Assembly: GCA_963785725.1 (NCBI GenBank)
Contig: CAWAWS010000024.1
Span: forward strand, 162,151 to 226,150
Reading direction: 5' to 3'
DNA from: an uncultured delta proteobacterium
GTDB taxonomy: Bacteria; Myxococcota_A; Polyangia; Palsa-1104
Length of the DNA: 64,000 bases
Shown: positions 1 through 64,000 of the stretch, piece by piece
Layout: the number at the start of each line of letters is the position of its first letter
Position numbering within the stretch: position 1 is the stretch's first letter
Notes under the pieces: model-generated
Databases searched by the model: none
What the model saw: the letters and a program-made list of their open reading frames with translations, nothing else
Told to the model about the DNA's origin: nothing
Position numbers and translations under genes: made by a program

Positions 1-6
1 CAAGTC

Positions 7-585
7 ATGAAGCGCGTCGAGTTCTTCTTCGATCTGGCGTCGCCCTATTCGTATTTGGCGGCGACGCAGCTACCGGAGCTGGCGCGGCGCACCGGCGCGA
101 CGATCGCGTGGCGGCCGTTCGTGCTCGGCGCGGTCATGAAGGCGACGGGCAACGACATGCCGGCGCGCGTGGCCAACAAAGCGCGCTGGATGGGCCAAGA
201 TCTGCAGCGCTGGGCGGCGCATTACGGCATCCCGTGGCAGATGACGTCGCACTTTCCGCTCAACACGGTCAAGGCGATGCGGCTCGTGCTCCTCGACGAG
301 ACCAAGGCGGAGACGGTGGCGCTGGCGGCGTTTCGCGCGCTGTGGGCCGAGGATCGCAACATCACCGAGGAGCCCGAGCTGCGGCGGATTGCGGCCGCGG
401 GCGGGCTCGACGTGACGACGGCGTTGGTGGCGATCGAAGACGCGCGCATCAAGGATCGGCTGCGCGCGAACACCGACGAGGCGATCGCGCGCGGAGCGTT
501 CGGCGCGCCGACGATGCTGGTGGACGAGCAGCTGTTCTGGGGCAACGATCGCCTGCAGTTCGTCGAAGCGGCGCTGAAAGCGTAG
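7..585 (+). CDS. 2-hydroxychromene-2-carboxylate isomerase / GST-kappa (DsbA-like) family protein
   Basis: N-terminal FFFDLASPYSY and C-terminal GAFGAPT...FWGNDRL motifs. Confidence 0.9.
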   Translation: MKRVEFFFDLASPYSYLAATQLPELARRTGATIAWRPFVLGAVMKATGNDMPARVANKARWMGQDLQRWAAHYGIPWQMTSHFPLNTVKAMRLVLLDETKAETVALAAFRALWAEDRNITEEPELRRIAAAGGLDVTTALVAIEDARIKDRLRANTDEAIARGAFGAPTMLVDEQLFWGNDRLQFVEAALKA

Positions 586-751
586 CGACATTCGCGGACG
601 ACACGGCGCCGTTTGCCGCTCGCGTCGTCGATGCGGCGAGCGCGCCGTGCAGTTCCGCCGCGGCAGTCGGCGCGGCCGCCGGCGACGCGAGCGTTGGCGC
701 TGCAGGGTCGGCGCGGCGAGCGCGCCCCATCACCTGCGGCCGCAGTAGCCG

Positions 752-1201
752 TTACAGCTGTTTGCTTAGGTGGACGGCGGTGCCCCAGTCGCGGACGGTC
801 TCCTTCCACGACGTGTAGCCGAGCCCGCGATAGAGCGCGAGCGCGCCCCCGTTGTCGACGCCGGTGTAGAGCGTCAGCGTGCCGAAGCCGCGACCGCGCG
901 CCTCGTTCTCGACGTGCTCGGTCAAGACGCGCCCGAGGCCGCGCCGCCGCTCGGAAGGCGCGACGACGAGGCTGGTGACACAGGCGCGGCTCCGGCCGTC
1001 GGCGATGTCGGGCTCGTCGTGGACGAGGACGAGCGCGACCATCCCGACGTCGACGCCGTCGCGCACGGCGATCCACAAGACGCGACGGCCGGCGGCGGCT
1101 TCGGCGAGCCAGGCGTCGACCAGATCGGCGTCCCAACCGGCGACCTGTCGTAGCGCGACCAAGCGTTGCCGATCGCGTTCGACGGCGAGCTCGACGCGCA
1201 T
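752..1201 (-). CDS. GNAT family N-acetyltransferase
   Basis: Motif A VVAPSERRRGLGR and NGGALALYRGLGY; ATG at 1201 overlaps the pilD stop (TGATG). Confidence 0.88.
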   Translation of the reverse strand: MRVELAVERDRQRLVALRQVAGWDADLVDAWLAEAAAGRRVLWIAVRDGVDVGMVALVLVHDEPDIADGRSRACVTSLVVAPSERRRGLGRVLTEHVENEARGRGFGTLTLYTGVDNGGALALYRGLGYTSWKETVRDWGTAVHLSKQL

Positions 1202-2029
1202 CAAAAGAGCACGAGGGACAAAATCTCGCGGCCGAAGAACAAGTACACGAGCGCAGCGGCGGCGAGGAACGGACCGTACGGCACCTCGACACCGGCGACG
1301 CGACCGCGGCGGACGATGAGCGCCGGAACGACCACGCCGACACCGATGACGGCGGCGCCGAAGTAGCTGAAGAAGACGGCCTTCCAGCCGAGCAGCGCGC
1401 CGACCATCATGAGCAGCTTGGCGTCGCCGTAGCCCATCGCTTCGCGGCCGAGCAGCCAATAGCCGAGCTCGGCGGTGAGGGCGACGCTGCCGTAGCCGGC
1501 GACCATGCCGATGACGGCGCTCGACGGGTGAATGTCGCGCAAGACGAGGGCGAAGACGAAGAATACGGGAACGGCCGGGTAGGTGATGCTGTCGGGAATG
1601 ATCTTGTGGTCGAGATCGATTCCAGAGATGACGATCATCGAGCCCGTGAACGTGAAATAGACGAGGAAATGCGCGACGCGCGAGACGACGTCGCCTTGGC
1701 CGTCGATGACGAAGCGCCAATAGACGGCCAGCGCCAAGAGCAGCGTCAAGAGCTCGACGAGGGGATAGCGAATGGAGATCGGCAGCGCGCAGTGGCGACA
1801 TTTTCCGCCGAGGATGAGCCAGCCGAAGATGGGGATGTTGTCGCGCGGCGGCGATGCCGTGGCCACAGCGCGGGCAGTGCGACGGCGGATGGACGACCGA
1901 TTCGTACAGCCCGAGACGATGGATGGCGACGTTGAAGAAGCTGCCCCATAACGCGCCGGTGAGGCCGGCCACCAGCCAACCCCAAGGCGGCAGCACGAGA
2001 AGCGCCAGCGGTCCGTCGACGTCAGGCAT
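1201..2029 (-). CDS. pilD: Prepilin peptidase (A24), frameshifted near 1845-1855
   Basis: GSFFNVAIHRL...SHCPRCGH in one frame; DNIPIFGWLILGGKCRHC, GIDLDHKIIP, MGYGDAKL, PYGPFL in the next frame. Confidence 0.9.
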
Positions 2030-2068
2030 CGCGAGCGAGCATAGCAAACCGTGCTAGCGTTAGCCCGA

Positions 2069-2900
2069 ATGCGTCGTCTGCTTCCGTTCGTGCTCGTCGT
2101 CGGCTGTCATTCGTCGGGCCAAGAGAACCTCGGTTTGTCGGGCCAAACGACGACGGTCGACGTGGCCAAGCTGGCGCAGCCGGACGAGCTGGTGCGCGCG
2201 CTGTCGCTGTCGGGCAATGACTTGGACGCGCGCTTGGGCGCGCACAAGATGGACGCGTCGTCGACGTTGAAGCTGGAGTCGGCGGCGCACGAGTCGCAGG
2301 CGCTCGACGAGACCTTCGCCGTCGAGGCCAATGGCGCGGGCGACGTCCATCTGCTGCATGACAACTCGCGCGGCAACGGCTTCGAGGCGCTGGCGACGGG
2401 CGGTCAGCTGTACGTCAAGCCGCGTTACGGCCGTTTCGTGCATCGGCGCATCGAGGGTGACGAGCTGTCGCGGCTGCGGGTCGCGGCCGAGACTCCGGCG
2501 GCGGCGTACGTGCGGCTCTTGTCGCCGTGGCTGCAAATTCACGAGGCGGGCGCGGTGTCGGTGGCCGGTCACGCGGGCCTCAAGCTGAAGCTGAGCGCGC
2601 GGACGTCCCCGTCGTCGACGCCGACCGAGACCGAGCCGGGCAAGCAGTGGCGCAAGACACTGCAGGTGCGCTTCGTCGACGGCGATATCGTGCTCGATGC
2701 CAAGACGGGCGCGCCGCTGCAAGTGCGGCTCGACGCGGCATACGGCTTTATGCGCGACGGTAACCGATGCAGGCGACGCTGTCGTTCAAGCAGGCGACGA
2801 CGTCGGCGACGTCGGCGATTTCGCCGCCGGCCGACTTCGCCGAGCTCGGGCGGGCGCGGCCCATCCTCGACAAGCAGCAGCTGCTCGAGGCCTCAAGTGA
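2069..2900 (+). CDS. Putative lipoprotein; two apparent single-base deletions (~2762, ~2890)
   Basis: MRRLLPFVLVVGC lipobox-like start; coding-like sequence resumes in another frame as MQATLSFKQ...LDKQQLLE and would end at TGA 2898-2900. Confidence 0.6.
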
Positions 2901-3165
2901 CGACCGCCGGATTATCGGGCGTCAGAGCGGTGCGCTCGCGCAAGGCGCGAGTGACCGCCGCCGCATTGTCTGCCGCCTGCGCTGCTCGCACCGGCAACGT
3001 TCGAGTAACCGCCATCGTTTCGTCGACCGTAAGCGCTGCTGGCACTCGCAATGCTCGCGTAACCACTGCCGGTTCGTCAGCCGTCAACGCTGCTCGCGCG
3101 TGCGACGCTCGCGTGACTGCCGCCGGTTCGTCCGCCGCTAAACTGCGCTCGCGCGAAGGGCTCAC
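2897..3165 (+). repeat. Five degenerate 54-bp tandem repeats forming a 90-codon ORF (2897-3169)
   Basis: Units start GTGAC/GTAAC at 2897, 2951, 3005, 3059, 3113; peptide period 18 aa (RVT-A-x-x-S...). Confidence 0.8.
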
Positions 3166-3816
3166 GTGAACGAAGCGACACGACATCTCGGCGCCCACCG
3201 CACGCTGATTCTCGGCCGCGCGCTGCTCGCCGGCGCCGCCGGATTGGTGCCGGTTCCGTATCTCGACGATTTGCTGGCCGGCGGCGTGCGCTCGCAGCTG
3301 CTGCGCAGGCTGGCCGAGCTCAACCACGTCGACCTCGACGGCAACGCCGTGGCCGCGCTGGCGACCCCGACGCCGTCGCATCTGCTCGGCGCGGCCGGCC
3401 TCGGCGCCGCCGCGCTCGGTGGCGCCAAGCGCGTCTGGCGGCATGTCGCGGCGTCGATCCTGGTCGTCCGCCGCGCCGACGAAGCGATCGAGACCTTCCA
3501 GATTGGTACGCTCTTCGATCACTACTGCACGCGTCATCATGTCGGCCTCGGCGTCGACGGCGCCAAAGGGCTGAAGCTGCGCACGACCATGGAGCAGGCG
3601 ATTCGCCATGCGCGCGGGCAGGCGTTCGAAGCCAACTTCCGCCGCGCCATCGAGTCGACGCGCAAGCTGGCCGCGCGCTTCCGTCGCCGCGCCATCGACG
3701 AGCAGATCGAGGCCGAGCTGGCCGGTCCGGCGTCGGCGTACGTCGCGGCGCTCTTGGGCGCGTTCGACGTGGCGTGGGCGCCGCACAAGCAGGCGCAGCT
3801 CGAAGGCCACAAGTGA
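3166..3816 (+). CDS. Hypothetical protein
   Basis: 216-aa ORF with GTGA overlaps on both sides; LVPVPYLDD motif. Confidence 0.7.
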   Translation: MNEATRHLGAHRTLILGRALLAGAAGLVPVPYLDDLLAGGVRSQLLRRLAELNHVDLDGNAVAALATPTPSHLLGAAGLGAAALGGAKRVWRHVAASILVVRRADEAIETFQIGTLFDHYCTRHHVGLGVDGAKGLKLRTTMEQAIRHARGQAFEANFRRAIESTRKLAARFRRRAIDEQIEAELAGPASAYVAALLGAFDVAWAPHKQAQLEGHK

Positions 3817-4920
3817 AGCAGCGCTCCGATTTGCGCGCCGTCGAGCGCGTCGTCATCAAGATCGGCTCGCGCCTGCTCGCCGAGGACATCGAGGCCCGCG
3901 TCACGTCGCTCGCCGGCGAAGCCAAGCTCTTGCGCGACCGCGGCATCGACGTCGTCATCGTCACCTCGGGCGCCATCGCGCTCGGCTGGCGACGCCTCGG
4001 CTACCCCGAAAAGCCGCGCACGATTCCGGCGCTGCAAGCCTCCGCCGCCGTCGGACAGGGCCATCTCATCCACGCCTGGCAGCGCGCGCTCGCGGCCCAC
4101 GGCCTCGCCGCCGGCCAGCTGCTCCTGACCCACGACGACGTGCGCAACCGCCGCCGCTATCTCAACGCGCGCCTGGCCTTCGCCGAGCTCTTGCGCGCCG
4201 GCGCCATGCCCGTCGTCAACGAGAACGACACCGTCAGCGTCGACGAGATCAAATTCGGCGACAACGATCGCCTGGCCGCCTTGTGCACGTCGCTCGTCGA
4301 AGCCGACGCGCTCGTCATCCTCACCGACGTCGACGGCCTCTACGACGGCGATCCGGCCAGCGGCGCCCGCCTCATCCCCGAAGTGCGCGACATCGACAAG
4401 GAAGCCGTCGCCGTCGCCGGCGGCTCGGTCGGCGGCTTCGGCACCGGCGGCATGGCCTCGAAAGTCCAGGCCGCCAAGATCGCCGGCCGCTTCGGCGTCG
4501 TCACCGTCGTCGCCAGCGGCCGTCGCGAGCGCCCAGTCTCCAGCATTCTCGACGGCGAAGCGAGCGGCACCGTCTTTTGGCCCAGCGTCTCGCGCCTGCA
4601 AAGTCGTAAACATTGGATCGCCTACGCCCTCAAGCCCGCCGGCACGCTCGTCGTCGACGGCGGCGCCCGGCGCGCGCTCGTCGACGGCAAGAAGTCGCTC
4701 CTGCCGTCCGGCGTCCGCCGCGTCGACGGCAAGTTCGGCGCCGGCGATCCGGTGCGCGTCATCGACGAAACCGGCGCCGAGTTCGCCCGCGGCCTGTGCG
4801 CCTTCGACGCCGACGAGGTCGAGCGTATCGCCGGTAAACGTTCATCCGAGATCGCCGCGTTGCTCGGATACGCCGTCCGTCGAGGAAGTCATCCACCGCG
4901 ACGATCTCGTGCTGCTATGA
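3813..4920 (+). CDS. proB: Glutamate 5-kinase, frameshift near 4875
   Basis: VIKIGS, VTSGAI, NENDTV, FGDNDRLA, GTGGMASK, PUA domain; C-terminus [12 protein letters not shown] lies in another frame. Confidence 0.95.
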
Positions 4921-6181
4921 TTCCCGACGTGAGCCGCTCCGAAGTCGACATCGCGCAGATCGCCCGCGACGCCCGCAGCGCCGGCCGCGCCGTCGCCAAG
5001 GCGGGCGAGCGAGCGCCGCACCGCCGCGCTCATCGCCATCGCCGACGCCATCGATCGCCGCCGCGCCGAGATCCTCGCCGGCAACGCGGAAGACGTCGCC
5101 ATCGCCGCCAGCTTGCCCAAGGCCATGCAGGATCGCCTGCGCCTCGACGACAAGCGACTCGACGTCATCGCCGCCGCCGTCCGCGAGGTGGCCGCGCTCC
5201 CCGATCCAGTCGGTCAGACCGTGAAGTCGTGGACGCGACCCAACGGCTTGCAGATCGCCCGCCGCCGCATCCCGCTCGGCGTCATCGCAATCATCTACGA
5301 GTCGCGCCCCAACGTCACCACCGACGCCGCCGCGCTGTGCCTGCGGGCCGGCAACGCCGTCATCCTGCGCGGCGGCTCCGAAGCGATCCACTCCAACCGC
5401 GCCTTGGCCGCCGCCGTTTCCGACGGCCTCGCCGCGGTCGGCCTGCCCGAAAAAGCGGTGCAGCTCATTCCCGACCACCGATCGCGCGGCGATGGCCGAA
5501 TTGCTGACGCGTGACGAGGAGATAGACCTCGTCATCCCGCGCGGCGGCGAGTCGCTCATCCGCTTCGTCGCCGAGCACTCGCGCATCCCGGTCATCAAGC
5601 ATTACCGCGGCAATTGTCACGTTTTTGTCGAGCGCAGCGCCGATCCCGGCATGGCGCTCGAAATCTGCTACAATTCGAAGGTGCAGCGACCCGGCGTATG
5701 CAACGCCGCGGAGACGATCCTGGTAGACGAAGCGATCGCGGCCTCTTTTCTCCCGCAGCTCGCGCAACGCCTCGGCGCCGCCGGGGTCGAGCTTCGCGGT
5801 GACGACCGAGCCCGGGCTGTCGTCCCGGCCTGGAAAGCTGCCGATGATAATGATTTCGCAGCCGAATTCCTCGATCTCGTGTGCGCGGTCGGCGTCGTCG
5901 ACGGCGTCTCCGGCGCGGTTCGGCACATCGAGCGCTGGAGCTCGTCGCACACCGAGTCGATCGTCACCCGCGACGATAACGCCGCCCAGCGCTTCATTAA
6001 CGAGATCGACTCGAGCTGCGTCATGGTAAATGCATCCACCCGCTTTGCCGATGGCGGCGAGCTCGGGCTGGGCGCCGAAATCGGAATCTCCACGACAAGG
6101 TTGCATGCCTACGGGCCAATGGGCGCCGAGGAGTTGACGACCACCAAATTCGTGGTCATTGGAGAGGGACACACTCGCTAG
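4917..6181 (+). CDS. proA: Gamma-glutamyl phosphate reductase, frameshifts near 5008 and 5470
   Basis: [64 protein letters not shown] spread over three frames. Confidence 0.95.
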
Positions 6182-6196
6182 GAGGCGAAGACGGAA

Positions 6197-6586
6197 TTGA
6201 GAAGCAGAGAATTGGCGATGGCGGCGATGGAGGCAGCGCTCGACAAGAAGGCGCTCGAGCCGGTGCTCCTCGACGTAAGCGAGCAGTCCACCTACACCGA
6301 TTTCATCTTGGTGCTGTCGGGACGTAGCGACCGCCACGTGCAGGCGGTGGCCGACGCGGTTGCGATGACGCTCAAGCAGGACCAAGGGCTGATCCCATTC
6401 GGCGTCGAAGGCAACAAAGACGGCCAGTGGGCGCTGCTCGACTTCGGAGACCTGGTCGTTCACGTGTTCTACCACCCGATGCGCGAGTTCTACGACCTCG
6501 AGGGTCTGTGGATTGATGCGCCGCGGGTTCCCGTCGACATTCCGCCCGATTCCCGGGTCGCCGTCGACGAAATGTACGGCACGTAG
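6197..6586 (+). CDS. rsfS: Ribosome silencing factor
   Basis: DKKA..., SDRHVQAVAD, WALLDFGDLVVHVF...REFYDLEGLW. Confidence 0.95.
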   Translation: MRSRELAMAAMEAALDKKALEPVLLDVSEQSTYTDFILVLSGRSDRHVQAVADAVAMTLKQDQGLIPFGVEGNKDGQWALLDFGDLVVHVFYHPMREFYDLEGLWIDAPRVPVDIPPDSRVAVDEMYGT

Positions 6587-6592
6587 GCCGCT

Positions 6593-7018
6593 CTGAAGCT
6601 CAGCATCGTTGCCGTCGGCAAGCTCAAGGACGCCTGGGTGCAGGCGGGCTGCGACGAGTATGCCCGCCGCCTGCGCGGTAAATTCCCCCTCGAAATCATC
6701 GAAGCCAAAGACGACGCCGATTTGACGCGCCGCCTGCCGCCGCGTTTCAAGCGTTGGGCGCTCGACGAGCACGGCAAAGAGCTCACCTCCGACGAGCTGG
6801 CGCAAACGCTCTCCAAAATCATGAACAGCGGCGAGCATGGTGTCTCCTTCGTGATCGGCGGCGCCGACGGATTGCCGCGCGAGCTCGTGCGCGGCTCCGA
6901 CTTCACGTGGTCACTCGGCAAGCTGACGTTGCCTCATCGTCTCGCTCGCCTTATTGTCGTCGAACAGCTCTACCGCGCCATCTCCATCATCCGCGGCGAG
7001 CCCTACCATCGCCCATGA
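6593..7018 (+). CDS. rlmH: 23S rRNA pseudouridine-1915 N3-methyltransferase (probable CTG start)
   Basis: LKLSIVAVGKLK N-terminus from CTG 6593; FVIGGADG, SLGKLTLPH, EQLYRA, PYHR. Confidence 0.93.
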   Translation: MKLSIVAVGKLKDAWVQAGCDEYARRLRGKFPLEIIEAKDDADLTRRLPPRFKRWALDEHGKELTSDELAQTLSKIMNSGEHGVSFVIGGADGLPRELVRGSDFTWSLGKLTLPHRLARLIVVEQLYRAISIIRGEPYHRP

Positions 7019-8550
7019 CAAAGCCCATCAAACGTACGGTATTGGTCGTTCTCGACGGATTCGGCGAGCGCCCCGATCGCAACGGCAACGCCATCCGTCT
7101 CGCCGAAACCCCCAGCTTCGACCGGCTCTATCGCGAATATCCGCACACGCTCGTCAACACGTCGGGGCTCGCGGTCGGATTGCCCGAAGGTCAAATGGGC
7201 AACAGCGAAGTCGGCCATATGAACATGGGCTCGGGCCGCATCGTTTATCAAGAGCTCACCCGCATCAACAAGTCGATCAGCGACGGTGACTTCTTCGAGA
7301 ACGCCGCGTTGGTGGCCGCCATCGACGGCGCCAAAGCGCGCGGCAAAGCGCTGCACCTCCTTGGCCTGACGAGCCCGGGCGGCGTCCACTCGTCGCTCGA
7401 GCACGCCTACGCCATCCTCGAGCTGTGCAAACGCCGCGGTCTCGACAGAGTCTACTGGCACGCCTTCACCGACGGCCGCGATACGCCCCCCAAGTCCGCC
7501 GCCGCGACACTGCGCGAGATTCAAACGAAGATCGCCGCGATCGGCGTCGGCAGGATCGCCACCGTCGTCGGCCGCTACTTCGCCATGGATCGCGACAACC
7601 GCTGGGATCGCGTCGAGAAAGCCTATCGCCTCTTGACCGCCGGCGAAGGCGAGCGCGCGACCGATCCCGTCGCCGCCGTCGAGAGCCGCTATGCCGCCGG
7701 CGAAAACGACGAGTTCATCAAGCCCATCGTCATCGACGAAAAGGGCCTCTTGTCCGACGGTGACTCGGTCGTCTTCTTCAACTTCCGCGCCGATCGTGCC
7801 CGCGAGATTTCGCGCGCGCTCAACTTCGACGACTTCGACGGCTTCAAGCGCGACGTTCGCGTCAAGCTCGGCAGCTACGTCTGCATGTGCCAGTACGATG
7901 CGTCTTTCGGGCTGCCGATCGCGTTCCCGCCGCAGTCGCTGAAGATGATCCTCGGCGAATATTTGGCGCAGCTCGGCCTCGCGCAGTTCCGCACCGCCGA
8001 GACGGAGAAGTACGCGCACGTCACCTTCTTCTTCAACGGCGGCCGCGAAGAAGCCTTCGCCGGCGAAGAGCGCCGCCTCGTGCAGTCGCCCAAAGACGTG
8101 GCGACCTACGATCTGAAGCCGGAGATGAGCGCCGCCGACGTCGCCGCCGGAGTCTGCCAGGCGATCGAGAGCGAGAAATACGCGTTCATGCTGGTCAACT
8201 TCGCCAACCCGGACATGGTCGGTCACACCGGCGTCTTGCCCGCCGCCATCAGCGCGGTCGATACGATCGATCAATGCATCGGCCGCGTCATTAATAGCGC
8301 CGAGGCGCACGACACCGCGGTCGTCATCACCGCCGATCATGGCAACTGCGAGACCATGCTCGACGAGAACGGCCATCCGCATACGGCGCACACGACGAAC
8401 CCAGTGCCGTTCATCGTCTGCGACGCGGGCCAACGAGGCCACGCGCTGCTCGATGGCGGACGCTTGTGCGACGTCGCGCCGACGGTGCTGTCGCTCATGG
8501 GCTTGCCGCAGCCGAAAGAGATGGAAGGTCACTCGCTCCTCGCACGCTGA
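7015..8550 (+). CDS. gpmI: 2,3-bisphosphoglycerate-independent phosphoglycerate mutase
   Basis: VLDGFG, GQMGNSEVGH, GRYFAMDRD, AETEKYAHVTFF, NPDMVGHTG, TADHGN. Confidence 0.97.
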   Translation: MTKPIKRTVLVVLDGFGERPDRNGNAIRLAETPSFDRLYREYPHTLVNTSGLAVGLPEGQMGNSEVGHMNMGSGRIVYQELTRINKSISDGDFFENAALVAAIDGAKARGKALHLLGLTSPGGVHSSLEHAYAILELCKRRGLDRVYWHAFTDGRDTPPKSAAATLREIQTKIAAIGVGRIATVVGRYFAMDRDNRWDRVEKAYRLLTAGEGERATDPVAAVESRYAAGENDEFIKPIVIDEKGLLSDGDSVVFFNFRADRAREISRALNFDDFDGFKRDVRVKLGSYVCMCQYDASFGLPIAFPPQSLKMILGEYLAQLGLAQFRTAETEKYAHVTFFFNGGREEAFAGEERRLVQSPKDVATYDLKPEMSAADVAAGVCQAIESEKYAFMLVNFANPDMVGHTGVLPAAISAVDTIDQCIGRVINSAEAHDTAVVITADHGNCETMLDENGHPHTAHTTNPVPFIVCDAGQRGHALLDGGRLCDVAPTVLSLMGLPQPKEMEGHSLLAR

Positions 8551-8581
8551 ATTTCTCGGTGCAGTGATACGAGCCAGCGCC

Positions 8582-8617
8582 GAAAGTCTTGCAGACTTTC
8601 TTCGGAATTTTTTCTTT
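8582..8617 (+). terminator. Possible terminator or operator after gpmI
   Basis: GAAAGTCT-TGC-AGACTTTC inverted repeat followed by a T-rich tract. Confidence 0.35.
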
Positions 8618-8660
8618 CGCCGACCACGCAACTTTTTAGAAGCGCCGCCGATGATTGTTC

Positions 8661-9473
8661 ATGTTGCGAACACTCACGCTCGGCGCCCGGCTCGTGCGCG
8701 CGGCGCTCGCGCTCGTCTATCCCAGCCGCTGCACCGCGTGCGATGCGCTCGTCGCGGCTGACGACGCCGCCTTCTGCGACGCGTGCGCGCTGTCGCTGGT
8801 GCCGATTGCGCGCGCCTGCCCGCACTGTGCCCGACCGCTGCCGGCCGCGCTGGCGCCGCCGCCTCCTTGTATAGGCTGTCTACAACGACGGCCGCTCTAT
8901 GACGGCGCGCGGGCGACGTTCGAGTTCGGCGGTGCGGTCGCGCAGGCGATTCGCCGCCTCAAGTGGTCGCAGCTGCCGGAGCTGGCGGCGCCGCTCGGTC
9001 GGCTACTCGAAGAGACGTGGGCCCGCGCGCCGCCGGTCTATCGCGCGATCGATCTGATCGTGCCGGTGCCGCTGCATCCGAAACGCTTGCGCGAGCGCGA
9101 GTTCAATCAGGCGGCGGTGCTGGCGCAGGCGATGAAAGCCGCGGCCAAAGCGCGGGCCGAGGACGATTTGGCGCGCGTCGATCCGTTCGTACGCGGCCAG
9201 GACGCGGCGCGGGCGAAGATTCGGGTCGACACCCGAGCGCTGACGCGCGTGCGCAACACGCCGCCGCAGACCGGGCTCGGCATCGATCAGCGACGGCGAA
9301 ACGTCGTCGGCGCGTTCGTCGTGCGCGACCCGCGCCGCGTGCGCGATCGTCGGGTGTTGCTCGTCGACGACGTGCTCACGACGGGCGCGACCGCCGATGC
9401 GTGTGCGTCGGCGCTCTACAAAGCGGGCGCGACGTCGGTGCTCGTCTTGACTCTTGGAAGAGCGGTGACATGA
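8661..9473 (+). CDS. comF: ComF family protein (double zinc ribbon + PRTase)
   Basis: Four CxxC pairs, VPVPLH, REFNQA, VLLVDDVLTTGAT. Confidence 0.92.
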   Translation: MLRTLTLGARLVRAALALVYPSRCTACDALVAADDAAFCDACALSLVPIARACPHCARPLPAALAPPPPCIGCLQRRPLYDGARATFEFGGAVAQAIRRLKWSQLPELAAPLGRLLEETWARAPPVYRAIDLIVPVPLHPKRLREREFNQAAVLAQAMKAAAKARAEDDLARVDPFVRGQDAARAKIRVDTRALTRVRNTPPQTGLGIDQRRRNVVGAFVVRDPRRVRDRRVLLVDDVLTTGATADACASALYKAGATSVLVLTLGRAVT

Positions 9474-9485
9474 TGGCGCGCTCCA

Positions 9486-9962
9486 ATGGCTGCCGACGCG
9501 AAAAAGACGGAGGACAAGAAGGTCCTCTTGCGCAACAAGCGCGCGCGTCACGACTACTTCGTCGAATGGAGTGTCGAGGCGGGCGTGGTGCTGCAGGGCT
9601 CGGAAGTGAAGTCGCTGCGCGAGGCGAAAGCGACGATGAGCGACGCCTACGCGATGGTGCGTCATGGCGAGGCGTGGCTCGTGAATCTGCAGATCAACGA
9701 GTACGCCTGGGCGAATTACTTCAATCATGCGCCCAAGCGCGACCGCAAGCTGCTCTTGCATCGCAAAGAGATCGAGAAGCTCGACGAAGCGTCGATGCGC
9801 GAGGGCTATACGTTGCTGCCGCTCGAGGTCTATTTGCGCGGTGGACGCATCAAGGTCGAGATCGGCGTCTGCAAAGGCAAGAAGCAGCACGACAAGCGCG
9901 AAGATCAGAAGCGCAAGGACGCTCAGCGCGAGGTCGCGGCGGCCATGCGCAGTCGTCGCTGA
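9486..9962 (+). CDS. smpB: SsrA-binding protein
   Basis: NKRARHDY, EAGVVLQGSEVKSLR, RKLLLHRKEI, GKKQHDKR. Confidence 0.97.
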   Translation: MAADAKKTEDKKVLLRNKRARHDYFVEWSVEAGVVLQGSEVKSLREAKATMSDAYAMVRHGEAWLVNLQINEYAWANYFNHAPKRDRKLLLHRKEIEKLDEASMREGYTLLPLEVYLRGGRIKVEIGVCKGKKQHDKREDQKRKDAQREVAAAMRSRR

Positions 9963-10033
9963 CGCAGGCTGCCGTCGCCGATCGCCTCACGGCCGTAAAT
10001 GTTCGCGCGCTGGCCGAGCGGACATGGCGCGCT

Positions 10034-10687
10034 CTACGCCTGATGTTTGGCCGGCTTTTCGAGGCTGCGTCGCAAGCTGCGCACGAAGGCTTCGCCCTTG
10101 CGGCGAATCGATTGAGCGGCGCCGAGCAGTTGCAGCGGCAGCGCCAGCAAGCGGCCGAACCGCGGGATGAGGTGGGAGCCGAGCCGCGTCTGCGCCGGCA
10201 GCGGCGCGGTCAGCGGCATCGGCGCCAGCGTCTGCAGCGGCACGTCGAAGCGTGGACGGCCGTTTTGCAGCTGCGCCAGCGTCGACGTCATCTCTTGACC
10301 GAGCGCCTCGAGCTGGTCGTCGTTCATGAGCCGGCGAACCTTGGGAAACAGCTCCGTACGCTCCTCGTGCACGTGCTCATCAACCTCCGCTTGAAGCCCG
10401 CGCAGCTTGTCGCGAAAGCCGTCGCCGGCGACGGGCGCAACCAGGCACGCGGCCAGCTTCCGCTTGATGCCGAGGTGCTCCGCCAGCGAGCGCCGCAAGA
10501 TCTTCTCGGTGTCGGCTTCATTGACCGCGGGATAGAAGTGCAGCTCCTCGATGCTGGCGTGAATCGCCAGCAAATCGGCCACATCATTAAAGAGCGGTTG
10601 ACGGTCGGCGCCCTTGGCCTGCTGCAGACGCTCGAAGAGCGTGTCGATGTCGCGGTGCTGCGTCTCGAGCAGATCGATGGCATTCAT
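10034..10687 (-). CDS. Hemerythrin (HHE) domain protein
   Basis: MNAIDLLETQH, HASIEELHFYP, EH, HVHEERTELFP; GAGGA RBS upstream. Confidence 0.88.
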   Translation of the reverse strand: MNAIDLLETQHRDIDTLFERLQQAKGADRQPLFNDVADLLAIHASIEELHFYPAVNEADTEKILRRSLAEHLGIKRKLAACLVAPVAGDGFRDKLRGLQAEVDEHVHEERTELFPKVRRLMNDDQLEALGQEMTSTLAQLQNGRPRFDVPLQTLAPMPLTAPLPAQTRLGSHLIPRFGRLLALPLQLLGAAQSIRRKGEAFVRSLRRSLEKPAKHQA

Positions 10688-10716
10688 CGGCTGAAATCCT
10701 CCTCGGTTGACAGTCT

Positions 10717-10731
10717 GCAATCGCTGGACCG
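10717..10731 (-). promoter_or_regulatory. Putative sigma54 promoter for the hemerythrin gene
   Basis: Minus strand CGGTCC-AGCGA-TTGCA (GG-N10-GC), 30 bp upstream of the ATG. Confidence 0.5.
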
Positions 10732-10740
10732 GATCGAACG

Positions 10741-10755
10741 AGGCGCGAATGTTGC
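10741..10755 (+). promoter_or_regulatory. Putative sigma54 promoter for the 10770 membrane protein
   Basis: AGGCGC-GAATG-TTGCT (GG-N10-GC). Confidence 0.5.
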
Positions 10756-10769
10756 TACCGATCGAGCTC

Positions 10770-11825
10770 ATGGCGATTCTGCAAGCGCTCATCGCGTTCA
10801 TCTCGCGCTCGGCGGGCACGATTCTGAACGCGATCTTCGGCTGGGCCGTGCGCGCGCTGTTCGGGCAGCCGACGCAGGCCGAGCAGCCGTTCCTGACGGG
10901 CGTGGTCGGCGCCGCGGCGGCCTGGCCGATCCTCTTGTTGGGCATCGCGTTCCCGAAAGTAGCGGCGATGGTGTTGGCGTTCGTCCCCTTTCACAACCAC
11001 GTGCCGCCGTGGATCTTCCGCGTGGTCTGGCTGTCACTGGCGCTGATTGTGCCGATCGTCGTCGGTTTGGTGGTGGCGACGAAAGCGCCTCGCGGAAGCC
11101 TGCGCGAGCCGGTGTGGAAGCGGATTGCGCGCGGCTGGCCAATCACGATCGGCCTGGCCTCCTCGTTTTTCCTGATGTTCTTCACGGTGCCGGCGCTGAA
11201 GCTGGTGTCGCTCTTGCGCCGCCGACGGGACGAGCAGATGCCGCTCATCACGCATTCGTCGACGTATCACGAAGTGGCGGAGCTCGTCGTCGAGACGCTC
11301 GACCGCCACGACATGCCGGTGCGACCGGCCAAGCCGGGCTGGTGGATCACGGCGCCGACGACGATTCTGTTGCGGCTGGGCGGCGATGCCTTCCGCGGCT
11401 ACGTGCCCGATCGTCTCGAATATTTCCGCAGCCCGACGCTCGAGGTCGCGCTCTATCCGAACGGGCTGCTACTGCGCGGGCCGAAGCTGCGCGTGGCGCG
11501 GGCGCATGCGCTGGTCTCGGAGGCGCTGTCGCACTCGCAGGCGCTGCAGACGCTCGATCCCAAAGCGCAGGATTTGGAGCAGCGGATTCACCGCTTGTGG
11601 GAGCAGCTCGATCGCGATCCGGGGCAGATCGATTCGCAGCCGCTGTTACAAGCGATGACGCGGATCGCGCGCGATGTGAGCATGTCGCAGCTGCCGTTCG
11701 AGGATTGGCAGGTCATCTATCGACAAATGCTGCAGCTCGATCGCGAGCTACACGGACAGCCGCAGCTGCTCGACAGTCAGCCGACACCAGCGGCGGTGCG
11801 TCGGGAGCAGTCCGCGGTTCATTAG
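10770..11825 (+). CDS. Hypothetical membrane protein
   Basis: Several hydrophobic helices in the N-terminal half, soluble C-terminal half. Confidence 0.75.
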   Translation: MAILQALIAFISRSAGTILNAIFGWAVRALFGQPTQAEQPFLTGVVGAAAAWPILLLGIAFPKVAAMVLAFVPFHNHVPPWIFRVVWLSLALIVPIVVGLVVATKAPRGSLREPVWKRIARGWPITIGLASSFFLMFFTVPALKLVSLLRRRRDEQMPLITHSSTYHEVAELVVETLDRHDMPVRPAKPGWWITAPTTILLRLGGDAFRGYVPDRLEYFRSPTLEVALYPNGLLLRGPKLRVARAHALVSEALSHSQALQTLDPKAQDLEQRIHRLWEQLDRDPGQIDSQPLLQAMTRIARDVSMSQLPFEDWQVIYRQMLQLDRELHGQPQLLDSQPTPAAVRREQSAVH

Positions 11826-11879
11826 AAGAAGATAGATCGTCAGCGCCTTTGGTGCGTTCGAACGCAGCGGAGGTCTCTC

Positions 11880-12095
11880 ATGATGCCACTGCTCTTGATC
11901 CTCGGGCTGACCGCGACGACGCCGCAGCCACGGCCGCAGCGTATCGATATCGACGACGACGAAGTGGTCGAAGGCGGCCTGGCGAACGCCGAAGGTCAGG
12001 AGGTCTTCGCGCGCAAACAGGCGAAGTTCGGCTCGTTGCTGCACCTGCGCAGCGACTTTCGGCCGGAGCTGATCCATTCGGCCGATCGCGACTGA
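11880..12095 (+). CDS. CglF/GltF-like small secreted protein
   Basis: Signal peptide, then IDIDDDEVVEGGL...EG..V.ARK...SLLHLRSDFRPELIHS, resembling the CglF C-terminal pattern; GGAGG RBS. Confidence 0.65.
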   Translation: MMPLLLILGLTATTPQPRPQRIDIDDDEVVEGGLANAEGQEVFARKQAKFGSLLHLRSDFRPELIHSADRD

Positions 12096-12130
12096 GCGCG
12101 TGCGCGTCGGCGGCAGGTTTTGAACGGCTG

Positions 12131-15100
12131 CTAGTCGCCGTCGCGCAGGATGTGCAGGAAGGCGACCATGTCGTCGGCGCGACCGACGAAGGCGCGAGCC
12201 ACACGCGCGCTCAAGCGGGCGGCGGGCGCGCCTCGGTCGGCGACGTCGTTGAGCGCCTTTTGCGCGGCGGTTCCGTGCGGACCGTCGGCTTGGCGCGCGA
12301 GCGCGAGGGCCGCGGCATAACGAACATCGGCGTCGGCCTCTTCTTCCAGCCGTGTCACCAGCTGATCGGTGGGCAGCTCGGCCCACGCCACGCCGAGCCC
12401 AGCGACAGCGGCGGCGCGCACGTCACGCGATGGGTCGGCGAGCGCGCGCGTCAGGAGCGGCGCCGCGTCCTTGCCCATGCGCATGAGGCCGCGCACGGCG
12501 GCGACGCGCACGCGTTCGCTGCCGTCACCGAGCGCCGATTCGAGCGTCTTCTCGGCGATCGGTCCGCCGACCTGCCCGATGGCTTCGAGCGCGGCCGGGC
12601 GAACGTCGGGATCGGGGCTGCGCGCGGCCTGCGCCAGCGCCGTCGCGGCCTTGGCGCCGACGAGCCCGCGCACGGCCGCGACGCGCACGGCGGCATCGCG
12701 ATCGCCGAGCGCACCGACGAGCGACGCGACGTTGGCTGCGCCGAGACCGCCGGCATATTCGGCTGCCGCGCGACGGACGCCGGCATCGGAGTCGGCCAAT
12801 GCCGCTCGCACCGCGCCCGCCGCACCGACGGCGCCGGCGGTAGTCGCGATCTCGATCTTGTCGGCGGGCGAGCCGCTGGCGAACGCTTGCAGCAGGCTCT
12901 TGTCGAGATCGCCGGCGCCGGGGCCGATCTCGCGCGCCGCATGTCGCGCCGCTGCGCGTACCGTCGGATCTTTGTCGCCGACGAGCGCCGCCAACGCCGG
13001 ACCGGCTTCGCGCGCGGCCGGACCGAGCGCGCCCAGCGCCATCGCCGCTTCGGCGCGCACGCTCGGATCGGCATCGGCGCCGAACGACGCCGCGGCTTTG
13101 GCGGCCGCGCCGGCGAGCGGCGTCTTGGCAGCGCGACCAAGCGCACCGGCCGCACGCTTGCGCGCCGCCGGGTCGGGATCGTGGCCGGCCGCCTTCAACG
13201 CTGCGATCGCCTCTTTGCCGCCATGGGCCAGCACGTCACCGAGCGCACCGGCGGCATCGGCGCGCACGTCGGCGACCTTGTCATGCACGAGCCGACCGAG
13301 CGCGCCGGCCGCGAGGCCGGGCTTGGCTTCGGCGAGCCGACCGAGCGCCTCGATGGCCGCCTTGCGCGTCGTCGGACGCGCGCCTTTGACGGTCGCCTCG
13401 AGCGCCTGCGCCGCCGCCGCGACACCGAGCTTTTGCGCCTGCGCGCCCAGCGTCTCGACCGCCGCTTTCTCGACTTCGGGACCGCCACCTTTGGCTTCCT
13501 TGATGAGCAGCGGCAACGCCTCCCGACCGAGCACCGGCAACGAACGCACCGCTTCGGCACGGACTTCGGCAGCGGAGTCGTATTCGAGCACTTTGAGCTG
13601 CTTGGGCGTATCGACCGTCTTCGGCAGGAGACCGATCGTCGCCGCGGCGGCTGCGCGCATCGGCGTCGGGCCCTTCATGGCTTCGACGACTTTGGCTTGC
13701 GCTTCGTCAGGCTTGGCGCGCGCCAGCAGCGGCATCGCCATCGCCATCACGCGTGGCGAGCCGGCGATCGTCGCCAGCGCTTCGGGCGTCTTCGGCCGTC
13801 GCCGCAACATACGCAATGCTTCGAGGCGAATGTCGTCGGGCGCTTTCGGATCGAGCGCCACCTGCGTGACCGCTTGCTCGGCTGCGTCCGCGGACGGACC
13901 GCTGCCGTCGAGCAGGCGCGACAGGATCGCCGTCGCGTCAGCGCGGGCCGGGCCGATCATCGCTTTGCCGAGCGCCGCCGCCGCGCCGGGAGAGCGCGCC
14001 GTCTGCGCGCCGATCGCTTCGAGCGCGTTGCGACGCACGACGGGATCGCCCGTCTGCGCCAACGCGGCGGTCAACAGCGGAGCCGACTGCTCGTCGGGCA
14101 GACGGCCGATCGCCTCCAACGCCAACGCGCGCACCGACGCCGAGCCGTCGCGCAACGCCGACGAGAGCATGGGCGCGCCCGCGCCGGCCTCACGCCGTTC
14201 GAGCGCCGCCGCCGCTTGCACGGCCCGTCGCCGCACGTCCTCGGACGGATCTTGCAGCGCCTTGGTCAAGAGGGCGATCGTCTCGGGACCACCTTTGGCC
14301 GCGCCCGCCAACGCCTCGACGACGGCCGGTCGCAGCGACGGATCTTCGTAAGCCTCGGCGAGCAGCTTCACGTCACCGTCGACGATGAGCGACATCACCG
14401 CGCGCGGCAGCGGACGCAGCGCGCCGACCAGCCGCCGCAGCCAATCGTCGCCGCCGCGCGGCCCGGCACCTTCGGGCACCCCGCCGGCCAGCGCGGCGCG
14501 CGCGAAGCCGGAGTCGGCGATGACGGCGCCGAAGCGTGGCGAATGCGGCAGAACGCCGAGCGCCATCGCCGGCCGGCCCAGCCGAACGACGACGGGCGCG
14601 CCCGGATCCGGCGCGGCATCGAGGAAGTAATTGCGCCCGTAGCTGCCATAGAGCGCGGCCAGGCCGACGATCGGCAACGCCAGCAGCGCCGCCGTCACCG
14701 CCATGCCGACTTGGCGCGAACGGCGAACGAGCGCCTCCTCTTCCGGCGCCAGCGCACCCGCGAACCGACGAATCTCACGCACTTGACCGATCGACAGCAG
14801 CCCATTGGCTTCGATCTTCTCGCGCATCGTCAGCCGCGCCGCGACGCCACGACCGCGCGCTTCGCCGGTGTATGCGCGCGCCAACGGGCGCGCCCACTCG
14901 GTCGACATCGTATAGCCGCCGTCCACTTTCCGCGTCAGGTGCTCGGCGCGCAGATCGTCGGCCAGCTTCTTGGCGTGCGCTTCGGTGACATCGGCCGCGC
15001 GCGCCAATTGATCGAGCGTCGCCACGCCGCGATCGGGCAGCGCGGCCAGCTCGGCCAACGCGCGCGCCGCCGGACGACCGCCGGCCGCTGCGCACGCCTT

Positions 15101-15871
15101 TTCGAAGAAGCGCCAGGCCAACACTTCGGCGCCGCCCGAGCGACGCCACGCCTTGGCCGTGTTGAGCCGGAGGTTGACCGCCGTGCCGCATACGAGCTGC
15201 AGCTCCGACGGCGAGACCGGGCCCGACTTGCACAGATCGACGGCGATTTCGCGCGACAGGCCGCTCTCGAAGTAGGCGCCGCCACCGAGAACGGTGCGCT
15301 CGACGGCGTCGGCGACGTGCGCCTCTTCCATGCGTTCGAGGTGCATGCGACCGCCGCCGCCACCGAGGCTGCCGATCTTCTTCTCGATCGCTTGCAGGCG
15401 CCACAAGTCGCCGTCCTCGATGACGAACAGGATCTTCATGCCGCGCACGCTGCCGGCCTTTTGCAGGATGCGCAGCAGCTGCTCCATGCGCACGCCGCCG
15501 TCGAGCGCGGCGCCCAAGTCGTCGACGACGAGCAGCGCGCCGCCGGGAGCCGCAGCGGGCACGGCCTCCTCGTCGAGCGTCATGCCTTCGACGACGCCGC
15601 AGGCGACGCCGCGCGACTTCAGCGTCGGAATCACGCCGGCACGCACGAGCGAGGTCTTGCCGACGCCCGCTTCGCCGAAGAGCAGCGCCGAGGCGCGATC
15701 GCCGGCGAGCAGCTCGGTCAGCTCGCTCAGCTCTCGTTCGCGACCGAAGAAGAGCGAACGATTGACCTCGGTGAAGGGAACGAGCGGCTTGAACGGGCCG
15801 AAATCGCGCGACCGCGGTACGAGGAGACTGGCGGAGCGCGAGCTCGGTTGACGGGCGGAGACGGTAGCCAC
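12131..15871 (-). CDS. STAND-like NTPase + transmembrane helix + long HEAT/PBS-lyase repeat protein
   Basis: PFKPL.PF...LFFGRERE, Walker A GEAGVGKT, LLVVDD, hydrophobic GMAVTAALLALPIVGLAALY, many L.D....VR.AA..ALG repeats. Confidence 0.85.
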   Translation of the reverse strand: MATVSARQPSSRSASLLVPRSRDFGPFKPLVPFTEVNRSLFFGRERELSELTELLAGDRASALLFGEAGVGKTSLVRAGVIPTLKSRGVACGVVEGMTLDEEAVPAAAPGGALLVVDDLGAALDGGVRMEQLLRILQKAGSVRGMKILFVIEDGDLWRLQAIEKKIGSLGGGGGRMHLERMEEAHVADAVERTVLGGGAYFESGLSREIAVDLCKSGPVSPSELQLVCGTAVNLRLNTAKAWRRSGGAEVLAWRFFEKACAAAGGRPAARALAELAALPDRGVATLDQLARAADVTEAHAKKLADDLRAEHLTRKVDGGYTMSTEWARPLARAYTGEARGRGVAARLTMREKIEANGLLSIGQVREIRRFAGALAPEEEALVRRSRQVGMAVTAALLALPIVGLAALYGSYGRNYFLDAAPDPGAPVVVRLGRPAMALGVLPHSPRFGAVIADSGFARAALAGGVPEGAGPRGGDDWLRRLVGALRPLPRAVMSLIVDGDVKLLAEAYEDPSLRPAVVEALAGAAKGGPETIALLTKALQDPSEDVRRRAVQAAAALERREAGAGAPMLSSALRDGSASVRALALEAIGRLPDEQSAPLLTAALAQTGDPVVRRNALEAIGAQTARSPGAAAALGKAMIGPARADATAILSRLLDGSGPSADAAEQAVTQVALDPKAPDDIRLEALRMLRRRPKTPEALATIAGSPRVMAMAMPLLARAKPDEAQAKVVEAMKGPTPMRAAAAATIGLLPKTVDTPKQLKVLEYDSAAEVRAEAVRSLPVLGREALPLLIKEAKGGGPEVEKAAVETLGAQAQKLGVAAAAQALEATVKGARPTTRKAAIEALGRLAEAKPGLAAGALGRLVHDKVADVRADAAGALGDVLAHGGKEAIAALKAAGHDPDPAARKRAAGALGRAAKTPLAGAAAKAAASFGADADPSVRAEAAMALGALGPAAREAGPALAALVGDKDPTVRAAARHAAREIGPGAGDLDKSLLQAFASGSPADKIEIATTAGAVGAAGAVRAALADSDAGVRRAAAEYAGGLGAANVASLVGALGDRDAAVRVAAVRGLVGAKAATALAQAARSPDPDVRPAALEAIGQVGGPIAEKTLESALGDGSERVRVAAVRGLMRMGKDAAPLLTRALADPSRDVRAAAVAGLGVAWAELPTDQLVTRLEEEADADVRYAAALALARQADGPHGTAAQKALNDVADRGAPAARLSARVARAFVGRADDMVAFLHILRDGD

Positions 15872-15929
15872 GCCGTATCTTAACGGAATTAGGGTTGCCA
15901 AAACAGGCGGCAGCAAGGATCTTTCACCC

Positions 15930-17174
15930 ATGCGCACGCACCCGCGCCGCGGCGGTCGCGTCGGCAGCCTGTGGCGTGCCGAGCTCGCGCGCGGCCTTAC
16001 GGCGCAAATGGCCGGGGACGACGACGCGGCGCGCACGGCCATGACCCGCGCGGCGACGCTGGCGCCGGACGCGGCCGAGCCGCCGTTCGCGCTCGGGCGC
16101 CTGGCCGAGCGCAACGGCCGCGGCGACGAGGCCGAGCGGCATTACCGGCGCGCGTTGCAGCTGCGTCCGAGCTGGCCGTTGGCGGCGGCAGCGCTGGCGC
16201 GGCGGCTCGGGCTGCAGTCGCGACCGGCGTTTGGCGAGGCTGCGCAGCCCGCGCGGGCGGTTGATGCTGCTCGGTCGGCGCAGGCGGTCGATGCGACACA
16301 GTCCGCGCGGGCAGCCGATGCGACACGGTCCGCGAAAGCCGCTGAAGCCGCGCAGTCCGCGCGGGCGGCCGAAGCCGATCGTCTCCTGCAGGCGACACTG
16401 GCGAGCGCGCCCGATCATCCGCTGCTGCTGATGGTGACGGGCGAGCTGGCGCTGGAACGCGAGCGCGCCGCCGACGCCATCGCCGCGTTTTCGGCCGCGC
16501 GCCAAGCCGGCGCGGACGCGGCGGTCGTCGACCACGCGCTCGCTCGCGCCCACAATCTGGCCGCGATCGCGCTCGCCGATGACGGGCGCAGCGACGAAGC
16601 GCTCTTTGGTTTTCGCCGCGCTTGCGTGCTCGCTCCGACGTGGGCGCCGCCGCGCGTGAACCTGGGCGCGCTGTGGCAGCGGCTGAACAAGCCGCTCGAG
16701 GCGCTGCGTCAGTATCGGCAGGCGGTGGCGCTCGATCCGCGGAACGGCACGGCGCAGCTGAATTTAGGGCTGCTCCTGCGCGATCGCCACGACTTGGCGG
16801 GCGCGACGCGGGCGCTCACGGCGGCCTACGCGACGGCCGATCCGCCGCATCCGCGCGCGCGAATGGAGCTGGCGCTGACGCTCTCGGCGCAGGGCGAGCA
16901 TGCGCGCGCCATCGCGCTGTTCGCCGCGGAAGCCCAACACGGCGACGGCAATCGCGCGACCGCATACGCGAACCTCGGTGTCGCTTGGCTGTTGGCGAAC
17001 GACCTGACCAAGGCGCAACAAGCGCTGCAGACGGCGCTCGCGCTCGACCCGACGCAGGCCGCCGCGCTGCGCAACCTCGCCCACGTGCTCGCGCGCCGCG
17101 GCCGCCTCGTCGACGCCGCCGTGCTCGTCCGGCGCGCCAACGGGAACTCGCACGCCCGAGCGGAGTCCAAATGA
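15930..17174 (+). CDS. Tetratricopeptide repeat protein
   Basis: Repeated NLG...A...Y..A..L.P units. Confidence 0.8.
   Translation: MRTHPRRGGRVGSLWRAELARGLTAQMAGDDDAARTAMTRAATLAPDAAEPPFALGRLAERNGRGDEAERHYRRALQLRPSWPLAAAALARRLGLQSRPAFGEAAQPARAVDAARSAQAVDATQSARAADATRSAKAAEAAQSARAAEADRLLQATLASAPDHPLLLMVTGELALERERAADAIAAFSAARQAGADAAVVDHALARAHNLAAIALADDGRSDEALFGFRRACVLAPTWAPPRVNLGALWQRLNKPLEALRQYRQAVALDPRNGTAQLNLGLLLRDRHDLAGATRALTAAYATADPPHPRARMELALTLSAQGEHARAIALFAAEAQHGDGNRATAYANLGVAWLLANDLTKAQQALQTALALDPTQAAALRNLAHVLARRGRLVDAAVLVRRANGNSHARAESK
16236..16370 (+). repeat. Five 27-bp in-frame tandem repeats inside the TPR gene
   Basis: Units at 16236, 16263, 16290, 16317, 16344: EAAQPARAV/DAARSAQAV/DATQSARAA/DATRSAKAA/EAAQSARAA. 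Confidence 0.8.
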
Positions 17175-17779
17175 TCATGCACTCTCGATTTCGCGCCCGG
17201 GTTTCGGCTCGCGTCGGCATGCTGGCGACGATCGTGCTGCTCGCCGGCTGCGCGCGCCATGCGTCGGGCAGCTTCTTCGTCGCGCCGCAATATCCCGACG
17301 GTCCGGCGGGCCTGAAGCAGCTGTGGACCGACATCCTCGACGCGGCCAAAGGCGACGAACGCGAGCGCGTGCACGACCTCATGGCGACGACGTTCATGAG
17401 CGACGCCGAGCTGACGCGCCTGTTCGGCGATAAAGCGCCGTCGCTCGTGCCGCGCTATCACCAGCTGATGGGCACGCTCGTCAATCGCGGCGCCGTCGAG
17501 CTCGTGGCCAACGTCTTCGACCGCAAATACGACGCCATCGACGTCGTCACCGACGAAAACGACGCGCCGCTCGCCGCCGCGCTCGCCGAGCCGCACCCGC
17601 TGTATTCGGTGCGCGTCCGCAAAGCGACCGAGCCGCGCGGCCTACGCTACGACGCCTTCTTTTATCTCGACGGGAAATGGCGCACGGCGAATCAGCTCGG
17701 CAAATTCCTGGCTCCGCCGGCGCCGCCACCGATGACGACGATTACGCCGCCGACCAAGCCCGCCAAGCCGGTCAAATAG
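17171..17779 (+). CDS. Putative lipoprotein
   Basis: ATGA overlap with TPR stop; LLAGC lipobox; Pro-rich tail. Confidence 0.7.
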   Translation: MIMHSRFRARVSARVGMLATIVLLAGCARHASGSFFVAPQYPDGPAGLKQLWTDILDAAKGDERERVHDLMATTFMSDAELTRLFGDKAPSLVPRYHQLMGTLVNRGAVELVANVFDRKYDAIDVVTDENDAPLAAALAEPHPLYSVRVRKATEPRGLRYDAFFYLDGKWRTANQLGKFLAPPAPPPMTTITPPTKPAKPVK

Positions 17780-18227
17780 CGCGGCGCTGCTCGAGAAACT
17801 TCCGCACGTCGTCGAGGTGCCGCGAAATCTGCACCTCGTGGTGAAACACCGCCTGCACGACGCCCTGCTCGTCGATGACGAACGTGATGCGCTGCGGCAG
17901 CTTGATGAGCGGCCACAACACGCCGAAGGACTCGCAGATGCGCTTGTCCTCGTCGCTGACGAGCGCGAACGGCAGCTTGTTGTCGCTGGCGAAGCGACAT
18001 TGCGCGCTGAAGCTGTCGGCGCTGATGCCGATGACCTCGGCGCCCATCTTGCGGATCTCGTCGTAGTTGTCGCGAAATTGCCGCGTCTCGATGGTGCAGC
18101 CCATCGTGAACGCCTTCGGGAAGAAGTAGATGACCACCGGCCGACCGCGCAACGCGCTCAACGACACGGGCTCGCCGTTGGTCGTCTGCGCGCTGAAATC
18201 GGGCGCGCTGTCGCCGATCTTGAGCAT
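17772..18227 (-). CDS. bcp: Peroxiredoxin, Bcp/PrxQ type
   Basis: GDSAPDF, YFFPKAFTMGCTIE, RITFVID. Confidence 0.9.
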   Translation of the reverse strand: MLKIGDSAPDFSAQTTNGEPVSLSALRGRPVVIYFFPKAFTMGCTIETRQFRDNYDEIRKMGAEVIGISADSFSAQCRFASDNKLPFALVSDEDKRICESFGVLWPLIKLPQRITFVIDEQGVVQAVFHHEVQISRHLDDVRKFLEQRRAI

Positions 18228-18350
18228 GTTCCGTTTAGATGCGACGACGCCGCGGCGGTTTCAAGCGGAAACGGTGATTCGCCTGCGTAAATCCACGCAA
18301 AAGTAGTTGGATTGCGGTGGGAGGGGGTGACCGTGCAATGATTCGGGTCG

Positions 18351-18779
18351 ATGGGTGCAAACTGGAGAGGGCGTTCGGCTTGGCTCGCGGCGGGCGTCCT
18401 CGTGCTCTTCGCGCGACCGTCGGGCAGCGCGCCGGCCGACGACGGCGTGCCGAGCGGAATGATCGCCTACTTCACCGGCGCCAACGGCTGTCCCAACGGC
18501 TGGACGGCGGCGACCGAGGCGGCCGGACGCATCGTGGTCGGCGTCACTGACGTCAACAACATCGGCCTCGGCACCGGCACGCCGCTCGGCGACCAAGAAG
18601 ATCGCGTGCACACGCACTCCTTCGCAGCGACGGCGTCGATCGACAACAAGAACATCGCGGCGGCCGGCGGCGGCAACGACTCGGCCGCCCAAGCCGGCGC
18701 GATCGCGACGGCCGGGATGACCGAAGAGGCGACGACCGGTCTGCCCTTTACGCAGCTCATCGTGTGCAAAAAGCCATGA
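18351..18779 (+). CDS. Secreted protein with one phage tail-collar-like domain
   Basis: Signal peptide; PSGMIAYF..CPNGW..GRIVVG..E.RVHTH..LPFTQLIVCKK. Confidence 0.65.
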   Translation: MGANWRGRSAWLAAGVLVLFARPSGSAPADDGVPSGMIAYFTGANGCPNGWTAATEAAGRIVVGVTDVNNIGLGTGTPLGDQEDRVHTHSFAATASIDNKNIAAAGGGNDSAAQAGAIATAGMTEEATTGLPFTQLIVCKKP

Positions 18780-19597
18780 AGCGACGACTCGTGCTCCTCC
18801 TCGCGCTCGCCGTGAGCGGCTGTAAATTCCACGCCGGTGGCCTCGACATGGCCGACGACGCCGGCGTCCCCGACGATCTCGCCGTCGCTGCCGCCAGCGA
18901 TCCCTTGCCCAAGAGCATCATCGAGCTGTTCCATGCGCAGGGCTGCCCGAGCGGCTGGGTCAGCTATCCCCTGGCCAAGGGGCGCACGATCGTCCCCGCG
19001 CCCGACGTCGACGGCGGCTCTGGCGACAGCTGGGGCGACCCGCTCGGCGACGGCGAAGACCGCGAGCACGGCCACGACGGCGGCGTCTTCACGAGCTCGC
19101 TCGGATCGACCTCGTTCGCGGGCATCGCCGGCGGCGGGCTCGGCGTCGGCAAGTCGGGCGACGTCACCGTCGCCGTCGCCGGGTCGAGCGATCACGCCGC
19201 GCTCCCGTATGTCGATCTGCTCGCGTGCAAGAAAGTCGCGAACCCGACGCCGGCGTCCTTGCCGCTGCCGACGGGGCTCCTGGGCTACTTCGAGTATCAA
19301 TGCCCGGCGGGTTGGAATCGCCCGTCGTCGCTGCAAGGGCGCTATCTCGTCGGCTTGCCGGCGGGCGGCGCGATCGGCGCGTCGTTCGGCGGCCCGTCGC
19401 TGGCGTCGGGCGAGGGGCGGACGCACACGCACAACCTGACCGGCACCTTGGCGACGACGGCCAAAGGCGTGGCGCTCGTCTCCGGCTGCTGCGCCGACGG
19501 CTACGCCAAGAATAGCCCGGTCACGTTCACCGGCACGACGCCGCCCGCCAGCGCCGCGCTGCCCTACCTACAACTGGTCGCGTGCGTGTCGAACTGA
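18776..19597 (+). CDS. Lipoprotein with two tandem tail-collar-like domains
   Basis: MKRRLVLLLALAVSGC lipobox; two CPxGW..GR..HxH..LPY..L.AC units; ATGA overlap with the upstream gene. Confidence 0.7.
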   Translation: MKRRLVLLLALAVSGCKFHAGGLDMADDAGVPDDLAVAAASDPLPKSIIELFHAQGCPSGWVSYPLAKGRTIVPAPDVDGGSGDSWGDPLGDGEDREHGHDGGVFTSSLGSTSFAGIAGGGLGVGKSGDVTVAVAGSSDHAALPYVDLLACKKVANPTPASLPLPTGLLGYFEYQCPAGWNRPSSLQGRYLVGLPAGGAIGASFGGPSLASGEGRTHTHNLTGTLATTAKGVALVSGCCADGYAKNSPVTFTGTTPPASAALPYLQLVACVSN

Positions 19598-19656
19598 GTT
19601 GACTTGCGGACCAGGGGTGAAGTAGTCAGAATCTCGCTTCGCGCAGAAAAGGTCTG

Positions 19657-19732
19657 GTGGCTGTAGCTCAGTCGGTAGAGCAGTGGATTGTGGATCCACG
19701 GGTCGCGGGTTCAAGCCCCGTCAGTCACCCCA
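19657..19732 (+). tRNA. tRNA-His (GTG)
   Basis: Acceptor GTGGCTG/CAGTCAC with G-1 and C73, anticodon arm GTGGA-TTGTGGA-TCCAC, GGTTCAA T-loop, encoded CCA. Confidence 0.97.
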
Positions 19733-19737
19733 TCATG

Positions 19738-19770
19738 AAGGCCCTAACCCACCGCGGTTAGGGCCTTTTT
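19738..19770 (+). terminator. Intrinsic terminator after tRNA-His
   Basis: AAGGCCCTAACC-CACCGC-GGTTAGGGCCTT followed by Ts. Confidence 0.85.
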
Positions 19771-20017
19771 CGTTCCGGACCGCTGTCGGTAGCTCCCCGA
19801 AAACTGCTCTGGTGACACGCTCGCCACGTGAACATAGATCATTGCAGTCGAAAAACCGCGGCGCCGATTCCGCGGTCGATCTGCGTGCGACAACTGCGCG
19901 CACAGAGATCGATCGTACTCGTTCATCGAGGCGCGTCGTGACGGTTGAGCTTGGAATGGATAGCGACCGCGATCTGGCGCCGCTGGAGCGCGCCGACGCG
20001 CGCGCAGTCGACCGCGG

Positions 20018-20488
20018 TTACGGTCCCGGCGGCAACGGAATCGAGCACGTCTGAAATTGCGCGTTGCACATGTTCGCCATGCAGGGGATGGCGTTGAAGA
20101 TGCTCGCGCCGAAGCCCATGAACGTCGAGCCGCAGTTGGGAATGGCGCACGCCAGCAGCGTCTGCGCGTCCATCAACGCCGCGGCCGAGTGGCCCGCTTC
20201 GCAACCTTCGATGCAGCCCGTGTCCGACGAGATGCAGCTGTCGATGACGCACTCGAGGATGGAGCCGCATTCCTTCTCGACCAACAAGTCGACATTGGAC
20301 AGCAACATGTCGAGCGGCTGCGGCGCCATGTCGAGCGGCTGCGGCGCGGCCAGGTCGAGCGCAGGCTGCGGCGCCATGTCGACGACCGACGGGACACCGG
20401 TCGGCAGCGAACGACTGGCGCAGCCGGAGACGGCGAACGCGCCCACCAACGTCGCCCCGAGCCACATCGCCGGCAAACGACTACGCAT
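20018..20488 (-). CDS. Cys-rich lipoprotein with DMA/DLA linker repeats
   Basis: AVSGC lipobox; DMAPQPA/LDLAAPQP/LDMAPQP repeats (20306-20382); C-terminal Cys cluster. Confidence 0.75.
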   Translation of the reverse strand: MRSRLPAMWLGATLVGAFAVSGCASRSLPTGVPSVVDMAPQPALDLAAPQPLDMAPQPLDMLLSNVDLLVEKECGSILECVIDSCISSDTGCIEGCEAGHSAAALMDAQTLLACAIPNCGSTFMGFGASIFNAIPCMANMCNAQFQTCSIPLPPGP

Positions 20489-21250
20489 GAGTCCCCTGAT
20501 ACCACGCGGCTACGTCGCCTGCTCGTGATCCACCTCGCATCTGGCGGAGAGTCGGCTGCCCGAGCGTGGCGCGTTGGCTGGACAGGGCCAACGTCGAGCC
20601 GGCCGAGGTGCTCGTTCGCGAGCAGCAGAAGCGATGAGGAGCTGCCAGAGGTAGCACTCGCACGCAGCTTTCTCGCCGCCGATAACCTCCGCATGTTCGT
20701 GATCGAGTCGAAGACACCGACGGGAGCGGTCCACCACTCGATCGTGTGATAGGGTCGCGAAGAGTCGAAGTGACTTTCGCGCACCTCTGTGATCACTTCG
20801 CGAAATGCTTCTAGTTCTGCGGCTGTCGCCGCCTGGGGCGATCAAGTTCGCGATGCCATTTATTCGACGAGCATTCGTGTCGAGATTGAGCGGCTGATAA
20901 AGACGCTGAAGGAGCTCGCTGAGCACGCCGAGAAATCGACCGCGCCTCACTGAAACTCTCGCATGGCCGCAAAACAAGAAATGTCGGCTCTATCAGTCGC
21001 AAGTCGCGCGCGCGCAAGCGCTGAGCGCTCAGCTCGGTGACGAAGCACGCTCGTGCTGATGCTCACGCGTCGTAGAGCGATCGCGCATGTGCTGCAATCC
21101 ACACCGTCGGAGAGCTGCGACACATTCGCCTGTTGCCACTGAATTGACAGTGACCAGGCGTCGTAGTCTTCATGGCAACAACGACTGCCTAACGCTGCGG
21201 GGATGCCTCGTGACCGCGCTGAACGTGAGCTCGCAGCGCGAGATCGCTAG

Positions 21251-21266
21251 CGGCACGCGCGCTGCA
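21251..21266 (+). promoter_or_regulatory. Putative sigma54 promoter of the lanthipeptide precursor
   Basis: CGGCAC-GCGCG-CTGCA (GG-N10-GC), ~45 bp upstream of the GTG start. Confidence 0.55.
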
Positions 21267-21311
21267 ATAACGTGCGCCACCCGCAATCGGGCAACCCCTA
21301 GGAGGCCAGAC

Positions 21312-21491
21312 GTGAAGAAGACGATCAGCAAACAGAAGCTCTCGCTCAACAAGGAAACGCTGAGCAAGCTCAACAACAACGAGATGACCCAGGTCAACGG
21401 TGGCATCGGCACGGTCGGCTTGGTCTGCCATCCGCGTCAGACGTTCGGCGCCGGCTGCGAAACGAACCGACCGCCCGGCAACTTGTGCTGA
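21312..21491 (+). CDS. Class I lanthipeptide-like precursor (59 aa, double-glycine leader)
   Basis: AGGAGG RBS then GTG; leader KKTISKQKLSLNKETLSKLNNNEMTQVNGG; core IGTVGLVCHPRQTFGAGCETNRPPGNLC; directly upstream of LanC. Confidence 0.88.
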   Translation: MKKTISKQKLSLNKETLSKLNNNEMTQVNGGIGTVGLVCHPRQTFGAGCETNRPPGNLC

Positions 21492-21496
21492 TCACG

Positions 21497-21537
21497 ACCG
21501 GGCCCCAAGGCGCAATCCTTGGGGCCCGGTTCTTTTT
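21497..21537 (+). terminator. Strong hairpin between precursor and lanC
   Basis: 14-bp stem ACCGGGCCCCAAGG/CCTTGGGGCCCGGT, 6-nt loop, then TCTTTTT. Confidence 0.8.
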
Positions 21538-21559
21538 CATCAACATCAGCGAGGAATCG

Positions 21560-22798
21560 ATGGCCAGGACGCGCGCGCGCTGGATGCCGATCGTCGACGG
21601 TCAAGCTGCCGCAGGCATCCGCCGCGTCGTGCTCGATATCGCCGACGTGCTGCGCGACTCGCGCAAGCACGCCGCGTTCCCCAACGGCGCCGCGGCGCGC
21701 GCGCTGTTCTTCGGTTATCTCGCCGACGCTTGGCCGGACGACGCGTGGAGCGGCCTCGCCGGCGCTTGCCTCGACGCCGCGATCAGCCAGATCAGCGACG
21801 AGGAGATGGCGCCGCTGTTGTTCAACGGCTTCGCCGGCACCGCCTGGGTCGTCGAGCACCTGCAGGGGCATCTGCTCGACTCCGACGACGCGGATCCGAA
21901 CGAGGCGATCGACGAAGCGCTGCTGGAGCTGACCGCGCGCTCGCGACCGCACGACACGAACGAGCTGATGTACGGCCTGGCCGGCCTCGGAGTGTACGCC
22001 TGGGAGCGACGGCATCGTCCGTCGGCGCGCGTTCTGATCGAGCAGGTCGTGGCGCGGCTCGACGAGCTCGCCGTGGCGCGCGACGGCGGCCGCACCTGGC
22101 TGACCCTGCCCGAGGCGCTCCACCCCGAGGTGCTACCGGATCACCCCGAAGGACGCATCACGCTGGGCACGGCGCACGGGGTGCCCGGAACGCTGGTGCT
22201 GCTGGCGCTGGCGTGCGAGTCCGGTATCGCCGTCGAGCGAGCGCGGCCGTTGCTCGAGGACGTCGTGCGCTGCCTGCTGGCGCAGCGCAGCGCCGGCGCG
22301 CTTTCGATCGTGCCGCGCTGGATTGATCTCGCGACCGGCGTCGCGCTGCCGTCGCGCGCCGCCTGGTGCTACGGCGATCCCGGCGCCGGCGCGGCGCTGC
22401 TGTGGGCCGCGCGCGCGGTCGGCGTGAACGCATGGGAGCAGGCGGCGCTCGAGATCATGGCGCGCGGTGCGGCGCATTCGCTCGACTCGTCGGGCGTGGT
22501 CGATGCCGGCATCTGCCACGGCGCCGCCGGATTGACGCACCTATTCAACCGCGCGTTTCAAGCCACCGGCAACACGTGCTTACGCCAGTCAGCGCTCACC
22601 TGGCTCGATCACACGCTCGCCTATCGGCGGCTCGGCGGAGCGTGCGCAGGTTTCTTGGCGCAGGGAGAGTCGGGCCTAGTCGAGGACGAGTCGCTGCTCA
22701 GCGGAATCGCCGGCATCGGCATGACGTTGCTCGCGGCGATCGCAGCCGTCGAGCCCGAGTGGGACCGCGTGTTCGCCTGCGCCGTCCCGCCGCGATGA
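21560..22798 (+). CDS. lanC: Lanthionine synthetase C (LanC) cyclase
   Basis: LFNGFAG, LMYGLAG, GTAHGVPG, AWCYGDPG, GICHGAAG, LLSGIAGIG, WD; GAGGA RBS. Confidence 0.92.
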   Translation: MARTRARWMPIVDGQAAAGIRRVVLDIADVLRDSRKHAAFPNGAAARALFFGYLADAWPDDAWSGLAGACLDAAISQISDEEMAPLLFNGFAGTAWVVEHLQGHLLDSDDADPNEAIDEALLELTARSRPHDTNELMYGLAGLGVYAWERRHRPSARVLIEQVVARLDELAVARDGGRTWLTLPEALHPEVLPDHPEGRITLGTAHGVPGTLVLLALACESGIAVERARPLLEDVVRCLLAQRSAGALSIVPRWIDLATGVALPSRAAWCYGDPGAGAALLWAARAVGVNAWEQAALEIMARGAAHSLDSSGVVDAGICHGAAGLTHLFNRAFQATGNTCLRQSALTWLDHTLAYRRLGGACAGFLAQGESGLVEDESLLSGIAGIGMTLLAAIAAVEPEWDRVFACAVPPR

Positions 22799-22814
22799 TG
22801 GCAGGTATTCGGTT

Positions 22815-22991
22815 GTGAAAACGCCGAGCCGCAAAGCTCACGCGCTGAGCGCCTATCTGGTGCGCTGGTTCGAGGTGCAGCAGGTGCTATTGCTGGTCGT
22901 GACGGCTGGCTTCATGGCGTTGCCTGTCGTCCTGGCCTCGCGCGGGATCAGCATGACGACGTGCTTGCTGGCGCTGACGCTAGGTGTGTAG
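22815..22991 (+). CDS. Small hydrophobic ORF (58 aa), possibly a truncated membrane protein
   Basis: GTG...TAG reading VKTPSRKAHALSAYLVRWFEVQQVLLLVVTAGFMALPVVLASRGISMTTCLLALTLGV. Confidence 0.4.
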   Translation: MKTPSRKAHALSAYLVRWFEVQQVLLLVVTAGFMALPVVLASRGISMTTCLLALTLGV

Positions 22992-23054
22992 TCCCGCAGT
23001 GTGACGGTGCACTAACTCCCACGATTCGATTCAACTAATGCCGCCTCGACGGGC

Positions 23055-23420
23055 GTAAGCGTTCGTCGAACGACGTCTCTGAGGGTGGCCCGAGGCGCCG
23101 AGGCGTTGCGGTTCGAGCTCAGGGAACCGTGTCGAGCGTAGCGAGGGAGGACGGACCGAGCGTAGCGCGACGATAGATATTCGCGTCGAGGCGTTGCTGC
23201 ACCTCGGGCCTCTCCAGTGTCCGACTCCAGTGCGCCGGCGTCAGCTCGAGTACGCGACTCTTCCGCCAGCTCGGCATCAGGCAGAACAAGTCGCGCAAGT
23301 AGCTCCACGGCTCGATGCCGTGCATCTGGCAGCTCGCCAAGAGCGACACGAAGGCCGCGTTGACTTCGCCGGTGTCGTCGTCGCCCACGAAGAGCCAGTT
23401 TTTCCGACCGACAGCCTCCT
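23055..23420 (-). mobile_element. IS66 remnant: TnpC C-terminus plus one terminal end
   Basis: AVGRKNWLFVG...SLLASCQMHGIEPWSYLRD...LTPAHW; GTAAGCGTTCG terminus at 23055 (IS66 ends begin GTAA). Confidence 0.85.
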
Positions 23421-23661
23421 GTCGCGCGGCTGGCGCCTGCGCCGCCGCTAGCACCTCGTTCCAACGCGTTGCCAGCCACCGGGCATGATCGTCGCGGTCG
23501 AGGCTCAGCTTGAGCATCACCGCGCGTCCGCCGCGCGTTACCAGCTGCACGGACACTACTCTTTTGCGCTGGCCCCCGCCGACGGAAACGTTTCGCTCGG
23601 CGGGCTCAAAGCGCTCGATTCACGTCATTCTGCGTGACCGTCACGCTCAGAGCGAGTGACG

Positions 23662-24978
23662 CTAGCGATTGAAGGGGGACTCGTTGATCAGGTGAAAGCC
23701 GCGATTGATGAGCAGCATATCCTTGTCGTCGACCTTTTTGAGGGTCACCTTCACCTCGTCATTGTCGAAAGGCACGAACTTGCCGCTCAGCACGATGTGG
23801 CTGTCGTCGGGCATCGCGAACGTCATGAAGTGATGATCGGGATCGTCGGTCCACTGCTCGATCTGTCCGTCCTTGACCTCGCCGAACTCCTGCCTCGTAC
23901 CGTCGACGAACCGAACCATGCCGCCCCGCCGCCCGATGGCCAGGGCGCGCCAGCGCTTGGGATCGTCGAGCCGCTGCTCGACGACGTGGCCGCGGCGAAC
24001 GAGTTGCTCGACCTCGTAGGCGCCGTACTCCTTCGGTTTGGGGGCGCTGTCGCCGTAGAGCTGCATCGCCTTGATCGACCCATGGATGAATTGAAAGCCG
24101 AGAAAACCGATTAGGCCGTATTTGACGATTCGGCGAGCCCACAAGCCGCGCGCCGACGCCGGCCGCCAGATCTTCAGCGACGGTGTCGTGGAACGATGCA
24201 GGACCAAGACATCGACCAGCCGCCTCGCGTCCGGCAACAGTAGCCACACGGCCATCAACAGCAGGTGGGACGAGAGCAGCTTGACCGGCACGTCGTAGCA
24301 AAAGTTGAGCATCACAACGTTGGTCATCACCGCGATCACCACGAGCGAGCCGAGCGTCGTCGTGCGGCGGAACAGCAGCAACAGACCGCCTAGCACCTCT
24401 GATAAGCCGCCGAAGATGGTGTAGGCAGTCGACACGCCCATGAACGCCCACAGAATGCCCATGGGCGACGATTCGCCGTAGGTCTCGACGAGCCGCGACG
24501 GCGCGGGCAGCGGGAACTGCAGCTTGAAGACCTTCGCGAAGCCGTAGCTCAGCATTTGATACGCCAGCGCATAGCGCACCCACACCCGCAAGATGGCGTG
24601 GAGCCGCTCGTACTGTGTGCGCCTGCGATCGACGACCGACCACACCGCCACGGCGACGAGCGCCGTGACGGCCCAGAATCCGTCGAGCAGCCAGTCATAG
24701 AGCGTGTCGCCGCTGCCATTGGTGAAGTTGTCGATGGCCTTGGGCAGGTGCAGGACGTGCTTGCCAAGCCACGGGATGAGCGTGTGCCACAGCTTGTTGA
24801 GCGTGAGCCAATCCCAACCAAACTGTGAGTTGCTGGCGAGGGAGAACGAGTAGAGCGCCACGTACGAGAACAAGAAGCGGAAGGCGAAACGGCGCGCCGC
24901 CGACCACGCGATCGGCGGCGGCGACACCGTGGGCGCAGGAGGCGACAGCGGTTCGACGAGCGCGGTAACTGTGTTCAT
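23662..24978 (-). CDS. DoxX-like integral membrane protein
   Basis: TNGSGDT, YGFAKVFKLQFP, SPMGILWAFMG, NFCYDVPVKL, LINRGFHLINESPFNR. Confidence 0.8.
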   Translation of the reverse strand: MNTVTALVEPLSPPAPTVSPPPIAWSAARRFAFRFLFSYVALYSFSLASNSQFGWDWLTLNKLWHTLIPWLGKHVLHLPKAIDNFTNGSGDTLYDWLLDGFWAVTALVAVAVWSVVDRRRTQYERLHAILRVWVRYALAYQMLSYGFAKVFKLQFPLPAPSRLVETYGESSPMGILWAFMGVSTAYTIFGGLSEVLGGLLLLFRRTTTLGSLVVIAVMTNVVMLNFCYDVPVKLLSSHLLLMAVWLLLPDARRLVDVLVLHRSTTPSLKIWRPASARGLWARRIVKYGLIGFLGFQFIHGSIKAMQLYGDSAPKPKEYGAYEVEQLVRRGHVVEQRLDDPKRWRALAIGRRGGMVRFVDGTRQEFGEVKDGQIEQWTDDPDHHFMTFAMPDDSHIVLSGKFVPFDNDEVKVTLKKVDDKDMLLINRGFHLINESPFNR

Positions 24979-25351
24979 GGCAACAGTAGACCATTGCCGA
25001 GGCTCGCCTTTCCGCGACTGCGATCACAGCAGGGCTAGCCGCGGCGGCAGCAGCGGCGAGTGCGAGGATTTCGCCAGCAAGCGCCCGAGCGCGCCCGCGA
25101 GTGTTCGGTTGGGCGATGGAACGGGCCGGCGCAGCGAGCCGAGGGTCCCGACTCCCGTCGGTGGCGGAGCACTTTGGGGCTCGAAAAAGTGCCACGGTTG
25201 ATGCCACGCGGGCCTGGATTTCAAGGTTTCGAAGCGGGTCGAAAGGGACAGAACTGGACCGGGGCTGGCAACGCAATCAACAGCAAAAAAACGAATAGAT
25301 ACGTCGCAAGCCAGCGTCGTGCCTCAGTTTGTCGTTGTCTGCCATTGACGA

Positions 25352-25390
25352 GTTCAAGCCCCGTCAGTCACCCCATCACGAAGGCCCTAA
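25352..25390 (+). repeat. att-like copy of the tRNA-His 3' end and terminator left arm
   Basis: GTTCAAGCCCCGTCAGTCACCCCATCACGAAGGCCCTAA, 38/39 identical to 19709-19747. Confidence 0.9.
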
Positions 25391-25483
25391 ACTGCGGTTA
25401 GACCCGAGCGAGCCGGTCTCTGCGTCCCTAGCACTTGACGTGACGTGTGAGCCAAGACTCGCGGCTTACCGGTCTCGGCTCGG

Positions 25484-25526
25484 CGCAATTTTTGCGGCGG
25501 CGGGGCTCGGCCACGCCATTCTTGCG
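25484..25526. promoter_or_regulatory. Tandem putative enhancer boxes upstream of the CBS gene
   Basis: CGCAATTTTTGCG (25484) and CGCCATTCTTGCG (25514), 30 bp apart. Confidence 0.55.
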
Positions 25527-25600
25527 CGAGATGGCCGTTGGCGGCAGCGCGCGCCGGCGTCTTCGCGTCGCACGACCGCGCGCATACTGCGTTCCCGACC

Positions 25601-25615
25601 TGGCGCACCGCTTGC
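25601..25615 (+). promoter_or_regulatory. Sigma54 promoter of the CBS-domain gene
   Basis: TGGCGC-ACCGC-TTGC, near-consensus -24/-12. Confidence 0.7.
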
Positions 25616-25628
25616 TCTGACGCGGCAC

Positions 25629-26435
25629 ATGCTGGCACAGAGACACGAAGCGCTCATCGAGCCGTGCGTCGACGAGCTGATGACCGCGCGACCGATCGTC
25701 GTCTCGGCCCGCGACAGCATCGCCGTTGCCGTCGAGCGTCTCCGCGCCGGCCGCGTCCGACACCTGCCGGTCATGGACGGCAGCCGCCTGGTCGGGTTGA
25801 TTACGCTTCGCGACGTGCTGCTCGCCGACGCGTCGGCGTCGGTCGCCGACGTGACGCGTCGCCCCATTTGGACGGTCTCGCCCGCCGTCGGCATTCGCCA
25901 GGCGTGCGAGCTTCTCCTCGCGCCTGGGATTTCGTGCCTACCGGTCGTCGATGGCGGCGTCCTCGTGGGCATCTTCACTCGCACCGACGCGCTCAAATTC
26001 GTGCTGTCCGTCCTCGACCTCGAGCAGCTGTCGAATCGCGGCGGACCGACGGTGGCGCAGCTCATGACCAGCCCGCCGACGGAGGTCACGAGCGCGACCA
26101 CGACGCTCGACGAAGCCTGGCGGCAGATGCGAGCGACCCAAGCGCGCTACCTGCCGGTCATGTGTCTCGACGCCGTCATCGGCATTCTCGGCGAGCGCGA
26201 CGTGCTGCTGGCGTCTCGCCTCGCGCCCAACGGCTCGATGACGTCCGCGCCGCTCGTGGTCGACGCCATGAGCCCCGGCGTGCGGCTGATCCGCGACGAA
26301 TCCTCGGCATGGGAAGCGGCGCGGAGCTTGTTGAAGCATCGCTCGGGCGCCTTGGTGGTGCTGCACGACTCGAAGCTGCGCGGCGTCATCACGGGCGCCG
26401 ACTTCTTGCGCTGGCTGTTACGCGCGCGGACCTGA
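25629..26435 (+). CDS. Tandem CBS-domain protein (four CBS motifs)
   Basis: RHLPVMDG.RLVGLIT, CLPVVDGG.LVGIFT, YLPVM...IGIL, LRGVITGADFL. Confidence 0.9.
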   Translation: MLAQRHEALIEPCVDELMTARPIVVSARDSIAVAVERLRAGRVRHLPVMDGSRLVGLITLRDVLLADASASVADVTRRPIWTVSPAVGIRQACELLLAPGISCLPVVDGGVLVGIFTRTDALKFVLSVLDLEQLSNRGGPTVAQLMTSPPTEVTSATTTLDEAWRQMRATQARYLPVMCLDAVIGILGERDVLLASRLAPNGSMTSAPLVVDAMSPGVRLIRDESSAWEAARSLLKHRSGALVVLHDSKLRGVITGADFLRWLLRART

Positions 26436-26491
26436 GCCGAGCGTCAGCCTTGGCGAGCTCGACCGCACGACGTCGACGATGATTTCGAGCG

Positions 26492-26866
26492 TCATTTACA
26501 GTGCAGCGCGACCGCCGCGAAGACTTTGTCGATCTTCATCGGCTTGGCGATAAAGGGCAGCTGCAGCTCCGCCGCCTTCGTCATCAAGTCGCCGTCGGCC
26601 GAGATGAGCACGACTGGAATCTGCGCCAGCTGCGGGTCTTGGCGCTGCGCGTGGCGAAAGTCGGCGCCGCTCATCACCGGCATCATCAAGTCGAGCAGAA
26701 TGACGCACGGCCGAACACCGCTGCGCAGCTTCGCCAGCGCCTCGGCGCCGTGCTCCGCGGTCACGACCAGATAGCCTTCGATGTCGAGCACGTCGATGAG
26801 CGACTCGCGAATCCCCTCGTTGTCGTCGACGACGAGGACGGTGCGACAGTGATCGAGCGAGCCCAT
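26492..26866 (-). CDS. Single-domain response regulator
   Basis: VLVVDD, ILLDLMMP, KP. Confidence 0.92.
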   Translation of the reverse strand: MGSLDHCRTVLVVDDNEGIRESLIDVLDIEGYLVVTAEHGAEALAKLRSGVRPCVILLDLMMPVMSGADFRHAQRQDPQLAQIPVVLISADGDLMTKAAELQLPFIAKPMKIDKVFAAVALHCK

Positions 26867-26882
26867 GGCTGCCCTCATCGTA

Positions 26883-28433
26883 TCACGCGCGGCGCTGCTC
26901 ACCGCGCTGCGCGCCTGTCTTGGCCAGCGGCAACGTGACGACGAAGTTGGCGCCCGAGCCGGGCTCGCTCTCGACGCCGATGCGGCCGCCCAGCGACTCG
27001 ACGATCAAGCGGACAATCCACAGCCCGAGGCCGAGCCCGCCGTAATGAGTGATGGGCACCGCCCGCGCAAAGCGCTCGAAGATGCGCTCTTGATCCTCGG
27101 CGGCGATGCCGATGCCGTGATCGCGCACTTCCAGCACGGCGTCGCCGTCACGTCGCTGAAGGCGGACCTCGATCGGCTTGCCCGCGCCATACTTGATCGC
27201 GTTGGACAGGATGTTGGTGACCACCTGCTCCATTCGCTTGCCATCCCACTGTCCGATCAGCTCCTCTTGCAGCTCCAACCGAACCTGACCGCGCTCCGCC
27301 AGGTCATATTCGAAGCGTTTGACCACGTCGCGGACGAGGCGCGCGGCATCGACCGGGCCGAGCTCGAGCCGGAGCTGCCCCGACACGACGCGGCTGACAT
27401 CGAGCAGGCTCTCGACGAGCTGCGCCAGACAGTCGAGCTGCCCCTCGATCGCATCGACGCGCTCGACCAGCTTGCGGAAACCGTCGGCGTCCGGCAGCCC
27501 TTTTTTGACCAGCCGCTGAATGCCGCTCAAGCGGAGCTGCACGCTCGTCAGCGGCGTCTTGAGCTCGTGCGACGCGATCGACAGGAATTCGTCGCGCATG
27601 CGCACCGCCTCTTCGGCGCGCGCCAGCCGTAGCCGCTCTTCGTTGGCCTGGCGTCGCTCGGTGAGGTCGCGCGTGACCTTGGCGAAGCCGACGAGCTGGC
27701 CCGTGCTGTCGCGCATGGCGCTGATGACGACGTTGGCCCAAAAGCGCGAGCCGTCCTTGCGTACGCGCCAAGACTCCTCCTCGAAGCGGCCTTCGGCGGC
27801 GGCGATCGCCAGCTCGCGCTCGCACTTGCCCGCCCGCACGTCGTCGAGGGGATAGAAGATCGAGAAGTGCCGTCCGATGATCTCGGCGGCGGTGTACTGC
27901 TTCGTCCGGCGAGCGCCTTCGTTCCAGGTGGCGACATGCCCGGTCGGGTCGAGCATGAAGACGGCGTAGTCGCAGATGCCGTCGACGAGCAGCCGCAGAC
28001 GCTGCTCACTCAGGCGCAGCTGCTCTTCCGTCTGTCGTCGTTCGCTCAGGTCACGCGAGATCTTGCAGAAGCCGTCGAGCCGGCCGCCGGCGCCGCGCAG
28101 CGGCGTGACGACCACCGACGCCCAGAAGCGCGAGCCGTCCTTGCGATGCCGCCAGCCCTGTTCCTCGTAGACCCCGACGCGTGCGGCGATCTCCAGCTCT
28201 TGTCTCGGCTTGGCGGTGGCGCGATCTTCCTCGGAATAGAACAGCGAGAAGTGCCGGCCGACGATCTCGTCGGCGTCGTACTGCGTCATGAGCCGCGCGC
28301 CCTCGTTCCACGTGACGACGTTGCCTTCACGATCCAGCATGACGATGGCGTATTCCCGAACACTTTTGACGAGCAGAAAACGCTCGATGTGCTCCTCGAT
28401 TCCCCGCCCGCCCTCAGCCGATGCATCGTTCAT
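26883..28433 (-). CDS. PAS-PAS sensor histidine kinase
   Basis: Two WNEGA...GRHFS.FY...RKDGSRFWA PAS/PAC units, SHELKTPL, NAIKY, GLGLGL. Confidence 0.93.
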   Translation of the reverse strand: MNDASAEGGRGIEEHIERFLLVKSVREYAIVMLDREGNVVTWNEGARLMTQYDADEIVGRHFSLFYSEEDRATAKPRQELEIAARVGVYEEQGWRHRKDGSRFWASVVVTPLRGAGGRLDGFCKISRDLSERRQTEEQLRLSEQRLRLLVDGICDYAVFMLDPTGHVATWNEGARRTKQYTAAEIIGRHFSIFYPLDDVRAGKCERELAIAAAEGRFEEESWRVRKDGSRFWANVVISAMRDSTGQLVGFAKVTRDLTERRQANEERLRLARAEEAVRMRDEFLSIASHELKTPLTSVQLRLSGIQRLVKKGLPDADGFRKLVERVDAIEGQLDCLAQLVESLLDVSRVVSGQLRLELGPVDAARLVRDVVKRFEYDLAERGQVRLELQEELIGQWDGKRMEQVVTNILSNAIKYGAGKPIEVRLQRRDGDAVLEVRDHGIGIAAEDQERIFERFARAVPITHYGGLGLGLWIVRLIVESLGGRIGVESEPGSGANFVVTLPLAKTGAQRGEQRRA

Positions 28434-28493
28434 CAGCTCACCCCAGCCGCCTACTATAGGGCTGCACCGCGCATTTGTCGCTGCGGCAATTTG

Positions 28494-29615
28494 TCACGGC
28501 TCGCGCGCGCGCAGCGGCAGCCGTAAGACGAAGCGCGCGCCGCCCGCGCCGCCGGCCTCGACGGAGATCGTGCCGCCGTGTTGCTGCACGATGGCGTGGA
28601 CCATCGGCAGACCGAGGCCGGTGCCGCTGTCCTTCGTCGTGAAGAACGGCTCGAAGATGCGCTCGCGCAGCTCGGGCGCGATTCCCGGGCCGCTGTCCTC
28701 GATCGCCAACGAGAGGTCGGCTCCATCGAGGCGGGCATCGAGCCGAACCTGGCCGCCGCTCGGCGTAGCCTGAATGGCGTTCAAGACGAGGTTCATGAGC
28801 GCTTGCTGCAGCCGTGGCTCGTCGACTTCGGCCAGCGGCAGATGCTCGATGTTCGCCTCCAAGGTCACCTGCGCCTGCACCGCTTGTGGTCGCAAGAGGT
28901 CGACGACGTAGCGGATGGTCGCGCTCAGGTCGGTCGGCTCGCGGACGATCTCGCGCGGCCGGGCGAACTGCAGGAATTCGTCGAGGAACGCCGCCAGTCG
29001 CTTGATCTCGGCCTGCACGATGACGAGCGGCTCGAAGGTGTCGGCCGGCAGCTCGGGAATCCGCTTGAGCCGGCGCTCCAGTACCATGAGCTGCAGCGCC
29101 GCGGCATTGAGCGGGTTCTTGATCTCGTGCGACAGGCCCGCAGCCAGCGTGCCTACCGCCGCCAGCTTCTCGGCGCGCCGCGCCCGACGGCCGAGCTCGC
29201 GCCGCTCTTGCACCAGCCGCACGTGCTCGACCGCCTGCTCGACCGTCAGCAGCAGATCGTCGGGCGGCGTCGGCTTGACGAGGTAGGCGAACGCGCCGGC
29301 TCGCACCGCGGCCGCCGCCGACTGCGTGCTGGCGTGACCGGTCAAGAGGATCACCTCCGAGTCGGGCGCGTCGTCCTTGAGCTCGCGCGCCAGCGTGGTG
29401 CCGTCGCCGTCGGGCAGGCGCAGATCGACGAGCGCGACGTCGAAGCCCGCGGCCGCTTGCACGCGCGCCGCGGCGTAGCCATGTGTACGCAGGGCGCGGT
29501 AGCCGGCGTCCTCGAGGATCTCGGCCAAATTGTCGACGAGCGCCACGTTGTCGTCGACGAGCAGAATGACGCCGCGCGGCCGGTCGCCTGTCGCTCCGAA
29601 AGATGCGCTGGGCAT
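28494..29615 (-). CDS. Hybrid REC-histidine kinase
   Basis: N-terminal receiver (VDD, DLRLPD), [20 protein letters not shown]. Confidence 0.92.
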
Positions 29616-29714
29616 GATGTTGCCGCGTTCACCATACCATCAGCCGCGCCGCTGCTGCGCCACCGCGGGCTCCGTGTCATCATCTGGCGGCGCGCGCGTG
29701 CAGCGGAGGCGGAC

Positions 29715-31088
29715 ATGGCGGGGGAGCGGATTCTGATCGTGGACGACGAAGCGAACGCGCGAACGGCGTTGGCGGAGCTGCTGCGCGGGGAAGGCTACGT
29801 CGTCGAGACGGCGGCGGACGGGTTCAAAGCGCTGCCGAAGCTGGAGGAGCTGGAGCCGGACGTCGTCGTGACCGATCTGAAGATGCCGGGCTTGACCGGG
29901 CTCGAGCTGATGGAGAAGGCCAGAGCGCGGGATCCCGAGTGCGTGGTGATCGTGATGACGGCGTTCGCGGCGGTGGGCTCGGCCGTGCAAGCGATGAGAC
30001 AGGGCGCGGCCGACTACCTGACCAAGCCGGTGAACCTCGACGAGCTGCTGCTGGTGTTGACGCGCGAGCTCGAGCGAAAGCGGCTGCGCAGGGAGGCCGG
30101 GCAGCTGCGCGCGCGGCTGGCGGAGCGCCATCGGATCAAGAACCTGATCGGATCGTCGGCGGCGATGCAGGAGGTGTTCGCGGCGGTGCTGCAAGTGGCG
30201 CCGTCGCGGGCGAGCGTGCTGGTGACGGGCGAGAGCGGCACGGGCAAGGAGCTGATCGCGGCGGCCATCCACGAGTACAGCCCGCGGGCCAAGGGGCCGT
30301 TCGTCAAGCTGCACTGCGCGGCGCTGGCGGAGTCGCTGCTGGAGTCGGAGCTGTTCGGTCACGAGCGCGGCGCGTTCACGGGCGCGATCGGACGGCGCGA
30401 AGGTCGCTTCGAGCAGGCGAATGGCGGCACGCTGTTCCTGGACGAGATCGGGGAGATCTCGCCGACGATTCAGGTCAAGCTGCTGCGCTTCCTGCAGGAG
30501 CACGAGTTCGAGCGCGTGGGTGGCAACCAGACGATCAAGGTCGACGTGCGCATCGTGACGGCGACCAACCGCAACCTGCAAGAGCGCGTGAAACAGGGGC
30601 AGTTCCGCGAGGATCTTTATTATCGGCTGAACGTCGTCGGGATCGAGATGCCGCCGCTGCGCGCGCGAGAATCGGACATCGTGCTGCTGGCGACGCACTT
30701 CCTCGACAAGCTGGCGCGCGAGAACGGCCGAACGTTCGACGGCTTTACGGACGAGGCGCTGGCTCGCCTCGCCAGCTACGCGTGGCCGGGCAACGTGCGC
30801 GAGCTCGAGAACGCCATCGAGCGGGCGGTCGTCGTGTGCAAGCGAGCGCGCATCGGCGTCGAGGATTTCGCGGCGGCGATCGCCAGCCCCGAGAAGCGCA
30901 GCGACGGGATGCCGAAGATTCCCGGCGCGACGATGGAGGAGCTGGAGCGCTTCGCGATCTTGAAGACGCTCGAGCACACGGGCGGCTCGACCTCGCGCGC
31001 GGCCGAGCTGCTCAAGATCTCGCCGCGTACGATCCAGTACCGCTTGCAGCAATATGGAAATGACGTAGCCACCAAAGAGCCGACCTGA
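29715..31088 (+). CDS. Sigma54-dependent NtrC-family response regulator (REC-AAA+-HTH)
   Basis: [39 protein letters not shown]-terminal HTH; GGAGG RBS. Confidence 0.95.
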
Positions 31089-31333
31089 CGCGCGCACAGC
31101 GGCGACGACCTCAGCGGACGGCGGGCAGCGCGGCGCGTTCGGGCCGCGCCGTGCGCCCGATCGGCCTTGCGGCACGCGATGGCGCCGGTGACGCTTCGTC
31201 ATGCGCCTGCCGCTGGCGGCCGCCGAACCGGCAGCTTGCGTGCGCCCCGACGAATGGGGCGATCGCGCAAAATCGGCGCCGCTCGACGCGCCGGCCGCAA
31301 ACGGTGCGCGATCGCCCGGCGCGCACACGCCGC

Positions 31334-33664
31334 TCAGACGACCGCGGCCAAGCGACGCCGCCCGAGGAGCTGCGACACGTCGGCGGCGGGCATGGGTGCG
31401 CTGAAGTGGTATCCCTGCGCGCGGTCGCAGCGCAGCTCGCGGACCAGCGCCAGCTGCTCGGCCGTCTCCACACCTTCGGCGATCACCTGCATCCCGAGCG
31501 CATGTCCCAGCGCCACGATGGCTTGGACGATCGACACGCTGGTGGAATTGGTGCCCAAGGTGCCGACGAACGAGCGATCGATCTTGAGCGCCTGCACCGG
31601 CAGCTGATGCAGGTAGCTCAGCGACGAATATCCGACACCGAAGTCGTCGAGGTGCAGGCGCAGGTCGAGCTCGCGCAGCCGCGCCATCAGCCGCGTCATG
31701 GCCTCGTCGCGGTGGAGCAGCGCCGTCTCGGTGAGCTCGAGATGCAGCCGGCGCGCGGAGATGCCCGTGTCGCGCAGCACCTCGGCGACCATGTCGGCGA
31801 AGCCGGGCTGCGTGAGCTGACGGCTCGAGACGTTGACGGCGACCGACACCTCGCCGCGATCCCACAGCCGATCCCAGCGCGCGAGCTGTTCGCACGCCTG
31901 CCGCAACACCCAGGCGCCCAGCGGGACGATGAGCCCCGTCTCCTCGGCGACCGGGATGAACTCGGCCGGCGAGATCGCGCCCCACTGCGGGTGATTCCAG
32001 CGCAACAAGGCCTCCAGCTCCTCGGTCTGGCTCGTGCGCGCGCAGACGATGGGCTGATAGACCAAGCTCAGCTCGCCGCGCTCGATGGCGTGGCGCAGGT
32101 CGTTCTCCAGGCGCCAACGGGTCAGCGCGCTGGAGTGCATTTCGCGGTTGAACACTTCGTAGCGCCCCTTGCCGCGGCTCTTGGCCTGATAGAGCGCGAT
32201 GTCCGCGTCGCGTAACAGCGCGTCGGGGCTGCCGTAGTCGTGATGCGCGAAGGCGATGCCGACGCTGGCGCCGACCGTGACCGACGTGCTGCCGATGGTG
32301 AAGGGCTCGGCGACGGCGGCGATGATCCGTTCGGCGACGCGGAAGCCGTCGGCCTCGCTGCGCAGCTCGTCGAGCAGCACGACGAATTCGTCGCCGCCGA
32401 GGCGCGCGACGTTCCCCGGCGCGGGCTGGGACACGGCGTCGCTGGCGCGGACGCACTTGGCCAGCCGATGTGCGATGCCGATCAAGATCTCGTCGCCCGC
32501 TTGATGGCCCAAGCTGTCGTTGATGGCCTTGAAGCGGTCGAGATCGAGGAAGAGCACGGCAAACGTGGCGCTCTCCTTGCGTTTGTAGCGTAAGAGGCTC
32601 TGGCGCAGCCGATCGGCGAAGAGCGCCCGATTGGCCAGACCGGTCAACGAGTCGTGCAGCGCGTCGTAACGCAGCCGCTGCTCGGCGAGGCGGCGCTCGG
32701 TGACGTCGCTCTGCGAGCCGGCCAGCCGCACCGGACGCCCGTTCTCGTGGACGGCCAGACCGCGGCACGCCACCCAGCGCATCTGCCCGTCGCGATGGCG
32801 AATGCGATACTCGATCGCCAGCTGTGGGCTGCGCCCGCTCAGGTGATCGTCGATCGCGCGCTCGAGCGCCGGCAGATCGTCGACGGCGACGCGATCGAGC
32901 CACTCGGCGGGCGTCGTGCCCAGCTCGCAGTCCTGATAGCCGAGCATCATGCGCCAGCGGGGTGAGTAGAAGACGACATCGCTCTCGAGATCCCAGTCCC
33001 ACAGGCCGTCATTGGCGGCGGCGGCGGCCAGCGCGTAGCGCGACTCGCTCTTGCGCAGCGACGTCTCGAGCTGTTTCCGCTCGGCAATTTCGTGGCGCAG
33101 GAGCTCGTTGGCGCTGTGCAGCTCCTCGGTTCGCCCGCGCACCACCGTCTCCAGCTGATCGAGCTTGAGGTGGGCTTGCCGCGCCAAATTCCACTTCTCG
33201 GTCAAGGCCAGCGCCAGCTGGGCGACCTCGGCCGGATCGAAGGGCTTCTTCAGGATCAACATCCGATCGTTGGCGCCGAGGCGGGCGCGCATGTCCACCC
33301 ACGAATCGTCGGAGTAGGCGGTGCAGACGACCACCTGGAGATCGCCGTCGACGCGCCACAGCTCCTCGATCGTCTTGACGCCGTCCCAGCCCGGCGGCAT
33401 GCGCATGTCGACGAAGGCCAGCGCGTAGGGCGCGCCCGCGGCCGCGCGTGCGGCCGCCATGGCGACGGCTTCGCGCCCTTGATGCGCCGACTCGAGCAGG
33501 TAGCGCTCCGGCGTCTCCGCGACGACCGCGTCGCCGAATAGCTGCGACTCGAGGTCGGCGAGCGGCGCCGCCGCCCGGCGCGGTCCGAGAATCTTGTGGA
33601 AGTCGTCGTGAATCGCCGGGCTGTCGTCGACGATCAAGATGCGACGGTTCGGTTTGCTGGTCAT
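31334..33664 (-). CDS. REC-PAS-GGDEF-EAL protein
   Basis: RLGGDEF, ELEALLRW and DDFGVGYSSL all intact. Confidence 0.95.
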   Translation of the reverse strand: MTSKPNRRILIVDDSPAIHDDFHKILGPRRAAAPLADLESQLFGDAVVAETPERYLLESAHQGREAVAMAAARAAAGAPYALAFVDMRMPPGWDGVKTIEELWRVDGDLQVVVCTAYSDDSWVDMRARLGANDRMLILKKPFDPAEVAQLALALTEKWNLARQAHLKLDQLETVVRGRTEELHSANELLRHEIAERKQLETSLRKSESRYALAAAAANDGLWDWDLESDVVFYSPRWRMMLGYQDCELGTTPAEWLDRVAVDDLPALERAIDDHLSGRSPQLAIEYRIRHRDGQMRWVACRGLAVHENGRPVRLAGSQSDVTERRLAEQRLRYDALHDSLTGLANRALFADRLRQSLLRYKRKESATFAVLFLDLDRFKAINDSLGHQAGDEILIGIAHRLAKCVRASDAVSQPAPGNVARLGGDEFVVLLDELRSEADGFRVAERIIAAVAEPFTIGSTSVTVGASVGIAFAHHDYGSPDALLRDADIALYQAKSRGKGRYEVFNREMHSSALTRWRLENDLRHAIERGELSLVYQPIVCARTSQTEELEALLRWNHPQWGAISPAEFIPVAEETGLIVPLGAWVLRQACEQLARWDRLWDRGEVSVAVNVSSRQLTQPGFADMVAEVLRDTGISARRLHLELTETALLHRDEAMTRLMARLRELDLRLHLDDFGVGYSSLSYLHQLPVQALKIDRSFVGTLGTNSTSVSIVQAIVALGHALGMQVIAEGVETAEQLALVRELRCDRAQGYHFSAPMPAADVSQLLGRRRLAAVV

Positions 33665-33866
33665 CGGGCCTACACCATCTCCGTTCGGCGCCTTCGTGCC
33701 GATCGCCGAGTCGTCCCTTCACGCCGCGTGCCGAGTCGTCGTTCGCTCGCCTTGACAGCGACGGGAGCAGCGTCAACGAATTGACGCGCGACGGGCGGCT
33801 TTCGCTGGCCCGAATCTTCCAAGGGGGACAGAGCGCGGTCGACGATCGCGGGGGAGAAAACGAGAC

Positions 33867-34956
33867 ATGGCAGTGGTCTACGTGGTGGACGATGAGCCCA
33901 CCAATCGCGAGCTCATCACGGCGTTCCTGGGCGCGTGTGGGCATACGCTGATCGAGTTCGGGCGCGGCGATGACGCGCTGGCGCAGTGTGACGTGCAGCC
34001 GCCCGATCTGGTCCTTCTCGACGTGCTCATGCCGGGCATCGACGGCTTCGAGACGGTCGAGCGCTTGAAGCGGCGCGCCGGTGTCTTCTTGCCGGTCATC
34101 ATGGTGACGGCGCTGACCGACATCGAGTCACGGCGCCATGCATTGCTCGCCGGCGCCGACGATCTCTTGACCAAGCCCATCGATCCGGAGGAGCTCACGC
34201 TGCGCGTCGGCAAGCAGCTGGCGATCCGTCAGAACGCGACCACGCAGCTCGAGCGCAACGTCGAGCTGGTGGAGATGCAGCGGTTTCGGACGGAGATGTC
34301 GCAGACGATCGTGCACGATCTCAAGAACCCGGCCTTCGCCGTATTGTCGACGATCGAGTACGCGCTCGAGGAGTCGCAGAAGCTGCCCGTCGAAGTAGTC
34401 GAGGCGCTGCAAGACGCGCAGCGCTCGTCGCGCCGGCTCGGCGATCTGCTGGTCAACCTGCTCGACATGACGCGCATGGAGGAGGCGCGGCTGCAGCTCG
34501 TGCGCGAGCCGGTGGCCGCGGCCGAGCTCTTGCGCGACCTCGTCACGCCGCGCCAATGGGAGACGCGGCGGCGCAAGGTCGACATCGGCTGGAGCGTCGA
34601 GGATGGGCTCGAGCAGATCAACGTCGATCGCGGGATCTTCGTCCGCATCCTCGAGAACCTGCTCGACAACGCCGTGCGCTACACGCCGCCGAACGGCCGC
34701 ATCGTCGTGCGTGTCGCGCGCGGCCAGCACGGCCTGCGCATCGAGGTCGGCAACAGCGGCGCGGCGGTGCCCGAGACGGCGCGCACGATCGTGTTCGAGA
34801 AGTTCAGCCGCCTGTGCGCCGAATCGGGCCGCACCAACCTCGGCCTCGGGCTCTATTTCTGCCGGCTGGCGGTCGAGGCTCACGGCGGACGCATCTGGAT
34901 CGAGGAGCGCCCGGAGCTGGCGACGGTGTTCTGTATCGAGCTGCCGGAGAGCGCCG

Positions 34957-34964
<8 letters not shown>
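33867..34964 (+). CDS. Hybrid REC-histidine kinase
   Basis: VVDD, DVLMPG, VHDLKNP, NAVRY, GLGLYFC. Confidence 0.92.
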
Positions 34965-36386
<1,422 letters not shown>

Positions 36387-36390
<4 letters not shown>

Positions 36391-37484
36391 GCCGCGTGCT
36401 CTTCGTCGACGACAGTGAGGACGTGCTGGCGGGGCTGCGCAATCGCCTGCGCGGACAGCGCGGTCGCTGGGACATGGTCTTCGTGCAGAGCGGCGACGAG
36501 GCGCTGGCAGAGCTGGCGCGCGCGCCCTTCGACGTCGTGGTCTCCGACATGCGCATGCCGGGCATGGACGGCGCGGAGCTGCTGAGCGCGGTCGAGCTGC
36601 GCCATCCCGACATCGCGCGCATCGTGCTGTCGGGTGATGCCGATCGCGACGCGGTGGCGCGCGTGCTGCCGGTCGTGCATCAGTTCCTCGAGAAGCCCTG
36701 CGACGGCAACGTGCTCAAGGCGGCGATCGAGCGGGCCTGCGCGCTGCGGGCGACGCTGTGGAACGAAGGGCTGCGCGACTTCTTGCGCCGGCTCGGTCCG
36801 CTGCCGACGCTGCCGCCGACCTACCACGCGCTGGCGTGGCTGGCTCGCGATGGGCGCTCGGCCGGCACGGCCGCGGCCGCGACGCTCGTGCGTGGCGACG
36901 CGCTCGTGTGCGCGCCGGTCACGCAATTGGCCGCAGGCGCCGGCCTCGGCAGCCTCGACGGACTGACGGCGGAGCTGCTGCAGGCGTTGACGTTGGCGGC
37001 ATCGCTGTTCGCGCTCGCCGGCGAGCCGCCGTCGCTGATTCGGCTGCCCGACCAGGCGCTGCGGGTGGCGCGGCTGGCGCTGCGGCTGCTCGGCGCTTCG
37101 CGGGCGGCGCCGACCGCGTTCGCGGCCGCGCTCTTGCGCGACGTGGGCCGCATCGTGCTGACGCGAGCGCTCGGCGTGCGCGCCGAGCTCTCCGACGACG
37201 CGCAGGCGGCGCTGGACGCGCCCCAGACGATGGCGGCGATCAGCGCCGCGCTACTTGGCGAGTGGAAGATCGCGCCGGCGGTCGTGGAGACGGTCGCCTG
37301 CGCCGATCGCCCGGCCGCGCAGCGCGGCGCCGCGATCGAGCCGTGGGGCGCCGTACGGGCAGCCGAGTCCTTCTTGGCCGCCTCCAGCCAAGCCGACGTC
37401 GATCGACTGCTCGACGATCTCGCCGGCAACGAGCGGTCGCGCTGGAGTGACCTCGTCAACGAAGCGCGCAGGAGCACGACATGA
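36387..37484 (+). CDS. REC + degenerate HDOD-like protein
   Basis: VLFVDD, SDMRMP, LPTLP; LLRDVGRI in place of HDIGK. Confidence 0.8.
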
Positions 37485-38650
37485 GCGCGACCAAGGGTGA
37501 GCGACCGCAGATCCTGTGTGTCGACGACGAGCCGCTGGTGCTCGAAGGGCTGGCCTTGACCCTCGGGCGCGGCTTCGACGTGCTGACCGCGACCAGCGGC
37601 GCCGCCGCGCTGACGCTGCTCGAGGCCCACCGCTCGTGCCCCGTCATCATCTCCGACATGCGCATGCCCAAGATGGACGGCGCCGTCTTCCTCGGTCACG
37701 CGCGCGAGCTGGCGCCCGACTCGGTGCGCATGCTCTTGACCGGTCAGGCGGACGTCAACGCCGCCATCGCCGCCATCAACGAAGGGCGCATCTTCCGCTT
37801 TCTCACCAAGCCGTGCGCGTCGGCGACGCTGCGCGCGGCGGTGGCCGCGGCCTTGGAGCAGCACCGGCTCGTCACCGATCAGCAGGTGCTGCTCGAGCGA
37901 ACGCTCAACGGCAGCATCGAGGCGCTGGCCAACGTGCTGGCGCTGACCAACCCGGTGTCGTTCGGGCGCGCCACGCGCATTCGTCGCCGCGTGACGGCGC
38001 TGGCCGAGCGCGTCGGCCTCGTCGAGCGCTGGCCGGTCGAGGTGGCGGCGACGCTGTCGCAGCTCGGCTATCTGACGCTGCCGGTCGAGACCGCCGAGCG
38101 CGTGCAGCGCGGCGAGCCGCTGTCGGACCGCGAGCGCGCGATGGTCGACGGCGTGCCCAAAGTGACCGAGGAGCTGCTCGGTCACATCCCGCGGCTCGAA
38201 GGCGTACGCAGCATCATCCTGCTGATGGGCCAGCCGCAGCGCTGGGGCGAGGCCGGCGACGACGGGGCGCGCCAGCGGATCGAGGCGAGCGCGCAGATCC
38301 TGCGGCTGGCCATCGAGTTCGACGTCCTGGAAGCGGCGGGCGAGCCGCCGGCGTCCGCCATCGACGTCTTGCGCGGTCGCGACACCGGCTACCCGGCGGC
38401 GCTGCTGGAGGCGCTGGCGCATCTGCACGGCGCGGGCGCGGCCGACCACGAGCTGCGCGAGCTGTCGGCCTCGGCGCTGCGCGTCGGCATGATCATCGCC
38501 GCCGATTTGTACTTCACCAACGGCCTCTTGCTGGTCGCGCGCGGCTACGAGGTGACCGCCGGCTTCTTGGCGCGCCTCACCCACTATCCGGCGCGGACGC
38601 TGCGCGAGCCGGTGCGCGTCATCGTCTCGCGCGATACGAGGGCGGCGTGA
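37481..38650 (+). CDS. REC + HD/HD-GYP-like domain protein (degenerate)
   Basis: ILCVDDE, SDMRMP, FRFLTKP; LSQLG at the HD position, IPRLEGV. Confidence 0.85.
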   Translation: MSATKGERPQILCVDDEPLVLEGLALTLGRGFDVLTATSGAAALTLLEAHRSCPVIISDMRMPKMDGAVFLGHARELAPDSVRMLLTGQADVNAAIAAINEGRIFRFLTKPCASATLRAAVAAALEQHRLVTDQQVLLERTLNGSIEALANVLALTNPVSFGRATRIRRRVTALAERVGLVERWPVEVAATLSQLGYLTLPVETAERVQRGEPLSDRERAMVDGVPKVTEELLGHIPRLEGVRSIILLMGQPQRWGEAGDDGARQRIEASAQILRLAIEFDVLEAAGEPPASAIDVLRGRDTGYPAALLEALAHLHGAGAADHELRELSASALRVGMIIAADLYFTNGLLLVARGYEVTAGFLARLTHYPARTLREPVRVIVSRDTRAA

Positions 38651-39300
38651 GCGCCGTGCGTGAGCGCGAGCTCGGTCCGGCGAGTGAGCCGGCGAAAACG
38701 GGGTGGCTGCGCGGGCTGTGTTGGGCCGTGGCGACGTTGGCGTGGCTCGGCGCCGTCGCCGTCGGGCTCGCCGTCTTGTGGCGCTATCAGCGCGGCGCCG
38801 GCGCCGCGGCCGTGTCGTCGTCCAGGTGGCCGAGCGACTCGGCGCTGCCGCGGGCGCACGACCGGCCGACGGTGGTGCAGTTCATCCATCCGCGCTGCGC
38901 CTGCAGCCGCGCCAGCTTGGCGGCGCTGCGATCGGTGGTCGCGCAGCAGCCCGTGCCGCCGGCGGTGCTCATCCTGTTCCTGCGTCCGCCCAGCCTCACC
39001 GACGATTGGGCGCGAACCGAGAACTGGCAGACCGCCGGCGACATTCCGGGCGCGCAGCGCATCGTCGATCGCGACGGTCGCGAAGCGGCGCGCTTCGGCG
39101 CGCGCACCTCGGGACAGACCTTCGTCTACGCCGCCGACGGCACCCTCGCCTTCGCCGGCGGCATCACGCCGGCGCGCGGCGACGAAGGCGACAGCGCCGG
39201 CCGCCACCATCTCCTGCAAGCGCTGGCCGCGCCCGGTCCGACGCCGTCCAGTCGCGTCTTCGGCTGCCCGCTCGGCGATCCGCAGCAGGTGCGCCGATGA
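38647..39300 (+). CDS. RedB-like membrane-anchored thioredoxin-fold protein
   Basis: N-terminal TM, FIHPRCACSRASL, FGARTSGQ, FAGGITPARG, VFGCPL. Confidence 0.75.
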   Translation: MSAVRERELGPASEPAKTGWLRGLCWAVATLAWLGAVAVGLAVLWRYQRGAGAAAVSSSRWPSDSALPRAHDRPTVVQFIHPRCACSRASLAALRSVVAQQPVPPAVLILFLRPPSLTDDWARTENWQTAGDIPGAQRIVDRDGREAARFGARTSGQTFVYAADGTLAFAGGITPARGDEGDSAGRHHLLQALAAPGPTPSSRVFGCPLGDPQQVRR

Positions 39301-40868
39301 GCCGCGCGCTCGAGCTCTACCGCCAGTCGCGGACGCGGCTGCACGCGCGCATGGATCGGACGATGCTCGTCGTGCTCCTCGTCCAGTGGCTGCTCGCGAT
39401 CTTGGTCGCGGTCAAGCTGTCGCCTTACACCTGGGCCGGCAAGACGCGGTCGATGCACCTGCATTTGGAGGTGGCGTTCATCTTGGGTGGCGCGCTCAAC
39501 GTCCTGCCGATCGTGCTCATCGTGCTCCGGCCGGGCTGGTGGCTGACGCGTCACGTGATCGCCGCCAGCGAGATGCTGTGGTCGGGGCTGCTCGTCCATC
39601 TGACGGGCGGGCGCATCGAGACGCATTTCCACATCTTCGGCGCGCTGGCCTTCCTCGCCTTCTATCGCGACTGGACGCTGCTGGTGACGGCGACGCTCAC
39701 GATCTCGCTCGATCACTTGCTGCGCGGGCTGCTCTTGCCGGAGTCGATCTACGGCGTCGTCAATCCGGAGTGGTGGCGCTTCTTGGAGCATTCGTTCTGG
39801 GTGCTGTTCGAGGACGCCGTGCTCTTCTTCGGCTGTCGTCGCGGCGACTCCGAGCTGGCCGTCGTCGCCGAGCGCGAGTCGCGGCTGGAGGAGATGAACC
39901 TGACGCTCGAAGCGCGCGTCGCCGAGCGCACCGGCGAGCTCGAGCAGACCAACGGCCTGTTGCGCGCGAGCCTCGAGGATCTGCACGTGGCCCAGCGCGA
40001 GCTCGTCGACGCCTCGCGACGCGCCGGCATGGCCGACGCGGCCACCGCCGTGCTGCACAACGTCGGCAACGTGCTCAACAGCATCAACGTCTCGGCGGCC
40101 TTGGCGGCCGACGGCGTGCGGCGCTCGAAGTCGGCGGGGCTGGGTCGCGTGGCGCAGCTGCTCGTCGAGCAAAGGGCGCAGCTGGGCCGCTTTCTGACCG
40201 AGGACGAGCGCGGCCGGCGGCTGCCCGACTATCTGACCGCGCTGGCGCACACCGTCGACGGCGAACGGCAGAACATCGTCGCCGAGCTCGACCTGCTCAC
40301 GAAGAACCTCGAGCACGTCAAAGGCATCGTCAACATGCAGCAGGCGTACGCCGGCGGCGCCGGCATGTACGAGGCGCTGTCGCTGCGCCAGCTCATCGAC
40401 GACGCGTTGGCGCTGCACGCGCTGGTTCACGCGCAAGACGGCATCGCCATCGAGCGCGCGCTGGAGGAGCTGCCGCTCGTGTCCGTCGACCGGCACAAGG
40501 TGTTGCAGATCCTGACCAACCTCTTGACCAACGCGGCGCAGGCGATTGAGGCGCGCGGCGAGGGCGAGCGCCGCATCACCGTGCGCTGCCGTCAGGACGC
40601 CGAGGACGGCACGATCCGGATCGCGGTCGCCGACAGCGGCGTCGGCATTCGTGAGCAAGACCGCGAGCGCATCTTCAGCCTCGGGTTCACCACCAAGAAG
40701 AGCGGGCACGGCTTGGGCCTCCACGCCAGCGCTTGCGCCGCGCTCGAGATGAAGGGCAGCCTGACGCTGCACAGCGACGGCGTCGGCCGCGGCGCCTGCT
40801 TCACGCTGACGCTGCCGGCGCCCAAGGCGGCGGCGAGCGCACCGGCGCGACTGGCGAGCGTCGGCTGA
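39297..40868 (+). CDS. RedC-like membrane sensor histidine kinase
   Basis: Multi-TM sensor HLTGGRIETHFHIFGALAFLAFYRDW; H-box VLHNVGNVLNS; GFTTKKSGHGLGLH. Confidence 0.85.
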   Translation: MSRALELYRQSRTRLHARMDRTMLVVLLVQWLLAILVAVKLSPYTWAGKTRSMHLHLEVAFILGGALNVLPIVLIVLRPGWWLTRHVIAASEMLWSGLLVHLTGGRIETHFHIFGALAFLAFYRDWTLLVTATLTISLDHLLRGLLLPESIYGVVNPEWWRFLEHSFWVLFEDAVLFFGCRRGDSELAVVAERESRLEEMNLTLEARVAERTGELEQTNGLLRASLEDLHVAQRELVDASRRAGMADAATAVLHNVGNVLNSINVSAALAADGVRRSKSAGLGRVAQLLVEQRAQLGRFLTEDERGRRLPDYLTALAHTVDGERQNIVAELDLLTKNLEHVKGIVNMQQAYAGGAGMYEALSLRQLIDDALALHALVHAQDGIAIERALEELPLVSVDRHKVLQILTNLLTNAAQAIEARGEGERRITVRCRQDAEDGTIRIAVADSGVGIREQDRERIFSLGFTTKKSGHGLGLHASACAALEMKGSLTLHSDGVGRGACFTLTLPAPKAAASAPARLASVG

Positions 40869-41065
40869 TTCGCGCGGCGACCACGCGCCACGGCATCGCT
40901 CACTGCCGTCATTCTTCGTTTCGACGCCAATCTAACGTGATGTGACGGTGCTGCGGCACCAGGCGCGACGAGGTCGCCGGCTTGGCCGTTGGCGCAGGCA
41001 GCCGCGTCGAGTCGCGATCTTGGAGACGTCTCGCCGACGCCGTCGGAGCGGGCCGTCGGCGACCG

Positions 41066-42526
41066 TCAGCGGCTGACGGCGAGCGCCGGCCGAACGCTGC
41101 TGCTCGGCGCCTGCAGCGGCAGCTCCAGCGTGAAGCTGGCGCCACGTCCTTCGCCATCGCTGTGCACGCGCAGCGCGCCGCCGAGCTCGCGCGCCGCCAG
41201 CGCGCTCGAGTGCAGCCCGAAGCCGTGACCGTTGGCGCGCGTGGTAAAGCCGTAGCTGAAGATGCGGCGTAGATTCTCGGCGCCGATGCCGACGCCGTTG
41301 TCGACGACGGCGATGCTCACGCCCGCGCCCGCGAGCGGCCGCAAGCTCACCGTCAGCTGCTTGTCCGCGCGCTCCGAGGCGCGACACGACTGGCAGGCGT
41401 TGCGGATGAGGTTGACGAGGATCTGCAGCACTTTGTGCTTCTCGACGACGATCAGCGGACACTCGGCGAGCTCATAGACGAGCTTGAGCCCGTGCCGCTC
41501 GATCGAGCTCTGGTTCATCTGCACCGCGCTCTCGATGAGCGCCTGCGCCGCCACGACGTCGGTGACGCCGGACGCGCTCGCGTAGCTCTGCTGCATGGCC
41601 ACGATCTCGCGGATGTGATCGATGCGCGACTGTAGAAGCGTCAGCTCGTCGCGGGCTTGCGCACGCTCGGCGCGCAGATGCTCGTCGAGCTTGCCGAGAT
41701 AATCGGGCAGCTGGCGGGCGCGCGGGTCGCGGCTCCAGGCGTCGGGATCCTTGAGCTGCTCGCGCACCAGCGACGCCATCTTGCCCAGGTTGTCGGCTTT
41801 GGAGCTGCGCAGCCGCTCGCTCACCAACGTGGCCGAGACGTTGACGCTGTTGAGCACGTTGCCGACGTTGTGCAGCACGCCGACCGCGATCTCGGCCATG
41901 CCCGCCTGGTGCGCCGCATCGACGAGCTGCTTGTGCGCGCGCTCCAGCTCCTCCTTGGCTTGCTGTCGCTGGCGCAGCTCGTCGGTGACGTCCTCGACGA
42001 GGAGGCAGACGCGCACCGGCCGGCCGGGCAAGGAGGCGACGCGATTGCCGCTGGCGCGCAGGGCGCGCACGCCCGAGCGCGTCGGATACTCGCGCGAAAT
42101 GTGGACCGGCCCGTCGGCGTGCTCGATCTCGCCGACGAGCTGCAGCCAAGCCGCAATCTCGTCCGGCGTCAGGCCGACCTCGCCGCCGCGGCGGTCGACG
42201 AGCTCCTCCTGCGTCAGCTGCATCGTCACCGCCAGCGCCGGATTGACCGACACGAAGCGGATGTCGTCATCGACCCGCTCGATGAGCCCCATCATCAACG
42301 GCGCGCCGTCCATGAACGAGCGCAGGACCGACTGCTCTTCGCGCAAGCGCTCATGGCGGCCGACGAGCTCCTGCGACATGAGCTCGAGCGATCGTTCCAC
42401 GAGGAGCCGATCGGCGTCGGCTTGCGTGTAGGCGGCGTCGACGCTGTCGAGCAGGCGTTGCCACTCGGGCGCGATCGGCTGCTCGCCGATGTGCCGGCGC
42501 AGCTGGCGTTCGAGCAGCTTGTGCAT
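41066..42526 (-). CDS. PAS histidine kinase coupled to the FIST gene
   Basis: MHKLLERQLRR N-terminus, VLHNVGNVLNS, GFTTRANGHGFGLH; TGATG overlap with the FIST stop. Confidence 0.9.
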   Translation of the reverse strand: MHKLLERQLRRHIGEQPIAPEWQRLLDSVDAAYTQADADRLLVERSLELMSQELVGRHERLREEQSVLRSFMDGAPLMMGLIERVDDDIRFVSVNPALAVTMQLTQEELVDRRGGEVGLTPDEIAAWLQLVGEIEHADGPVHISREYPTRSGVRALRASGNRVASLPGRPVRVCLLVEDVTDELRQRQQAKEELERAHKQLVDAAHQAGMAEIAVGVLHNVGNVLNSVNVSATLVSERLRSSKADNLGKMASLVREQLKDPDAWSRDPRARQLPDYLGKLDEHLRAERAQARDELTLLQSRIDHIREIVAMQQSYASASGVTDVVAAQALIESAVQMNQSSIERHGLKLVYELAECPLIVVEKHKVLQILVNLIRNACQSCRASERADKQLTVSLRPLAGAGVSIAVVDNGVGIGAENLRRIFSYGFTTRANGHGFGLHSSALAARELGGALRVHSDGEGRGASFTLELPLQAPSSSVRPALAVSR

Positions 42527-43641
42527 CAGCGCTCCCCGAACGTCGTGATGGTCATCGTCTGGTTGTGCAGCTCGCAGCGTCCGAGCGCGGCGAAGGGCGA
42601 CAGCTCGCCGTAGGAATAAAAGCCGGTCAGCCGCGTCCGAGCGCCGAGCACGTCGCGGACGGCCTCGACCTCCTCTTCGACGCGCTGCTTGAGGACCAGC
42701 TTGCGACCGACGCAGCTCACCAGCACCGCCAGCTCCGGCGCCGCATCCGCGCTCAGGCAGATGCGCGCCGCGCCTTGCGCGCCGTCGACGAGGCGGTCGG
42801 TGTTGGCGCGCATGAGCCGCGCGTAGGCGCCTTCGGGCACGTCGCCCGCGAAGGTGATGCTCTGGGCCGCTTCGTCGACGGCCAAGATCGTGCGCACGAG
42901 ACCGGGCGCGTCGCCCGAGCGGACGCTGAGCGGGAAGAGCAGGCCGCTCGCGGGCAGCTGCGTCGAATGTTCGCCGAGGTAGCGCTTGTAGAGCTCGAGC
43001 GCCGAGCAGCCGTCCAGCTCGTAGACGACGTTGCCGACCGCGCGCGTGACGAGGCGCTCGGGGCCGAACGGATCCCAGCCGCCCAGCGAGCCGACGCCGA
43101 TGCGCAGGCCGGCGCCGTAGAAGCCGACGGCGACGACTTTGCCGCTCTCGGCCGGGCCGTCGAGTGCGACCAGCGTTTGCCGAAAGTTGGCGCCGTCGCC
43201 GCATAGGCCGCCGGTCACTTGCACGCCGGCCGGAAGCCCGGCAGCCAGGCCACGCGCGAGATCGCTGCCATTGACCTGCGTGCCGTCGGACAAGACGAAC
43301 AAGTGGATCAGCCCGTTCGGATCGAGCGCACGGGCCAGGCGCAGGCCGGCGTCGTAGCTGGAGCTGGCGGCGGCGAGTCGCACCTCGGCCGCGGCCACAC
43401 GCGCGCGGGCGAAGCGCACGGCGGTCAGCGTCAACGAGTCGTCGTGAACGCGGGCGCCCACGATCTCGCCTGCGGTCGAGCCGCCGAGCACGACCGCGCC
43501 CGCAAAGCGCGCGCGCACGTCGTCGATGAGGCCGCTGGCGAGCCGCGATGGCGAGCCGAACAGCAGCACGAGATCGAACGGCGCCGGCGGCGGCAGCTCG
43601 TCCCAACGACCGTCGGACCAGCGCGCCTGTGCGACGATCAT
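42526..43641 (-). CDS. FIST N/C domain protein (NosP-like)
   Basis: GGSTAGEI, VTGGLCGD, GGWDPFGPER.VT, SCVGRK, GFYSYGE, LHNQTM. Confidence 0.92.
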   Translation of the reverse strand: MIVAQARWSDGRWDELPPPAPFDLVLLFGSPSRLASGLIDDVRARFAGAVVLGGSTAGEIVGARVHDDSLTLTAVRFARARVAAAEVRLAAASSSYDAGLRLARALDPNGLIHLFVLSDGTQVNGSDLARGLAAGLPAGVQVTGGLCGDGANFRQTLVALDGPAESGKVVAVGFYGAGLRIGVGSLGGWDPFGPERLVTRAVGNVVYELDGCSALELYKRYLGEHSTQLPASGLLFPLSVRSGDAPGLVRTILAVDEAAQSITFAGDVPEGAYARLMRANTDRLVDGAQGAARICLSADAAPELAVLVSCVGRKLVLKQRVEEEVEAVRDVLGARTRLTGFYSYGELSPFAALGRCELHNQTMTITTFGER

Positions 43642-44522
43642 CAGGCCGCCACCACGAGCGACAGCTGAGCCGGACGTTGCGCGCGTGCGCGGTCCAGCGC
43701 CGTCCGCGCCGCGGTTAGGAGGCGCTCGCTGTCGACGTCACCGTTGGCGAGGCCGATTCCGTAGCTGAGCGCGACGTTGGAGTGCGCCTGCTCTTGGTGC
43801 AGCACGAGGCCGGTCGTCTCGGCGCGCATGGCGGCGACGGCCGCTTCCGCCACGTCCTGGCCGTCGCGCGCGACGAAGAGCGCGAAGCAGCCGTCGTCGA
43901 GCTGGCACAAGAGCGCGGCCGCGGGCTGCGAGCGGGCGAGCGCCGCGGCCGTGCGCCGCATGAAGCCCTCGGTCGCCGTCGCGCCGTGGTGCAAGCGGAG
44001 CGCCGCCAGATCGTCGATGCCGATGAGCACGACCGCCTGGGTCTCGTGCCGATGGCGCTGGCGCCGCAGCTCGTCCTCGCAGTAGCGGCGCTGGTAGAGC
44101 CCGCTGTGCGCGTCACGATAGGCGATGCGCGCCAGCCGGTCATGATCGCGCTTGGTGCCGAGGGCGCGCTTGATCCGCGCGCGCAGCTCGGCCACCGAGT
44201 AGGGCTTGACCAGATAATCGACGGCGCCCAGCTCGAAGGCGTGCAGCTTGGTCATGATGGTGTCGTCGCTGGTCAGAAACAGGACGGGAATGTCGGACGT
44301 GTGCGCGTCCTCCTTCAGCCGCTCGTAGAAATCGAGGCCGCTCATGCAATCCAAGTTCATGTCGAGCAGGATGAGCGCCGGTCGCAGGCTGCGCGCGCCG
44401 TCGAGTCCCTCGTCGGACGTCAAGGCCGCGAAGAGCTCGAGCCCTTCGAGCCGCAGCTGCCGCGCCAGCACCAGGTGCGCGTCCGGCGAGTCGTCCACTA
44501 CGAGAATGCGCGTGTCGTTCAT
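43641..44522 (-). CDS. REC + degenerate GGDEF protein
   Basis: PleD-like receiver; the GGDEF site reads QLDDGCFA. Confidence 0.85.
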   Translation of the reverse strand: MNDTRILVVDDSPDAHLVLARQLRLEGLELFAALTSDEGLDGARSLRPALILLDMNLDCMSGLDFYERLKEDAHTSDIPVLFLTSDDTIMTKLHAFELGAVDYLVKPYSVAELRARIKRALGTKRDHDRLARIAYRDAHSGLYQRRYCEDELRRQRHRHETQAVVLIGIDDLAALRLHHGATATEGFMRRTAAALARSQPAAALLCQLDDGCFALFVARDGQDVAEAAVAAMRAETTGLVLHQEQAHSNVALSYGIGLANGDVDSERLLTAARTALDRARAQRPAQLSLVVAA

Positions 44523-44550
44523 TTGCGTTTGCCCCCGCGAAGGCTCGAGA

Positions 44551-44565
44551 GCACGAACCGTTCCA
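44551..44565 (-). promoter_or_regulatory. Putative sigma54 promoter of the REC-GGDEF*/FIST/kinase operon
   Basis: Minus strand TGGAAC-GGTTC-GTGC (GG-N10-GC). Confidence 0.55.
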
Positions 44566-44596
44566 GCACGCCGATCGGCGCGACGATGGGGGAACG

Positions 44597-44639
44597 CGCA
44601 AAAGCTGCGTTTCGCGGCGTGGCGCGTGCAGCTTTTGCG
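44597..44639. promoter_or_regulatory. Tandem putative enhancer boxes
   Basis: CGCAAAAGCTGCG (44597) and TGCAGCTTTTGCG (44627), 30 bp apart; together a perfect 12-bp inverted repeat. Confidence 0.6.
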
Positions 44640-44977
44640 GCCGGCGATCGTCCGAACGGCGGATTCTCGTTGGCGCATGGCTTGCTGAGCGGTCGGTAGC
44701 GAATCGTCGCACCACGGCGCCGACGTCCGAAACGGAGCAAATGGCGGGTGACCTCATTGATCGAGGCTAATCAGGGCGCGATTCTCGAGCGCGAAGCGAT
44801 CGAGAAGGGGGTGCGGCAAATCGTCGCACCACCCTGCCTCGTCGACTATTTCCACCGGGGCTATGTCGCCGACGCCGCAAACGGTGCGCGGATCGACGCT
44901 GCCGGCCTGGATCGAGCGCTGGCCGTCCAGTTGCACTGACAGCCTCCAGTGCTGGCAGCGTTTCTAGCGGGGAAAAC

Positions 44978-45370
44978 ATGGCGGATGTGGCGGTGGTCTG
45001 GGTGGTCGACGACGACGCTCGGATCTGGCGGACGCTGCGCCGGGTTCTTGGGCTTCATCAGGTCCATTTTGCGCCCTCGCTCGAGCGCGCCATGCAGCTG
45101 CTCGACGGACCCACCCGTTACGACGCGATCCTCGCCGATCTCTCGCTCGCGGGCGACCGCGGCACGGCGCTCGTCAAGCTCGTGCAGCGGCACAGTCCGC
45201 AGCACGCCGAGGCGCTCGCGTTCATGACGGCCGGAGACACCGTGCAGCGCCAAGGGCGCGTGTTCGAGGAGCCATTCTCGATCGGCGAGGTGCGACAATT
45301 TGTCGCAGATCGTTTGATTGCAAAGCCTACGGCGCCGCCGGTTTCCAGCGATCTCGGGGATTCTCACTAG
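44978..45370 (+). CDS. Atypical single-domain response regulator
   Basis: WVVDDD, ILADL; EPF instead of KPF. Confidence 0.7.
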   Translation: MADVAVVWVVDDDARIWRTLRRVLGLHQVHFAPSLERAMQLLDGPTRYDAILADLSLAGDRGTALVKLVQRHSPQHAEALAFMTAGDTVQRQGRVFEEPFSIGEVRQFVADRLIAKPTAPPVSSDLGDSH

Positions 45371-45656
45371 CCATCCCATTCGAATCGTGCTTGCATTGCG
45401 CGTGCGTTGGCCCAGCGCCTCGTAGCGACACTCTCTTTCATGTCGCGGGCGTGGGTGGGAATCGGGGAGGAGTGCATGCCAGGGGACGTGCCCAATCGAT
45501 CTAGCGCGGGCTGCTCGCGCGCTCGCCGCTCCGTTCGGACATGCTCCAGGAAGCCGGTCTTGTCCTCACGCGCATAAGCGGGCGCCGTTCGCGTCGTTTT
45601 CCGGCTCCGCAGCGAACCTTTCGACCGCCGCGGTTCGTCTGCTCTCGAGGTGTCTG

Positions 45657-48600
45657 ATGTTCAATCTACTCCGTCGCATTTTCGCGTCCGACGAGTTCAT
45701 GCCGCACGGCCACTGCTACCTGTGGAAGCCGGGCCTGGTCTGGCTGCACGTGCTCACCGACGGACTCATCACGCTCGCCTATCTCAGCATCCCGTTTACG
45801 CTGCTCTACTTCATTCGCAAGCGGCGCGACTTGCCGTTCTCTTGGATCTTCCTCTGCTTCGGTATGTTCATCGTGGCCTGCGGCGGAACGCACGCCATGG
45901 AGATCCTGACGCTGTGGACGCCCGTCTATTGGCTGTCGGGAATCGTCAAGGCGTTCACCGCCGTCGCCTCGCTGATGACCGCGGTGCTCCTCGTCAGACT
46001 GGTGCCGGCCGCGCTGGCCATACCGAGCCCCGAGGCGCTGCGCGTCGCCCTCCGCGCGCTGCAAGAGAGCGAGACGCTCTATCGCGCCGCCATGGCGGGC
46101 GGTCCCGATCCGTTCGTCATCTTCCGCGCCATTCGCGGGCCCGATGGCAACATTCGCGACTTCAGTGTCCGCGACATCAACCTCGCCGGGCAGCAGCGGC
46201 TCAGCCAGGCCGGCGACGCGCTCATCGACCAGAGCCTGCGTACGCTCTTTCCGGCGTTCGCAGGCGACGCGCTGTTCGGCCGCTACGTTCGCGCGGTCGA
46301 GGTGCCGGCCACGTTCGAAGACGAGCTCGAAAGCGACCTGCTTGGCCACGGCGAGGCCTGGACGCGCCTGCAGGTCATTCCGCTCTCCGACGGATTCGCC
46401 GCCAGCTTTCGCGACATCACGCCGCGCAAGCTGCGCGAGCGCGAGCAGAAGCGCGCCGAAGAGACCTTTCGCGATCTGCTCGAGGCCGCGCCCGACGCCA
46501 TGGTCATCGTCGGCCGCGACGGCAAGATGCGCCTGGTCAACGCGCAGACCGAGAAGCTGTTCGGCTACGCGCGCGCCGAGCTCCTCGGTCAGAGCGTGGA
46601 CATGCTCGTTCCCGTCGCCGCGCGCGCCGCGCACGCCGGCCATCGCGTCGGCTACGCCGAGAGTCCAAAGGTGCGCGCCATGGGCTCGGGGCTCGAGCTG
46701 CACGGCCTGCGCAAGGACGGCTCCGAGTTCCCCATCGAGATCAGCCTCAGCCCCATCGACACGCCCGAAGGGCAGCTCATCTCGAGCGCCATCCGCGACA
46801 TCACGCTGCGCAAGAAGGCCGAGGAGAAGTTTCGCGGCCTGCTCGAGTCGGCGCCCGACGCCATGGTGATCGCCGACGGCGGCGGCGACATCGTGCTCGT
46901 CAACGCCCAGACCGAGCGCATCTTCGGCTACGGCCGCGCCGAGCTGCTCGGCCGGAAGGTCGAGCTGCTCATTCCGCGCCACGCCGCCGACGAGGGCAAT
47001 GGCGAGGCGATTCGCCCGATGGGCAGTGGCTTCGAGCGCCATGGCGTGCGCAAGGATGGCTCCGAATTTCCCATCGAGATCAGCCTGAGCCCGCTGCACA
47101 CCGAGGAGGGCGTCCTCGTCTCGAGCGCCATCCGCGACACGACCGAGCAGCGACGCTCGCGGCAGGCGTTGCGGCAGGCCAATGACGAGCTGGGCCACCT
47201 CAACCGTCGCCTGGCCGAGCAGAACGACGAGCTGGCGCGCGCCACGCAAGCGAAGTCGGATTTCCTGGCCATGATGTCGCACGAGCTGCGCACGCCGCTC
47301 AACTCGATCATCGGCTTCTCGGAGGTGCTCATCGACGGCAAGTTCGGCGCGCTGACCGACCGGCAGCAGCGCTATCTGAACAACGTGCACTCGAGCGGAC
47401 GCCACCTGCTCGGCTTGATCAACGACCTGCTCGATCTGTCGAAGGTGGAGGCCGGCCGTGTGGAGCTCGTGCGACGACCGTGCTCGCCGCGCACCGTCGT
47501 CACCGAAGCGCTGGCGACGCTGCAGCCGGTCGCCGAGGCGGCACAGGTCGTGATGCTCGTCGAGCCGGCGCGCGACGGCGCTGTCGTCGCCGTTCTGGCC
47601 GATCCCGTTCGCCTCAAGCAGATCCTGTACAACCTCCTGTCCAACGCCATCAAGTTCACGCCGCGTGGTGGCAAGGTGACGGTCTTGGTCGAGCCGCGCC
47701 CGTCGTGCGTTCGCGTGGCGGTCACCGACACCGGTCCCGGGATCACCGCCGAGGAGCTGCCGCGACTGTTCGCGCCGTTCACCCAATTGGCCAACGCGCG
47801 CGGCAAGGGTGGTACCGGCCTCGGCCTGGCGTTGACCAAACAGCTGACCGAGCTCATGGGCGGTCACATCGGCGTATCGAGCCAGCTCGGCGTGGGCTCG
47901 ACCTTCTTCGTGGAGCTGCCGAGCGTCTCCGAGGTCGCGGCCGAGCCCGCGCCCGCATTGCACGCGGCCGGAGCGAGCGCTCCGCTGGCGCTCGTGGTCG
48001 ACGACGATCTGGCGGCGCAGGAGCTGCTGGTGCTGGCGCTGCAAGGGAAGGGCTTTCGCACGCTGGCGGCGGCGACGGGAGAGGAGGCACTGACGCTGGC
48101 GCGGCGTCATCGACCGCAGGTGATCACGCTCGACGTCTTTCTGCCGACCATCGACGGCTGGGACGCCTTGCGCATCCTGAAAAACGATCCGCTGACGGCC
48201 GAGATTCCAGTGGTCATGGCCACGATCTCCAGCGACCACACGACGGCCTTCGCGCTCGGCGCCGTCGAGCATCTGGTCAAGCCGATCGCGCCCGAGAGCC
48301 TGATGGCGGCGCTGCGGCGTCACACGTTCACCTCGAAGGTCAAGCAGCGCCCGGTGCACATCCTCGTCGTCGATGATGAAGCGGCGCAGCTCGATCTGGC
48401 GCGCGCGACGCTGGAGCCGCACGGCTTCTTGGTGCACACGGAGCTCACCGGACGCAGCGGCTTGGAGGCGGCGCTGCGTGGGCCGGTCAATCTCCTGCTG
48501 CTCGATCTCGTGTTGCCCGATCTCTCGGGCATCGAGGTCATCGAGGCGCTGCGTGGGCGATCGCTGCCCATCATCCTCCTGACCGGCCAGGAGATGACCC

Positions 48601-48713
48601 CGGCCATCGAGTCGCGGCTCAAAGGCGACGTGGACGCGATTCTGGCCAAAGGCGCGACCGGCAGCGCGCAGATGCTGGAGCAGGTCAATCGGGTGCTGCG
48701 CCGGCTGTCTTGA
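45657..48713 (+). CDS. Hybrid histidine kinase: ethylene-receptor-like TM domain, three PAS, HisKA/HATPase, two REC
   Basis: TDGLITLAYLSIP...FIVACGGTH; two near-duplicate PAS units; SHELRTPL; GGTGLGL; two receivers. Confidence 0.92.
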   Translation: MFNLLRRIFASDEFMPHGHCYLWKPGLVWLHVLTDGLITLAYLSIPFTLLYFIRKRRDLPFSWIFLCFGMFIVACGGTHAMEILTLWTPVYWLSGIVKAFTAVASLMTAVLLVRLVPAALAIPSPEALRVALRALQESETLYRAAMAGGPDPFVIFRAIRGPDGNIRDFSVRDINLAGQQRLSQAGDALIDQSLRTLFPAFAGDALFGRYVRAVEVPATFEDELESDLLGHGEAWTRLQVIPLSDGFAASFRDITPRKLREREQKRAEETFRDLLEAAPDAMVIVGRDGKMRLVNAQTEKLFGYARAELLGQSVDMLVPVAARAAHAGHRVGYAESPKVRAMGSGLELHGLRKDGSEFPIEISLSPIDTPEGQLISSAIRDITLRKKAEEKFRGLLESAPDAMVIADGGGDIVLVNAQTERIFGYGRAELLGRKVELLIPRHAADEGNGEAIRPMGSGFERHGVRKDGSEFPIEISLSPLHTEEGVLVSSAIRDTTEQRRSRQALRQANDELGHLNRRLAEQNDELARATQAKSDFLAMMSHELRTPLNSIIGFSEVLIDGKFGALTDRQQRYLNNVHSSGRHLLGLINDLLDLSKVEAGRVELVRRPCSPRTVVTEALATLQPVAEAAQVVMLVEPARDGAVVAVLADPVRLKQILYNLLSNAIKFTPRGGKVTVLVEPRPSCVRVAVTDTGPGITAEELPRLFAPFTQLANARGKGGTGLGLALTKQLTELMGGHIGVSSQLGVGSTFFVELPSVSEVAAEPAPALHAAGASAPLALVVDDDLAAQELLVLALQGKGFRTLAAATGEEALTLARRHRPQVITLDVFLPTIDGWDALRILKNDPLTAEIPVVMATISSDHTTAFALGAVEHLVKPIAPESLMAALRRHTFTSKVKQRPVHILVVDDEAAQLDLARATLEPHGFLVHTELTGRSGLEAALRGPVNLLLLDLVLPDLSGIEVIEALRGRSLPIILLTGQEMTPAIESRLKGDVDAILAKGATGSAQMLEQVNRVLRRLS

Positions 48714-48766
48714 GGCGCGGTAGCGACAACGCTCTCGCCTCACGAGGTTTGGCCCTTTTCGTTTCG

Positions 48767-48791
48767 GCGCCGCGCCGCGCCGCGCCGCGCC
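48767..48791. repeat. (GCGCC)5 microsatellite
   Basis: Five perfect pentamers in the intergenic region. Confidence 0.8.
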
Positions 48792-48927
48792 GCACCGGCC
48801 TGACGGACGTCACCGAATGGCCGGCCGTGTCGGACGACCGTTGCTCGACAGACGCCGAAACGTAAAGGTTATGTAATTTTCCAGAGGCAATTGCCGCGCC
48901 GCGTTTAAGCTCGCTGTAGGTCTATCC

Positions 48928-50892
48928 ATGTTCGCCTGGTTCCGTCGCCTCGGCTGGTCGCGATGGGTCGCCGCTGCAGCCTTGGGCAGCGTCCTGACCG
49001 CGCTTTTGCCGCTCCCGCATTCCACGGTCGGTGGTTGGTCGTTGACCGCCCTCTTGTTGTCGGTGCCGGCGCTGGTCGGCGCGCTCGTCGGCGCCGCGCT
49101 CGGCCGGCTGTCGTCGCGGGCGGCGGCGCGCGGCGTGCCGGTCGCGCGGCTCGCCACCGTCGCCGAAGTGCCGCTGCTGCTGCTCGTCGCCGGCGTCTTC
49201 TTGGTCAACCTCGTCGTCATCGACGCACCGTTCGGCGCGCGCTCGCACATCGGTTATCGGCTGACGCTGGCGGCGGCGATCGTCGCCGGCGCGCTGCTCG
49301 CGTGGACGACGCGTCGCTGGCCGGCCCGCGACGACCGCGGCAATGAGCGCGCGCTGGCCGTCTGGCTCGCCGTCGACGCGCTCGCGGCCGGCCTGCTCGA
49401 CGGCTATGGCGTGCGCGGCGAATATCCGGTCCACGGCGCGCTGCTCCTCTTGACGACGCTCGGCTTCGGCGCCGCCGCCTGGCTCGCCGTGCCGGCCGCG
49501 AATGCACGTCGCTGGGCGGTCGCCGCGCTGTTGCCGCTGGTCGCCGCGCTGGCCATCTGGAGCGGCCGCGATCACGCCACGATCGTCGCCGAGATCGTCA
49601 GCGCGCGCACGCCGTACCTGACGACGCTCGGCTGGGCGCGCCGGCTCACCGATCGCGATCACGACGGCTACAGCCCGTGGCTCGAAGGCGGCGACTGCGA
49701 CGATCACGACGCCACCGCCTATCCGCTGTCACCGGCGCGCGACTGCCTCGACTGGCGCCGTCACGACGAGCCGCCCCGCATGCACGCGACGGCGACGACG
49801 GTGACCGACGCGACGCCGCGCGTGATCTTGCTGTTGACGATCGACGCCTTTCGCTGCGGCTTCGATCGCCAAGGCCCGCCCGAGCTGCGCGACGCCTGCC
49901 CGGTGCTGACGCAGCTGGCCGCCGAGGGGCGCGTTCGCTTCGACGCGCGCACGCACGTGCCGACGACGGCGCCGTCGATGGCGGCGCTCATGACCGGCGA
50001 TCCCGGGGTCAGCGAGCGCGCCAGCATCCACGACGGGCTGCCGACGCGGCTGCGCCAAGCCGGCTACGTGACGCACGCGATCATGACGCTGCCGCAGCCG
50101 CTGGCGTTTCCCGGCCTGCGCGCGTCGTTCGATGACGTCGACGAGACGCTGGCGGCGACGGTGACGTCGCCCTTTCGCGCCGACGATCTGACGGCGCGCA
50201 TCGCCGACAAGGTGCGCGAGTCCCTGCGCGCTGGCACCGATCGCGGCGACGAGCGCGCGTTCATTTGGGCGCACTATCCCGATCTGCATTTCCCCTACAT
50301 CGTCGACGACGAGAGCCCGTGGAAGCACGGCTCGATCGCCGCTTACGCGCAGCTGCTCCGCCGCAGCGACGCCGCCATCGGCCATCTCGTCGACGCGCTC
50401 AGGCACATGCCGGGCGGCGACTCGGTGCTCGTGTTGGTGACGGCCGATCACGGCGAGGAGTTCAACGAGCACGGCGAGCGCTATCACGGCTTTACGCTCT
50501 ACGACGAGGCGCTGCAGGTGCCCATCATCGCTTGGTCGCCGGGCGCGCACCGTCGCTACGGCAGTGACGAGCTGCCGAGCCAGCTGGCCGACTTGGGCGC
50601 CTATATCGTCAACGCGGCCGCGCAGACGCCGCTCGTCTATCACGATCAAGTGCTGCTGCGCGGCGTCGTGAGCGACCTGCAAGTGGGGCTCATCGCCGAC
50701 GGCTGGAAGCTCATCTACAACCGCACGCGGCAGCGGCTGCAGCTGTTCGATCTGGGTCGCGATCCGCACGAGCAGGACGATCGCCGCTTCAGTCGGCCCG
50801 ATATGGTGGCAAACCTCGGCCGTCAGCTGGGCTCGCTGCTCGACCGCGAAGACCGCCACAGCGGCACGCGGCACGGACGCAGTCAGCCTTAG
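48928..50892 (+). CDS. Membrane-bound sulfatase/alkaline-phosphatase superfamily protein
   Basis: N-terminal TM helices, DRDHDGY..GGDCDD motif, LLTIDAFR, WAHYPDLH.PY, TADHGEEF.EHG..YHG. Confidence 0.85.
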   Translation: MFAWFRRLGWSRWVAAAALGSVLTALLPLPHSTVGGWSLTALLLSVPALVGALVGAALGRLSSRAAARGVPVARLATVAEVPLLLLVAGVFLVNLVVIDAPFGARSHIGYRLTLAAAIVAGALLAWTTRRWPARDDRGNERALAVWLAVDALAAGLLDGYGVRGEYPVHGALLLLTTLGFGAAAWLAVPAANARRWAVAALLPLVAALAIWSGRDHATIVAEIVSARTPYLTTLGWARRLTDRDHDGYSPWLEGGDCDDHDATAYPLSPARDCLDWRRHDEPPRMHATATTVTDATPRVILLLTIDAFRCGFDRQGPPELRDACPVLTQLAAEGRVRFDARTHVPTTAPSMAALMTGDPGVSERASIHDGLPTRLRQAGYVTHAIMTLPQPLAFPGLRASFDDVDETLAATVTSPFRADDLTARIADKVRESLRAGTDRGDERAFIWAHYPDLHFPYIVDDESPWKHGSIAAYAQLLRRSDAAIGHLVDALRHMPGGDSVLVLVTADHGEEFNEHGERYHGFTLYDEALQVPIIAWSPGAHRRYGSDELPSQLADLGAYIVNAAAQTPLVYHDQVLLRGVVSDLQVGLIADGWKLIYNRTRQRLQLFDLGRDPHEQDDRRFSRPDMVANLGRQLGSLLDREDRHSGTRHGRSQP

Positions 50893-50907
50893 AGCGCCAC
50901 GCCGCGC

Positions 50908-53682
50908 GTGCTAGCGTGGCGCACGGATGCGTGGGGACGCACTTTGACGTGGCGGCGATGGCCGGCGTGGCTGCTGGTCGCGCTCGGGCTCGTGGCCGGC
51001 GGCGTGTGGCGCGCGCGGCGACGACCGGACGCGCTGTTGGCGCAGCTGGCGGCCGGTCCGACGCGGCCGCTCGACGCGCGCTTGGCGTCGCCGGCGCTCG
51101 ATCGCGCGCGCCCGTTTGCGCCCGGCGCGACGGTCTCGCTGACGACGCTGGCGGCGATCGAGGCGCGCGGCGACCAGCGTCTGCTGGCCGAGGCGCAGCT
51201 CGTCGCCGGACGCGCGGCCGATGCCATGCGCTCGCTCGCTCGCGCCGCCAATGCTGCCGATGCCGATGCGGCGGCCGCCAGCGCCATCGCCATCGCCATC
51301 GCCATCGATCGCTCGGCAGCGGCGCTGGCGCTCGGCGATCCCGACGAAGCCTTGCGCGCCGCCGATGCCGCGCTCGCCGCCGCGCCCGGTCGTGCGGCGG
51401 CGGCCTGGAATCGCGCGCTGGCGCTCGTCGCGCTCGAGCTGCCGCTGGCGGCGGCGCACAGCTTCGACGTCGTGGCCGCTGCCGGCGAGCGCGGCTGGGC
51501 CGACGAAGCGCGCGCCCGCGCCCGTGCTCTGCGCGACGAGGTGGCCCAGCGCAAGGCCGGCGTCGCCGCCGCCAACGCCGCCGGCTTGGCGCTCGCCGTC
51601 GACGGCACGCCCCTGCCGGCGACGATCGTGCGCGACTACGGCGGCGTCAGTCGCAGCTGGCTGTACGACGCCGTGCGCGCCGCGCCGTCGGCCGCTCGCG
51701 TGCGCGCGCTGCGGCCGCTCGCCGTCCAGCTCGACGCGCAAGCCGATCGTCCCGTGCTCGCCGCCTATGTCGACGCCGTCGCCGCCAAGCACTTCGATCG
51801 CCGCGCGCCGCTGGCACAGGCTTATGCCGCGGCGCTGCGCCATCCGCCGACGGGCGCCGCCGCCGAAGCCTGGCTGGCGACGCTGACCCACGCCGGCAGC
51901 GACGCCGACGACATTCTCCTCGGCGCCTACTACCTCGGCTATCGCCAGCTCGATCATCTGCCCGATTATCTGCGACTGGCGCGTGCCAGCGGCGATCCTT
52001 GGTACGCCGTGTTGGCGCTGCAGTTCAGCGCCAAGGCCGAGGGCGCGCGCGGCGACTTGGCCGCCGTCGAGCGCGACACGCAGGCGGCGCTCGACCTGGC
52101 GAGCGCGCGCGGCCTCGAGTTCCGCTGGCTGCGCGTCGCCTACGAATGGAGCCAGACGCTGGTCATGCAAACGCGCTTGCGCCAAGCCGAGCTGCTGGCG
52201 CGCGAGGGTCTGCGACGCGCGCGCCAAGACGACTTCAGCTACGAGCGCGGCTTCGTCATGAGCCTCGTCGAGTGGGCGGTTCGGCGCGGCGATGACAGCC
52301 TCGTGGCCGCTTATCTCGACGAGAGCGTGCAGCTGGCCGATCAGCGCTGCTTCGCCGAGCGTCATGCCGACGAGCTGCGCGCCGAGCTGGCCCATCGGGA
52401 GCTGCGTTTTGCCGACGCGCGCCACTTCCTGACGGCGGTGCCGACGTGCGAAGAGCCGCGGCTGACGATCATCGGCGCCGCCCTCGCCGCCGACCTGCAG
52501 CGCGTCGACCAGAGCCCCATCGATCGCGCGACGTTGGAGTCGACGCTGACGGCGCTGGAGAAGAGCCCGCACGCGAGCGCGGCCGAAAAAGCGTATCTCG
52601 AGGTCATTCGCGGGCGGGCGCTGGCGCACTTCGATCGCGCGGCCGGCGCCGAGCAGATCGCGCGCGCGGTGGCGGCCGCCGAGGCGCTGCCCCGCGGCAA
52701 CGCCTACGCTCGCGGCGCGCGCGGCAACGCCTACAGCGAGCGCGCCTTCATCGCCGCCGCAGCCGATCGCTGGGACGACGCCATCGCCGCCGTCGCCGAT
52801 CACCTCGAGCTGCGCGCGCCCGACCGCTGCGTCGTCGCCGTCGCGCTCGACGACGAGCGCATGCTGGCCGCGGCGCGCGACGAGCACGGCCGCGCCTTCG
52901 GACAGCTGGGCCGACGCCAAACGGTCATGCCGCCGCCGGCGCAGCTCGTGCCCGAGGCGCTGCGGGCGCGACTGAGCGGCTGCGACGAGCTGCACGTGCT
53001 GGCACTGCCGCCGCTCAACGGCCGGCCCGACCTCTTGCCGCCCGAGCTCGCCTGGAGCTACGGCGCGGGCACGCCGTCGCCGGCCGTCGTCGACCGGGCG
53101 GCGTCGCCGCGCCGGCTCATCGTGGCCGACGTCACGCCGCCGCCGTCACTGACGCTGCCGCCGCTGCAGCCGTACACGGCGCCGCCCGATCGTCCGGCGG
53201 GCGTCGATCGCGTCTTACGCGGCAGCGCGGCGACGCCGGCGCGCGTGCTCGCCGAGCTGCCCGACGCCGACGAGATCGAGCTCGACGTGCACGGCCTCAT
53301 CGATCTCGGCGTGTCGGACGCCTCGATGCTCGTGCTCAGCGCCGACGGTCAAGGACGCTGGGCGCTGACGGCGAACGACCTGAAGCAGCTGCACCTCGCG
53401 CGCGCGCCGCTCGTCATCCTCGGTGCCTGCAACGCCGCCCAGCCGGCGCCGGCGCTGCACGATGCTTGGAGCCTGCCGCAAGCGTTCGTCGCCGCCGGCG
53501 CGCGGGCCGTGTTCGGCTCGGCGGCGCCGATTCCCGACGTCGCCAGCGCCCGCTTCTTCGACGACGTGCAGTCGCGCATTCACGCAGGCGCGCGACCGGC
53601 GATCGCGCTGCGTGACGCGCGGCTGCAGGCGCTGCGCGACGGCCGAGACGCGTGGATCCGCGACGTCATGCTCTTCCAATAG
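50908..53682 (+). CDS. CHAT (caspase-like) domain protein with a helical/TPR-like N-terminal region
   Basis: AAWNRALAL; C-terminal DVHG and ILGAC dyad motifs, AFVAAGARAV, ALRDAR. Confidence 0.85.
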   Translation: MLAWRTDAWGRTLTWRRWPAWLLVALGLVAGGVWRARRRPDALLAQLAAGPTRPLDARLASPALDRARPFAPGATVSLTTLAAIEARGDQRLLAEAQLVAGRAADAMRSLARAANAADADAAAASAIAIAIAIDRSAAALALGDPDEALRAADAALAAAPGRAAAAWNRALALVALELPLAAAHSFDVVAAAGERGWADEARARARALRDEVAQRKAGVAAANAAGLALAVDGTPLPATIVRDYGGVSRSWLYDAVRAAPSAARVRALRPLAVQLDAQADRPVLAAYVDAVAAKHFDRRAPLAQAYAAALRHPPTGAAAEAWLATLTHAGSDADDILLGAYYLGYRQLDHLPDYLRLARASGDPWYAVLALQFSAKAEGARGDLAAVERDTQAALDLASARGLEFRWLRVAYEWSQTLVMQTRLRQAELLAREGLRRARQDDFSYERGFVMSLVEWAVRRGDDSLVAAYLDESVQLADQRCFAERHADELRAELAHRELRFADARHFLTAVPTCEEPRLTIIGAALAADLQRVDQSPIDRATLESTLTALEKSPHASAAEKAYLEVIRGRALAHFDRAAGAEQIARAVAAAEALPRGNAYARGARGNAYSERAFIAAAADRWDDAIAAVADHLELRAPDRCVVAVALDDERMLAAARDEHGRAFGQLGRRQTVMPPPAQLVPEALRARLSGCDELHVLALPPLNGRPDLLPPELAWSYGAGTPSPAVVDRAASPRRLIVADVTPPPSLTLPPLQPYTAPPDRPAGVDRVLRGSAATPARVLAELPDADEIELDVHGLIDLGVSDASMLVLSADGQGRWALTANDLKQLHLARAPLVILGACNAAQPAPALHDAWSLPQAFVAAGARAVFGSAAPIPDVASARFFDDVQSRIHAGARPAIALRDARLQALRDGRDAWIRDVMLFQ

Positions 53683-53789
53683 CGGCAGCTGCCGTTGCCG
53701 CTGTGGCTGAGACGGCTACATCGAGCGGCGATAAGTGTGCGATTGATCGCCGTCGCACGTAGGTCCGGCATTTGCTTGGAAGCGCGGCC

Positions 53790-54116
53790 ATGCGTCGAAT
53801 CGTTCTCTCTCTGTCCAGCTTCTTGTTGATCGCCGCTGCGGGTTGCGGCGCCGAGCCCGAAGTCATCGTCACGCCGTCGGCCACGGCCGCCGCCAAGGCG
53901 CCCAACGACAAGGCCGAAGCCGAAGCGACCGCGCCCGCAGAAGAGGCGGAAGCGACCGCGCCCGCCAAAGAGGCGGCGGGCGAGCGCGCGAACGATATCC
54001 ATTGCATGCCGAACCAGCCCGACCCAGGCTGCGAGCCGCCGCCGGCGCCGGGTCCCGGTGGTGGTCGCATCGGCACGGGTCCGATCATCATCCCGCCGCC
54101 GGTCCAGCTGCCGTAG
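53790..54116 (+). CDS. Small Ala/Pro-rich lipoprotein
   Basis: AAGC lipobox; AEATAPA duplicated; CMPNQPDPGC. Confidence 0.65.
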   Translation: MRRIVLSLSSFLLIAAAGCGAEPEVIVTPSATAAAKAPNDKAEAEATAPAEEAEATAPAKEAAGERANDIHCMPNQPDPGCEPPPAPGPGGGRIGTGPIIIPPPVQLP

Positions 54117-54158
54117 TCGTCGCTGCCGAGGTCGCCTGGGTTGCAGTCAGCCGATTGT

Positions 54159-54731
54159 CTAGTGGTAGTACTGCACCTGACGGCGGATGGCCTCGAACAG
54201 GTCGGGCACGTCTTTGCCGGCTCGACCGCGCGCCAGCCACATCGGCAGCGATCCGCCCAGCTCCATTCGAAAACGATAGATCGCGTGCGTGCGCTTGCCG
54301 CCGTCGAGCGACTGCAGGTCCCAGCTGCCTTCGTGCAGCGTCACGCGAATACAGCCCGGCGCCGGCGGCGGCCCTCTGTCCGACGTGTGAAACCTGATCG
54401 CGCGGTTCTCGCCTTGCGCCGACCAATCGACACGCAGCGCGAAGTCGCGATCTTCCAACATCGGTAACTTCAGCCGCTGATAGACGTCGAGACCGTGGGC
54501 ATCGTGGTCGAGCACTTGGCTCGTGTTGAGGCCGTGCACCCACTTCGGATGGGACGCGTAATCGGTCAGCACCTTGAGCACGATGTCGGGCGGCGCCGCG
54601 ATGTCGCCCTCGGCCGCCAAATCGATCGCGTGACCCTCGCGGCGGTAGACGGTCACGTCATGCTTGTCGCCGATCTGCTTATAGCCCTCGCTCGAGAGCA
54701 AGAGCAGGAACGCCACGAAAATCGCGCTCAT
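54159..54731 (-). CDS. START/SRPBCC domain protein
   Basis: VYQRLKLPMLEDRDF, GSWDL, GGSLPMWL. Confidence 0.8.
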   Translation of the reverse strand: MSAIFVAFLLLLSSEGYKQIGDKHDVTVYRREGHAIDLAAEGDIAAPPDIVLKVLTDYASHPKWVHGLNTSQVLDHDAHGLDVYQRLKLPMLEDRDFALRVDWSAQGENRAIRFHTSDRGPPPAPGCIRVTLHEGSWDLQSLDGGKRTHAIYRFRMELGGSLPMWLARGRAGKDVPDLFEAIRRQVQYYH

Positions 54732-54732
54732 C

Positions 54733-57501
54733 TCAGCCCCGGAACAGCAGCGTCGCGATTTCCCACGGCCGCAGCTGCACGACCGCCGTCCCCGATTTCC
54801 ACTCGACGCGCCCGTCGCGCACGCGCTCCAGCGGGTCGATGAGCAGCGCCTCCTTGGCTTCGAAGCCGGGCTTGAGCGTCGCCGTCTGCGCCGTCGGCGA
54901 GGTGTTGACGACGCGCACGACCACGCCGCGGCCGTTCTCCGACGGATGCACCGCCGACAACGTCACCGGCGACGGCGTGACGTCGACGAGCGCGCGACCC
55001 ACTTGCGCGCCGTGCTTGCCCGAGGGCGCGACCGCGATGGCCGGCGACGCGAACCGCCGCGCCTCGGCCATGACGTCGCCCTTCTGCCAGTCGCCGTCGT
55101 GCAGGAGCACCGCGTACTCGAAGCGATGGGGCCCGAGCTCCTGCGCCGCCGGCGTCGCCATGATCGGGCCGGCCGCGTGATCGATGACCGCCAAGTCGCC
55201 GCGCGACAGCCAGCCGACCGAGCGCACCAGCGTCAACGCCAGCTCCGTCTGGCCGTCGTGGCGCGTGACTTCGTGCTCGAGGAGACCGCGCGGCAGAATC
55301 GCCAAGCCGCGCCGTCCGTCGGTGACATCGACGAAGCGGTGGTGCTGCCCCGTCGGCGCCGGCCGCTCGACCGCGCCGGCCGCGCCCAGCGTCGCCGTGT
55401 CCAGCGGCCGCGCGACGACGGCCAAGCCCTGATCGACGTCGAGCCGCTCGGCCGCGAACGGCGCGTGCGCGATCGCGCGCAGCCGATGATCGAGCGTCTG
55501 GTTGTCGAACGTCGTCGCCAGCTCCACCGCCGGCGAGCCCGCCGTCAGCGTCACCGTCGTCGTCACGCGCGTCGGGTGCGTCTCTTTGCTGCGCGCCTTG
55601 CGATCGTCGCTCAGCGTCGTCGGCAACGTCAGCTCCTGCTCGATCGTCAAGCGCGCGCGCAGCGGCCCCGACTCGGTCACCGTCACCTTCTTCAGCGTCG
55701 GCCGCACCGTCTCGCCGATGCCGTCGAAGTGGTACAGATCGCCGCGATCGCCTTCGTCGGCGAGATCGTTGGCCCGCACTTTGAGGTTCAGCTTGCTGTC
55801 GCCGATCTCGATGGCGCCGTCGTCGAGCACGGTCACCGTCAGCGCGCCGGCGGCGATGCTGCGCTCGCCGGTCTTCTTGGCCGCGCCCAAGTCGGCCGCC
55901 GCCGTGCCGTTGCCGACGGTGATCGGCACCAGCGCAAACTCCGGCGCCGACCCGACTTGCACGAGCGCCGGCCGCACGAGCCCGCCCGCGTGCATGACGA
56001 TCTTGAACTTCTCGGCGCGCTTCAAGAACGGCTCGATGCGCTTTTGCGCCTCCACGAGCGACTCCGGCGACGCTGCCACCTCGCCCAAGCCGATGTCGAG
56101 CCGCACCGTGCCCGGCGCCGTCTCGGTCGCCGTGATGCCCATCAAATATTTACCGAAGAGCGGCGTGCGCGGATCGATGCCGCCCAAATATTGCTGAATC
56201 TCCCCGGCGGCGAACTCGCCTTCGAACATCGGCGCGCCGTCGCCCGAGCCGACGAGCTGCACCGGCCGCGCGACGCCGTCGGGGCCTTTGGCGACGATGT
56301 CGCCTTCGAGCGACTTCGGGATCGTCGTCTCGATCGTGACCACCGCGCTCGCCGGACCGGCGTTGAACGCCACCGCCGCCGCGTCGACGCGCAGCTGCGC
56401 CAACGCCTGATTCTGCGCCGACATCGCCAGCTGCTCGGCCCAGCGATAGCGCGCCTTGACGTCGTCGTGCGCCTCGTCGACGCCGCAGCCGGCCGAGGAG
56501 TCGTGCGCCTGATTGTGGAACAGCTGCTTCCAGGCGCGCGCGGTCAGCTCCGCCGTCGCCGAGCCCGAGCCGCCGGCTTGCCGCGCCCACGTCATGAGCG
56601 GCTCGGCGTAACGCAAGAGCAGCGTCGTCGCGCGCGCCGCGGCCTGCTTCTCGCGCACGCGGGCCGAGGCCACGCCGGCGAGCACGGGCGAGAACGCCGG
56701 CGAGCGCATCTCGCCGCGCACGGTGTGCGTGGGCGCGCCCATCTTCGGCAGGTGATCGTGGTAGCCGCCGATGCGCACGTCGATGCCGGGATGGCGCGCC
56801 GACAGCGCCGCCGCCGCTTCCGGCAGCCACGTCGCCAAACGCACGTGATCGTCGCCGACGGGGAACAGAATCGGCATCTCGCCGATCCAGTCGCCGAGCC
56901 GCTCCAACGTGCGATCGACGGAGTCGCAGAAGCCTTGCGGATCCGACGGCAAGCGCCGGCCCGAGCCGTAACCATCTTGCAGCCACAGCGACGTCACTTC
57001 ACTGCCGTCGGGGCTGATCCACTTGAAGGCGTGCGGCGGCCGTTCGGGACCGACGCCGCGCCACATGACGGCGCCGTCGATGCCGAAGAGGCGGAAGATC
57101 TGCGGCAGCTGCGCGGCGTGGCCGAACTGATCCGGCATATACCCGACGCGCATGGCGCCGCCCAACATCTCGGCGCGCTTGACGCCGCAGGCCAAGTTGC
57201 GCACCAGCGCCTCGCCGTCGGCGAGCAGCGTGTCGGCCTGCGTGTACCAAGGCCCGACGTGCAGGCGGCCGGCGACGACCAGCGCGCGAATACGCGGCTC
57301 GGCGGCCGGCCGCAGCTCGAGGTAATCGTCGACGAGCGCCGCCTGGCCATCGAGCGTAAACACGAGCCGCGGATCGCGCTCCAGCTCGTCGAGCGCCTCG
57401 TCGAGCATCTCGACCAGGTGCGCGCGAAACACCTCGAACGGCTGATACCACTCACGATCCCAGTGCGTATGAGCCACCAATGTAATGCGAGAGGGCGCCA
57501 T
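54733..57501 (-). CDS. GH38 alpha-mannosidase (MngB-like)
   Basis: HTHWDREWY, LDGQ, GPWY, PDQFGH, NQAHDS..GC. Confidence 0.92.
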   Translation of the reverse strand: MAPSRITLVAHTHWDREWYQPFEVFRAHLVEMLDEALDELERDPRLVFTLDGQAALVDDYLELRPAAEPRIRALVVAGRLHVGPWYTQADTLLADGEALVRNLACGVKRAEMLGGAMRVGYMPDQFGHAAQLPQIFRLFGIDGAVMWRGVGPERPPHAFKWISPDGSEVTSLWLQDGYGSGRRLPSDPQGFCDSVDRTLERLGDWIGEMPILFPVGDDHVRLATWLPEAAAALSARHPGIDVRIGGYHDHLPKMGAPTHTVRGEMRSPAFSPVLAGVASARVREKQAAARATTLLLRYAEPLMTWARQAGGSGSATAELTARAWKQLFHNQAHDSSAGCGVDEAHDDVKARYRWAEQLAMSAQNQALAQLRVDAAAVAFNAGPASAVVTIETTIPKSLEGDIVAKGPDGVARPVQLVGSGDGAPMFEGEFAAGEIQQYLGGIDPRTPLFGKYLMGITATETAPGTVRLDIGLGEVAASPESLVEAQKRIEPFLKRAEKFKIVMHAGGLVRPALVQVGSAPEFALVPITVGNGTAAADLGAAKKTGERSIAAGALTVTVLDDGAIEIGDSKLNLKVRANDLADEGDRGDLYHFDGIGETVRPTLKKVTVTESGPLRARLTIEQELTLPTTLSDDRKARSKETHPTRVTTTVTLTAGSPAVELATTFDNQTLDHRLRAIAHAPFAAERLDVDQGLAVVARPLDTATLGAAGAVERPAPTGQHHRFVDVTDGRRGLAILPRGLLEHEVTRHDGQTELALTLVRSVGWLSRGDLAVIDHAAGPIMATPAAQELGPHRFEYAVLLHDGDWQKGDVMAEARRFASPAIAVAPSGKHGAQVGRALVDVTPSPVTLSAVHPSENGRGVVVRVVNTSPTAQTATLKPGFEAKEALLIDPLERVRDGRVEWKSGTAVVQLRPWEIATLLFRG

Positions 57502-57766
57502 GATTAGAGAATGTATCTTTTGCGCCAAAGATCCAGTGCCGGCCGCATCGCGCGCACGGTCCTCAGCATTCGTTTGCGGACATCTCGGCGCTTTATGAGG
57601 CGTTAGGGCGAGCGTGAATTTGCTGCGCAGCGACGAGCGACAAATGCGAGCGGGCGGCAACGGACGACACCGCGCTGAGGCGGCTGGTCGAACCAATCAC
57701 GCGAAAAATTAGCGCAGCGGACGCGGCTGCGCGGCGCGCCGTGATCGGCGGCGTATACTCGCCAGC

Positions 57767-58432
57767 GTGAACCTCGACGCTGCACGCGACCGCGCCGCTC
57801 GCGCCGCGGTCGCCCACATCCAAAGCGGCATGACCGTGGGGCTCGGCAGCGGTGACACGGCGGCGCGCGCCATCCGCTTCCTCGGCGAACGCCGGCTCGA
57901 CATCGTCGGCGTGGCCACCAGCGAGCGTTCGGCGGCGCTGGCGCGCTCGGTCGGCATCGTCGTCCGCGCGCCCGACGACGTGCCGGCAATCGACGTCACC
58001 ATCGACGGCGCCGACGAGCTCGACGACGCGCTGCGCATCATCAAAGGCGGCGGCGCGGCGCACACCCGCGAGAAGCTGGTGGCGCGCGCCTCGGCGCAGC
58101 TCATCATCGTCGCCGACGCGGGCAAACGCGTGCGCCACTTGGGCGAGCACATGCCGTTGCCGATCGAGATCTTACCCTTCGGCGGCGAGTGGACGAAGAC
58201 GCGCCTGCGCGCGCTCGGCCTCTTGCCGCGCGTGCGCGAAGGCGTCGTCACCGACAACGGCAACCTCATCGTCGACTGTCCCATCGGCGCCGGCGTCGAC
58301 GTGCGCGCGCTCGCCGCCGCCATCAAGGCGCAGCCCGGCGTCGTCGAGCACGGCTTCTTCCTCGACGAGGCCAGCCTCGCTTACGTCGGCACCGAAGACG
58401 GCGTCGAGCGTGTGACCCGCTCGTCTATTTGA
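57767..58432 (+). CDS. rpiA: Ribose-5-phosphate isomerase A
   Basis: VGLGSGDT, IDGADE, IKGGG, REK, TDNGN, GVVEHG. Confidence 0.95.
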   Translation: MNLDAARDRAARAAVAHIQSGMTVGLGSGDTAARAIRFLGERRLDIVGVATSERSAALARSVGIVVRAPDDVPAIDVTIDGADELDDALRIIKGGGAAHTREKLVARASAQLIIVADAGKRVRHLGEHMPLPIEILPFGGEWTKTRLRALGLLPRVREGVVTDNGNLIVDCPIGAGVDVRALAAAIKAQPGVVEHGFFLDEASLAYVGTEDGVERVTRSSI

Positions 58433-59663
58433 GTGCCAGCCGCGACGGCGCGACCGGCCTCGTCGTCGCATGCGTGGTGGCGTGCGCCTGCGCGCCGGCC
58501 AATCGCCAGCCGACGAGCCCGCCGGCCGTAATCGCCAACACCGCCGCCAGCGCGATCTGCCGCGTGCGCCGCGACTGGCGCGACTTCCGCCCGGCGCGCA
58601 GCTGCGCCAACGTCAACGGCGCCGCCAGCTTCGGATGCGGCCGCGTCTCGCCCTCCTCGTCCGGCACCATCGGCCACTCGCCCGCCGGCGTCGCCGCGCG
58701 CAGCTTGTGGAACGCGCGCGTCTCGTCGGGGAAATGGCGCTTCATCTGCAACGCCAGCTCGGGCGCGGCAAAGTTGAGCTTGGCCACGAGCTCGTCGAGC
58801 GCCTTCACCAGCTCGTCCGCCGTCTGATAGCGATCGTTGGGCAGCCGCGCCAGCGCCTTCATGCAGATCGCGTCCAGCTCGGGCGGCAGCGTCGGGTTGT
58901 GCGCCGTCGGCGGCAGCACCTGCGCCGCCTTCACCTTCTGCAGCGTCTCGAGGCCCGTCGGCGCCTTGAACGCGCGCCGGCCCGTCACCATCTCGTACAA
59001 CACGATGCCGAGCGAGAAGATGTCGGCCCGCTGATCGACCTCGCTGCTGGTCACCTGCTCGGGCGCGAGATAGGCCCATTTGCCCTTCAAGACGCCGGCT
59101 TGCGTGCGCGTCGAGCGCTCGTCCGCGAGCGCCTTGGCGACGCCGAAGTCGACCAGCTTGACCGCGCCGTCGTAGCACAGCATGACGTTCGACAGCGACA
59201 CGTCGCGATGAATCAGATCGAGCGCCTGACCCTTGTCGTCGGCGAGCGCGTGCACGTAGGCGAGCGCGCGGGCCACTTCGCGGGCGACGAACACGCCGAA
59301 CCCGGCCGGCGGCGGCCCCGAGCGCGACAGCGCGTGCATCACCGACGCCAGATCCTTGCCGTGCAGGTGCTCCATCGTCAGATAGCGCTCGCCCTCGTAG
59401 TCGCCATGGGCAAACACGCGCACGATGTTGGGATGCCGCATGCGCGCCGACAGCGTCGCCTCGCGCTCGAACATCTTGACGAACTCGGGATCCTCGGCGA
59501 GCGCCGGCAAGATGCGCTTGACGACGACGGCGCGACCTTTGTCGTCGATCGCCGTCCACACCGAGGCCATGCCGCCGAGGCCGAGCCGCTCGCGCAGCAA
59601 ATACGGCCCCAGTTGCATGCCCTTGACCATCTCTTCGGTCGCCCCGTCCTCGATTCCGCTCAT
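58425..59663 (-). CDS. Ser/Thr protein kinase with C-terminal TM
   Basis: GLGGMA, HRDVSLSN, DFGVAK, YLAPEQ. Confidence 0.93.
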   Translation of the reverse strand: MSGIEDGATEEMVKGMQLGPYLLRERLGLGGMASVWTAIDDKGRAVVVKRILPALAEDPEFVKMFEREATLSARMRHPNIVRVFAHGDYEGERYLTMEHLHGKDLASVMHALSRSGPPPAGFGVFVAREVARALAYVHALADDKGQALDLIHRDVSLSNVMLCYDGAVKLVDFGVAKALADERSTRTQAGVLKGKWAYLAPEQVTSSEVDQRADIFSLGIVLYEMVTGRRAFKAPTGLETLQKVKAAQVLPPTAHNPTLPPELDAICMKALARLPNDRYQTADELVKALDELVAKLNFAAPELALQMKRHFPDETRAFHKLRAATPAGEWPMVPDEEGETRPHPKLAAPLTLAQLRAGRKSRQSRRTRQIALAAVLAITAGGLVGWRLAGAQAHATTHATTRPVAPSRLALK

Positions 59664-59710
59664 CTTGCCTGACTCCGTCGTGTTCCTAGCTTGAACGTCG
59701 CGCCGCGCGA

Positions 59711-60271
59711 TTATTCCCGTGACTGATGACGCGGCCAGCGGCGGGCATGGCGGCTCAGCTGCGCCAGCCGACGGTCGAAGGCGCTGTCCAGCGCCGCCTC
59801 CGACGCCAACGCCAGCTGCGTATCGCCGGCGGCGACGGCGCTGACATGCGCCTGCCCGAGGAACTCGAGCGTGTCCGCCGTCGGCACCTGCACGCCGCCG
59901 AGGCGCGCCACGAGCAGCGCGTAGGTGCCGTCGGCGGCGACCGCCGGGGCGCGCAGCGTCGCGCGCATCGCCCGCTGCGCCGCGGGCGTGCCCGCTTTGG
60001 CCAGCGCGTCGAGCACGCGGTCGCGGCTCAAGGAATCGGCGCCGTCGCGCTGGGCCAGCTGCCCCAGCTTGGCCGCGAAGGCGTTGTCGGACGCGGCCAG
60101 CATCGCGGCGCGGTCGGTCCAGGCGTCATTCGCCCGGCCGTACACCAGCGCCTTGGCGGTCTCGTCCTCGGACATCGGCGCGCTCGGCGCCGGCAGCAAG
60201 CTCAAGATCGAAAGCCCCGCCGCCGCGACGCCCAACGTGATCTTCATCATCAATCTACTTTTATTTTCCAT
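59711..60271 (-). CDS. Hypothetical secreted/anchored protein with a HEAT-like segment
   Basis: Hydrophobic N-terminus; DALAKAGTPAAQRAMR; downstream of the sigma gene. Confidence 0.6.
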   Translation of the reverse strand: MENKSRLMMKITLGVAAAGLSILSLLPAPSAPMSEDETAKALVYGRANDAWTDRAAMLAASDNAFAAKLGQLAQRDGADSLSRDRVLDALAKAGTPAAQRAMRATLRAPAVAADGTYALLVARLGGVQVPTADTLEFLGQAHVSAVAAGDTQLALASEAALDSAFDRRLAQLSRHARRWPRHQSRE

Positions 60272-60336
60272 CTTCGGCCTCTCGTACGGTTGACGGAGGC
60301 CGCCGCCGCTTGTCGCAAAGCGCCGGACGCGATCGG

Positions 60337-61239
60337 TTAAACCTTGGTTTTTTGTAGGATATTCGCGACAGACAGATCGAGCTGCGAGCGCACGACGCCG
60401 GCCAGCGAGTCGAACTCGGGCGCGCTCAGGCCGAGCTCGTCGGACAGCTTGGCGCGCGCGGCGGCCAGGACTTGGCGGCGGGCGGCGGCAATCCAGCGCG
60501 CCACCGTCGAGCGATGGACTTTGAAGAGCGCGCCGATCTCGTCGATGTTGAGCCCTTCGACCACGTGCAGCCGCAGCACGTTGCGCTGCTCGGAGTCGAG
60601 CTCGCGCAGCGCCGCCTGGAACGCGGCCTTGAACTGCGGGCGATAGCGCTCTTTGAGGTAGTCGACCTCCGGGCTGTCGCCGGCGTTGGGATCGGACGAG
60701 AGATCGTCGGGCTGCACCTCGGCGCCGAAGCGCGCGCCGGCCGAGCGCAAGTAGTCGATGGCTGCCCGCGTCGCGGCGACGCGCACCCACGCTTGCAGCG
60801 GCCCGCGACCGGCGTAATCGGCGATGCGCGGCCGCTCGCCCGCGCGCGGCGCCAAGAGCAGCTTGTGCCGCAGCTGTTGGCGCACTTCGTCGACCAGCTG
60901 CGGCGTCGGGGCCATGCGCGCGATGAGCATGCCGACCTGGCTCAAGACCTCGCGATCGAACGAGGCCAGCGCGTCCTTGTCGCCGACGGTGCAGCCGAAC
61001 GCCAGCCACAGGTCGGCGGCGTGCAGCTCGTGCAGCTCGGCGGCGATGTCGGCGCCGCCCAAGCCGCGCGCGACGTGGGCCACGAAGCCGGGCTCTTCCA
61101 GCTCCAGCTCGGGCCAGCGCGCCCGGCCACGGTCGACGACGTTCTGCAGCATGAGCTCGAGGCCGGCGTCGGCCGTGATCGAGGTCGCGTCGGGAACGGC
61201 GGCAGCGAAGGCCAGCGCCAGCGGCAGCGTATTCGTCAT
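60337..61239 (-). CDS. RNA polymerase sigma-70 factor, myxobacterial ECF-like family
   Basis: LHAADLWLAFGC..GD..AL..F, YAGRGPLQAWVRV, GLNIDEIGALFKVHRSTVARW, RSQLDLS. Confidence 0.88.
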   Translation of the reverse strand: MTNTLPLALAFAAAVPDATSITADAGLELMLQNVVDRGRARWPELELEEPGFVAHVARGLGGADIAAELHELHAADLWLAFGCTVGDKDALASFDREVLSQVGMLIARMAPTPQLVDEVRQQLRHKLLLAPRAGERPRIADYAGRGPLQAWVRVAATRAAIDYLRSAGARFGAEVQPDDLSSDPNAGDSPEVDYLKERYRPQFKAAFQAALRELDSEQRNVLRLHVVEGLNIDEIGALFKVHRSTVARWIAAARRQVLAAARAKLSDELGLSAPEFDSLAGVVRSQLDLSVANILQKTKV

Positions 61240-61300
61240 GAAGGCTGTTTCATTTTTTGACGGTTCGTTTCGCGCTATTCTAACAAAGGATTAGCTACGA

Positions 61301-64000
61301 ATGAGCGCCTGTCCCTCCGAACAGCAAATCGTCGACTTTTTGGACGGCAAGCTCGGCCCCCAAAAAGGGTCCGATGTCCACCGTCACGTCGACGGCTGCA
61401 CCTCGTGCCGCGCGCTGTTGGCGGGCCTCGCGCCTTCGATCAACCGCACGACGCTCGACGAACGGCCGGTCGATCCCGGCGCCAGCGGCGACTTCCCGAA
61501 GCCGGAGCCGCTGCATCGCACGGCGGCCATGACCGGCGCCGAGCCGCCGGGCGACGTGTCGATGGAGGCGGCGGCGCGGGTGGCGTCGGTGCTGCCGCTG
61601 GTGAACGAGGATCGCTACGACGTGCGCGACGAGTTCGCGCGCGGCGGCCTCGGGCGCATCTTTCGCGCGCATGACAAGCGGCTGGCGCGTCCGGTCGCCG
61701 TCAAGCAGCTGTTGGCGGGCGGGTCGGAGGCGGCGCGGCGCTTCATTCGCGAGGCGCTGATCACGGCGCGACTGCAGCATCCGGCGATCGTGCCCATTTA
61801 CGAGGCCGGGCGCTGGCCGTCGGGTGAGCCGTTCTACGCGATGAAGCTGGTGTCGGGCCGCTCGCTCGACCAGGTCATTCGCGGCAAAAAGACGCTGGCC
61901 GAGCGGCTGACGCTCCTGCCGAACGTCATCGCCGTCGCCGAGGCGATGGCCTATGCGCACAGCCAGCGCATCATTCACCGCGATCTGAAGCCGGCCAACG
62001 TGCTCGTCGGCAGCTTCGGCGAGACGGTGCTCATCGATTGGGGCCTGGCCAAAGATCTGTCGACGGGGACGGAGGTCGGCAGCGACGCCATGATGGCGCC
62101 TTATACCGACGACGACACCGAGATCGGCACGGTGCTGGGCACGCCGACGTACATGCCGCCCGAGCAGGCGGAAGGCAAGGCCGTCGACGAGCGCGCGGAC
62201 GTCTACGCCTTGGGCGCGCTGCTCTATCACGTGCTGGCGGGCGCGCCGCCGTATGCGGGCTCGTCGTCGGCGGAGACGCTGGCGCGCGTGTTGTCGGAGG
62301 CGCCGACGCCGCTGTCGACGCGCGAGCCGGGCGTGCCGCGCGATCTGGTGACGATCGTGCACAAGGCGATGGCGCGCGATCAGGCCGGTCGCTATCCGAC
62401 GGCGCGCGAGCTCGTCGAAGATCTGGTCAGCTTCCAAGGCGGTCAGCTGGTCAGCGCCCATCGCTATTCGACGATGGAGATGTGGCGGCGCTGGATTCAA
62501 CGGCATCGCGCGCCGGTGTCGGTGGGCGTGACGCTGCTGACGGCGATCTTCATGATGTCGATCCTCGGCGTGTCGCGCATCGCGCAAGAGCGAGATGCGG
62601 CGCGCAAGGAGCGGGCGGCGGCGCTGGCCGCGCTGGCGATCGCCGAGCAGCGCGCGAGCGAGCTGGTGTTGGCGCAGGCGCAGCAGTCGCTCGACGACGA
62701 TCCGACGGCGTCGCTGGCGTGGCTCAAGCAGTATCCCGACACCGGCGACTGGCGCGCGGCGCAGGCCATCTTCGCCGACGCGCAGAGCCGCGGCATCGCC
62801 GAGCGCGTGTGGAATTGGGTGTCGCGCGCCCGCTTCTTGCCCGATGGCCGGCTCGTCTTGTGGGGCGAAGATTCGGCGGTGCGCATCTGGTCGCGAGACG
62901 GTCACGAGCAGACGCTCGGCGGCGGCGGCGCGCACGTGAACCAGCTGGCGTTCACCGAGCGCGGCGACACGCTGGCGCTGTTGCGCGGCGAGACCGGCGT
63001 CGAGCTGTGGGATCTGGCGAACGCCAGCGGCCATCCCGTCTCCGACGGCAAGGTCGGCTACGGCGCCATCGCCATCGCGCCCGACGGCAAGTGGCTGGCG
63101 GCGGTGGCGCGCGACGGCAGCCTCGACGTCTGGTCGCTGCCCGGCGGCGCGCGCAAACGCATCGCCGACGCGACGGTGGGCGTGCGCTCGGTCGACTTCG
63201 GCGAGGGCAGCACGCTCGTCTCCGGCGGCAGCGATCGCAAGATTCGTTTGTGGGACGTCGCCAGCGGCAGCAATCGCATCCTCGGCAAGCACGAAGGCCC
63301 GATCATGCGGGTCTCGTTCGCGCCCGATCGCAAGACGATCATCAGCGGCGACGAGCGCCACGTCGTCAAAGTGTGGAGCGACGACGGCAAGACGAGCCGC
63401 ACCTTCGTCGGCCGCGGCGAGCAGCTACCGGCGTGGGCGTTTTCGTCGGACGGCAAGCTGGCGCGCGCCGCCGGCGGCGGCATCGTGCAGCTCGTCGACC
63501 TGAAGAGCGGCGCCCTCAAGACGCTGCGCGGCCACGCGGCGCAGCTGACGGCGTTGGCGTTCTTGCCCGACGGCAAGCGGCTCATCACGGCGTCCGAAGA
63601 TCAGATCGTGCGCGTGTGGGACACGGCGACGGGCGAGAACGTGACGCTGCGCGGGCACGGATCGGCGATCACGACGCTGACGGTGGCGCCGGATGGGCTG
63701 CACTTCGCGACCGGCTCGGCCGACAAGACGGTGCGCCTGTGGAGCGTGCCGCGCGCGACGCGCGCCGTGAAGCTGCCCGACAGCGAGCTGTATTCGGTCG
63801 TGTTTTCGCCCGACGGCAAGAAGATCGTCGCCGGCGGCGTGGGCGGCTTGGTGACGCTGTGCGACGTCGCGACGCTCGATTGCCAGCCGCTCGTCGGCCA
63901 TCGCGACGACGTCATGGGCACCGTCTTCAGCAGCGACGGCCGCTTCTTGGCCACCGCCTCCGACGAACTGCGTCGAGCCAGCACGCGTACGCGCCTACAT
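61301..64000 (+). CDS. zf-HC2 + Ser/Thr kinase + TM + WD40 repeats (partial; missing from the ORF track because it runs off the window)
   Basis: MSACPSEQQIVDFLDGKL...HVDGCTSC; FARGGLG, HRDLKPAN, DWGLAK, YMPPEQ; GH...WD repeats. Confidence 0.9.
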   Translation, partial: MSACPSEQQIVDFLDGKLGPQKGSDVHRHVDGCTSCRALLAGLAPSINRTTLDERPVDPGASGDFPKPEPLHRTAAMTGAEPPGDVSMEAAARVASVLPLVNEDRYDVRDEFARGGLGRIFRAHDKRLARPVAVKQLLAGGSEAARRFIREALITARLQHPAIVPIYEAGRWPSGEPFYAMKLVSGRSLDQVIRGKKTLAERLTLLPNVIAVAEAMAYAHSQRIIHRDLKPANVLVGSFGETVLIDWGLAKDLSTGTEVGSDAMMAPYTDDDTEIGTVLGTPTYMPPEQAEGKAVDERADVYALGALLYHVLAGAPPYAGSSSAETLARVLSEAPTPLSTREPGVPRDLVTIVHKAMARDQAGRYPTARELVEDLVSFQGGQLVSAHRYSTMEMWRRWIQRHRAPVSVGVTLLTAIFMMSILGVSRIAQERDAARKERAAALAALAIAEQRASELVLAQAQQSLDDDPTASLAWLKQYPDTGDWRAAQAIFADAQSRGIAERVWNWVSRARFLPDGRLVLWGEDSAVRIWSRDGHEQTLGGGGAHVNQLAFTERGDTLALLRGETGVELWDLANASGHPVSDGKVGYGAIAIAPDGKWLAAVARDGSLDVWSLPGGARKRIADATVGVRSVDFGEGSTLVSGGSDRKIRLWDVASGSNRILGKHEGPIMRVSFAPDRKTIISGDERHVVKVWSDDGKTSRTFVGRGEQLPAWAFSSDGKLARAAGGGIVQLVDLKSGALKTLRGHAAQLTALAFLPDGKRLITASEDQIVRVWDTATGENVTLRGHGSAITTLTVAPDGLHFATGSADKTVRLWSVPRATRAVKLPDSELYSVVFSPDGKKIVAGGVGGLVTLCDVATLDCQPLVGHRDDVMGTVFSSDGRFLATASDELRRASTRTRLH

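Follow-up and report, generated by a model that had tools for sequence, protein, structure and literature searches.

The window, the whole 64-kb stretch of DNA analysed here, lies on contig C24 of the host genome G000, which is 88% complete. It holds a two-gene cassette, composed of a lanthipeptide precursor gene (lanA) and a stand-alone cyclase gene (lanC), within a small islet at a tRNA-His gene (Table 1).

Table 1. Features of the lanA-lanC cassette and its islet, in window coordinates
Feature	Position	Strand	Basis or remark
tRNA-His gene, islet insertion site	19657..19732	+	ARAGORN
Left att-like direct repeat (tRNA 3′ end and flank)	19706..19747	+	42 nt, 95% identical to 25349-25390
Predicted sigma54-like promoter motif, GGC-N7-YTGCA	21252..21266	+	sequence; sigma54-type consensus
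lanA ribosome-binding site, AGGAGG	21300..21305	+	sequence; six bases 5′ of GTG
lanA precursor, 59 aa	21312..21491	+	NF038153 match; residue count
lanA parts: leader, 31 aa (LxLxKETL...GG); core, 28 aa	21312-21404; 21405-21488	+	sequence
Terminator- or attenuator-like hairpin and T run, between lanA and lanC	21496..21538	+	folding
lanC, class I-type cyclase, 412 aa	21560..22798	+	PF05147, motifs, structure model
58-aa ORF, probably no gene, outside the system	22815..22991	+	no family match; indels
IS66 fragment, transposase C-terminal end only	23057..23418	-	PF13817; matches other copies in the genome
Right att-like direct repeat, islet end	25349..25390	+	repeat comparison

The precursor gene and its surroundings

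lanA starts with GTG and is nested within a 134-aa ORF call, which was rejected as a form of the gene because it has no ribosome-binding site and the leader HMM begins at the GTG. An earlier note on this DNA had proposed that a 59-aa peptide with a Gly-Gly leader and a strong ribosome-binding site was concealed in the longer call, and this is borne out, the peptide scoring 39.8 bits against the class I lanthipeptide leader model NF038153 (cut-off 22). Following the Gly-Gly, the core has Thr at positions 3, 13 and 20, Cys at 8, 18 and 28 and zero Ser, the three-Thr, three-Cys composition that had been read from it before. lanA therefore combines the class I leader and the Ser/Thr-plus-Cys core of a class I precursor. 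A protein database search for homologues of the precursor returned solely lanA itself.

The terminator-like hairpin that had been described 3′ of the precursor is well supported by folding: its stem (21496-21531) has 15 pairs and is accompanied by a T run, its z score is -4.2 and 0 of 200 shuffles were equally stable. The motif upstream of lanA, which we take to be sigma54-type from its consensus, agrees with the promoter suggested earlier and stands as a prediction; a scan that covers only sigma70 promoters found none 5′ of lanA. Downstream of lanC, the 58-aa ORF had no match in the family scan and contains four of the indels listed in a related sequencing-run contig. It is therefore probably not a gene, and was also discarded as a candidate immunity gene.

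The cyclase LanC

LanC scores 130 bits against PF05147. The earlier note had considered it to retain GxAHG, WCYG and CHG, and the 412-aa protein indeed contains GTAHG, WCYG and ICHG; a 437-aa ORF call was rejected as the form of the gene because it has no ribosome-binding site and homologues begin near 21560. The residues kept are H206, R266, C270, Y271, C319 and H320, giving the Cys-Cys-His zinc ligands (C270, C319, H320) and the catalytic His (H206) of a stand-alone LanC. Scores against the class II-IV models TIGR03897, NF038150 and NF038151 fall far below their cut-offs, and this is a stand-alone protein rather than a cyclase fused to a dehydratase or kinase-lyase as in those classes. Bacterial LanC proteins are described as having Tyr after the first zinc-binding Cys, where LanCL proteins have His (PMC9934072), and Y271 places C24 LanC with the bacterial type. 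Moreover, the predicted structure (pLDDT 89) is most similar in fold to MadC (8BYK, TM 0.82), followed by NisC (2G02, 0.73) and LanCL2 (0.67), LanCL proteins reaching at most 0.67. One catalytic position, on which the earlier note is silent, departs from the family: E135 occupies a conserved Asp site, at which 86 of 88 homologues have Asp, one Glu and one Thr. Through the MadC alignment E135 is equated with NisC Asp141, a residue described as important for acid-base catalysis (PMC9889658). A single-protein search for LanC loci gave 4 distant Paenibacillus loci alone in genome contigs and zero in metagenomes.

The tRNA-His islet and its history

The cassette sits inside a 5.64-kb islet bounded by the tRNA-His direct repeats, a setting that the earlier note does not mention. 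Among the eight islet ORFs scanned the only matches were to LanC and the IS66 C-terminal domain, and there was no integrase. The IS66 fragment begins ~260 nt past the lanC stop. Neither the islet nor the window gave a lanB remnant with a profile built from the LanBs of seven relatives. We compared the locus with sequencing runs X1 and X2, leaving out X3-X5, which had small shares. An X2 contig at ~95% identity tracks the window over 22484-22983, to 185 nt past lanC, and then diverges before IS66; another X2 contig links lanA to lanC (21275-22458) and an X1 contig covers 21168-21591. These X1 and X2 contigs (~95-98% identity) retain lanA-lanC, and the indels listed all fall outside both coding frames, there being 14 further ones beyond that list. 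Taken together, the distance of the IS element, the lack of a lanB remnant and the point at which the X2 contig diverges speak against the suggestion that the cluster was truncated by IS66, at least in its simple form, and we rejected a cut by IS66 at the end of lanC. Loss of a lanB while the islet eroded may still be the origin of the cassette, and such an origin by deletion is compatible with a present function in trans.

In three congeners (G002, G003 and G004) the 8-9 kb after tRNA-His are free of islet DNA and of lanA, lanB and lanC, and G001 gave no islet match by BLAST. On the other side of the tRNA, at 18351-19597 of the window, two adjacent ORFs (142 and 277 aa) lie between bcp and tRNA-His; similar segments recur in them, and they matched no family. 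In the congeners bcp adjoins the tRNA directly, without these two ORFs.

Lanthipeptide genes elsewhere in the host genome

The surroundings of the cassette had been reported to be free of a dehydratase, any other lanthipeptide synthetase and a C39 transporter, and this extends to the contig, for there is no PF04738, PF14028 or PF03412 match on C24 and no second LanC-like match. No lanB thus lies within seven genes of lanC, the spacing by which class I clusters are mined. A LanM, LanKC or HopA1 partner for the cassette was likewise discarded. The HopA1-type lyase PF17914, which we take to be linked to class V lanthipeptides, was not found in G000 at its 88% completeness, and the cassette does not qualify as class V.

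A search of the rest of the genome for lanB, as the earlier note had advised, located the LanB Pfam models PF04738 and PF14028 in two places, C47 and C26. The single full-type class I LanB is found on contig C47, in a lanA-lanA-lanC-lanB operon. G000 has three LanC-like matches, all stand-alone (C24, C39 and C47) and 43-48% identical, seven precursors with the same leader family and one C39-peptidase ABC exporter, on contig C26 and unlinked to the cassette. The solo lanC of C39 (549082-550359, L012) has intact motifs; a one-Cys precursor on that contig (555756-555921) has the same promoter-like motif and lies 5.4 kb upstream of lanC, past sulfate-activation and thioredoxin-like genes. The two precursors on C33 adjoin kinase or WD40-type genes, and at least two of the seven precursors, those beside such genes, may belong to another system. 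Also on C33 (323575-325058), a same-leader precursor lies immediately 5′ of an unassigned 429-aa protein.

The C47 LanB aligns over its full length to the LanBs of relatives at 52-63% identity, spread over three frames, and contains two frameshifts as assembled. Its glutamylation and elimination motifs, assigned after those of NisB, are kept. rpoB of G000 (C6:184843-188895) also shows several frame changes, read from HMM pieces and GC3 frame changes, with rpoB not found in G003 or G004 by way of comparison. The assembly therefore contains indel errors, which calls for caution over its other broken genes, and since rpoB is broken too the frameshifts of the C47 LanB are probably assembly errors. 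Among orthologues at >=55% identity 3 of 21 are frame-shifted in G000, or 0.11 per kb, at which rate two errors in the 3.25-kb lanB have P ~0.05, a point against assembly error. In its favour, a contig at ~87% identity differs by a net one base close to the first break; no listed piece spans the second. The operon has a hairpin 5′ of its lanC similar to that of the cassette, and its own precursors have one Cys each. When the lanA leader (residues 1-35) was modelled together with the putative leader-binding region of the C47 LanB, the complex scored 0.31 against a mark of 0.32, a result that we weigh on neither side.

The promoter-like motif appears to tie C24 lanA to the C47 operon. GGC-N7-YTGCA stands 87-95 nt ahead of the leader motif in four of the seven G000 precursor genes, namely those of C24, C39 and C8 and the first of C47; of the three without it, one is second in its operon and two are on C33. 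Its background frequency is 0.27% per 20-nt window, although the odds derived from this are overstated as the motif was fixed after the sites had been seen. At a like distance it precedes 1 of 13 precursors from relatives and 0 of 50 from metagenomes.

The second LanB-like match is a divergent 886-aa protein on C26 (86222-88879; L013:8223-10880) with both LanB Pfam domains and some of the motifs. It is conceivable that a dehydratase other than that of C47 serves the cassette in trans, being either this protein or a LanB missing from the assembly, the genome being 88% complete, but we regard this as improbable. Against the class I LanB profile of the relatives the C26 protein scores 143 bits and the main piece of the C47 LanB 1068; no precursor or LanC lies near it, and weaker PF14028 matches of its kind are common across the class, occurring in many relatives without cassette-type LanC. 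Moreover, the shared promoter motif links C24 lanA with the C47 operon instead.

Recurrence in relatives and metagenomes

Cassette-type LanC was found in 8 of the 81 genomes searched, which are kin and not independent samples. Seven of the eight also have a full-type LanB; in the remaining genome, G010, the divergent LanB type alone is present, and the LanC there is without WCYG, CHG and the zinc ligands. Five of the other 73 genomes have full-type LanB, and one of these five has a lanC overlooked by the search. Given that the PF05147 and single-protein searches missed the lanC adjacent to lanB in G036, the LanC counts are lower bounds. G049 and G015 each contain one lanA-lanC pair that is LanB-free for ~8 kb in either direction. 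The two lanC and the single lanB of G003 (99% complete) are spread over three separate contigs, each flanked by other genes, while G004 and G051 have linked clusters. G015 has 5 LanC and 2 LanB, and its same-leader precursors, dispersed over loci L135-L147, number at least 20; many of their cores are Thr/Cys-rich and they often adjoin Ser/Thr kinase and PD40 or WD40 genes. A hidden lanB-lanC linkage is possible in G049, G011 and G015, as LanB genes there (one in G015) are at contig ends. A wider sample of the phylum had cassette-type LanC in 2 of 300 other genomes, which says little since just 6 candidates were scored per genome.

Metagenomic loci were drawn from the best 80 of 576, and the LanCs scored are 37-47% identical to C24 LanC, with near-duplicates included. 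A linked LanB is carried by 33 of these 80. Where at least 2 kb is available on both sides (27 loci), 18 have LanB and 9 do not, and four of the nine LanB-free loci have a precursor; where at least 4 kb is available (18 loci) the split is 12 to 6. The arrangement of precursor and LanC without LanB, for which the earlier note had proposed a survey of neighbourhoods, therefore recurs, both as the pairs of G049 and G015 and as nine of the 27 long-flank loci among the best 80 of 576, and it is not the case that homologues always have lanB beside lanC. In a quick tree of 89 proteins, 15 LanCs form a clade (SH-aLRT 99) with no LanB on any locus, ten of which have at least 1 kb on both sides, and with all catalytic motifs kept. 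C24 LanC itself is on a long unplaced branch, its nearest identity being 47%.

Several other arrangements were seen among these loci. A conserved lanC-lanA family (L055, L063, L073, L074, L078, L090 and L117) has a near-constant Cys-rich core at LanB-free loci, and at the sister loci L082, L101, L111, L114 and L122 lanC stands alone amid housekeeping genes. Conversely, full-type LanB occurs at loci without lanC in G003 (C118, L037), G002 (C4, L054), G019 (C75, L148), G020 (C58, L149) and G033 (L150, L151). Those of G003 and G002 are accompanied by a kinase-WD40 gene, one-Cys precursors and an unannotated 400-aa protein, and that of G019 by Cys-free precursors and a C39 exporter; such loci possibly perform dehydration only or other chemistry. 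At L036:4661-8921 (G003:C84) a precursor is followed by an M16 peptidase pair and then a convergent lanC, M16B pairs being known as lanthipeptide proteases (PMC8960859). Lastly, an erythromycin-esterase-family gene lies directly 5′ of a LanB-free lanC at two unrelated loci (L035:3-1019 and L078:6661-7944).

Solo lanC genes at conserved sites amid housekeeping genes, together with the 1392 LanC-like proteins without a nearby dehydratase that one survey left unclassified (PMC7268733), would fit a LanC that acts without any LanB, for example by adding thiols to dehydro residues made otherwise, as in eukaryotic LanCL. We consider this the least probable explanation of the cassette, and the LanC-only modification system offered as an option in the earlier note is disfavoured. 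lanA has a leader of the class I family, Tyr and not the LanCL His follows the first zinc Cys, and the fold is nearer to MadC and NisC; in addition, no HopA1-type lyase was found in the 88%-complete G000, no other dehydrating enzyme family was found among the scanned neighbours, and in the sole genome of the eight without full-type LanB the zinc ligands of LanC are missing.

A cassette likely served in trans

We favour, with a probability of about 0.58, the reading that the lanA-lanC cassette is a satellite on which the C47 LanB acts in trans, likely yielding three methyllanthionine rings. A satellite of this kind was one of three options in the earlier note, and it gains support from the unlinked class I LanB, the shared leader family, the shared promoter motif and the recurring layout. 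LanB glutamylates Ser/Thr and eliminates the glutamate, after which LanC adds Cys (PMC7268733); both enzymes are described as leader-guided (PMC12328550), and formation of a LanB-LanC complex as not required for activity (PMC9889658). On this basis, a sigma54-type promoter common to the C47 operon would drive lanA, with the hairpin reducing read-through into lanC. The C47 LanB would then bind the LxLxKETL leader and convert Thr3, Thr13 and Thr20 to dehydrobutyrine via glutamyl-tRNA, and C24 LanC would add Cys8, Cys18 and Cys28. The simplest outcome would be three separate methyllanthionine rings, pairing Thr3-Cys8, Thr13-Cys18 and Thr20-Cys28, other pairings being possible; three non-overlapping rings are a plausible guess. 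Three dehydrations and ring closure would take the computed core mass from 2896.39 to 2842.36 Da. Finally, the unlinked C39-peptidase ABC exporter of C26 would cleave at the Gly-Gly and export the product. Thr20, between Glu and Asn, is in a poor dehydration context, which counts against this scheme.

The main rival is that the cassette is an eroded remnant of a once-complete cluster and is no longer processed, its own lanB having been lost and the C47 LanB being broken or unable to accept the peptide, or LanC being crippled. This we judge less likely. For the remnant and against action in trans, E135 replaces the Asp of 86/88 homologues, two thirds of the long-flank homologous loci (18/27, from the best 80 of 576) have a linked LanB, and the islet is eroded, with IS66 as a fragment only and no integrase match. 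The sole full-type LanB is broken twice as assembled. The remnant would further be consistent with the long, unplaced branch of C24 LanC and with the tRNA-His sites of three congeners, where the islet is absent, whilst the in-trans reading would be weakened by a promoter motif picked post hoc and rare in relatives and metagenomes, and by the single Cys of each of the C47 operon's own precursors. However, the lanA and lanC frames, the ribosome-binding site, the hairpin and the promoter-like motif are all intact amid decayed islet DNA, neither islet nor window has a lanB remnant, and the ~95-98% identical X1 and X2 contigs keep lanA-lanC, with those indels that are listed falling outside both frames. 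Moreover, the 15-member clade without a linked LanB shows LanCs that retain all catalytic motifs.

Relation to known systems

The cassette resembles class I nisin-type clusters (NisC, MadC, NF038153) in its separate LanC with zinc ligands and catalytic His, its class I leader, its Thr/Cys core and the hairpin 3′ of lanA. It differs in that lanB, exporter and protease are unlinked, that the genome has three LanC per one LanB, that Glu stands at the conserved Asp and that the cassette lies in a tRNA islet. The prochlorosins and Synechococcus SyncM, of class II, likewise have many shared-leader precursors, many of them far from a single modifying enzyme (PMC7268733), SyncM serving 79 precursors (PMC12328550). 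There, a single bifunctional LanM is used and precursors alone are dispersed, whereas in the cassette the two steps are divided between enzymes, with a cyclase accompanying the precursor. Unclustered lanthipeptide proteases are a further likeness, as a maturation enzyme is coded outside the cluster and about a third of LanC regions are given as without a protease (PMC8960859); in those systems the missing part is the protease, here it is the class-defining dehydratase.

LanC without a nearby LanB has been counted before (PMC7268733, PMC3091789, PMC10352776). In Microscilla marina one pair among several LanB and LanC is linked (PMC3091789), and class I mining with the rule of lanB within seven genes of lanC left the 1392 LanC-like proteins unexplained (PMC7268733). 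Such stand-alone LanCs, including those of Bacteroidales (PMC10352776), are set aside or are without zinc motifs, in contrast to C24 LanC, which keeps them and has a precursor and a candidate LanB partner. Our literature search, which took in few subscription journals, found no paper in which a lanA-lanC cassette is served by a class I LanB encoded elsewhere. Both stand-alone LanC genes and the dispersal of class II precursors have been published; what is new here is the organisation, the chemistry being expected to be known.

More tentatively, these genes may form a modular class I network, in which one shared dehydratase would serve precursors genome-wide in response to a single sigma54 signal and mobile cassettes of precursor and cyclase would plug in, each cyclase supplying the ring pattern of its own peptide. 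If cassettes of this kind are served in trans, a share of the unexplained LanC pool would represent class I chemistry of the ordinary kind, its products so far overlooked. Having a single LanB alongside three divergent LanCs, the genome would offer a natural test of whether cyclase or core sequence sets the ring pattern, and the C47 LanB would be a candidate tolerant dehydratase for peptide engineering.
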